Source of the DNA: Haliotis rubra
Taxonomy: Eukaryota
Direction of reading: 5' to 3'
Length of the DNA stretch: 64,000 nt
NCBI RefSeq assembly: GCF_003918875.1
Contig: NW_025764992.1
Coordinates: forward strand, 2,108,001 to 2,172,000
Part shown: in pieces, positions 1 to 64,000 of the stretch
Numbering within the stretch: the stretch's first letter is position 1
Layout of the letters: each line of letters opens with the position of its first letter
Made by a program: the position numbers and the translations under genes
The notes under the pieces: model-generated
Told to the model about the DNA's origin: nothing
The model's database searches: none
What the model saw: the letters and a program-made list of their open reading frames with translations, nothing else

Positions 1-491
1 TTCTGCATGAATACATCATCCTTGTCAACATGACTTTACTTAAGGTGATAGTGACATGAAGTGTTGCCTGAGTCATACTTATGTCAATATGACTTCAGTA
101 TGAGAAAACAACCAACAAGCATGGGCCCAATTTTCCATTGGGTGTTATAACAGCTGTCCCTGATAATCTTATTGATTTTTTGATAAAATACAGCACAATG
201 ATACTTTTTTGGTATTTCTTCATTATTTACCATGTTTGCAGGACAAAAACAATTGTACAAAATTATATATCAACATTATCATTGTAAAAGTGGCTGATGA
301 ATTCAATACCTGCAAATATGTTTTGTTTAGGTTTATCAGTAGATTGGTTTGGTATTTATTTTATGAAGCATCACAACTTCATGAAGGAAATTGTTGCAAG
401 TAACAATGATTGAAAGAAGAATTGATAGGAACATTGACTAAATGCAGTGATTGAAATGATTCTTCTGACCTTCATACTTCTTCATGTAAAT

Positions 492-650
492 GGGGCTGTG
501 GGGTAGCCTAGTGGTTAAAGCGTTAGCTTGTCACGCCGAAGACCGAGGGTTCAATCCCCACATGACATTGAAAGCTCATTTCTGGTGTCCCCGGCCGTGA
601 TATTGCTGGGATATTGCTGAAAGCTGCGTAAAACCAAACTCACTCACTCA
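492..650 (+). mobile_element. tRNA-derived SINE, family A (about 165 bp, (ctca)n or (gtca)n tail)
   Basis: gggg..gtggggtagcctagtggttaaagcg (A box), ggttcaatccc (B box), cccatttctggtgtcccc body, tail gctggaatattgctaaaagcggcgtaaaac. TSD cttcatgtRaat. About 20 full or partial copies in the window. Confidence 0.85.
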
Positions 651-822
651 CTTCATGTGAATTCTAGTTTGTTATGATACTAATGTTAAGTATAAATTAT
701 ATTGAGAAAGATGATGAAAGTGATGTCCGGAGCTAAATGTTGTTTATATGACGTTACCAGGAGTGATTATATCTTTTCTTCGAATTCTCTGAATGTCTTA
801 GAAATAAATGTTTGGACCATAG

Positions 823-976
823 GAGTGAGTGGGTATGGTCTTACACCACCTTTAGCAATATCCCAGCAATATTACGACAGAATTGGGCTTCACAACTTGT
901 ACCCATGTAGGGAATCGAACCCGGGTCTTTGGCATGACAAGCGAACACTTTAACCACTCGACTACCCAATTGCCCC
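823..976 (-). mobile_element. SINE family A (diverged)
   Basis: Reverse-complement match to the family A consensus. Confidence 0.75.
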
Positions 977-3799
977 TATAGATCATGGAGGCTGTAGTAT
1001 GTTTATTGTTTCTTAAACTAGATGAGGTTGTCAACAGCCTGCACAGGTTGGCCCTATGTTAGCATTGTTATCATGGTGAAACTGTTTACAGAACCTGGTG
1101 GAATGTGGAAAGTAATTAGTCTAGGAGCTGGCCAGTATAGTGACCCAGTGTTGCCACTCTCAGTATGGGTCTGCTTGTAATCTGGAGATCGGACTTAGAA
1201 ATGGGTTAATCAATGGCTGTGCTATCAGGCAGACCTGGGTTCAGGGATAGAGTACCTGTAGTGAACTAGCCTGAGCACCTGGACTGCTAGACGACACACG
1301 CAGTAGTGGTTGGGACATGCTGTTACCATTGCCACACCACTCTCCTTGGGTTTACATCTGTCATGGTATCTACACAGCTATATGATGGTAGTGTTGATGA
1401 AGATAAACACTGTTTACGCCTGGTGTTTGAATTAGCAGTCTGGGTCCTCTTTCATGGAGTGATCAGAACACTGTGATATTGTCTTAGTCTATCTTAAAGT
1501 ATAGGAGTTAAAACAATCCCAGCAGTATAATCACTTTGTGAAACGGGGAGATAGAATGTAATGTCAATCTTTGTACTAACTACTATGAATACACAAAGCC
1601 ATGTAGTAAATGAGTTTGGTTTTACGCCGCTTTTAGCAGTATTCCAGCAATATCACGGCGAGGGACACCAGAAATAGCTACCCTCCACCAATGCCATGTA
1701 GAGTGTACTCAGTAAAGTAGATTTTAGCATTATTAAGCACACAAAAATAAGAAACTTTAAAGGTGTTTGGTTGAGTGGATTTCAGTGGCTAAGACACAAA
1801 GAAAAAATGAATGTGAACCTGTAGCAATGCACTTTGGATGAACAAACATTTGGAAGGACCCATAATATTTATCGTCGCCAGCTTTGGGGACTGGTAGTTT
1901 CAAATACTGGCTGGATCACGATTCACACATGACTTATCAGGATCTACAAGGCTACCTTGTAATGTTGTAGGTAAAATATAAGGCTGTCATGCGACTCACT
2001 CTTTTAGAGTCAAAGGTAACCATGGCAACATAGGGTGAGTTGAAATTGCTGAGTTTTGATGATATATACATGAAATTCATATTTTGGTGAGTGCTGTCTC
2101 TACTGTGGAGATTACTGTTGAAGGGTGCACAGGATGCATGCATTTGTCCTAGCCAGAGGTGTTGAACTAAAACAGAAACTGCAGCATGAGGTATCTGGCG
2201 TCATGGTGCTTGTTTAGAAATTGCTCTGCGTTGGACCTTTTGGGGAGCATGTGTTCTTACAAACAGTTAGTGATGTCTCTGCCAAAATTTTATGTCTGCT
2301 TGCCTGATTTTCGCTCTTACTCTCAACATTATTATTTTCTTATATTTCAGTGTTGTCGTATAGCGTTTTATTTGATAAGGGAAAAAACTGTACAGAAATA
2401 TACAAGACTCCGGTTTTGGACTAGTGGCTAAAGTCACAGACTTGAAAAACGTGTAAGGGAACCAGAGGAGTAGGTTTATGGACTTACAGTTACACAATGT
2501 TTGAAATAAATAATATTGGATAAGAGGTTCAAGTTTCACAGTGAGTTCAATGTTGTGGTGATATTTTCTCCCCCCTAAGTGTCATGTGCCATGATGTTTG
2601 TATGTGTTTCCTTGGTTATAGGGGTTCTTTATAATGAATATATTTATACCTATCAATCACATTGAATTCATATTTGAAATTGATCAAGTTGTTTATTTAT
2701 ATCTGAGTATTAGAACTCGCATTATATGAGCAGATTGATTATTAATGGCTATAAACGACTTCAGTGAGCTTGTAACTTTGAGATTAGCTCAGCCCACAGT
2801 GAAAGTACCTGTTGACTTGCCACGAGCTATAACAGGGGACACTGTGGAGGATTAAGAGCAAGCCAATGTTATACAATAAGGAATAATACTGGTAGCATTA
2901 TGCACAAGGTGCTTCAGATATCACAGTAATATATGCCCCGTGCTGTAGCTGATATTAAAAAGCCATGTCATTTTTACTGGGTGTATTTTTGAATATGAGC
3001 TATAGAATTCTGGTTTAATGATAGTATATGATAATAAGTGCTCAAGAACTGGTGAGTTTGAGTTGACCTCAAAAACCTAGAGTAGGTCAGTGTGGGTTCA
3101 CAACAGTTTGGACAATAGTTTCTCTTGTTAATCTCTAGAGAGTATATGTTATTGCCATTCAGTGCCGAGGGTATCTTTAGAGAGTATCTTTTGTTACCGT
3201 GCAGTTGCAGAGAATAAGTTGGTAACATCAAATGGCAGAAAGTATCTTTTATGAACAAGCAATACTGGTGATCTTTTGTTAATACTTGTTCAGAAATATT
3301 GTTGGGGACAGAATTCAAATTGCCTCTTCTATTAAAATGTGATTTTGATATGTTTAATATCATCAGGGGACCTGCAGTATCATTCTGATACACTTTACAG
3401 AGAATGCAATATGATCATCATTGCATCTAATAATGTAATAATCTACATCTGATTGTTTGGAACTTATGCCCATTTTGTTGATACAAAAGTTATAAAAAAA
3501 CATTGTTGTTTTGTTACAAAAGTAATCCCAAAAACCATGTTGTTTGTTGGGTGCTATTATCAACTTAGCAGCAGTTTTTTATGGACACCTTTAATGGTTA
3601 TATAAGACCATTTATGGGATATTTTAAGGCTGTTTCTTGAAATTGAGATTTTTTTTTAGCTTGTCAGAAATTGTACCAGATCCTCCAGCATAAAACCACA
3701 CTTTTAAAAGGTCTCAATGTATGATTTAGCCCAACTAGTCCACAAACCCAGGGGAAATGTAGTCTTGTTCAGAACTCCATCAATCTTTCAAACACTTCA

Positions 3800-5437
3800 C
3801 AGTATTGTACTGGCTGACTTGCTTCAGGTTGTAACCCTGCCTCCCAGTATTGTACTGGCTGACTTGCTTCAGGTTGTAACCCTGCCTCCCAGTATTGTAC
3901 TGGCTGACTTGCTTCAGGTTGTAACCTTGCTTCCAGTTGTAACCCTGCCTCTCTTGCCTCCCAGTGTTGTAGTGGCTGACATGCTTCAAGTTGTCACCCT
4001 GCCTCCCAGTGTTGTAGTGGCTGACTTGCTTCAGGTTGTAACCCTGCCTCCCAGTGTTGTAGTGGCTGACGTGCTTCAAGTTGTCACCCTGCCTCCCAGT
4101 GTTGTAGTGGCTGACTTGCTTCAGGTTGTAACCCTGCCTCCCAGTGTTGTAGTGGCTGACTTGCTTCAGGTTGTAACCCTGCCTCCTGACAGCTTCAGGT
4201 TGTAGTGGCTGACTTGCTTCAGGTTGTAACCCTGCCTCCCAGTGTTGTAGTGGCTGACTTGCTTCAGGTTGTAACCCTGCCTCCCAGTGTTGTAGTGGCT
4301 GACTTGCTTCAGGTTGTCACCCTGCCTCCCAGTGTTGTAGTGGCTGACTTGCTTCAGGTTGTAACACCCTGCCTCCCAGTAGTGTTGTGTTGCTGACTTC
4401 CCAGTGTTGTAGTGGGTTGTAACTTGCCTGCCTCCCAGTGTTGTAGCCTCCCAGTGTTGTAGTGGCTGACTTGCTTCAGGTTGTAACCCTGCCTCCCAGT
4501 GTTGTAGTGGCTGACTTGCTTCAGGTTGTAACCCTGCCTCCCAGTGTTGTAGTGGACTGACTTCTGCCTCAGGTTGTAACCCTGCCTCCCAGTGTTGTAG
4601 TGGCTGACTTGCTTCAGGTTGTAACCCTGCCTCCCAGTGTTGTAGTGGCTGGCTGACTGCTTCAGGTTGTAACCCTGCCTCCCAGTGTTGTAGTGGCTGA
4701 CTTGCTTCAGGTTGTAACCCTGCCTCCCAGTGTTGCTTCAAGGTTGTAGCCTCCCAGTGGTTGTCTGACTTGCTTCAGGTTGTAACCCTGCCTCCCTGTG
4801 TTGTTGTGGCTGACTTGCTTCAGGTTGTAACCCTGCCTCCCAGTGTTGTAGTGGCAGTGTTGTAGTGACTTGCTTCAGGTTGTAACCCTGCCTCCCAGTG
4901 TTGTAGTGGCTGACTTGCTTTCAGGTTGTAACCCTGCCTCCCAGTGTTGTAGTGGCTGACTTGCTTCAGGTTGTAGTGGTTGACCCTGCCTCCCAGTGTT
5001 GTAGTGGCTGACTTGCTTCAGGTTGTAACCCTGCCTCCCAGTATTGTAGTGGCTGACTGTTGTAGCCTCCCAGTGTTGTAGTGGCTGACTTGCTTCAGGT
5101 TGTAACCCTGCCTCCCAGTCCCAGTGTGACGTGCTTCAAGTTGTAACCCTGCCTCCCAGTGTTGTAGTGGCTGACTTGCTTCAGGTTGTCACCCTGCCTC
5201 CCAGTGTTGTAGTGGCTGACTTGCTTCAGGTTGTAACCCTGCCTCCCAGTGTTGTAGTGGCTGACTTGCTTCAGGTTGTCACCCTGCCTCCCAGTGTTGT
5301 AGTGGCTGACTTGCTTCAGGTTGTAACCCTGCCTCCCAGTGTTGTAGTGGCTGACTTGCTTCAGGTTGTAACCCTGCCTTCCTGTGTTGTCCTGACTTGC
5401 TTCAGGTTGTCACCCTGCCTCCCAGTGTTGTCCTGGC
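3800..5437. repeat. 45-bp minisatellite (cccagtgttgtagtggctgacttgcttcaggttgtaaccctgcct)n, about 35 units
   Basis: Directly visible. It accounts for the periodic ORFs at 3717-5505. The central part (about 4370-5130) is scrambled. Confidence 0.97.
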
Positions 5438-7586
5438 TAATATCAATATTTATGTTCAACAAACTAATACAGGTAGTATTTCATGGTATAGTTCCTGCAA
5501 TTTAATGATTTATATAAATTGAATCGATCCTGTGCATAGCTTTATTGACAATTTTGTGAGCATTATGACAAAAAGAATAAACATAAAGATATTGTACACT
5601 AGGTTCATTTGTTTACTTTTTCTGCGACAAATGTAATGCAGGTTATGGATTGTTTGCTGGTGTTATTGCTGCACACCGCATGTGTCGTGTGTTCTTGTTG
5701 TCTCTCATTGAAGTCAGGACTGAGAGTGAAACATGGCTGCATCTCCAGGCACACATGCCATTACATTGTTTTGACAACAGGTTGGCCTCTCACATAGTGT
5801 CAGTGCATGGCGTTGTCACCATATCTACCTGGATGCAATGTGTGGCTCTTGTTAAAAAACACCACCTTACTCGGCAGTGATTGTGGCATGAAATATTGAG
5901 CCCTTAACTGTTGAAAAACAGATGTTCGTTGCCGCTTGTTAATGATCAATTTGCATGGTTAAAGTCTCTCAGTGGTAACCTATGGTAGCTGCACTAGTCA
6001 AATTCTACTTAACATGGCTAAGTGTTGACAAGGAAAATGTAAATTGCATGTTATCAGATTTGTTTTCAGCTCATTGTTTCTAGGGTCAAATTTCTTTTTT
6101 TGCTGTGCTCATTACAGCCTTGAAGGTTTTAAATGGAGGATTTGACATTATGTCGGTGCAAGGTTATGTAGGAGTTATTGGTGACTTGCTGATACGTGAA
6201 CTGCATGCTTTGACTGTGAGATTCTGGAATAAATACGATAGCCATTGTAGGACCATACACGTCACGGCTTAGTGCCACTGTTGCCTTACTTTGAAGCTGA
6301 GCTGTGAAAGGAAGTTGGGAAAGATTATAAACACTGTCATGTATACCTGTATGTTCACAGATTGAAAGGTAATTCAATGTAATTATGTCTTGTTGAGTGC
6401 TATACCAGGACGTGTAGCCGTTCAATAATAGACTACGGGTTGAGTGGCCAGATAGTGATTCTCGTACACCCTATTCTGTGCATGTGGAGGTCTTCAGGGA
6501 AATCTTGTGTGGAAAGGTTATGAAATATTTGAGTAAGTGTGGTGGTGGTGATCAGGTTGTAATTCCTTGGAGGTGAGTGCTGTCACGGAGGCATTCATCA
6601 ACTCCGACGTTACACGCTCTGACAATCACTCTAGATTTATGAACAGCTCTTATTTGAGAGCTATAGGTATGGGGATATTTGGCAAGTAAATTAAGTGATT
6701 GCAGTGTTTTGAAGGATTTGATCGGTCAAATCTTGACGGTCTGTTATTGTGCTGAGTTGGAGAGAACAGAACAGGTAGGGGTCAAGTCAGTTTCTTATTG
6801 ACTAGCATGCTGGGAGATTAGGCGTGGATTTACTGCTTTATGGAGGTGTGTTTTGGGTTGACTCCATATCTAAGCTGCTATTCACAATGGTGTAAGCTCT
6901 CAGTGGGTAATCAACCAAACATTCCTTGCACTTGGAGTTGTTAAATAGATTTTGTTTTCAGTCTGTTTTGTACATGTTGTTCAAATAATATGTTGTTTTG
7001 AACACTGTGAAGTATCCATTGCTCATCAATTTGCTGATGTTAATGAAATTGGTTTTCTATGAAAGAAAATCATGTAATTTGTATTGAACACTTTTCGTTT
7101 AGAAAATTCTTAAGATATTATATTATCATTTCATGATCCATTATTATGTTATTGGACTGGTAATCATGTTTATCATGTTTTATCTTACCATACACAGGAA
7201 TGTAAGATTCTCGTTAAATGAGAACTATTCTTATATTTTCCATGCTCACATGTAAAATATATTTGTTATATTCCCAGTTTTACTGACAAAATGTCGACAT
7301 GATATTTGCAAAATAGCATCATCTATTTTATATATTTTGATGTAGGACACATTGCTCTAGATGTTTATACTATTTTCAGAAGGAATTAGATATAAGTGGA
7401 ATAGCTCCAGGTTTGTTTTCTGCCACATGAAAGTGAGTAAATGTGTAACCATGGTATTCTTATGGATATGCACCAAAGCATTACCTTCAATATAACTATG
7501 TGTGAGGTAACATCACTTCATTGTCCACTGATCCCTTGTGTGTCCCTTAAAACCAATGTACAACTTGTAATTTATCAGTGGTATAT

Positions 7587-7958
7587 ATAGAGGATACTAA
7601 ACGACCTTCCGTGTAATACCATTTTTATGAAACGAGTTAATGATTTGGTATCAAACGAGTGAAAGCGAGTTTGATGCTAAATCTTTCACGAGTTTAATAA
7701 AAATAGTATTTCACGGAAGCAAGTTTAGTATTCTGTTTATTACCCTCCAACATAAACTGATAGAAACAGCCTACGAAGTGTGATGACTCTCAGCTTTCCA
7801 CGAGTCAAGTAAGGTCCAATACAATTGTGACAGAAGTATTAGCATTGTGATGTCATAACTGTAAAACATTATGACGTCATACGTCTAGCGGTATTACACT
7901 AGTGTAATATTGTCGTAAAACTATTACACTGCAGTATCTTCCACGGGCGAGTAATAAA
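7587..7958. mobile_element. Palindromic repeat element with a hairpin of about 150 bp
   Basis: gatactaaac..cttccgtgtaataccatttttat.aaac..gatttggtatcaaac is mirrored by gtttgatgctaaatc..gtttaataaaaatagtatttcacggaag..gtttagtatt. tttattac at about 7736 is mirrored by gtaataaa at about 7951. Confidence 0.6.
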
Positions 7959-8127
7959 CCTTTAGTATTGAGAAAGTGTACAATATTACTGACCGAACAG
8001 CGATGAAATGTATGTCACCATCATAGCTCTAGGCCTCTTGTGTTCTCTTTATTACCAGGAACTTGTGCTGAAGTTGGTACTGAATCTATGATACCATATA
8101 CAATGTCAAAATTGTTCATATTTCCAA

Positions 8128-8480
8128 GACCGCCTCCGTGGTGTGGTGGTTAGAGCGTCCGCCCGGAGAGCGGAAGGTCGTGGGTTCGATCCCCAACCGC
8201 GTCATACCAAAAAGACGTTAAAATATGGTACTTGTTGGTCCCTGCCTGGCGCATTAATGGGTACAACAAGGACTGGTCAGCTCGGAGTCAGTATAATGTG
8301 TCTGAGTGGGGTATTCATGCTTCACTGCGGCATGGTATCTCAGTGGGCTAGCACTATAAAACCAGCTTAAGTCTGGGCTAGTACAAGCAGCCACACATAC
8401 ACATACACATGCATGCACGTCGTCATATGAGCGAAATATTCTCAAGCACGAAGTAAAACCCAATTTCACCTCACCTCACC
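8128..8480 (+). mobile_element. tRNA-derived SINE, family B (about 360 bp, (cacct)n tail)
   Basis: A box tggtgtggtgg and B box ggttcgatccc. TSD tcatatttccaa(g) on both sides. Near-identical copies at 22310 and 51593. Confidence 0.9.
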
Positions 8481-11296
8481 TCATATTTCCAAGGAAAGAA
8501 TTCCCACCAAAATTGTGTCACCTGTATGCCAATACCATTGAATGCAACATGTGACTATGTTTTGGATGCCGATAAACACCAATTCATTATTTACCTTTGT
8601 GTTAATGTTTTTTCCAGAGTGAACTAATTGTAGGTATTTTGGTGGTGGTGGTTTACGAGCAACTACTTAAGCAGTTAGGTGGGGCATTAAATATTCCTAG
8701 GTTGTAGCTCAGTAACCTGGTACAATCTGATCCTGAGCTTGTCGCACACAGATTGCTGATAAGTCCACAAGCCAATGCAGTGGGACTATATTGCCAGTAC
8801 ACCAAATTACTGCACACTTCACCTGGCACAAATCACTGGTAGGTTTCAACCACCAGACATGTACCAGTACGCCAAGCAATCTGAAGACACCTCACCTGTA
8901 TGACAGTCTGACTTTGATGTTGTTATCTCTCTGAACTAGCCATTCTGGGGAGCCATGTGTGTAATTGCCCTTGAATCGATGAGGTACATGATTTGATTAA
9001 CACTTGTTAAATCCTCTCGGCCGAGACACACTGGTGGGCAGGGACATAGTATTTGAATGTAGTATCCCTCCGAACTACAGATTTTATGTTAGGGTTATGG
9101 CTAGGATAAAAAATGCTTTTCATGCTTTATTTTAAACACTGGCATTTTACTTGATTAGCTTGGTTTAGGTATTTTATGACCTTGAAATTCAGGAATGTGG
9201 GTGAAAAAAATCTGATAAATTTATTGTTTTTTATAACTTTCCAATCTCAAAACGTTTAGAGATAACAGAATGTAAATATTTTGTATGTAATTTTATTGAT
9301 GGTTATTTTTTTAAATGGTTATTGATACAAAAATCTGTAGACCAAAATAAAATGGAATTACAGTTGTTGACATCAGCGATATTAATGTCAAGAGTTCCTG
9401 TCATTTGCTTTTTCATGGTTTAATTCATATCATTGTTGTCACTACCATGGTCGCCAACAGTGACTGGTATTAGTTGTTTGGCTGTCGTTCTGTAGATCTG
9501 GGTTAAGAAAACATTCTGAAAGATTCCAACATACTCTCCAGTCAGTGACTCTTTAGTACAATGGTTTGATTTGTTTACAAAATATATCAAAAGTTAGAAT
9601 TACAAAGAAAGCCTTTAATATTTTAATATGGACCGCTGCTGTTCCCCATATCATATTTATAATCATTGACAGCTGATTCATCATTTCATATTTGTTGAAG
9701 ATATTGAAATAGTCAATGGGCTTACTACAAATGTGTAGTGCCTTATAACATGTACAGATAGACTCGTGTTCCTCCTCTTGAAATGTGGCCTTATACACAG
9801 TGTAAATAGTGCTTTTGATATTTCAGCCAGGATAAGCACATGATAAGAGAACGTTATTTTCAAGAAGTATGTATGAGCAGCCTGTTGCGAACAGTTATTC
9901 TACTATTTCACTATTTTCACCTTGTTGTGCTGCCATCTTGTCCAGTTCAAAGTAGTGGAGTAACTTGGTCTGAACTTGTTCAACTCGTATAAAATAGTCC
10001 ACTCCCTTATTGGAAATGTTAATGTTGTTAGTGGAACTGAGATGTTTGTTCAGACAGGTTAGTAATGGACTGCTCGGCTATTTCTGAAGTCAGTCACCAA
10101 AGGGGCACCCCTTCCCTCAACAAACATGCACCTACAATAGGTTAAAAGGGTTATACAACTTATGGCAATTTTATCAAGCAGTTTACGCATTTGTCTACAT
10201 ACGGTAAGAATAGGTTGAGATTATTTTTTTCTGGCAAGCTTGTGCCTCAGTTGTGTATGTAAATAGTTTCTGTATTGATCAAATGCATCAAAAGCATTCA
10301 CTCTAATGAGGTAAGGTATTACTGCTATTTTCAACTGTTTACCTTGAGTGTTGAATTTTCATAAATAGCCGAGTCAAATTGCCGACTTAAGTCCATGTCT
10401 TGACTTGGTTGGGAGAAAACGTTCTTGGGGATATCAGAATGTGTTTGTACATGATCTTTCCCAGTTATGTAAAAGAGATATTTTAGTTTCACTAGTCCAC
10501 AAAAACCTTTTGCCAGTAAAGTAAGTGCTAGTTTATAAAAATACATGAAAGTCAAGGGGACCTTGATGTACTGTCAAAAATGATAGATTTATGTGGCCCT
10601 AGATTAAAGTAGTAAAGTGTAAATTCATGCTAAACATAATGAATAAGGAGTTAAAGGTACCTATATGTGTTATACCAAATATATAGGTGTCGTGCCATGC
10701 AGCAACTCTGTAGTATTGTATGTGTGGAGTACATTCAGGAGTGTTTGGAAAGCGTTGAGCCTGGTTTACATACAGTATTTAAATGCTGACATTTTCTAGT
10801 TGAGGTATTGTTTCCCTGCCTAAGCTGGGTCACCTAGCCAGCCAAGTAGGATTATCGTAAGCAATGGTGAGTGAGAGTTTCCAATAGCTAGGGCAGTAGT
10901 ATATCACTGACTTTACTAGCAAGACCCAACATGTAGAACAATGACTTGTAACGCCTTTGCTTATGTCTGTATTTCTCATGTGTTTCATGAACATTGGGGA
11001 TGTGTTTCTGCTTGCGTGAACATTGTTGTTTTAGAAATGTGAATTAATGGTTTCTAACTTGAGTTAATTTCATGGTTTCTATAAGAGATGTGGCTTATTG
11101 TATTCTGGTACACCTATGTCACTGAGTTGAGCCAACAAATGATGGCTTGTTCCTGTGTGCCTGATTCTGTGCTGAGGTTTGTCAACTTGAATATGTTTTG
11201 TATGTTAAAATACTTCAGTGTTGATCTAAGTTAGGTGTTACTTGTTGACATGTTTACTTTATACTTGATTGTTGTGCATGTTGTAGGCTTGATAAA

Positions 11297-12160
11297 TGTT
11301 ACTGGCTTCAGTGGAATGTTACTAGCATCAGTGGAATGTTACTAGCGTCAGTGGATTGTTACTAGCATCAGTGGAATGTTACTAGCGTCAGTGGAATGTT
11401 ACTAGCATCAGTGGAATGTTACTAGCATCAGTGGAATGTTACTAGCATCAGTGGAATGTTACTAGCATCAGTGGAATGTTACTAGCATCAGTGGAATGTT
11501 ACTAGCTAGCGTCAGTGGAATGTTACTAGCATCAGTGGAATGTTACTAGCGTCAGTGGAATGTACTAGCATCAGTGGATTGTTACTAGCATCAGTAGAAT
11601 GTTACTGGCATAAGTGTTTACTAGCCAGTGGAATGTTACTAGCGTCAGTGGATTGTTACTAGCGTCAGTAGAATGTTACTGGCATAAGTGGAATGTTACT
11701 AGCATCAGTAGATTGTTACTGGCTTCAGTGGAATGTTACTAGCGTCAGTGGATTGTTACTAGCTTTGTAATGTTACAAGCTGTGTATAATGCACTGGTAC
11801 CTGGTTGAGTCACAATGCAATGTTTCTTACCACAGTTTTACTTATCTCAATGCCTTGTTACTAGCCTTGATGTAGTATTTCTAGCTTCGGTGCATTGTTA
11901 CTGGTTTCAGTGCAGTGGTATTAGCTCTAATGCAGTGTTACTAGCCTCAATGCACTGTATCTAACTTCAGTGCATTGTTACTTGCCTTAATGCTCTGTTA
12001 CTAGCTACAGTGCTGTTACTTGCCTCAAAGCATTGTTACTTATTTTAATGCACTGTTACTCACATAAATGTATTAGCCATAATTCAGTGTTAATGGCCAC
12101 AATTCAGCATTACTAGCCACAGAACATTTTAATAAGTCTCAGTGCAGTGTTACTAGCCTC
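11297..12160. repeat. 20-bp minisatellite (tgttactagcatcagtggaa)n with a degenerate tail of about 21-bp period
   Basis: Near-perfect units 11297-11763, then decayed tgttactagc-containing units to about 12160. Confidence 0.93.
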
Positions 12161-13173
12161 ATCTCCTGTACGGCATCTATGGTGAAAATATACTGATGGA
12201 AACAAATAAGGGAACACCACTTCATGGTAGTGTTCCTTTATTTATTATCAGATTTCTTCCCACAGCGCTATTCAAAGCTGGTGATGGAAACGGGAAAGTA
12301 TTAAAAGAACGCTTGAATTTTCCTGTGTTCCTTTATTTGTTTCTCTCAGTATATATGTCCCTATCCATGCTATTTATCTGTCTGTGCTATTCAGTAGAGC
12401 TTAGCAAGGTAAATGTGTCAGCAAGAAATGGCCTGTCACAAACAGCATGAACAGTGTGACAGTTGCCTTGTTTATGATGTGCTGCCAGCAAGGGCTTTGA
12501 TGTATTTCTCTACCTTAATTAACTGCCTACAAAAACATGCTGACAATGGAATATGGGGTGTCCATGTCTTTATTCATGGTTTCACAGAGGTGTCAACAGT
12601 GCAATATAATGTATACAAATAACACCCCGTGCAGGTTTTTAGGCTTAGATTGATCCATGGTGTTAATCATGGGAACCTCATTGTTATTGTGGGGGATCCA
12701 TACTGTTTGTGAAGGGTCACTCAACCATGCCGGGACGACTGTGGACATAGTGGACAAGCTTCACTGAATCCACTGTAGTACTATCCAGGGTTTATTTGGT
12801 CTAGGAAGTGCTGAGCTGGTCACTTAGTCCGAGAGGTTTGACAGGTAGCCATGGGAGTATTAGGCTCACTTTCCAGTTTTTAGCTTAATGCCTTATTAGT
12901 TAACAATTGATATGGCAAGAAATTCCATGTAGGTTGTTAGGGAAAAATAATTTCAACTACCTGTTTTGTACTCCTACTTGTGAGGGGAAATCAGACCTGT
13001 AGGTGTCACCATCACAGAAGTACGAATGTAAACCGATACAGATGTTTGATTGAGTTTTTTGTAAGAAGAAATGTTTTGAACACACTATTCACCATTTTAC
13101 AAACAGTGGTGATAACGTCTTGTGGCTTTGAGCTATATTTTCAGTAACTTTATCATAAGGACAACCATTATTA

Positions 13174-13502
13174 TTAGGGCCTAAAATAAAAATGTTGTGG
13201 TTTCGATTACCTGACCGACCTTTGAATTCTCGTGCCGACCCTAATTTTTTTAAGCGGTATAAATGAAATAAGCTTTTAGATACCATTGTCTTTTCCTGGC
13301 ACCGACGGACATCCGTCATTCTGATAGAGAGAGTTGACATGATGGCCGAAACCTTGATTGAATAAACAATTATACATTGATAAATGTGTAATTAGTTTGT
13401 ACTTTACTTCGAAAATAAAATGTTTAAAAACAAATGCTACCTACCTACCCTAAATTTTAAAGAGGTGTAATCAGAACCACAATTTTTTTTTATTTGGCCT
13501 AG
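13174..13502. mobile_element. MITE
   Basis: Imperfect TIR tagggcctaaaataaaaa..tgtggtttcgattac / gtaatcagaaccaca..ttttttatttggccta. Internal cctacc repeats. Confidence 0.65.
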
Positions 13503-14726
13503 AGCTTTAATACCAGACTAAACAGAATTAGAATTGTCTGTGTCTTTGGACTAATGGCTGAAGCGTAAAGCCTATGTTATATGTTCAACATGATACACTT
13601 TGGTCTGTATGTTGACATGATATTTGTCAGGTTGTATGGACAAGGCAGTGTCCCTCGGTCTGTGCAAATGTATTTACCATCCACTTTTAAGTATGTCTGA
13701 GACAGGCCTATGATCATGATGATCCTGAGATGCTGAGGATGATTACAGCTGTTGTGTCTCTGAACTCTATATACAGAACCCTGATTCAGTTTAAACATGG
13801 CTCCATGTCATTTTCTACCTCCTAGTCATGTCTGCTAGTTTTATTTAAAACTTTGATTTGTGGTCAGTGTGCAGTATGTGAAATAGCGGGATAGTTTTTG
13901 CGGGGTGTGAATTTAAATAATAAATTTCACCTTCACCATGTACCCTTGTTGATCTACATTTTATTTTTTACTGTATTTTTCTCTGAAACGTCATTTTTCA
14001 TCTTGTTCATAATTCTGAAATTCCTGTTTGTGATCTCAGAATTAAAGATTTGTTTACAGAAATCTGTTACAATTCTAAACATGTACTTCATATTGATAAT
14101 GTCTGTTTGAGTTTACTGCCTGGCATTCATCATTATGAAGTACTCATGCTGTTTTGTGGTTTGCTAACCGATGTGTTCATGTTCTGTTTCCCTTTTGTCA
14201 TGACCTTCAACAGAATGCAGGTGAGCTACAGAGCTTCTGACTCCATGTTGAAGTGTGGCCTGTGTAAGTGACTTGTGCTAGTAGTTATATCTGGAGACCT
14301 GGTGTTGGATATACAAGTACAGTCTACCGTGTCCTGCTGGGATATTTGATAGGTGTGTGTTATTGAGGCTCCGCTGATGGTTGCTGATGATTGCAGCCTA
14401 TTTCCCTCCAGGAACTTACAGACTCGGGTTTCTTAGCCTTGTGTTCATTTCACAACAGTTGTGACATGATAATGGTTTGTGAAGGCCAGATAATGATGTT
14501 GTTGTTTAAATTAGGGTGTAACAATATGGCGGGCTTGCAATACTATACCGTTCAATACTATAGGCACGATATGATTTGTATCCTGGTACCATAGAAACAG
14601 TCCTTCTTTCTGTTGGCAGATAAACCACAACCCTGAATCATTAGCTTTTATATTTCAGAGATCAAAAATGGGATATTGTAGGGCAGAAAAATAAAGACTC
14701 CAGTGGTTACATGCCATATAAATACT

Positions 14727-14897
14727 ACTGACTGACTGACTGAGTTTTGGTTTTACACCGCTTTTAGCAATATTCCAACAACATCACGGCGGGGGACACC
14801 AGAAATGGGCTTCACACATTGTGCCCATGTTGGGATTCGAACCCGGGTCTTAGGTGTAATGAGCCAACGCTTTAACCATTAGGCTACCCCCCCCGTT
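14727..14897 (-). mobile_element. SINE family A, (gtca)n-tail type
   Basis: Reverse-complement match. Flanking atatRaatact-like duplication. Confidence 0.85.
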
Positions 14898-16628
14898 CCT
14901 CATATGAATACTAACAAATGGGCATAAGCGAGTGGTTGAACATTTTCATGTTTATTCCAATGTAACTTGTAATGCTTCCTATGTATCACAATACATGGGT
15001 TGCAGATTGATATGTTATATCTGGATGCAAGACTGCATCGGTGTATTGTTAGATAACTAGATTTAAGTGGTTTGCATAACTTTATTATTACTGTGTATGA
15101 CTACATAGACCCTCGTTTTATTATAGTGTTATCATTATGTTGCAGAAAAATTCTAATTTATGGCTTTGAACTCATCTGTCTTGTGCTGAAGTGATTGATA
15201 AATGATGAACCGGTATATGTTTAGTCATGTTAATGGACAGTTCAAATACGGCATGAAATAAAACAAATACCGAACTTGGGTCTATTTACTTTGTCGTGTT
15301 TTTAAAGCAATACCTTCAAATGTTTTGAAGTCTTTTTAACTTATCAATATATTTGATAATGGAAATCATGTAAAATAGAAACTGTATTATTGTGATAATG
15401 GATGTTAACAAACATTACAGTTTATTTTATGTGTCATACTTCATGGATCGTGAGATTCTTCTGTTGTAAAAAGAAGTACTTCATGTTGAAGGTGAAACAA
15501 CATCCTGCACGGAAAACAGCAACAACCGTTAATTAAAAAACTCATTTGAGGTGCAGAGAGAATGCTAATTTCCCCTGTGAAATCAAAGAACCGTGTCTAT
15601 TATCTTTTGTAAGATTTGTGAAAGTTTAATGAAGAAGGAAGGCATTAGGAGAGAAAATCTATAGAAGTGACCTGGATCTCAGCCACTACTACAAACTGCT
15701 TCATCACCTGTTAGAATAGCATCAATAATTGACACTGCAGCTAAAACAGGTGCCCATCATGGCACTAATCTCCTTTGTCACCTTCTACCTTTAATATTCA
15801 TGTCGTTTCACATGTTGCATGTATTCCTGGTGTGTGCTGTCCAGGCTGAAGTTGCTGAAGCAGCTGAAGTCGTGATGAAGGTAGCTGCAGTGTGTCCATG
15901 CTGTTGATGCAGGAAATCCAGCTTGGAACATGCTTGTGTCATTGTCCTAGCCATTGATTCCCACCTTCGGTTGGACTGATGACTTGATTACTGGGTCACT
16001 GGTGGTGTTGTTGTAAGAGTGAATCAGGCCTGGCTGTCAGTCAGTAGAGACGTGTAGTGTTACCTCAATATTGTTTTATTGTGCTGAGATCATTGGTGTT
16101 TAATGGAGGATAACATGGTGCATTCCTGGAAGAAAGCTAGCTACAGAGCTGCGAGTTACTTTTTCTAGAATGGTGTGACAGTTGCTTGGCTGTGTTTAGA
16201 CTATGGCCTTATGTACTAAGGTCAGTATTGGCCACAATCCTTGATTCTTCTATTGTTTGTTGTCATTGCTGGACTTTAAGATGTCATTTCGGCAGATTCA
16301 GATTGCTTAGTGACAGATATTTTGATTATAATTCAAAAGTATTAATACATGACTTCCACTCTACTGTAGTACAAGGGCGGCCTCTGTTCAGTGTTACTGT
16401 GGACAATGATGGCCATGGAAGCCTACCTTCCAGATGATCAGGTTGGGGATGCATGGCTCAAGATAATGTTTTCTTATATGTTGTCATTCACATTGGGTAT
16501 TTGATAATTTTCTTAGGGTATTCAACATATTTAACTCCCGTGAAGCCAGTTTTGAGGCACTTTGCAACCATTATTTAAACATTTTGAAAACTATTTTGCT
16601 TAAAATGCTGTTTCAGGTAATTGCTAAT

Positions 16629-16923
16629 TAGAGCTGTGACGATATATCGTAGTATCGATAATCGTGATACTTTATCTGATGATAAATATATCGATACTTT
16701 TGTTCATATCGTGATATGTATCGTTGACCTTAAAAATGTTAATGTTCACTAGAAATTGACGGTTATGTAAAAAATTACATTGTTACTTGCTATCAAAATA
16801 TACTTTTTTTAAAAGAAAATAACTAAAGATAGCATATCGTGATATGCATCGAATCGAATCGTATCGTTCCAAGATATCGCGATACGTATCGTATCGTGAC
16901 ATTTCCGTATCGTCACACCTCTA
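16629..16923. mobile_element. hAT-type MITE
   Basis: 16-bp TIR tagagctgtgacgata / tatcgtcacacctcta (1 mismatch). Perfect 8-bp TSD ttgctaat (16621-16628, 16924-16931). Subterminal (at)atcg motifs. Confidence 0.9.
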
Positions 16924-17579
16924 TTGCTAATGTGTTTTACTGGTCATGTGCTGCTCCAAGTGTTACCTGTTGTATAAACCCAATATGGCCACATTTGTCT
17001 CTGTTACAATAAGCCAGACGTAGCCATTTAATGCATTATTAACTGCAGTAGAGTTTATTGATAGGTTATGCCTGCATTTGATCTGGTAATAAAATGTTTT
17101 AAGATATATCTGGAACACAAGCTGAAAAAGCTACATTGTTTAATTAGGCATGATGTTATTGAATTTTCCTGTATGTATACCTGTATGCTAGCAGCTCCAA
17201 ATTACATGTATTTGGGTTGTGCTGATATATTTTGTGTATTTTATGCATATACAAATCTTTTGATATGTTTATCTATATACAGTCTATGTATAATAAAACT
17301 GTTATTGTACCTGCCCCTAACTTTGTTTTCAGCATCATATTTCAGTAGATTTTAGTGATGTAGACCAATTTTAGCTGAGCTTAATAGACCAAACAGAATA
17401 TTGCTGGACTAGTGGACTTGGGTTTGGGATGAATGGCAATTGCGGATGCTGTATGAAAACATCACTCCATACCTTCTTTTGTACAGATAAGTCCATGAAA
17501 ACTATTTCAGTTGGTCATATTTGTAAAATGAGGATGTTTTGTTTCAGATGTTTATGCCTGAGGTGATGAGGGTCTCAAA

Positions 17580-29863
<12,284 letters not shown>

Positions 29864-31467
29864 CCCCAAATAAGTGTAGCATTAAGTGTGACCATATTCC
29901 ACCAGCGCTGCTGTGGATGGGAGACTTTACAGTATGTGTGTATATATTTTACATCTATGTATCGCTGAGTGAAGTGCTAACAGAAGACAACAGGGGAAGA
30001 AGATCCTTTGGTACCAACCATATGCTGATCAGTCCTTCACCCCAGACAGGTCACATGACTTGCGAGTAGGTCACATGACATGTTGGCAGGTCATGTGACT
30101 GAAAGGGGTGGTCTGTGTTCTGATGCTGCTGCTGTGTGGAAGGGGAGATAACTGGTTCCCACTGTGCTGTTGATTTTCTCTGTAGCTTGCTGATTTGTTA
30201 AATTAATATGAAATAATCATGTTTTTCTCATTCTTGATTACATCATGGTTGATATTTTCATAAATACCATTTTTTTAAGGAGGGTTGAAATTTTGTGTTG
30301 AAAATATATGAACATTCTTGTGTTTTCGTTCTGAATGTATGATAGTTCTTCCTATTCTAAGGAGTTCTTGTAGACAGATTAAATAACAGGAAGAGCATAA
30401 AGGTTTTGTATATCTCCATGACCAGGTTTTGCCCCTGCTTTGATGGAACCAGAGACCATATATCGGTATATGGTCTCTGATGGAACTGATTGGCCACCTC
30501 TCCAACAGTGCTGGAAGTAGAATGACAACTATTTGTAGTGAGATCGGCCTTGTTATGTTTAGAGATGTGATATTCTAGAAGTAGCCTTATTCAAACTGCT
30601 GTGAAGTGTGATAGGAAACAAGTGCCTTTCCCTGCTTGAACAGCCATGTGACATTACACTTTCCTAATCCCAGGAATGTACCATTATTGTATATTCAAAG
30701 TTTCAAATGCATTTATTTTGTTAAATGTGTGATATGTAAAAAGTTCATTTGTATGAAATAGAATTGGAATAAGAAGTTTGTGTCCCATGTTCCTAATATC
30801 AGTAGCCTGTTTAAGTCACAGACTTCAAGATAGAATTGCATCAGAAGCTTTTACCTTGGCCATATTCTACATTGTCTGACAAAGAACAAGTTAGTCCACA
30901 ATTGTTCTTCAGGATGTTTTACGCTAAGCGCATCCTCAGCCAATAACAAACAGCTGTGACCTATGTTGTGAGCACATGTAGGTTCCCAAGGTCCATACCC
31001 TGCTCACTTAGAACATGCATTGTAGTGGAGCTTCTGCTGTTGTGAGCAAGTTCCCAAGCTCCATACCCTGCTCACTTAGAACATGCATTGTAGTGGAGCT
31101 TCTGGTGTTGTGAAGTTGAGTTCTGATATTTCACTATGGCAACTCGATAAAGGATTCAAGCAAACCAATATTCTGTCATATACCATGGTGTTTTGTTAGT
31201 TGGTGAGGGAACATTGTGGCTGTTGTTTTAAACATCCTGGATTTTTAGTTATTTCCTTCAGTTATTTTGCCAATAACTACATTAATTACAAATCTTAAAA
31301 TCTTCTTACAAATGTTTGGCATATAGCTTATAGTCACTGTTTCTAATGAAGGGGTAGTTTGCTTGCTGCTTGAGGATTGAATCAAGAGATACCTGTAAAC
31401 CTTTCTACAGCATAATCCTAGTCACATTCGATAACCACAATGCTGTACCAGTTTCTTGTGCCATGCT

Positions 31468-31637
31468 GGGGCAGTGGGGTAGCCTAATGGTTAAAGCGTT
31501 GGCTCGTCACTCCGAAGACCTGGGTTCGAATCCCCACATGGGTACAATGTGTGAAGCCCATTTCTGGTGTCCCCCGCCGTGATGTTGCTGTAATATTGCT
31601 AAAAGCGGCGTAAAACCAAACTCAGTCAGTCAGTCAG
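31468..31637 (+). mobile_element. SINE family A
   Basis: Full length. TSD tcttgtgccatgct. Confidence 0.9.
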
Positions 31638-31811
31638 TCTTGTGCCATGCTGGGTTAACTCCTTGACAGTTTATTACCACTTTGATCAATAAGAATGTAA
31701 AGTGGAATGGTAAGGAAAGAACTTCCCTAGTAATGACAGCTTCATTGTAATAGCCTGATACAGATGTGTCCATGTTAGTAACCCCACTTCTGTCTGGACT
31801 CTTCTCATCTG

Positions 31812-32074
31812 GCCCTGACTTCTCGAAACAAACTTAAGTCTGAGTTTTACTCAAATTTGAAAAAACGCAGGAAAATGCATTTCCCAGAATGAACTGAAAT
31901 CAATATCAAAGTAAAACATAGTAGACAATTTGAGTTTGGTGGATAGATTACTTAAGTTGTTTTGGGCTCTTTTATTTTAAAAATGCAGTTGAGTTAAACA
32001 TTCAGCTGTTTCAAATTGTCAAACTCAGTTTGAAATTTGAGTAAAAACTTAAATTTGTTTCGAGAAATCGGGGC
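31812..32074. mobile_element. MITE (PIF/Harbinger-like)
   Basis: TIR gccctgacttctcgaaacaaacttaag / cttaaatttgtttcgagaaatcggggc. CTG on both flanks. Confidence 0.7.
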
Positions 32075-32273
32075 CTGGTCTGTTTAAATCTCAAGGTTTC
32101 CAGGTACTAATGTGTCCCTCTCTCTAACAGCTCACTCCACAGTGACCTTTTTTATTAAGTTATTCATTATGTCTTTAATGTCATGCCTTAGACTGACAGT
32201 CATCATTGAGCTGGAATATTGCAGTGTGGCTTAAATCGTCATCTTTGAGTGGCATTTTTAGGACTTGGAGAGT

Positions 32274-32438
32274 CAGATAAGGAAACATTTTATGGATGAA
32301 ACAACTTCTTTATTCAGGTGGTGCGAGGTTTCAATACAGATTCTTGTATTGACCTGCTTGACAACGATACAATAATCTGTATCGAAACATCGCACCACCT
32401 GAATAAAGTTGGTCATCCATAAAATTTGTCCTTATCTG
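32274..32438. mobile_element. Foldback remnant, Penelope-like pseudo-LTR ends with hammerhead-like core (locus A)
   Basis: Long palindrome. Right arm reads tgc-TTGACAAC-gataca..tgtatc-GAAAcatc-gca...aataaagtt...atccata. Confidence 0.65.
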
Positions 32439-32896
32439 GCTTAAATCAGCCAACAACTTGCTTTATATTTCCTTGCATGTCAACAAAATGTGAAAACCTG
32501 TGATTCATGCATTCCAGTTGCTGATGTTGTATGTGCATATTAGCACAGATGTGTATGTGCAAACTACAATGTACTATGTTAGGGTAAAGCATATGTGTGA
32601 TAATAAACTCCATTCCGTCCACACCAATCTGTATTTTCTGATTATTCACATGTTGTACATCTATGTTTTGATTGAGAGATATAACCATTTAGACATTATC
32701 CAAATTTCATTCCAGTGACTTATGTATGATGTAGTACTGATGTCATGAGATTGTCTGGTCCAGACAAAACTATTTATAGATATGTCATGATGTATGGAAT
32801 ATTGCTGAGTGCAGTGTAAAACATCAAACCAATTCATGTCCGGTCATTGATGTCCAGTCAAGCCTTTTTGCTTGTGTGTAGCTTCCGTGAGAATGT

Positions 32897-33168
32897 GGCA
32901 GGAATACATTTATGGAAGCCTCAATAGTATCCGTCCAACCACCAGCCAGGCCTCAGTCATTGGCTGGAATACATTTATGGTAGCACCAATAGTATCCGTC
33001 CAACCCACAAGCCAGGCCTCAGTCATTGGCTGGAATACTTTTATGGTAGCACCAATAGTATAGTCCAACCCACAAGCCAGACCTCAGTCATTGGCTGGAA
33101 TACTTTATGGTAGCATCAATAGTATAGTCCAACCCACCAGTCAGGCAGGCCACCAACATTGGCTGAAA
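32897..33168. repeat. Tandem repeat of about 60-65 bp, roughly 4 copies
   Basis: Recurring cattggctggaatac..tttatggtagcaccaatagtat..gtccaacccac..gccaggcctcagt. Confidence 0.85.
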
Positions 33169-33175
33169 TAAGTTC

Positions 33176-33352
33176 TTTGAGAGGCATTTTAGGTGAAGGT
33201 ACTAACACCGTTATCAAGCAAGTGATGACTTGTAGTCAACTTCTTTATTGCAATGAGTTAGGTACTAACACCGTTATCAATCTGGCTTATAACGGTGTTA
33301 GTACCTACACCGAAACGTCGCACTCATTGCATTAAAGAAGTTGACTATCCAT
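33176..33352. mobile_element. Foldback remnant, Penelope-like ends with hammerhead-like core (locus B)
   Basis: Palindrome 33233-33347. Core gc-TT(G)ATAAC-ggtgt..acacc-GAAACGTC-gca...aaagaagttg..atccata. An extra antisense copy lies at 33176-33221. Confidence 0.65.
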
Positions 33353-34681
33353 ACAACTTACTTTTCCTTCATTGGCTGAAATGTTTTGTACAGAGTTTGG
33401 TTTAGGTAAGTGTCCGTCCAACCTCTCCTCCAACAGGCAGGCCACTGCCATTGGCTGAAACATGTTTACAGCAGCTTTGATAGTGTCCTCTGTCTTTTGC
33501 TGAAAACATTTTACAGTGGACATTGACTTGTTCCGCAAGGCAAATCTTAGCTCTGCAGTGATCATAAGCCTATGTTAAAGTATGGGAGTTACGATCAACT
33601 AAGAGGAAAGATTGTTTTGTGGAATGGGTCCCAGAACTATATCCATCCTCTTTAAGTATTTGTTACATTCAGAGATGAGTGTTCCTGGTAGACATTTGTC
33701 TGGGTATCTTTTTTCTTAACGTTTATGAAATTACGATAGTCTATGAAAGAAAATGATGTTTTACCTGTGATCAGTTTCAATAATTTTTTATTTTGTCCTA
33801 CCGTATTGTAAAGATTATTTATCTATTTTTCTTCTCTGGGAGTTACAAATAAGTTTTCTTTACACATGTACTGACAGCTGTTGAATCATGGCTCAACATG
33901 TATTAACTAACTCTACCATCTGATGTTATGTAGGTATCAGTGGTACCATCTCGCCCCATGTTAACATTGTAGGTTCCTCAAAGTGTATGGACCACTCAGC
34001 TTTTGATACAGATATGTCATTACTGAACAACACGAGAAACGCACCATCCATATAATACGAAATATCCCCGCCAGACTGCAATGTACCAATGATATCTGAG
34101 CATCGTCAGTGCATTTTAGTGTGGTGCGTTTCTAATGTTCAGTATATTTAAATATTAACTTGACATTTTGAGAATCTGGGTCCAAATCCACAAATCGTTC
34201 GTAACGTTACGACCTGGCGTTACTCTATAGTTTACCATAGGCTTAAGAATGTCGTAGTGCTACAAATGCTTTGTTGATCGGGACCCACTTTTGTATATTT
34301 TAGAGAAAAATAAATAACCCTATGAAGAGTGGAGAAGTACATGCCCCCAAACTGGCAAACACAATATTTGTTCAAATAATTCGGTTTCATAAATAATTAC
34401 AGTTTCCAACTGAATAACTAGATCATGAAACCTGGGATTGATTATTACTTCCTAAGATATCTGTTCAGTTTGTAATTTAGAGGGATAATAAAAGCTAAAT
34501 TTCAAGGCATAGTCCTGTGGGAATGTTTAAAGTAGAAGTTTTTGTGTTGAAGACTTCAATACAGGAAAAGACAGAGAAAAAATGCACTTAATGTTCTATT
34601 TTTCTATTTTGATTCGTGATCAGTTATCCGTCGATCAATTACTTTTTCAAACTCGTGATCAACCCATCCTCAATTATCTCT

Positions 34682-35129
34682 AGGGTATACATGCCAATAA
34701 ATCTGCACTGCTACCCTGGATGCATCTACGGCATGGCCCGATAATTGTATTACCTCTCCCTTTGCTGGCTTTTTATCCAGTAAGGTGTCCACTCTCTGAA
34801 GTTGAGCATACCAATCAGATAAGCTGTTACAACCGAGCTTGCCAGTGATGCCAAAGATGGCGGCTGCAGCCATGTAAGTTTGCTCGCTTTGCGACTCAGA
34901 TTTAGGGAAAAAATCATACGAATTGATAGGTCTGAAACCTTAAAAAAATATATGCAAGAACTCCTACCTCTTTCAGAGTACCTCTGCAACAAGTGAGTTA
35001 TGATAGAAGCCTTGTGATTGGTACGCTCAGCGTTGTCACCTGATTGGATAAAAAGCCAGCAAAGGGAGGTAATACAATGGTGGATATGCATCCAGGGTAC
35101 TAGTGGAGATTTATCAGAACATATACCCT
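34682..35129. mobile_element. Foldback/MITE with about 110-bp imperfect terminal inverted repeats
   Basis: agggtata..ataaatct..taccctggatgcat..gtattacctc.ccctttgctggctttttatcca is mirrored by tggataaaaagccagcaaagggaggtaatac..atgcatccagggta..agatttat..tataccct. Confidence 0.8.
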
Positions 35130-37242
35130 GCTGATTATCGAGGAAGCGATCAACCTTGTATTGAAAATATTTCCCAACACTAGTCACAGTAGGTGCTGAG
35201 TGTAACCAGGGCCATATTCCAAGAAGTGATCTTAGCACAGTGATGATCATAAACCAATGATAAGATGGGGGAGTTATGATTGCCTTAGCAGTAAGATCAC
35301 TACGAGGAAGGGTTTGGTTTGTGACAATTGGAGTCATTGTGGGATTGTACTTTAGATGGCAGGGATCATTGGTCTTGTTGTCATGTGCTGAGCTGTCTGG
35401 TCCAAGCTACAATCAAAAGCCAAAGTGACACAGCTGGGATTTGGTTGAGTTGCATAAAACTTGTTAAACTTACTTAGTTCTGTGTGGGGCTGTGATGATC
35501 CAGAGTGATGTGATATGGTACGTGTAATATTTGTTCTACAATATGATATTATCTGGATATACTATGGTAAAGTGGCCTTTGGCTAACTCAAAACAAAATT
35601 ATTTGGATATATTTAAATTTTTTCCAATGAATCTGTTCATTTGAACATTTCAATTTTGATCTGTCCTCTCATCATTCAGAAGCTTGACACATAACAAATG
35701 AGGGTCCTGATGGGTTACACTGTTCAGTGTCATTAAAAATACATGGTGGTAAAGCGAAATGAATTTCTTTTCTAAGATGCCAAAATTAAATCTTACCGAC
35801 GATTAATCTAAGGCAGAAAACAAACAAAAATATGTTAAGACACATGGTACCAGAAAAACAAATAACAGTTTAATGACGGTTTATGTTCATGTTAAATATC
35901 TTCTGTACGTTATTTTAATTACATCTGTGATTAACATAAACCATATGGAGCAATATGAATGTCGCATTTCTACTACCAATGTACGTTAAGATCAGTACAT
36001 CCAGATAAAGCTGACTTGACGTGTGACATTCCACGGATGCATTGTAGGACTGTAGACATTGTGAACATTGCCATGTTGCTGTTTAATTGTTTAATCAAAC
36101 AGAGACATTTTATCCGTCGCAAAATATGATAACATGCATCGTGACATCAGTTACCAAGGATACGTTTGATATTGAGGGCGCAGACGAGAATGGCATAGTG
36201 ACGTCAATACAGTGAAGTCATGCAAAAGTACTGATAAAGTACTGTCGGCGCCTTTGATCTTTTAGCAAAGCATTTTAGAAAACTATAGTTATCGTATATA
36301 TGTCAAATTTGTTTTGTAAATATTAAATGTCATGTCCATACAAAATGGTTAGTATAAATAAACATTTACTGTTTGTTGTAATCATGCTGAAATCTAGAAG
36401 TTGTGTAAAACTAGATCTAATGACAACAAAACTAGTCTATATTCTTATAACATGAATTCCAGTGATTAATTGAAAGCCTTACAGCTTTCCCATCTGCCTT
36501 CTCTCTGCAATGATTTCGCATTTTAGATTCAACCTGATAGCATGGCCACTCTTTGGGGATGTTTTTATATTGAGCCCCCAAAATATGACTTCAGACTTAA
36601 AAGTGTTAAATTTTACTGACACGCATTCCCTCTTCCGTATCAGTCAGGACCCTGACGGATGTCCAAATAGGATGACAGGTGTAAAAGAGCTGTCAAATGC
36701 TCATGAATAATATTACATCAGCAGTATTGCGACATTTGATCGAATCGTTTCAGCCCAGTTTCTGTACATACACTGGCAGATGTCTAATTATATAATCATT
36801 GTTCTTCCTGCTAGAAGTGACATTTCCCAGGCGTAGGACCGTATTGTGATGTTAGTCTGCTGCTGACTGTGTCTCATATCTGTATCTTATTGGGTTCACT
36901 CTTTGTCTTACAGCTGACATGTACAAGTGTCTGTCCAGCCAGCCAGATCTGTCATGGTTGCTTGTTAGTGCAAGTCATATGTTGCTGTTGATTAATAAAT
37001 ATTTGAAAGTTGGGCATTTGTGTTCTCAGTGACAGATGAAGAATATTCATGTGATTTGTTTCTATAACGAGACTGTTAGATTTGAAATCTGCATTCGGGA
37101 CAGTACATATTCAAAACATCTAAAACTACACAGTTTATGATATAATTTACCATAGTCATTATTCTGGTTGCAGAATGCAGTACGAAATTGCAAGTTGGGG
37201 GGTGGGAGGTTGGAGGGAGTTGGGTTTTGAAGCTCTCTTTTG

Positions 37243-37604
37243 GGGAAGTCTTATGTAGGCTGAATTTGAGGACTTGGATTTTAGGGGAAGTCTAAGCACT
37301 CAATTTGAGGACTTGGATTTGGGGGGAAGTCTAAGCACTCAGTTTGAGGACTTGGATTGGGGGGAGTCTAAGTCTAAGCACTCAATTTGAGGACTTGGAT
37401 TTGGGGGGAAGTCTAAGCACTCAATTTGAGGACTTGGATTTGGGGAAGTCTAAGTACTCAATTTGAGGAGCACTCAATTTGAGGACTTGGATTGGGGAAG
37501 TCTAAGCACTCAGTTTGAGGACTTGGATTTGGGGAAGTCTAAGCACTCAGTTTGAGGACTTGGATTTGGGGGAAGTCTAAGCTCTCAGTTTGAGGACTTG
37601 GATT
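37243..37604. repeat. G-rich minisatellite of about 37-39 bp (aagtctaagcactcaatttgaggacttggatttggggg)n
   Basis: About 9-10 visible units with variable G-run length. Confidence 0.92.
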
Positions 37605-38741
37605 ATCTTGGCCCAGGTGCATGTTGACATGAAAACTTAGCTGCACCAGATTCCAAAAAAGTATCCCAAGTATCATAGCTGAAATGTAGATGGATATTCT
37701 TGCCTACATGAATATAATCTTGGATATGCGATGACCATACTTAATGTTTCTGCACTGTGTTTAAATACATTGACAGATGAATCTACTGTACATAAGTGAG
37801 TGAGTATGTTTTAAGCTGCTTATAGCAATATTCCAGCAATATCATGGCGGAGACACCAGTACCCATGTGGGGAATCAAACCTTGTCTTCAGTGTTCATGA
37901 ACGGATGCTTTAACCACTTGGCTACCCCACCACTCCTCACCAACTTGAAGGAGAAGCTTGGAGAAATTGTGTGTAAAAATGGATGTTGGGTGGACAATTA
38001 TGGATTCATCATGACAAATTTTAAATATTTTCACCCGCACTTGGTGCATGTAGACATAAATATAAGGTTGAATAAGGCTAATGTATTATCAGTGTAGGAA
38101 ACTACTGCCTGAGACGGTTAATTCTGTGGAGGGCTGGCAAAAAAAAATCTTACTTGCCCGATGGTCAGGCTCATATTTTATGTGTAATCATGAAAATCTT
38201 ATCTGTGAGACTGCTTTTCGTAACCAAAAAACTTGAGATGTATTAGCCAAAATTTGTGATAAGTTATTCAAAGATACTAAATAGTTTTTTTACTGTTGCT
38301 GAGCTGAAGTGTGAAATTAAAGTTAGTCTGGCAACTTTTGGGAAGGGCTGGTAAGTTTTCAGAGTTACCAGTCCTGGTGTCTGGTAGAATTTTCTATTAT
38401 GTTTCCTACACTGGTATTATATAGTTAAACCGAGCACTGGTAGATGCAGAGACATCGGAGAATCGTTCTGCCTTTGTTATTCTCCCACTAGGGTACAGTT
38501 AGGGAAGCGCTATTAGTTGTGGTTCCCAGCTGTGATGGAATTACAGAAACAATAGTTTATGATTGTTAATAACTGCAAGAATAACCTCTACTGTATCAGA
38601 GTTACTCCCTCTGCCCTCCACATTCAGGGAAAGGACTGAGGTTTATCCACCTTGGCAAGTTGAAGAGGTTGATGGTGATTGGTGGTACTGTTATCTGAAC
38701 AACTAGTCATGTTATGGTGTAATAGAGGTAAAGGGTTCATA

Positions 38742-38905
38742 AGAGTGAGTGAGTTTAGTTTTACGCTGCTTTTAGCAATATTCCATCAATATCACAGCAA
38801 GGGACACCAGAAATGGGCTTCACACATTGTACCCATGTGGGGAATCGAACCCCGGTCTTCAGCGTGACAAGTGGACACTTTAATCATTACGCTACCCCAC
38901 TGCTT
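38742..38905 (-). mobile_element. SINE family A
   Basis: Reverse-complement match. ttcataaga duplicated at the flanks. Confidence 0.85.
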
Positions 38906-39215
38906 CGGATTCATAAGAATTATTAGTTTCCTTAGCACCTAAGGATGCAAACTTGGAACAGTGCATTGTTTCCTTACAGACAACTGGGACAACCCTGCCC
39001 TGCCAGAGATGTGACAAGAGAATACTGGAATATTAGAGGAAATCATGAGGAATCATCTCTTTAGTTATACAGTAGAAGCTAGTTGTCTTGTTACTTGAGT
39101 TTATGTTTTAATTCACTCTGACTTGGTTGACATATGTCATCATATCCAATTGCGTAGATCGATGCTCATGCTGATCACTGGAATGTCTGCTCCAGACTCG
39201 ATTATTTACAGACCG

Positions 39216-39390
39216 ACTGACTGACTGACTGACTGAGTTTGGTTTTACGCCGCTTTTAGCAATATTCCAGCAACATCACGGCAGGGGACACCAGAAAAGG
39301 GCTGCACACATTGTACCCATGTGGGGATTCGAACCCGGGTCTTCGGCATGACGAGCCAACGCTTTAACCACTAGGCTACCCCACCGCCCC
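39216..39390 (-). mobile_element. SINE family A nested in a family C element
   Basis: TSD tatttacagaccg at 39203-39215 and 39391-39403. Confidence 0.9.
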
Positions 39391-39474
39391 TATTTACAGA
39401 CCGCCACCATACAGCTGGAATACTGCTGCGTGAAACAAGAAACAAACTGAAACTAAACCCTCCCTCACTTATAT

Positions 39475-40009
39475 AAACAAGCATTGTCACTAAGGTGACA
39501 TAATCCCCCGCCGCAAATTATCAAATCAAACTTGAAAAGTAATGAAAGTGAAGGTCGTAATTTAAGATGAAGTTAAATGTCAACAAAAACATGACCAGTC
39601 AACCTCTCTTGATATCTTGCTCTAGTTGTTCAAACGTACAAATATTTTCAAGACTCACTTTGACCTTGACATGAATGTCTTAGTGTATGAAATATGCAAA
39701 AATAGTAATAAAGAAATTGCTTATTGAAAAACATTCAAGGGAAGTCTTGAAAGTCTATGAAGAAAATCCAGTGAACTGTTCTTGAGATATCTTGCTGACA
39801 AGGGTAAAACGTAAAAGTCCCCTTGTGACCTTGAAATGAAGGTCAAGGTCACCAAACCTGACTGGGACCTTTCATTTACTGTGATGAACCTAGGTACCAA
39901 ATATGAAAAGAATCCAGTCAACAGTTCTTAAGATATTCCAATTCGTACGTACGGACGAAGCCTAATACTATATCCCCCGCTTAGCGCTAAATGCGCAGTG
40001 GGGGATAAT
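39475..40009 (+). mobile_element. Helentron-associated (HINE/pearl-like) non-autonomous element
   Basis: Starts aaacaag. Internal tgaccttga / tcaaggtca repeats, short cgga/cgta microsatellite, 3' hairpin tatcccccgc...gtgggggata. This organisation is known from molluscan HINEs. Confidence 0.65.
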
Positions 40010-40534
40010 AATGTTATAAGATACAAAGAAAACACAGATGTATTGTTTCAATATGTTTACTGACCGAGTCAAAATGATTCATGTCAATGCATGGACACAT
40101 TTTGGAAAACTGGATCATGGAATACTCGTAAATGCAATACAAATACAAGCTATAACTTGAGTTATGCATAATTGCAAAGATGGCGTTGGCAATGTTGTTC
40201 ACAATTATTTGTTGACCATAAAAGATGAGGATTCTTGTAGTCGTTCTTGCCAGACTGAACATGACCCGGTTCACATGAACATCAGTTGAGTTCACGAGAA
40301 TAACTCAACAGCTTTGCGAGTTCAAGATGTTAATTCTTTTATTGTGCATGCGGAAAGATAATCTCTTTGTGATGGAATAAGTAATATGTAGATGCCTTGA
40401 GCAGTATTTCAATTTTGACGATGAATTGGAGAACTATATCTGATGCAGTTTGTTATTTCACAATTGTTATTTCAGATGTTACTTGTGAAACATATGAAAG
40501 AAATACATCGTTCTGCAGTCTAGAAGTTGGAGAG

Positions 40535-41160
40535 TCAATAATAAAGCAGACAACTTTATGGATAACAACTTCTTTTTTAGGGACCGTTCATAATTTATGG
40601 CTCGGGGGTGATGATGACTTTAAGGGGGATCACCCATTTTGTTCTGTGGAGACATGGGGTGTGTGGTGTGGTGTGGTGTGGTGTGGTGTGTGTGTGTGTT
40701 AAATCCATTTTGTACACATGTACTAGTTGGGGTCAGCAATTTTCTACATAGAAATATTAACAAATTATGCTTACAAATTATGGGGACGGGGGAGGTGGGG
40801 TTTCATTTATTTTCTACATGACATACAGGTCACAGGTCACTTACTTTGTACATAAATTTTAGAGGGGGTCATTCACATTGTACATGCTTCTCCATGAAAA
40901 TCATCACCACCACCCCCCCACAAAGTAATAAATTATGAACAGTCCCTTGTCGCACAGAGCGATGTTTCGGTGTAGATTCTTACGTCGTTTTCAAGCTAAC
41001 TTTGTAAGAACCTACACCGTTTTCAAGCTAACTTTGTAAGAATCTATACCATTTTCAGCTAACTTTTAGCGTGAAAACGGTGTAAGAAACGACACCAAAA
41101 CGTCGTTCTGTGCAATAAACAAGAAGTTGTTATCCATAAAGTTGTATGCTTTATTACTGA
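40535..41160. mobile_element. Foldback remnant, Penelope-like ends with hammerhead-like core (locus C), interrupted by a MITE
   Basis: Arms taataaagcagacaactttatggataacaacttc / gaagttgttatccataaagttgtatgctttatta. Cores on the minus strand (40958-40997) and plus strand (41068-41107). Confidence 0.65.
40580..40946. mobile_element. Harbinger-like MITE nested in a foldback element
   Basis: TIR gggaccgttcataattt / aaattatgaacagtccc with TTA/TTG flanks. It interrupts the left arm of the 40535-41160 palindrome. Confidence 0.75.
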
Positions 41161-42876
41161 AAGAAACGCAGCATGCAATACAACGTGGAGGATTCCAGAA
41201 AGATGCTGTCTGCATGGCAAACTGTCATGTCAACACACCCTTTGTCCATAAACACTTTATGCATTATAGAATGTGACTGCATTTTTTATGCAGCATACCC
41301 ATGATAAATTGTAAGGCTGCACGAATCCACTGTGAGGTGGAATACTTGGGTAACAAATACAATACCACCTTGGCAGTTGATGTATTATTCCTTGTATTCA
41401 GTGAAACAATAACATATTTGTTGACCATTTGATTTGACCATGTTGACAGTATTTATGTATCATATTAATGACCTGTTACCACACTTATATTAGTAATTTG
41501 AGCAGTTATTGTCAGATTAATAATATAAGAGTTGACTATTATCCTGGATGTATTCCACTTTACATGCTGACATGAAAAAATACTTTGTAATTACTCTGTG
41601 TTTTGTACAAAGAATTATCAACAAGTAAGCTGGAGTTGTATGGTTAGAGTTATGTCCCCTGCTTTGATACAGACTTAACAAACATAACTACCTTGGTCAT
41701 TTATGCTACCATTTTGCACACACTTACATAGGTAAAAAATCGAAGTTGATGTCCTTTATTAACCCTGAAAAAAAGAGATAAAAACCAATTGCTGTATAAA
41801 AGCATAATTCTACACTAACTACCATGGAGCACTGGATGAATTGCAGTGATGTCTGGCACCAACTAGAAAGAGAAGCTGGAGGAAGATGCTATTCATTCTA
41901 CTGCCTAATGCCTAGGTAAAACTTCTGAAACAAATTAGTTTACTGATTCCTACAACCCTAGATATATGAAAATTGGAAAAAGCACCATTGTTTCAGAATG
42001 TTGAATAATAAAGGTGTGGTCACTCCGACCAAAGTGCACCAATGCATTACAACATGTTTAAACAATGTAATAAACTTCACCTACACTGCACTAGTGTACT
42101 AAAAAAAAGCCAGTCTGCTCGCCTTCAACATTTTGATCAAGGTAGAGATTCTGAAATATCTCTAGCCCCACAAGCAATGGATCTCTCAGCACACCTTTCA
42201 GCTCTCCCTGTGTCTGTAGATCAATACAAACATCCAAAACCTAAACAGTCTAGTAGGTATTATAACCATATAAGGTTGCTCAAGTTGTGTGATAAGAGTT
42301 AACCCTCTTCAAAATATTTAACTCATGATTTGTAATTAGGGTATAATATTATTAAAATCTAAATTTAGATATTTAAATACTTACCTTACCTCATGGTAAT
42401 GTGCATATTACCTTTGCACATCCGATACGAAGATTGGTAAGTTAAAAATTATTGATAATTTTGCATAATCATATGTCTGAAAGATATACTGTCAAACAAT
42501 TTAAAACTTGCTACGAACTTTAAAGGCTAGCTTTCCTACCTGACCAGAAATATTCCTTCACCATTTCACCCATAGCATCGCACAGCATAATATTGAACCA
42601 CAAGAATAATTAATCTGATATGTCTGTTCTGAAAAGAAATCCACCAACCAACGAGGATATTTCACACGTTATAATGAAAGTCTAACCTCATGTATGAGGA
42701 TGCTACAAGCAAGAGATTCAGTAAGATAGCATTAATGTAAGGAAATGATGTTGAAAAGGTCATTACAACCACAACATAATGACATGATGACTTTACAGCA
42801 ACTGATGTAACAATGATAACGTTCTCAAAAGGAGACTGATAAAGGATGTCACAGAAATGAATGTGCTTCGGTATCT

Positions 42877-45800
42877 TCATGAGCTGGATTTTACAAAATT
42901 CATTTTCGGTTTTTTGGCAGGTGATTCGTTTTCATTGTCATTTTCACTTTCCTCTGTGTTGTCTGATAGTTTTCTCTTTTCACATTCTTCAGGTTTATTT
43001 TGTTTCTCTCCTGTTTCTTCATCCTTTTCTTGTGTTTGTGCGTCTTCCTTGCTTGTCTCTGTTGTCTGTTTATTCTCTTCTTCATCATGGAAGCCGAGAC
43101 CAACATGTCCCCGCCGGCCGCCAATCCGACGATGTTCCATTCCTTGCTGATACTGCTCTTCCAACTGTGATGACATCCTTGTCACGTCACCCTCTGAACA
43201 AGTACACAATAACATTAGAACAGCACTCTGAAACTACTTTGATTTGCGTAAGTGAGTGAGTGAGTTTAGTTTAACGCCAACTGAGCAATATTCCAGCTAT
43301 ATGGCAGCGGTCTGTAAATAATCGGGTCTTGACCAGAAAATCCAGTGATCAACAGCATAAGCATCGATCTGTGCAATTGGGAACCGATGACATGTGTCAA
43401 CAAAGTCAGCGAGGCTGACCACCCATCCTGTTAATCGCCTCTTACGACAAGCATAGTCGCCTTTTGTGGCAAGCATGGGTTGCTGAAGACCTACCCCGGA
43501 TCTTCACGGGTCTGATTTGTGTAAGTCCGCAGAATATACTTGCTGTTGGTTCGCTGCATTTCAGTGTAACCAGTAACGTAAATTGTCCAGAATGTCAAAC
43601 TGAATTTAAAGGAAGTGAATTTCACATTGTGGTGTTTTTCTGGCTTATGAACACTTGAACCATGCAAGCTAAAATCAAGATTTTTACTTGCACAATTCAA
43701 AGCATTCATACTCTAGTAAACCACTACAGGGGTAAATTCATTTCTACAGCATTATATCCTAACGCAGTAATGATTAAATTTACATTGTTCAATCATGAGA
43801 TACTCTATTCTTCTCCAAACATATTAAAAGACAGATTTTCATTCATGTGAAATAACACTTTATGCCAGATCTACATCATTGAACTATGGTTTTTGAAAGG
43901 CTTAAAATGTCAACATTCAAGTCACTTGATGGGGTATACATACTATTCGACAAGAAAACCACAAATATTGTCGGAGTGAGTGAGTGACTTTAGCTTTACG
44001 CCGCTTTTAGCAATACTCCAGCAACATTACGGCAGGGGACACTAGAAATGGGCTTCACACATTGTACCCATGTTGGGAATCAAACCCGGGTCTCTAGCGT
44101 GATGAGCAAATGCTTTAACCACTAGGCTACCCCACCTCCCTATTGTCTATGTATTGTAAACCAATGTCATAACGATGTGCCCCACTTACGGTCCCGTGCC
44201 CCGCCAACATCCTGATCTCCAATTACAAATCGGCCCTGGTGCTCCTTCTGAAAGAAACATAAGACCATAACAAACACATCAAAAGAACATGAACAGTGTG
44301 CTTCTCACATACTCCAATGTACACATGACGAGAATAGTTTCTCTCCAAACTCGGTATGTTCATGCAGGGCTCCAGATAAGGGCCGTATCGGCGTATGTAC
44401 GGATAAAAAATATGCACGATACGGTAGGAAATAATTTAGAAAACGTAGCATATACGCACCACGGCAATGGTGTACGGTCTTAGAATCATTTACAGACGAA
44501 TTTATCTGAAAAAAGTACTGTTTTATTGTTTATTGACCTGTTTACACAAGACTAGCAATGTTGTGGTGTGTATATGAAACGAAACACAAGGTTACTGATC
44601 TGCCATTAAATTCAGTACTCTGAATGTACTCTTATGTTTTTCTAGTACTCCTGCATTGAAAAAAATAAGGAGTACGTACTCCTGATGTTGAAAAATTATC
44701 TGGAGCCCTGTTCATGAATTCGGGCCCAGAATCTTGTATGCAAGACATGACCACTTGTCTATTTATGTTGATGTTATGCACAGCACTCATCCATGATGAC
44801 TTATAAACATGATGGATGCAACTTATGTCTATCTCTAAGCGAGTGAGTGAGTTTGGTTTTACGCCGCTTTTAGCAATATTACAGAAATATCACGGCGGGG
44901 GACACCAGAAACGGGCTTCACACATTCACGCATGTGGGGATTCGAACCCGGATCTTCGGTGTGACGAGTGGACACTTTAACCACTAGGCTACCCCACTGC
45001 CCCTCTCTCTGTGAGGGTTTGCAGTATTATTATGGTTAGTCAATAAAGATATCCTTAGTATCAAAGAAATCATATCTGACTGCAAAGGAATGTAGATACA
45101 TGACCATTAAAGGAAAGCCCAAAGTTAAACAGGTAGCAGACATTTATCACTTTTGTGAAACCCACTTGCATGTGTATGGTGAATCAAGAATCACAATCAG
45201 GAATTCTGAACACAAGACAGTGTGTCCTGGTATGGGGAACAACTACTAGTATACTACTCACACTTTGCTAAGGATCATACAAATTCACAACTTTACTTAA
45301 ACATAGATTTATAATTTGAAATTGTATCCATTTAAAATTCTATAAATAATGATATGGTAACACATCTTTAGGAAAACAGCCACTTTAAGCTATCTGTATG
45401 CACTTGATACATGAGTAACCATAAAAATGGTTTTCATGGCACCAATCAACCATTTTGCAAATCATTGACAAGCACACAACACCTGTCAATAGCAGGTATG
45501 GGATCCACCAGATGAAATGACGTACTGAAAACTTGGATCCATGCTTACAATCGGCTTAGATATTTAAACCAAATTTGAACCCACGTCATAGTTTTCTGTT
45601 GAATCAATGATTTGATCCTTAGCAAAGTGTGAATAGTATAGTAGGTAACAACACCTATGATTATTAAGTCATCTTGTCCTTCCATCAGTATGACTGAGTT
45701 ACCAGTAATACCTAATGACATGTTATACATGAAATATATAAGGAAAACATTGACAAGATCAAATTAAACACCACGTTCCTCAAAATATTCACAATCTGTT

Positions 45801-48360
45801 TGTATATAGTGACAAAGTATCAGTGACATCTCGAGCCTCACCAAATGATCTACTTACTCACCTCTTACAACTAGCATAGCTTGCTGAAGACCACACAGTC
45901 AAATACAAAATTCAATATAACAGATTCCATATAAAACAGCCATTGTAAGTAAAGAGTCAATGTCATTATGGACATGAGAGCATCAGAAAACGAACCTTTG
46001 AGGCGCCCATCAATCTTAAGAACTTGGACTTCCTGTCTGCATCCCCAAGATCTGCTGTTTCCCAGCTGTTTGCAGAGTGGACCTGAAATGATAAAGAAAT
46101 TAATGTTCACAAAGTTCGAGCACACAGAAGTACTCTCATCAGTAGATCAATGAGATTCTTATTGCTTTCCCAGCTCCTGGAGAGTACACAACCTGTTTGG
46201 TGCTAGACTTTGAATGAACATATCGATGACGCCCTTCAGGGTACCCATATACTGCTGGATGAATACAGCATATTTTGGACAGTCACTTGCCAGAGAAGAC
46301 AACCCATTTTATCTGTTGAAATAGATATATGGAGACAATAAAACACCATTTGGGGGGAAGGGGGGAGCTAAACAACACTGCTTTCAGGGTTAAAGAAATT
46401 TTAATTTTGTAGTCTCTGATACTGATAAATGTGACTTGAAAACAAAAGTTTCAACCTTATTATGTACAATTTTTGAATTTGTTGTAGCAATCCCATCACC
46501 TGTTTTATGTAGCGCTTTGAGCATACACTTTCTACAGAATCCAGCGCTGTATAAATACACACATTATTATTAATATACTGACTATTTCAAGTACTTCTGT
46601 GATTACCTATTAGAAAGCTTAGTCTTGCAACTGATCAGCAATACTTAATATGCCTAAATAACATTACATGAGTTTGTTGTTTAATGCTGCATTCTCTCAT
46701 ATTGCTGTTATATGAATGCATAGGGAACCTATCCCTAACCATTGTAACAATTGTATGTTTCGTCAGCAAGACAGGAATCCAAGCATTAAGAATTCTGGCT
46801 GCCTAACAGTTAGTGACTGCCTGACTATGGTTTTACGCTGTTTTTAGCAATATTCCAGCAATATTCCAGCAATATCACGGCGGGGGTACACCAGAAATGG
46901 ATCAGCTATCGATAACAGTTATCGCCAATACATCAGTATCACGTGTGTGCAGTTCTGGTTGATTACAATTCCGCTATTTTCCCCCACTGTATTTGAAAAC
47001 AATAAAGGACAGCACAAGGAAATTCTTCATGGTAAGTAACATAAGAGAAAAATTAAAATCTACTGTAAATAAAACACTCAAATAGTCACACAATCAATTA
47101 TTCGAGGTTACTTTTTGATATAAATATATAGTATTTTACGAATGACATGAGAAATTCTGACATGGCGATAAATGTTACAGTTAGTTGTGAGAAAACATCT
47201 ATTTGCACTGCTATGATTCCCTTCCGCCATGTTATATAAAAACATGATCGGTGGCAGTGAAAAGGGTGGACACATCAGTGAATAGCTAATTAAGTATCAT
47301 AATTAATTCTGTTTCATTAATTTAACCAAACGGCGGAGTAATTTTGTAAATACTGCTAAAACTGCGATAACTGTTTGGCAGCCAGTAGAGTTGGGTGTAA
47401 CCTACCCAAACCCCAACACATCTAACCCTCAGGATCGAAGAGGCATGTGACAAGCCAACTAGCCTTATGGTGAGCTGCTCCTGGTAACCTGCACCCTTGC
47501 CAAAACATCTAAAAGTGGCCACATATCAGTTCTTATTTCACAGGTGAGTACAGCATTGTAAAGTCTAAAGTTCCGGAAAGACTTCCGCCCATATCCCCCC
47601 TTAAATTTCATTCTAGTCAAATCATATCACCCTCATCTGATAAGGATGAGTTTTAACATGTTTCTTTAATTGTATCGGAACATACTGAAAGACATATCCA
47701 ACTTATGAAAATGCCACTCGAAGGAATTTTTCCTAATCGTTCAAATTTAGAGGGATACGGGCGGAAGTCTTACCCTAAGTCGAAATTTTCCTCAGGTTCG
47801 GTAATCTCCCAGCTAACAGGGGCTCCTTTTTAAATTAAATAGAGTAAGTGTTTTTTTCGCAAAACTATATATATTCAGAGACAACGCGTTAGTCAAAAAT
47901 AAAAGTATGTGTGTATCTCGATCGAGTGAGCAGGTACCGTCCAGCCTGCAGCTTGGTTTCGAAATTAGACTGTTGGCGAGAAACATTAATCGCTCTGGAT
48001 CAGTGGCCCTTTAAGTTCTATTATGATACACAATGGCTGAAAGTAGCTCGTAGAGTTATATTTCACATCACAATTAAATAATGCCCATTTTCCTCTGATA
48101 CTAACCCACCCCAATTGTCTCAGAAGAATTAAAATAAATTATTGCAAACCATCGTCCTGTCACAATATACTGCCTCACAAGCACCTGTTCTCTGATCGAA
48201 AACCGAACAATAATTATCTAACTAATTTCATCGTATAAAACGCATGAAGTTGGATTTTTTAGCGCCGTGCATGTTTTGCAAAATAAACCTTTGCTTCTGC
48301 AGCCTCGTTTTCCGTTTTGTCAGAGGTGTTTTTAGTGCTGTCGTTTGTACCGTCACTCAT
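42877..48360 (-). CDS. C11orf58: Small acidic protein (SMAP, C11orf58 homolog), about 177 aa. Exons (minus strand) 48360-48289, 46082-45996, 44247-44190, 43193-42877
   Basis: Spliced product contains [55 protein letters not shown], an acidic tract and C-terminal KMNFVKSSS, matching the recalled SMAP family pattern. GT-AG sites and phases (0,0,1) are consistent. Exon 1 is inferred from its ATG, donor site and position at the shared promoter. Confidence 0.9.
43254..43512 (-). mobile_element. Non-autonomous retroposon family C (about 240-260 bp, no tRNA head)
   Basis: 5' gacccgtgaagatcc...cttgtcgtaagaggcga..., 3' gctggaatattgct...gcgttaaac plus microsatellite tail. TSD tgatttgYgtaagt at 43240-43253 and 43513-43526. 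Confidence 0.85.
43975..44140 (-). mobile_element. SINE family A
   Basis: Reverse-complement match. tattgtc flanks. Confidence 0.85.
44365..44710. mobile_element. MITE (hAT-like TIR)
   Basis: Perfect 15-bp TIR cagggctccagataa / ttatctggagccctg. ttcatg repeated at the flanks. Confidence 0.75.
44839..45003 (-). mobile_element. SINE family A
   Basis: Reverse-complement match to consensus. Confidence 0.85.
47575..47774. mobile_element. MITE in SMAP intron 1
   Basis: TIR ggaaagacttccgcccatatccc..taaattt / aaatttagagggatacgggcggaagtcttacc. Confidence 0.75.
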
Positions 48361-48461
48361 TTCTGCGTTTATCGTTTCGACTGAAAGTACTCCGGAAGCC
48401 GGTGACCGACGTTTGCGCATGCTCTCTCAATAACTTCCTTTCACGATCCAACACCATCAAA
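48361..48461. promoter_or_regulatory. Compact bidirectional promoter between SMAP and RPL36A with TCT/5'TOP-type initiator
   Basis: Only 101 bp separate the two ATGs. CpG-rich relative to the window. ETS/GABP-like CCGGAAG 48392-48398, NRF1-like TGCGCATGC 48414-48422, pyrimidine tract CTTCCTTTC 48434-48442. Confidence 0.8.
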
Positions 48462-51400
48462 ATGGTGAGGAGTATGACTTGTTCTTCCAAAATCTGTGTT
48501 CATCCTGAGCATTGAGTTACCAACATTCTTAATCATGACCAAGTTTAAATCTCTATTCTCGACATTACTCACCTGGCAATATATTACTATCACCGGATCT
48601 TTAATTATGCCGATATGGTATCGTTTTTGACTGCTGTGTAGTGACATAAACATCTGCACCTGGACGAGTTTGGTCGAAAATACACCGCGTAAATTCGGAC
48701 AGTTTGTGTTAATATCATGATAACAAAGTTTCCACACACGAAAAGATTTAAAGTCGCTTAATATCTAGAATGAACATGCTTCTGTTTTTCAAATGGACTG
48801 AAAAACAATTGAATTGCAAGTTGAGTTGGTTACTTATTGCACACCCAAAAGATACCGGTCTTGATCAGAATCGCTATAATGCGGATTGTGGAATGTTGTG
48901 TCGAACCCAGATCCCAGGGTATAGATAATCTTACTTTTGCATTGGTATTTTGTAGATTATACCAGTTGACAGACAACTTCGTTTGAGACAAGTAGATTGG
49001 GGTATGAGCTAGTCAGAGTATTCTACATGAAGTATCCATTTTTGAAACATTATGAAATTTATAGTAATGCTCTTCAAAATGCCCAAGTAATCTGGTGTAT
49101 GCTAATGTGAGGGCGAATTTTTGACACTCTTGCAGATTATATGCTTTCATTTTAGTAAATCCTAAGATCGTAATGTGGATCCAATCCCTTAATATCTAGA
49201 ATCACAATGGAGAAAAGAACACTTCAAGAAGGTTTGAAAATCAAAGAGCTAAAGAATTTTACTTCAGCTCAATGATTTAGATTTTGGTGTAAAAGCTTAT
49301 ATAAGACTAAAAGAATGCTAGTGCACATTTTAAATGTTTAAACCTTGATTCACTGTCCTCAGTCAAACAGTCCTTGAGGTTTGCACCTATGTCACTTGAA
49401 CACAGCACCCGTTAAATCTTATAGCAATGGGGTATTGACGTACACATTACATTGGAACCATCTGATTGTTTTTAGGTGAATATCCCGAAACAGAGGAGGA
49501 CCTTCTGCAGAGGAAGGGAATGCAAGAAACACACCATGCACAAAGTCACCCAGTATAAGGCTGGCAAAGCCTCCCTCTATGCCCAAGGTACAGGACTGTT
49601 TCACTTTCAGATATATGGAAAAAAGTATTTCAGAATTGACACACAAGGATTATTGGCTCTTGAGTACTCGTCAGTTGAGAGTGTGTAGTGTTCATTCTTA
49701 TACATAAAGAGGAAGGACCATCTGTGGCCACAGGAGACAAAAACTACTTTGGGATCCTTTTGTCATCCAGAAGTGCCAGAGTGCCAAAATTTCATGATCC
49801 GTCTCAGTTGAATTTAATTTCTTGTGCTTAAAGCACATTTAAGGAATTGCTACTGCTAGCAGTCAAGGAAATATAGCCACTTTTGCAGTATTTCCCAAGT
49901 CATGACAACTATCATAGTGTTTTTTGTGTGTTTTTCCTAAATTAATATGAATGGGAGTCTATTTTTTACTGTTTCATCACAAAATTAATTTTCTCCTTAG
50001 CAGACTTGCCTATCCTTATGATTTTGGCGTAAGACTTACTATTTTTGGTGCTAAGTTACGACCTTATGAATATGATCATACTGAAATTTGTACGACTTCT
50101 ACAAATAAATGGTAGAATACTAGATATAGACATGCCCATGCTATTTATAGAGTCATTTACGGTACAAAAAGTACAGAAAAATAGAAGTCACATCAAAAAC
50201 ATAAATAAATAATTTTTCTACCTTACAGTGCTGGTAAAGTTTATTTCAAAGTTGAAGACTTTAAAAAACGTAATTAGATTGGCACCACATTTTACTATTT
50301 AACACTATGTTAACATATTAACTAGCAATGTTCTTACTTTATTTCTTGACATTAATCTGTCTTACTATCAGATGCCCCTGCCTTACCATTTTTTTTTAGC
50401 TGATCTTACTATTTTCTTTAAAATGGGGTAGGCAAGTCTGCTGTAGATTCTTCATTTCAGTAAAAAAACCTCAGTTGTATCTAAAAGACCTTTGATAACA
50501 CTGCTCAGTTGAACATTTGTTTTCAAAAGTCTGTTTTTCAAACCATCCTTCCAGCACAACTGTGCCTCTCTGGAATCTGTTGTCTTGGTGTCAACTGAGT
50601 CACAGATAAAGACAGAGATGGTGGTGCAATGGAAGAAGATGAATTGAGCATTTCATGAGTTAATGATTTCACTTGGACCTCTTTCTCAATGTCCAGTAGT
50701 GAGATCTGTTACATGAGTGCAACATATTGACCAAGTATGAGGTAGTTTAAATGTTGTTTAACAAGAATTAAAGTATTTTTAAATCAAACCATACCTACTG
50801 CAGGAAATCTGTTTGCTGAATGTTTAATTTTGTTTTTATTTTCTTTTAAAAATTCTTATGTCTCTAAACTGTAGTGTCATACGTATTAGCAAATCCACAC
50901 TATCGTGTTTGTTTAAACTTTTGTCATCCCGTCTATAACAATTTCAGTGGAATTTCCTTACTTTCTTGCATTATCATCTTCAGTACTGTTTTTGCCCAAA
51001 TAACCTGTTACGTCCGGTATTAGAGAACAAGGCCCCCTTTTTCTCTCTGTTGAAAGGGTGTGAAGAACAATGTTTAACCATTTGCTTGAATCTTTCCTGT
51101 GCTTTTTGATTTTTAAACTAAGTTTTTTGGTGGTGTATCCATCTTTTCTGTCTGAGCCTGAAATCCATACCACTTCCTTGGGTATGCTTTCATACTATCA
51201 CCCATGTTTCTTGTAGGCTGGAGGTACGAATGTCACTCATCACAAAAGCAAACAAGGAACTAAAACAGCTAAAGTTCGAAAAAAAACCCAGCTGCTCAGA
51301 AAGTTGTATTAGTCATGAATGCAGAACAATCATAGTTAATTAGTTACATTATTGAATGGGAGTCTAGTTTTTACAGTTTCAGGGCAAGATGTTTTATGAT

Positions 51401-54400
51401 TTTGCCTTTTTGTTTCAAATGGTTACAATTTAGTATTGTCCTTCAAGCACAACTGTGCCTCTCTGGAATCTGTTGTCTTGGTGTCAACTGAGTCACAGAT
51501 AAAGACAGAGATGGTGGTGCAATGGAAGAAGATAAATTTATATCACTTCATGAGTTAATGATTTCACTTGGACCTCTTTCTTAATGTCCAGTGACGGCCT
51601 CCGTGGTGTAGTGGTTAGAGCGTCCGCCCGGAGAGCGGAAGGTCGCGGGTTCGATCCCCGACCGCGTCATACCAAAAGACGTTAAAATATGGTACTTGTT
51701 GGTCCCTGCCTGGCGCTCGACATTAATGGGTACAACAAGGACTGGTCGGCTCGGAGTCAGTATAATGTGTCTGAGTGGGGTATTCATGCTTCACTGCGGC
51801 ATGGTATTTCAGTGGGCTAGCACTATAAAACCAGCTTCAGTCTGGGCTAGTACAAGCAGCCGCACATACACATACACACGCATGCACGTCGTCATATGAG
51901 CGAAATATTCTCAAGTACGACGTTAAACCCAATTTCACTTCACCTCACCTCACCTCTTAATGTCCAGTAGTGAGATCTGTTACATGAGTGCAACATATTG
52001 ACCATGAGTAGATTAAACGATATATTAAATATGAATTAAAGTGTATTTTCTAATCCAACCATACCTACTGGGTGAAATATGTAATACATTTTAAAAAAAA
52101 ATATTTCCAATATTTTCTTTGTCTCTGAAATGTAGCATCATACTTGTCAGCTAATACACATTATCATGTGTTTCATCACATCTATGACAATTCCATTTGA
52201 TTTAACTTGCTTTTAATGGATTATCTAAGTATAAGTAGATCAAACGGTAGATTAAACATGATTTAAAGAATATATTTAATGCAGCTATGCGTATCTGAGA
52301 AATATTTTGTCCATCTGACGTGTTTTATAACATTTTCCTGAATGTCTAGACTGTAATTGACATTTTACCTAATACACACTAACATTGTTGTGTTAACTGT
52401 TCCACAGTCTGATATTGCCAGTAGATTCTCCATTCTTCATGAAAGTCATAATCTTGTTTATTCTGTTTCATCTGTACAGGTAAGAGGCGATACGACAGAA
52501 AACAGTCTGGATATGGTGGTCAGACCAAGCCTATTTTCCACAAGAAGGTAACTAAAACTGGAGACACATTTGTGCAACCTGAATTAGCTTCATCTTGATG
52601 AGAGCAAATTTTGTGCTTTCATTTGTGTAACAATATAGAGTAGTCTTTTTTAATTGAAATATTTGTCATAATTTTATATTGAGTTTGTAAATTTGGATAA
52701 TTGATAATCCTGACTAAGCACTTAATTTCCTTTTACCCAATTCTTCCCTGTGTTATAGGGACTGTTAGCCCTGTTTTGCATGGTTTACTCATATTCTGCC
52801 TACATCTCATTCTGCCTACAGACATGATAAAAGTGTAGGCAGAATGAGAAAAATCAGGTCACCTCTAATTTAGAAATGGACTTGTCCGTGACATAACATA
52901 ACAGAATCTTGATTGTATTCATATTTTATTTATATTAGATAACATGATATATAGACATTTGTATCGATGTTTGCATCGTCAACTACACAATACGAGTGCA
53001 TCGATACAAAACACATTTAGGCAATATATCAGGATATTTATATCGTGAGGGTCCAAGATACATCGATGTATCGTCACAAGAGACGTTATATTCCAATACA
53101 ACTAAAATACTACCTATTGCATTAGGAATAGGAAGGGAGTCTCTTTGAAATTCTTCTGAATTTTAATAACAAATTGAACCTTATAGGAATTTGTTTGTGT
53201 CTGATATATTTGTAACAGGAACGAAGGAGTTGGTGTATAAGTGAAAGAGTGAACATTTTTCAAACTCTTGAGAATTGTAGAATAGTTGTTTTCAAGTAAC
53301 TGAAATATGTTTTAGTTTGACAAATAACACCATTTAACAAACTCTGAGAATTGTAGAATAGGTATACTGAATGTTTGTACTTTCTTAAGCATTAAATGCT
53401 GAAACTTTATTAGATGAACTTTATTAGAAATCTGTATCGTCATTCATTGTAGATTGCTCATGGTTTGTTCAATATATTATTGAATATTTTAGACTTGTCT
53501 GTGTTCTATTTTGCTGGTTCAAAGGTGACTTTTACACCTTTTGTCAAGGCAAATTATTAACAGTAACAATGTTACATTTGACCACTTTCTAAAATGGCAT
53601 TGTATATTTAATAAGAAAACAGTTAGTAACAAAAACATAAGAATGTCCATATAACAAGGAAGAATCAAGCAGTCCACTTATCCAAACAACTCAAACCAAA
53701 AACCGAACACAAAAAAAAAACAAGTCACAAAAAAAAATCAAGCTCTTCCATTTTTTCTTGTGGGGAGGAAGGGTCAAGTATTATCTATAGCTTTCTCATT
53801 CTGCCTACACACTTGTGACCAGCAGACCATGACGTGTGTTGTTTTTAGCTGTAGGCAGAATGAGCTGTAGGCAGAATGAGAGGACACCTTTTGCATGATA
53901 AGTGTGTCCTATTAGCAGTAATGAAAACAGTGAAATAAATTAGCTTGATCATGTCACCGCATACTGTGTTTAGTAAACAAATATTGAAAACTCTCAACAT
54001 GGCTGTGGTTATTCCATGACAATGGTTGTGTAGAAGAAAGATCACTAAGAGGAGCTTATGCACACTCAATTACCCCTGCAATGGGGTCATGTCACAAGAC
54101 ATCGTTTTTGTGTTTTGGCAAGGAAATATCACAAATGAGCCTAATATGACATGTTTATAATGTTTTTGGTGCTGAAATCTAAGGCTTGATCTAATCAGAC
54201 TTTCAGAATTGTGGAAGGACGTGAAATTTTCTTTATGATTTTTTTGTCCCACAGAACATTTGAATATATTTTGTTTCTTGCGTTCAGGCAAAAACTACCA
54301 AGAAGATTGTACTTCGTATGGAATGCAGCCAGTGCAAATACAGGAAACAGCTCTCCCTAAAGCGCTGCAAGCACTTCGAGTTGGGTGGTGACAAGAAGAG

Positions 54401-55068
54401 GAAGGTATGTAGTTGGGGAGGGTCTGGGCAGTTATGTCCCTTGGAGGAGTTAGATGTTCATGTGCAGCGTTGCTGTTGTAGTAGGGAATCGACAACCCCC
54501 TCAAGTGTTTCATAAACATTGGGGTTTATAAAGCTCAATAACATCTGAGAATGTTTGATATCCTGTAAAGTTTTGCCTTTTTGTTTCAAATGTTTACAAT
54601 GTAGGATTGTCCTTCCAGCACAACTGTGCCTCTCTGGAATCTGTTGTCTTGGTGTCAACTGAGTCACAGATAAAGACAGAGATGGTGGTGCAATGGAAGA
54701 AGATGAATTTAGCATTTCATGAGTTAATGATTTCACTTGGACCTCTTTCTTAATGTCCAGTAGTGAGATCAGTTACATGAGTGCAACATATTGACCAAGT
54801 ATGAGTAGATTAAACGATAGATTAAATATGAATTAAAGTGTATTTTCTAATCCAACCCTACCTTCTGGGTGAAATACGTCCAGTTGTGAGATCTGTTATG
54901 TGAGTGCAACAGACAACACAGTGCTAATTCATCTCTTTCACGAGTAGCATATGATGCATTAGAAATTAACAGCTAATGTCTTCAGATATATGATATAGCG
55001 TTTGAATCCAAAATTCTTTTCTAATACTGTGCCTTTTTGTTTTGCAGGGCCAGATGATCATGTTCTAG
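48462..55068 (+). CDS. RPL36A: 60S ribosomal protein eL42 (L36a/L44), 106 aa. Exons 48462-48464 (ATG only), 49476-49587, 52480-52547, 54288-54404, 55048-55068
   Basis: [20 protein letters not shown]...[39 protein letters not shown]...[21 protein letters not shown]. All junctions are GT-AG and in frame. Pyrimidine-tract initiator upstream and AATAAA at 55096-55101. Confidence 0.97.
49999..50442. mobile_element. MITE-like element in RPL36A intron 2
   Basis: TIR agcagacttgcctatcc / gggtaggcaagtctgct. Confidence 0.65.
50547..50727 (+). ncRNA. Intronic box H/ACA snoRNA, copy 1 (possibly SNORA81-like), RPL36A intron 2
   Basis: Hairpin 1 (cttcca/tggaag, gcac/gtgc, tctctg/cagaga, atctgt/acagat). 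H box AGATGA at 50637-50642. Hairpin 2 (gcat-tcatg/catgagtgc, gatttcact/agtgagatc, tggac/gtcca). ACA at 50722-50724, 15 nt from the base of the upper stem. Sense-strand in a ribosomal protein intron and conserved in three copies. Confidence 0.8.
51440..51998 (+). pseudogene. H/ACA snoRNA copy 2, disrupted by a SINE insertion (51593-51954)
   Basis: Same sequence as copy 1 but split at the apex of hairpin 2 by a SINE with duplicated target tcttaatgtccagt (51579-51592 and 51955-51968). Also has stem-breaking substitutions (cttcca>cttcaa, gcatttc>tcacttc). Confidence 0.75.
51593..51954 (+). mobile_element. tRNA-derived SINE, family B, inserted in snoRNA copy 2
   Basis: Full length with A/B boxes and (cacct)n tail. 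TSD up to 14 bp. Confidence 0.92.
52788..53880. mobile_element. Non-autonomous DNA transposon with repeated subterminal motifs, RPL36A intron 3
   Basis: Motif ctcattctgcctaca is arranged forward-forward-reverse at the left end (52788-52850) and forward-reverse-reverse at the right end (53792-53880), a mirror image. Confidence 0.7.
54611..54791 (+). ncRNA. Intronic box H/ACA snoRNA, copy 3, RPL36A intron 4
   Basis: Near-identical to copy 1 (about 3 substitutions). H box AGATGA and ACA (54786-54788) are intact. A diverged 3' fragment follows at 54878-54914. Confidence 0.8.
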
Positions 55069-55095
55069 ATGTGTCCAGCCTTTGTGTATAAAAGA

Positions 55096-55101
55096 AATAA
55101 A
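55096..55101 (+). terminator. Polyadenylation signal of RPL36A
   Basis: AATAAA 27 nt after the TAG, followed by a GT-rich downstream tract (ttgtgtctttgtgttc). Confidence 0.75.
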
Positions 55102-55140
55102 TGGGAGAGCTTACTTGTGTCTTTGTGTTCATTCCATGAT

Positions 55141-55295
55141 GGGGCAGTGGGGTAGCCTAGTGGTTAAAGTGTTCGCTCGTGACATGACCGGAGTTAGATT
55201 CCCCACATGGTTACATATGCGAAGCCCATTTCTGGTGTCACCCACAGTGATATTGCTGGAATATTGCTTAAAGTGGTGTTAAACTAAACTCACTC
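55141..55295 (+). mobile_element. SINE family A just downstream of the RPL36A polyA site
   Basis: A/B boxes and tail are recognisable. It contains the left breakpoint of the 1.07-kb duplication. Confidence 0.8.
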
Positions 55296-57364
55296 TTTGC
55301 ATGATGGGGTGTGTGAGAGTACTAGAGAGGCCTTCACAGTAACGAGAACTTGATTGCCTTAATGGCTGCCAGATGTTAATGTTTAATTCAGTTCACACCA
55401 GTCAATAATTGCTGATTGGTACAGAGACTACTGAGAAGTGTCTTCAAGATACTGGTTTACTGGCATGGCAGATGAATATACTTGTAGCTGTTCTATTACC
55501 GGGACTGCTTCAATCCAATACACCTAACTCAACTTGTATGCTGCAGTTTGTAATACTTCTGATTTCATGACGGAGGGTATAATTAGTACAGACAACATAT
55601 TCAAACATTTCATTCAAAACAGATGAATCTTCACATAGGTATGTGTTGGTTTCTGGGTTTGTGCTAAGAGGCAATCAAATGGATCAGGCTGTGACTTAGT
55701 TGTCTGCATGGGATGCAGCTCATATCAGTCACTGGATTGTCTCCACCTGACTTGAGTATTTACTGGCCATTGTATATGTATACCTGACATCTGTGACATC
55801 TGTACTTCGTGTTTAGTATGAATCTATGGACATGTTCTTTTGCAGCTTTCTCCTTTTGGGAAAAATCACAACTCGACAGCATTCTTCCATTCTTGTTCTG
55901 GAGTAAACTCTGGATTCTAGCACGAAAAAGGTAGCTGGAATATTGCGGAGTGTCATGTTAACAAAAAGTTAAACCCATTGAGATTCTCCTGCAGAACAGA
56001 ATCAGTGGGGTAGCCTTGTGGTTCAAGCGTTAGCTCGTAACATCGAAGGCCTGAGTTCAATTCCCCACATAGGTACAATGTGTGAAGCATATTTCTGGTG
56101 TCCACCGAGGTGTCGCGAGAGTCATATTGTTGGAATATTGCTAAAAGCAGTGTAAAACTTACCTCACTCATGTAGAATAGTTGATTAGCACTGACCTGAA
56201 TGATTCAGATGTTGCTATGATGATCTTAATGATCATGCTATCAACCAGTGGTTTACCAGTATAAACAAATTACAGGTGGAAACCTGAAGCCCATTTCTGG
56301 TGTCACCCACAGTGATATTGCTGGAATATTGCTTAAAGTGGTGTTAAACTAAAATCACTCTTTGCATGATGGGGTGTGTGAGAGTACTAGAGAGGCCTTC
56401 ACAGTAACGAGAACTTGATTGCCTTAATGGCTGCCAGATGTTAATGTTTAATTCAGTTCACACCAGTCAATAATTGCTGATTGGTACAGAGACTACTGAG
56501 AAGTGTCTTCAAGATACTGGTTTACTGGCATGGCAGATGAACATACTTGTAGCTGTTCTATTACCGGGACTGCTTCAATCCAGTACACCCAACTCAACTG
56601 GTATGCTGCAGTTTGTAATACTTCTCTGATTTCATGACGGAGGGGTATAATTAGTACAGACAACATATTCAAACATTTCATTCAAAACAGAGATGAATCT
56701 TCACATAGGTATGTGTTGGTTTCTGGGTTTGTGCTAAGAGGCAATCAAATGGATCAGGCTGTGACTTAGTTGTCTGCATGGGATGCAGCTCATATCAGTC
56801 ACTGGATTGTCTCCACCTGACTTGAGTATTTACTGGCCATTGTATATGTATACCTGACCTGTGCTGACATCTGTACTTCGTGTTTAGTATGAATCTATGG
56901 ACATGTTCTTTGCAGCTTTCTCCTTTTGGGAAAAATCACAACTCGGACAGCATTCTTCCATTCTTGTTCTGGAGTAAACTCTGGATTCTAGCACGAAAAA
57001 GGTAGCTGGAATATTGTGGAGTGTCATGTTAACAAAAAGTTAAACCCATTGAGATTCTCCTGCAGAACAGAATCAGTGGGGTAGCCTTGTGGTTCAAGCG
57101 TTAGCTCGTAACATCGAAGGCCTGAGTTCAATTCCCCACATAGGTACAATGTGTGAAGCATATTTCTGGTGTCCACCGAGGTGTCGCAGAGTCATATTGT
57201 TGGAATATTGCTAAAAGCAGTGTAAAACTTACCTCACTCATGTAGAATAGTTGATGAGCACTCATGAGTGACCTGAATGATTCAGATGTTGCTATGATGA
57301 TCTTAATGATCATGCTATCAACCAGTGGTTTACCAGTATAAACAAATTACAGGTGGAAACCTGA
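55221..57364. repeat. Tandem duplication of about 1.07 kb (55221-56285 and 56286-57364)
   Basis: Second copy restarts at gaagcccatttctggtgtcacccacag and ends at caggtggaaacctga. The copies differ only by a few substitutions and small indels. Confidence 0.93.
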
Positions 57365-58083
57365 CGTCTGTAGGAAAGACAGTTGCAGCTTTTGACATGA
57401 CACAACACAACCAGCATGCATTAAAAATAGATAACATTTTATTTATCTGTTTACTATTGACAACTAACAATATTTTGTGCGGTTGGAGATGATTAGTGGC
57501 TAAATGTTCTCTCAGGACACTGAAAACAAGTTTGATTCCAAGGTTGATTTGTAGGTACAAAGTCTGAAGCCCATTTCTGGTGTTCCCTGCCATGATACTG
57601 CTGGAATATTGCTAAAAAGGCAGTATTACCGTAACTCCCTTGCTCAAATTATTTCGGATTTATCAAATACCAGTTTTAAGTACAATTACGAAAACAATTT
57701 CAAGGTGTTTGGACAGAAGAAATCATACGTTATATTTTGATTTCCTTCATGTAAAGTGAATGCATTGTTTGGAGGGAAGCAAGCAGTCAACTATGATTAA
57801 TAATCACTCGTGAAGGTATCCGAGAACAAATGGGGTGACTGAAAACAGTAAACATGCTGACGAGGCTTGTGTTCTGTTCCAACTGGACATGGACGATCAT
57901 CACAGTCCGCATTTGTGCAGCAGTTAGACTGTGGCTGAGGAGGTACCTGTACATGTTAGAAAGAGAGGACCATACATTTATTACACTGCTGGCCCATCGA
58001 AAATTCAAATTCATACTTCTGGAAGGCCAAGAAAGGGACTGACAAGTCATATTTAGTGTCTTAATTCATGTCGTAATGGCCTA

Positions 58084-58249
58084 GGGGCTGGTGGGGTAGC
58101 CTAGTGGTTAAAGGATTGGCTCGTCACGCCGAAGACCAGGGTTCGAATCCCCACATGGGTACAATGTGTGAAGCCCATTTCTGGTGTCCCCTGCCGTGAT
58201 GTTACTGGAATATTGCTAAAAGCGGCGTAACACCAAACTCAGTCAGTCA
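58084..58249 (+). mobile_element. SINE family A
   Basis: Full length. TSD gtcgtaatgRccta. Confidence 0.9.
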
Positions 58250-58754
58250 GTCGTAATGACCTAAATGTGTCGACTGATGCCCATGATGTCACCCATGTGA
58301 TGATACAGGTCCAGACTTGATTATTTTCAGACTGCCCTCTTATAGCTTGAAGGTTGCTGTATGTAGTGACACAAAAATCATCATTGATCAGGCTTTTCAG
58401 TCAATTTAGACCTAACACTTCCGTTTTGAATGAGCTCAGCTTTAAACTTGCTTTAGCACACATTACCTCGCTGATCCCTTAGAATCTAGAGTCAATACAA
58501 CTACATTGTACTAATTTCCTGAATATGTAGGCAATGACCACACCCTTGGATTATCTTCAGAGGATAATGGGATCACTTCTCACTTGTGCATCTTCAACTT
58601 TTCAAATCTTATACTCCCGAGTCTACAAGGACTGTAGAGGGCTTGCCAGGTGATGAATTGGAACTGTTGTTCGTGTGACCTAAAAATACAGATTTTCCAG
58701 TTTTTGACTGCCATGTTCCTTTGTCACAGTGTACACTTGCTCAATGATTCAACT

Positions 58755-60077
58755 CTATGATTTATCTATAAAGTAGATGTGTCTCTTCCCAACAATTAAA
58801 TCATGCTCCTTGGAAACAGTTTCCACATAATCCTTCTTAGGCATGAGGCTCCACTCTCTTCCAAGACAGCTTGAAACTGCAGAAGCCATTCTATTCTCCT
58901 CCCAATTAGCTTTTGCGAAGTCGATCGCTTCCTGTGGCACAACCATTTCATCCGGGACATCAAATCTGAATCTTACCATATCCTCTTGTATATGAAAGTT
59001 TTGTAAATTTTTGTTTAGAAACACAATGATGAGCAGTGTGCTACTGGAGAGTACATCCCTTGTTGCAAGAGTGTGTAGCTTGGGACATGTTTGTACGATT
59101 CTGACAATACTTGTGTCATGAGAGTTGGAAACTACATCTTTGTAGCCATAGCGACAGCTGGAAGCCAGAACATTGTAGTTGACAAACTCTTCCAGCCTGT
59201 TGCCATAGTTGGCCAGAGCATCACACAGTTTGTTATAATGCACAGAGGTCAAGGTCATAAGCACCAGCGACACCAGAGGAACACTGGGCTTGAACAATTC
59301 CTCATCCAAGTTGCCCAGGACTTTCACATGAAAATACACTCGTAGCTGTTTGTGACTAGCCAGATCCTGCCACTGGTCTTCACTCAGATTATTCATTCGT
59401 TGCTTTTGTTGGTGTAGTCTGATGCGGAGTATCGTGAGAGACATTCCAGCGAGGTGCTTGATGAGGCTGTAATGGACGTGGTTGTAATCGAGTGCAAGTT
59501 CCTGAAGGTGAACCAGGTACATCAGAGAACTAACTGAGTAGGAAGGGAAGGAATTCACCAAACTCAGCTTCTGTAGAGTCTGGCAATGTTGCAGTCCAAT
59601 TGGCAGGGGATCATTATTTGAAGCAGGTGTAAAGGTTAGCCCTCTCATTTGCACACTTTTCAAGTGTACGTTCCTCTGAAGAAAGTCATGAATAAGTGAT
59701 CGGAAACCATTTGGAAATGCAATTTTTCCATTATTGCAGAGAGCAATGGTTTCTACATTTGCACAAGTGTTCGAGATTTCTGTAAATATGTCAAAAGAGT
59801 CACTGTCACAGAAAGAAAGTTCAACATGTCGGAAATATCGCCCGTAATCATGAATGCAGCTTATCAGACCAAGTATTAAGCTTTCATCGTTTTTAAGGTC
59901 TGTTCCAAAGTCTTCATCATCACGCAGATGTGTGAAGTATTTCCAGACATGTGGTACTGACAGTACCCTGTTCCAGGCCTGGCACACATGCCCCATCTTC
60001 AGTCTCTCACATGGGTGTAAGTAGCTGAAGATACTGGCCAGATTGACCTCGGGGAGACCAGCCCACTCAGCAGCCAT
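58755..60077 (-). CDS. F-box/leucine-rich-repeat protein, FBXL3/FBXL8/FBXL21-like, 440 aa, single coding exon
   Basis: Long ORF. True start is probably aagATGG at 60077, 10 nt after a splice acceptor (ttcactttcag, exon starts 60087). N-terminal F-box WAGLPEVNLASIFSYL...VCQAWNRVLSVPHVW, then LRR-like segments (LQKLSL, LQELALDYN, CPKLHTL). Exact orthologue not assignable by eye. Confidence 0.85.
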   Translation of the reverse strand: MAAEWAGLPEVNLASIFSYLHPCERLKMGHVCQAWNRVLSVPHVWKYFTHLRDDEDFGTDLKNDESLILGLISCIHDYGRYFRHVELSFCDSDSFDIFTEISNTCANVETIALCNNGKIAFPNGFRSLIHDFLQRNVHLKSVQMRGLTFTPASNNDPLPIGLQHCQTLQKLSLVNSFPSYSVSSLMYLVHLQELALDYNHVHYSLIKHLAGMSLTILRIRLHQQKQRMNNLSEDQWQDLASHKQLRVYFHVKVLGNLDEELFKPSVPLVSLVLMTLTSVHYNKLCDALANYGNRLEEFVNYNVLASSCRYGYKDVVSNSHDTSIVRIVQTCPKLHTLATRDVLSSSTLLIIVFLNKNLQNFHIQEDMVRFRFDVPDEMVVPQEAIDFAKANWEENRMASAVSSCLGREWSLMPKKDYVETVSKEHDLIVGKRHIYFIDKS

Positions 60078-61979
60078 CTTGGAACCACTGAAAGTGAAAG
60101 TAGAGAAATAATCAAATGTGAAACCACAATTACTTGAGTTTGCACATTCAGCAATATTCCAGCCATGACGATGATCTGAAAATAACCAGGTATGGACTGT
60201 AACATATGTATGTCTGGCCAACAGAGGCTCACTAAACAAAGTATTGCTAGTTGTAGGTTTGCAGTACATACTAAGGGGGGATCACTCTCATCTGACTTCC
60301 TGTTCAAGGCCATATGGTCACAGCACCTGCCACTGTAAGCATCCAAGTTCCTAATAAAGCTTTCTAACACAAAGCTCAACTTTGTAACCTCATTACATGG
60401 ATCGTGCAAAAATGGACTGATATCGGAAATGTCCCCAGCTGTGGCTGTGTGCCTTGCATAATATTTTTCAGATGATTAGTAAGGAGAAATATCCTTTGCT
60501 ATTAGTGTGATGAAAAGCCATTTATGTGGATTTTGGAGCAAATCACTGCATCTCATGAAAATAAGAATGGATGCATATACATGTAATTACCTATGTGAGT
60601 CCCATGGGTTGCAAAAAACATATAGCTGAATGAATATATTTAATTTTAGACATCAAAGTATTGATGTAAAGTTTACTATCCAAGGTCATTTCTTCACTCT
60701 ATCACCTTCATAATGCTGCAGAGAAAATCTAATCCATAAGTTTGATGGAGAGTTATTGAGGGTCATAAACTCACAGCATTAAAAGCAACCCTGTACTCAT
60801 ATCATAAATGGCAATATGATATTATACGCTTGTGCATTTGGGAAGATACGTCCAACACAAATAACACATTCTTCAGATGAAAACAGTTTTTTGCCTTGCA
60901 CAAACATTTTTCAGATGATTAGCCAGGAGAAACCTAGAAAAGATATTCACCATAACACAAATGAAACACCCATAAAAGAACTAGGGTCGGCCTCCTGAAG
61001 TTGCTTACAGTTAGAAAAAATATGGGTGACAGTTATCACCCTGGGTCCCAGAAACAGCAGCCTCAGTCCCGGAGCTCAGTCATTGGCGGTCAGGGTGAGA
61101 GTGTTTTACACCCACCCCTGTATTTGCTTCATGCAGACAACCACATCACTGACTGAAATTTTGATGAATTAAATCTTTTGGCTGTGATTTCAATCACTTA
61201 CAATGACTACAAATAGTGGTCATTTCAATTTATACATGGCACATTTTTCTTTGCTCATTTTTGTAGAATTTCAGGCTTGCTAAATCATAAATAACTTGAC
61301 AATGGACGCAACGAATTTATTAGCGCATCCACAGGACGCAGAAAAAGTCCAAATACTTTTTGTAAAAATTCCAATCAAGTAACAATAAGTTATCAGTGAG
61401 TGTGCTACTAGCTGGTTAAGGTATCATTTGCAATTTAATTACTGTAACAATATAACAATTACTGATGATCATGATACACAATACAATAACAGTAACTGAA
61501 TTATAGTATCAATGATAATATTTAAGTGTCTGGGATCCCCATTTTGTTGTCCAGGACCCCTGAAAAATAAGAGTGTGAGTCTCAGGGACCCTCAATTACA
61601 ATGACTCGAGGTAAATCCCTGTGTCAGGTGTTACTTCAGTCCTCCAGTCTTTGGTTAGAGTTTGATGGCTACCTCTAACATACACAGCTGGTGTTAAGGT
61701 TGTTATCCAAAAGTCATTGGGCACTGCTGTATACACAATGATTGAGCTTCATTAACATCGGTTTCAGCTTTAACAACCAAAAAGTCTTGAAGTTATTGTA
61801 AATTTGATGAAAGTCGTGGCCATCAAGGCAGCATTTTCAATGGTTAATATGAATGGACAGCACATTTGGTAGAAAAAGTCTTAGACGAAACTAGACGAAA
61901 CTAACGTTGGTTATTTGCGATATATAACAGTAACTTCATAGCCCATACATTCAAGCTGACGAATGGGCGTACATACTCA

Positions 61980-62601
61980 CTAATTCTGGAACGCGGAAGT
62001 CACATATATACCGTAATCAGTGTGTAAATACTGTAATGGGGAAGGGGGGCGGATACCAAAAGCTGTGATCATAACACCATCTTACCCTTTCAAATGTTTG
62101 TCTTCCATTTCATATCTTCATTCTCCATGTGAAGACAAACACTGTCATGATGTACGTCTTGATACTCATCGACACGTGAGTCGGTGTCAATAACAAATTA
62201 TCACGTGATTTACAAGTTTATGACGCACGTTGCTACAGTAAACACTTCCAAATTAAACTAGGCTTCTGTCTACACTGTAAGCGTTATGCTTGCCGCGCTT
62301 GCCATCGAGGAAACTAGTTAGATTCCTGAGCTCGAAATACGCATGCCTGGAGAGAGGCATTCTGGGATATAATTCCAGAGGAAAACAAAATCAGATGGTA
62401 AGTATGGAAAATATTTTTTGTTATAGCTCAAAATTTAGATCTGGTATTGTTTAAACAGTTTTAAATATTCTCGAAAATAATAAGATGAACTAGTTTTTAT
62501 TTCTAAACGACATTATTCCTCTCAATTTGTTAAAAAAACATGTGAAGAGCTGGTTGTACCGAATGTGTTCCATTTTCGTGCAGTAAGTTTATCATGGTAA
62601 C
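61980..62601. promoter_or_regulatory. Probable bidirectional promoter region, F-box gene (-) / IFT88 (+)
   Basis: Local CpG enrichment and divergent splice donors (minus-strand GTAAG after 62086 and GTGAGT after 61981; plus-strand GTAAGT after 62397). E-boxes at 62173, 62202, 62226. ZNF143-like GCATTCTGGGA at 62357. RFX X-box-like GTTTATCATGGTAAC at 62587-62601. Confidence 0.6.
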
Positions 62602-63228
62602 GAACGTCTTCAGGTCGATTTGCGTGAATATTTACACACACTATCGGATGCAATCCGTGTATTTGGCAATCCAGACTGAAAATTACATGAACATTTTACA
62701 AGGTGTAAAGAAACATGTCGGATTTATTCCTGGAAGACTCCTCGTTATTTGAATGCTATAGGATTAGGAGTAAAACTGCATTAGGTCTTTGTCAACAGAC
62801 AACACAGCTACCACAGCCACAGTTCCTTCTGTTCAAGTATACTCAAATGTTATTCAAAGTTAGTCATTTTGAAAATTACAATTTGCACAGATACAAATGT
62901 TATGGTCGATGGTCAAAATGGGACAGTTCAGTCAAGACATGACCATGCAAGTCACGCCTCTCTTCTTCAAGAATTAAAGATTGGGTGTTATATCTCACGC
63001 AGAGGCATTGTATGGACCAGAAGAACAGTATATTATATGTAATTGTAGTTGTGCTATGGTCCTTTGTTGAACATGGGGAGCCATGATTTTGGATATAATT
63101 TAATTATGTTTAATGAATCAGGTATGGACACATAGTAACTAGATGGTGTGTAATAACTAGATCTGCAGTGTGTATTTCACTTTTCATATTGTCCATGTTG
63201 TATTTGAACAGGTGTGGATGTGCATGTT

Positions 63229-63711
63229 ATGAATCGTCTCAGTATGATGGAACATGTACATCTCGCAGGTGAAGATGAGGATGATATGTACTCAGGCTTC
63301 AATGACTATAATGCCACATTAGACACAGAGGTAAGTGCATCCATTATGAAGTACATGTAAATCATGGTAACTGAATTTGATAGTCCCATTGGGTTTGCAG
63401 AGTAGTGATCTTTAGGACCTGTGCTTGCACTAATGGCTGACTTAAGATAGCTGAAGTGTGTGACCTGGCTGTGATTACATTTTTGCATTGCCCAATGATG
63501 TGGATTCAGTTATAGGCGTCTATCACTGACTCTGGGCTGCATTTGGAATGATTGAATAAATACAGTTTTATCATGTTGATATCCATCTTCGGATTGGTTT
63601 ATATTCATGATATGTATGGGAACTGTTTCTCTTGTGTTATAGGATCTTGCACATGATGAGAATTTCCAGAAGGCTGTGTTGAGAACAAGCCATGGCAGGA
63701 GGCCGCCACCT
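63229..63711 (+). CDS. IFT88: Intraflagellar transport protein 88, 5' part only. Coding exons 63229-63330 and 63643-63711; gene continues beyond the window
   Basis: (MNRLS)MMEHVHLAGEDEDDMYSGFNDYNATLDTE + DLAHDENFQKAVLRTSHGRRPPP matches the recalled IFT88 N-terminus (MMQNVHLA..DEDDLYSGYNDYN...FQQAVRTSHGRRPP). Phase-0 GT-AG junction. The start could be ATG 63229 or the conserved MM at 63244. Probable upstream non-coding exon ends at 62397 (GTAAGT donor). Confidence 0.93.
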
Positions 63712-64000
63712 GTAAGTAAAACGTAATACACACACACCAATTTGGACATTCACCTGTGTGAAAGATAATCATGTGTTTAAAAATGATAACCTGTATTTTT
63801 GAGAGAGATCATCATCTTAGTTCTTCAATTTTATAAAACAACTGTTTTTGTGCCCTTATCATTTAACTTCATGGACATGTTTAGTTGCTGGCCACAAATG
63901 ACAATTCATTGTCAAAATGATTTTGGTCTTCACTGAACTATACTCTTCTCTTTAAGCCAATTCTTGGCATTTGCCCTGCAATTTAAACTGATTTCAGAGT

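What the first reader, a model, noticed from the sequence alone, without database searches (positions are those of the whole stretch)
50547..54914. Triplicated 181-nt H/ACA snoRNA hosted in RPL36A introns (candidate invertebrate SNORA81-like or orphan guide)
Seen: three near-identical 181-nt blocks (50547, 51440, 54611) plus a 3' fragment (54878). All are sense-strand and fold as hairpin, H box (AGATGA), hairpin, ACA, with 15 nt from pocket to ACA. Copies 1 and 3 differ at about 3 positions while the flanks of copy 1 have diverged, which points to selection on the RNA. Established: ribosomal protein genes are typical snoRNA hosts, and 181 nt is long for an H/ACA RNA. Recalled but unverified: the apex GGACCUCUUUCUUAAUGUCC, the length and the GUGCAA end resemble vertebrate SNORA81, which is hosted in EIF4A2. 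That would mean deep conservation with a host-gene switch.
Basis: partly seen in the sequence, partly recalled or inferred. Interest (0 to 1): 0.75.

Follow-up and report, generated by a model that had tools for sequence, protein, structure and literature searches.

The report
Mollusc SNORA81-like snoRNA in eL42 introns
Two intact copies, one broken copy and one fragment of a 181-nt pseudouridine-guide-type RNA (box H/ACA snoRNA) lie in introns of an abalone-like ribosomal protein gene (eL42/RPL36A); the same RNA sits in the same gene in a scallop and a snail and is a distant relative of vertebrate SNORA81, so it is a real but ordinary kind of gene with an unusually old, unexplained conserved loop.

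Summary
The repeat is real. Copies 1 and 3 are intact and 178/181 identical, while their flanks match at only about 60-80%. Copy 2 is split by a tRNA-derived SINE and carries further changes. A 37-nt 3' fragment follows copy 3. These are the only copies in the 1.38 Gb genome, all in sense inside eL42/RPL36A (introns 2 and 4).

The RNA has the full box H/ACA layout. The decisive evidence is comparative. The eL42 genes of Pecten maximus, Batillaria attramentaria and an unnamed ENA assembly carry 2-4 copies of the same RNA, always including the last intron. In a 9-sequence alignment, 34 of 57 base pairs show compensatory changes.

Abalone copies score only 21-24 bits against Rfam SNORA81 (cut-off 45). 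The scallop orthologues reach 40-41 bits (E about 1e-5). All share the invariant 3' apical loop C(U/G)CUUUCU(U/C/G)AAUG with vertebrate SNORA81.

The SNORA81 guide is poorly kept. Only 4+4 bp, with odd spacing, fit the homologous 28S uridine (U3406). A stable RNA and its target remain unproven. The scan had not noted this family before. Verdict: new member of a known kind, moderate interest.

The parts
50547..50727 (+). snoRNA copy 1, intact, in eL42 intron 2. H box at 50637-50642, apical stem-loop at 50675-50694, ACA at 50722-50724.
   Evidence: model R1, 180 bits
51440..51592 (+). snoRNA copy 2, 5' part (RNA positions 1 to about 151). H box changed to AGAUAA and the basal stem of hairpin 2 is altered. 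Pseudogene.
51593..51954 (+). tRNA-derived SINE inserted into the apex of hairpin 2 of copy 2. Target-site duplication tcttaatgtccagt at 51579-51592 and 51955-51968.
   Evidence: (tRNA model 28 bits at 51597-51669)
51955..51998 (+). snoRNA copy 2, 3' part (43/44 identical to copy 3), including the duplicated target site.
   Evidence: (family D7)
54611..54791 (+). snoRNA copy 3, intact, in eL42 intron 4 (the last intron). H box at 54701-54706, apical stem-loop at 54739-54758, ACA at 54786-54788. The A at 54771 is private to this assembly; all four laid runs read T.
   Evidence: R1, 183 bits
54878..54914 (+). 3' fragment of a further copy (31/37 identical to RNA positions 145-181). Absent, together with 54791-54927, from a related species' DNA contigs.
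   Evidence: (joint 54790 to 54928 in run X16)
49476..49587 (+). eL42/RPL36A exon 2 ([10 protein letters not shown]...SLYAQ, phase 1 at its end).
52480..52547 (+). eL42 exon 3 ([22 protein letters not shown]).
54288..54404 (+). eL42 exon 4 ([15 protein letters not shown]...GGDKKRK).
   Evidence: PF00935 proteins at 90-97% identity
55048..55068 (+). eL42 last coding exon (GQMIMF plus stop).

Best explanation
The unit is a box H/ACA snoRNA gene, released from eL42/RPL36A pre-mRNA introns. It belongs to a family that has lived in this host gene since before gastropods and bivalves split, and that is homologous to vertebrate SNORA81.

Shown here:
- The two-hairpin, H box, ACA architecture is kept by compensatory changes across four mollusc taxa.
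- The family sits in eL42 introns; intron 4 carries a copy in all four taxa, and intron 2 in three.
- A 3' apical loop is invariant and is shared with the SNORA81 consensus.
- In this window two copies are intact, one was killed by a SINE, and one is a stump.

Inferred:
- The intron is spliced out, and dyskerin-type H/ACA proteins bind the nascent RNA and protect a roughly 181-nt RNA ending 3 nt after ACA.
- The most likely activity (about 40%) is guiding pseudouridylation of 28S helix 96 U3406, the homologue of human psi4606/4636, the SNORA81 site. The 5' hairpin would do this through short arms: AGCA at positions 7-10 and GUGCAA at positions 78-83.
- The invariant apical loop must serve some further, unknown purpose.
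- Paralogues within a species stay 88-98% alike while taxa differ by about 40%. This implies purifying selection plus gene conversion between introns.
For: - Repeat and copy number.
- Fold and boxes.
- Sharp conservation limits in other species' contigs (54602/54610 to 54788/54791, about 97% identity, flanks unlike).
- Orthologues in eL42 introns of Pecten (L027), Batillaria (L032) and ERZ25074796 (L025).
- Covariation: 34 of 57 pairs changed on both sides. 93.2% of cells are paired against 33-45% when the partners are slid. 0 of 500 shuffles reach the observed value.
- The G119-C160 pair is invariant and lies exactly 15 nt before ACA. The ANANNA positions of the H box are invariant.
- SNORA81 is the top Rfam family: 20.6-23.7 bits for abalone with a 22-nt identical apex, and 40.2-40.8 bits with E about 1e-5 for scallop.
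- With guide ends fixed at positions 10 and 77/78, U3406 is the only rRNA uridine with at least 4+4 bp.
- U3406 is the best LSU match to the vertebrate consensus guide and lies 31 nt after the sarcin-ricin adenine.
- Human target data.
Against: - No copy reaches the Rfam gathering score of 45 bits.
- No RNA ends or small-RNA reads were seen. The laid contigs carry intron flanks and may be pre-mRNA or DNA.
- The proposed guide is short (3-4 bp on one arm).
- The two arms are complementary to each other, and one scallop copy changes both sides together, as a helix would.
- 6-8 unpaired guide nucleotides separate the 5' arm from the upper stem.
- The guide geometry was chosen after seeing the match. 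Under a relaxed rule, 25 rRNA sites pass against 28 expected by chance.
- Blind scans of rRNA, U2 and U5 gave nothing above the shuffled controls.
- eL42 genes of Aplysia, Solemya, an annelid, a bryozoan, a sea urchin and a coral lack the RNA. The link between molluscs and vertebrates therefore has no intermediate taxa.
Confidence: 0.78

Rival explanations
1. It is the same H/ACA RNA, but in molluscs it no longer guides any pseudouridine. Selection would act on the invariant 3' apical loop (and on RNP assembly), so that it works as a non-guide H/ACA RNA that binds a conserved protein or RNA partner.
For: - Both 'pockets' are largely closed by helices that covary or vary, and the 3' pocket sequences differ between taxa.
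- No significant rRNA, U2 or U5 target was found.
- The loop is the only long unpaired stretch that is invariant from scallop to the vertebrate consensus, while its closing stem covaries.
Against: - The invariant arm residues (G8, A10, C11, G78, U79, C81, A83) do fit the flanks of the SNORA81 target uridine.
- No partner for the loop was found. The longest complement in the rDNA unit is at chance level.
- MFE-type folds often close real pockets.
Confidence: 0.33
2. It is a mollusc-specific H/ACA snoRNA unrelated to SNORA81. The shared apical loop and similar length would be convergence or chance.
For: - Abalone scores are sub-threshold. At 21-26 bits a whole-genome scan gives chance hits; L014 scores 26 bits but has no H/ACA fold.
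- The host gene differs.
- The 5' hairpin aligns poorly and ambiguously to the model.
Against: - The scallop orthologues reach 40-41 bits, with E 5e-4 in a 58-kb scan of all families and about 1e-5 locally. SNORA81 is the only snoRNA family hit.
- A 16-22-nt identical loop lies at the same place in an RNA of the same length and class.
- Shared CCUUC 5' end, AGCA arm and GAAGAAGA hinge.
Confidence: 0.12
3. It is a duplicated intron segment or mobile element with no RNA function, kept similar only by recent duplication or gene conversion.
For: - The flanks of the copies are homologous, so whole segments were duplicated.
- Paralogues cluster by species.
Against: - Only four matches exist in 1.38 Gb, all in this gene.
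- The RNA is conserved in four taxa that are about 40% diverged, with 34 compensatory pairs and conserved boxes.
- Conservation stops at the RNA ends.
Confidence: 0.03

Closest known systems
SNORA81 (Rfam RF01241; HBI-61), vertebrate box H/ACA snoRNA in an EIF4A2 intron that guides 28S psi4606 (psi4636 in the newer numbering) in helix 96
   Same: - About 180 nt with two hairpins.
- The 3' apical loop CCUCUUUCUUAAUG is identical.
- 5' end CCUUC, AGCA in the 5' guide strand, and a GAAGAAGA hinge.
- ACA or AUA box 3 nt from the end.
- Best Rfam family for both the abalone and the scallop copies.
- The arm residues still fit the homologous uridine.
   Different: - Below the Rfam cut-off.
- The host is eL42/RPL36A, not eIF4A (no other copy in the abalone genome).
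- 2-4 copies per gene rather than one.
- Three extra nucleotides lie between the 5' arm and the upper stem.
- The 3' arm sequence is different, as is the rRNA it would face (GGUACA in abalone).
- The guide is at best 8-10 bp.
Multi-copy intronic H/ACA snoRNA clusters of invertebrates (for example those noted elsewhere in this genome in FAM199X and PAK1IP1)
   Same: - Several sense copies in introns of a translation-related host.
- More than one per intron.
- Near-identical paralogues.
   Different: - Here the copies lie in different introns of one small ribosomal protein gene.
- The same introns are occupied in a bivalve, which points to concerted evolution rather than fresh duplication.
Non-guide H/ACA RNAs with conserved loop elements (U17/snR30 m1-m2 motifs; CAB-box scaRNAs)
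   Same: An H/ACA RNA whose most conserved unpaired element is not a canonical pocket.
   Different: - The element is a terminal loop of the 3' hairpin, not an internal loop.
- No CAB box (UGAG) is conserved in a terminal loop.
- No rRNA complement was found.

Membership tests
box H/ACA snoRNA | Hairpin, hinge, hairpin, tail architecture | tested here: met
   MFE folds of copies 1 and 3. Consensus fold of 9 sequences from 4 taxa: 57 pairs, 34 with compensatory changes, 93% of cells paired against 33-45% in the slid controls.
box H/ACA snoRNA | H box ANANNA in the hinge, and ACA (or a variant) 3 nt from the 3' end | tested here: met
   H box is AGAUGA, AGAGUA, AGAUCA, AGAUAA or AAGCA-type, with A91, A93 and A96 invariant. 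ACA is present in 7 of 9 sequences and AUA in 2, always followed by 3 nt up to the limit of conservation. The mature 3' end itself was not observed.
box H/ACA snoRNA | Upper-stem base 14-16 nt upstream of the H and ACA boxes | tested here: met
   The invariant G119-C160 pair lies 15 nt before ACA. The C19-G75 pair lies 15 nt before the H box.
box H/ACA snoRNA | Open bipartite pocket complementary to a target uridine context | tested here: inconclusive
   Predicted folds close both pockets. No target scored above the shuffled controls in blind scans. A short, oddly spaced match to LSU U3406 was found.
box H/ACA snoRNA | Stable RNA bound by dyskerin/NHP2/NOP10/GAR1 | not testable with these tools
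   Only Logan contigs were available. They include intron flanks and show no RNA ends.
SNORA81 (RF01241) | Score at or above the Rfam gathering threshold (45 bits) | tested here: not met
   Abalone copies score 20.6, 21.6 and 23.7 bits. Scallop orthologues score 40.2 and 40.8 bits, with E 1.2e-5 to 1.6e-5 in the local search.
SNORA81 (RF01241) | Conserved 3' hairpin apical loop CCUCUUUCUUAAUG closed by a short stem | tested here: met
   A 22-nt exact match to the model consensus in copies 2 and 3. The loop is invariant across molluscs except at two positions, and the closing stem covaries.
SNORA81 (RF01241) | 5' hairpin guides pseudouridylation of 28S helix 96 U4606/U4636 | tested here: inconclusive
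   The homologous uridine exists (LSU U3406, 31 nt after the sarcin-ricin adenine). The abalone arms give 4+4(5) bp there and nowhere else under that geometry, but the spacing is non-canonical and was chosen post hoc. The modification state is unknown.
SNORA81 (RF01241) | Hosted in an EIF4A2 intron | tested here: not met
   All copies lie in eL42/RPL36A. The same host is used in scallop, Batillaria and ERZ25074796.
scaRNA (Cajal-body H/ACA) | CAB box UGAG in a terminal loop | tested here: not met
   The UGAG at positions 50-53 lies in a stem, is not conserved between taxa, and is changed in a related species' copy.

The most novel reading that the evidence does not exclude
The part of SNORA81 under the strongest and longest selection would be the terminal loop of its 3' hairpin (C-Y-CUUUCU-N-AAUG), not its pseudouridylation guide. 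This loop has stayed unchanged from scallops to the vertebrate consensus while its closing stem covaries and while the host gene and the guide arms changed. The family would then carry a second, undescribed function: a binding site for a conserved protein or RNA, or a signal for RNP assembly or placement. Such a function could also bear on the growth phenotypes now reported for human SNORA81.
Probability: 0.35. Interest if true: 0.65.

Novelty: new member of a known kind. Interest (0 to 1): 0.45.

Why it matters
- It extends SNORA81, so far treated as a vertebrate snoRNA and now studied for its role in cancer-cell translation, to molluscs. It would not be picked up by annotation that applies Rfam's gathering cut-off, since every copy scores below 45 bits.
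- It gives a clear case of a snoRNA that kept its identity while its host gene changed, from one translation gene to another.
- It shows paralogues in different introns of one gene evolving in concert.
- It singles out an apical loop of unknown function that has been frozen for more than half a billion years (on the usual dating of the protostome-deuterostome split). That loop can be tested directly in the human rescue assays that already exist.
- In itself the gene is an ordinary intronic snoRNA.

Tried and rejected
- **Whole-genome scan with RF01241**. It returned one 26-bit hit (L014, C1035). That hit has no ACA, no two-hairpin fold (z -1.5) and only a partial second copy nearby, so I rejected it as chance.
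- **Apex pattern with up to 3 mismatches in the genome**. It gave 79 hits against 88 for the reversed control. The single 1-mismatch hit outside the locus (L018) has no hairpin context and no SNORA81 hit.
- **Apex pattern in JGI metagenome contigs**. No match. The pattern was written to exclude the vertebrate-type continuation, so that no human sequence would be fetched.
- **Blind H/ACA target scans** of 28S, 18S, 5.8S, U2 and U5 with several pocket definitions. Nothing exceeded the shuffled controls, apart from one marginal 18S U751 match rich in G-U pairs. U1, U4 and U6 were not scanned.
- **LSU U3443**, which by my recalled +37 offset from psi4606 would be the human psi4643 site (guided by SNORA30/37). 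It fits only with 5+5 bp, mostly wobbles, so I rejected it.
- **Complement of the apical loop in the rDNA unit**. At chance level. A 10-of-12 complement to the RNA's own 5' hairpin holds in abalone and ERZ25074796 but not in scallop.
- **Read laying as proof of expression**. The contigs carry intron flanks and show no ends, so this is inconclusive.
- The LSU family search failed once. A sarcin-ricin pattern with a wrong flank found nothing. The first exon-4 reference was one base off.
- **Proteins not on record** for Pomacea, Acanthaster and Acropora.
Full report
**Observation.** The region holds a 181-nt unit at 50547-50727 (copy 1) and 54611-54791 (copy 3).
- The two are identical at 178 of 181 positions. 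Their flanks are homologous but much more diverged: 60 of 100 matches upstream and 75 of 100 downstream.
- The block at 51440 is not intact. It runs to 51592 and is then split by a 362-nt tRNA-derived SINE (51593-51954). The SINE has a tRNA-like head scoring 28 bits and a 14-nt target-site duplication. The snoRNA resumes at 51955-51998.
- Copy 2 also has a changed H box (AGAUAA) and a damaged basal stem in hairpin 2.
- A 37-nt remnant of a 3' end lies at 54878-54914.
- A search of the whole 1.38 Gb assembly finds only these four matches. A search for the apical motif finds no other credible copy. So this is not a dispersed repeat.

**Host gene.** Frame translations give the eL42 (RPL36A/RPL44) exons at 49476-49587, 52480-52547, 54288-54404 and 55048-55068, with normal splice sites.
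- Exon 4 matches Ribosomal_L44 proteins of many animals at 90-97%.
- Copies 1 and 2 lie together in intron 2. Copy 3 and the fragment lie in intron 4. All are in sense.
The protein search used exon 4 by reference, extended into the stop-free start of the intron and scored on the exon part only. Exon mapping in other species was done exon by exon.

**Anatomy.** Both intact copies fold into two hairpins (-60.5 and -61.7 kcal/mol; z -3.3 and -4.1).
- The hinge carries AGAUGA at positions 91-96.
- ACA lies at positions 176-178, followed by three nucleotides.
- The upper stem of hairpin 2 closes with G119-C160, 15 nt before ACA. C19-G75 lies 15 nt before the H box.
- Variants in related species show which candidate is the H box. 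AGAUGA tolerates the changes seen, while the overlapping AGAAGA is broken by one of them.

**Conservation within the genus.** Contigs of four public runs from four coded organisms were laid on intron 4.
- In two organisms the match covers just 54610-54788 and 54602-54791 at about 96-98% identity, and the contig sequence on both sides is unlike the window.
- A closer relative shares the upstream flank but lacks 54791-54927. That is the downstream flank plus the fragment, so that stretch arose or was lost recently.
- All runs read T at 54771, where this assembly has A.
- Three of these runs are probably transcriptomes (45-78 Mb of contigs). However, their contigs include intron flanks and show no ends, so they do not prove a stable small RNA.

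**Conservation across molluscs.** From the eL42 protein hits I fetched the genes of other animals.
- Pecten maximus carries the RNA at L027:10428-10613 (intron 2) and 11426-11609 (intron 4).
- Batillaria attramentaria carries it at L032:4156-4344 (intron 3) and 5360-5548 (intron 4).
- An unnamed ENA assembly (ERZ25074796) carries it at L025:518-707 (intron 2), as decayed pieces in intron 3, and as two copies in intron 4.
- A covariance model built from abalone, ERZ and scallop copies finds the Batillaria copies at E 1e-24 to 1e-27.
- In the nine-sequence alignment, 34 of 57 predicted pairs have changes on both sides that keep the pair. 93.2% of cells pair, against 33-45% when partners are slid. 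No shuffle out of 500 reaches the observed covariation.
- Even with filters off, the model finds nothing in the eL42 loci of Aplysia, Solemya, the annelid Ridgeia, the bryozoan Watersipora, the urchin Diadema or the coral Porites.
- Paralogues are 88-98% identical within a species but only 54-62% between taxa, although they occupy the same introns. In Batillaria the flanks no longer align. This points to selection on the RNA plus gene conversion between introns.

**Relation to SNORA81.** In an E-value scan of the 4.7-kb region against all 4227 Rfam families, SNORA81 is the only snoRNA family that aligns end to end with the unit.
- Scores are 20.6-23.7 bits and model positions 1-179 are covered. 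There is a 22-nt stretch identical to the consensus apex.
- Alone this is weak. A genome-wide scan yields an unrelated 26-bit hit.
- The scallop orthologues, which differ from abalone at about 40% of positions, score 40.2 and 40.8 bits. Their E-values are 5e-4 to 7e-4 in a 58-kb scan of all families and 1.2e-5 to 1.6e-5 locally. Their whole 3' hairpin aligns.
- The loop C(U/G)CUUUCU(U/C/G)AAUG is invariant in molluscs apart from two positions. Its closing stem covaries: GGAC/GUCC, AGAC/GUCU, GAAC/GUUC.
- I therefore take homology with SNORA81 as likely (about 0.8), although the formal Rfam cut-off of 45 bits is not met.

**Target.** Human SNORA81 guides 28S psi4606 (psi4636 in the newer numbering) in helix 96. 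That site is partly modified and is followed by Gm.
- I assembled the species' own rRNAs from contig C1178.
- The vertebrate consensus guide strands, as printed by Infernal, find their best 28S match at U3406. The 5' arm gives 6 bp, but the 3' arm gives only 1 bp because the abalone rRNA reads GGUACA there. U3406 lies 31 nt after the first A of the sarcin-ricin GAGA loop. That this equals the human spacing rests on my memory of the human numbering.
- The mollusc RNAs keep AGCA/UGCA at positions 7-10 and GUGC(A/U)A at positions 78-83. These are complementary to UGCU and to (U)GGUAC on the two sides of U3406-G3407.
- With the guide ends set at positions 10 and 77/78, U3406 is the only uridine in 28S, 18S and 5.8S with at least 4+4 bp. 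About one such site is expected by chance among 1186 uridines.
- The weaknesses are real. I set that geometry after seeing the match. Under a relaxed rule 25 sites pass, against 28 expected. The two arms also pair with each other, and one scallop copy changes both together. Six to eight guide nucleotides would stay unpaired next to the upper stem.
- The 3' hairpin has no pocket sequence conserved between taxa.
- Blind scans of rRNA, U2 and U5 found nothing above the controls.
- I rate 'guides psi at U3406' at about 40% and 'no longer a guide' at about a third.

**History in this window.**
- Copy 3 shares both flanks with copy 2: 42 of 50 positions upstream and 79 of 87 downstream. A segment of roughly 300 nt was therefore copied between introns 2 and 4, leaving the stump at 54878-54914.
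- The SINE then hit copy 2 within the duplicated apex sequence.

- The window has no N.
- Because the apex equals the SNORA81 consensus, the one public-collection pattern scan was written to exclude the vertebrate continuation.

**Verdict.** This is a genuine, conserved, intron-encoded box H/ACA snoRNA family of molluscs, related to SNORA81 and hosted by eL42.
Its interpretation is supported.
- It is a new member of a known kind. The only real puzzle is the deeply frozen apical loop.
- The scan's earlier notes hold nothing on this family. They do show that multi-copy intronic snoRNAs are common in this abalone-like genome.

Noticed in passing
window 51593-51954; also 55145-55185, 56003-56043, 57074-57114: A tRNA-derived SINE family. 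One full insertion with a 14-nt target-site duplication lies inside snoRNA copy 2. Similar tRNA-like heads occur downstream of the gene. Three weak tRNA-model hits lie elsewhere in the window (504, 8140, 25341).
   Followed up: partly
window 55221-57364: A tandem duplication of about 1.07 kb just downstream of eL42 (repeat families D2, D3, D5, D8, D13, D14 at 98-100% identity).
   Followed up: no
window 52771-52857 and 53781-53874 (eL42 intron 3): Two short foldback elements built on the same word (ctcattctgcctaca and its complement). They give weak microRNA-model hits and are probably MITE-like inverted repeats.
   Followed up: no
window 54771: Copy 3 has A here, where copies 1 and 2 and the contigs of all four laid runs have T. 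This is a private allele or an assembly error. With A the upper stem gains one pair.
   Followed up: partly
L027, L032, L025 versus window: Paralogous snoRNA copies in the same eL42 introns cluster by species (88-98% within a species, 54-62% between taxa). This is concerted evolution between introns of one gene.
   Followed up: partly
L025:9945-10134 and 11252-11441: Two copies in the unnamed ENA assembly have AUA instead of ACA, the same variant box as in the vertebrate SNORA81 consensus.
   Followed up: no
window 54743-54754 versus 54670-54681: The apical loop of hairpin 2 is complementary at 10 of 12 positions to the 3' strand of hairpin 1 in abalone and in ERZ25074796. It is complementary at only 8 of 12 in Batillaria and 5 of 12 in scallop, so this is probably a composition effect.
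   Followed up: partly
L014:1501-1671 (G000 C1035:894836-895006, minus strand): A 26-bit full-length SNORA81-model hit with a loosely similar apex but no ACA box and no H/ACA fold. A partial second copy lies 330 nt away. Taken as chance.
   Followed up: yes
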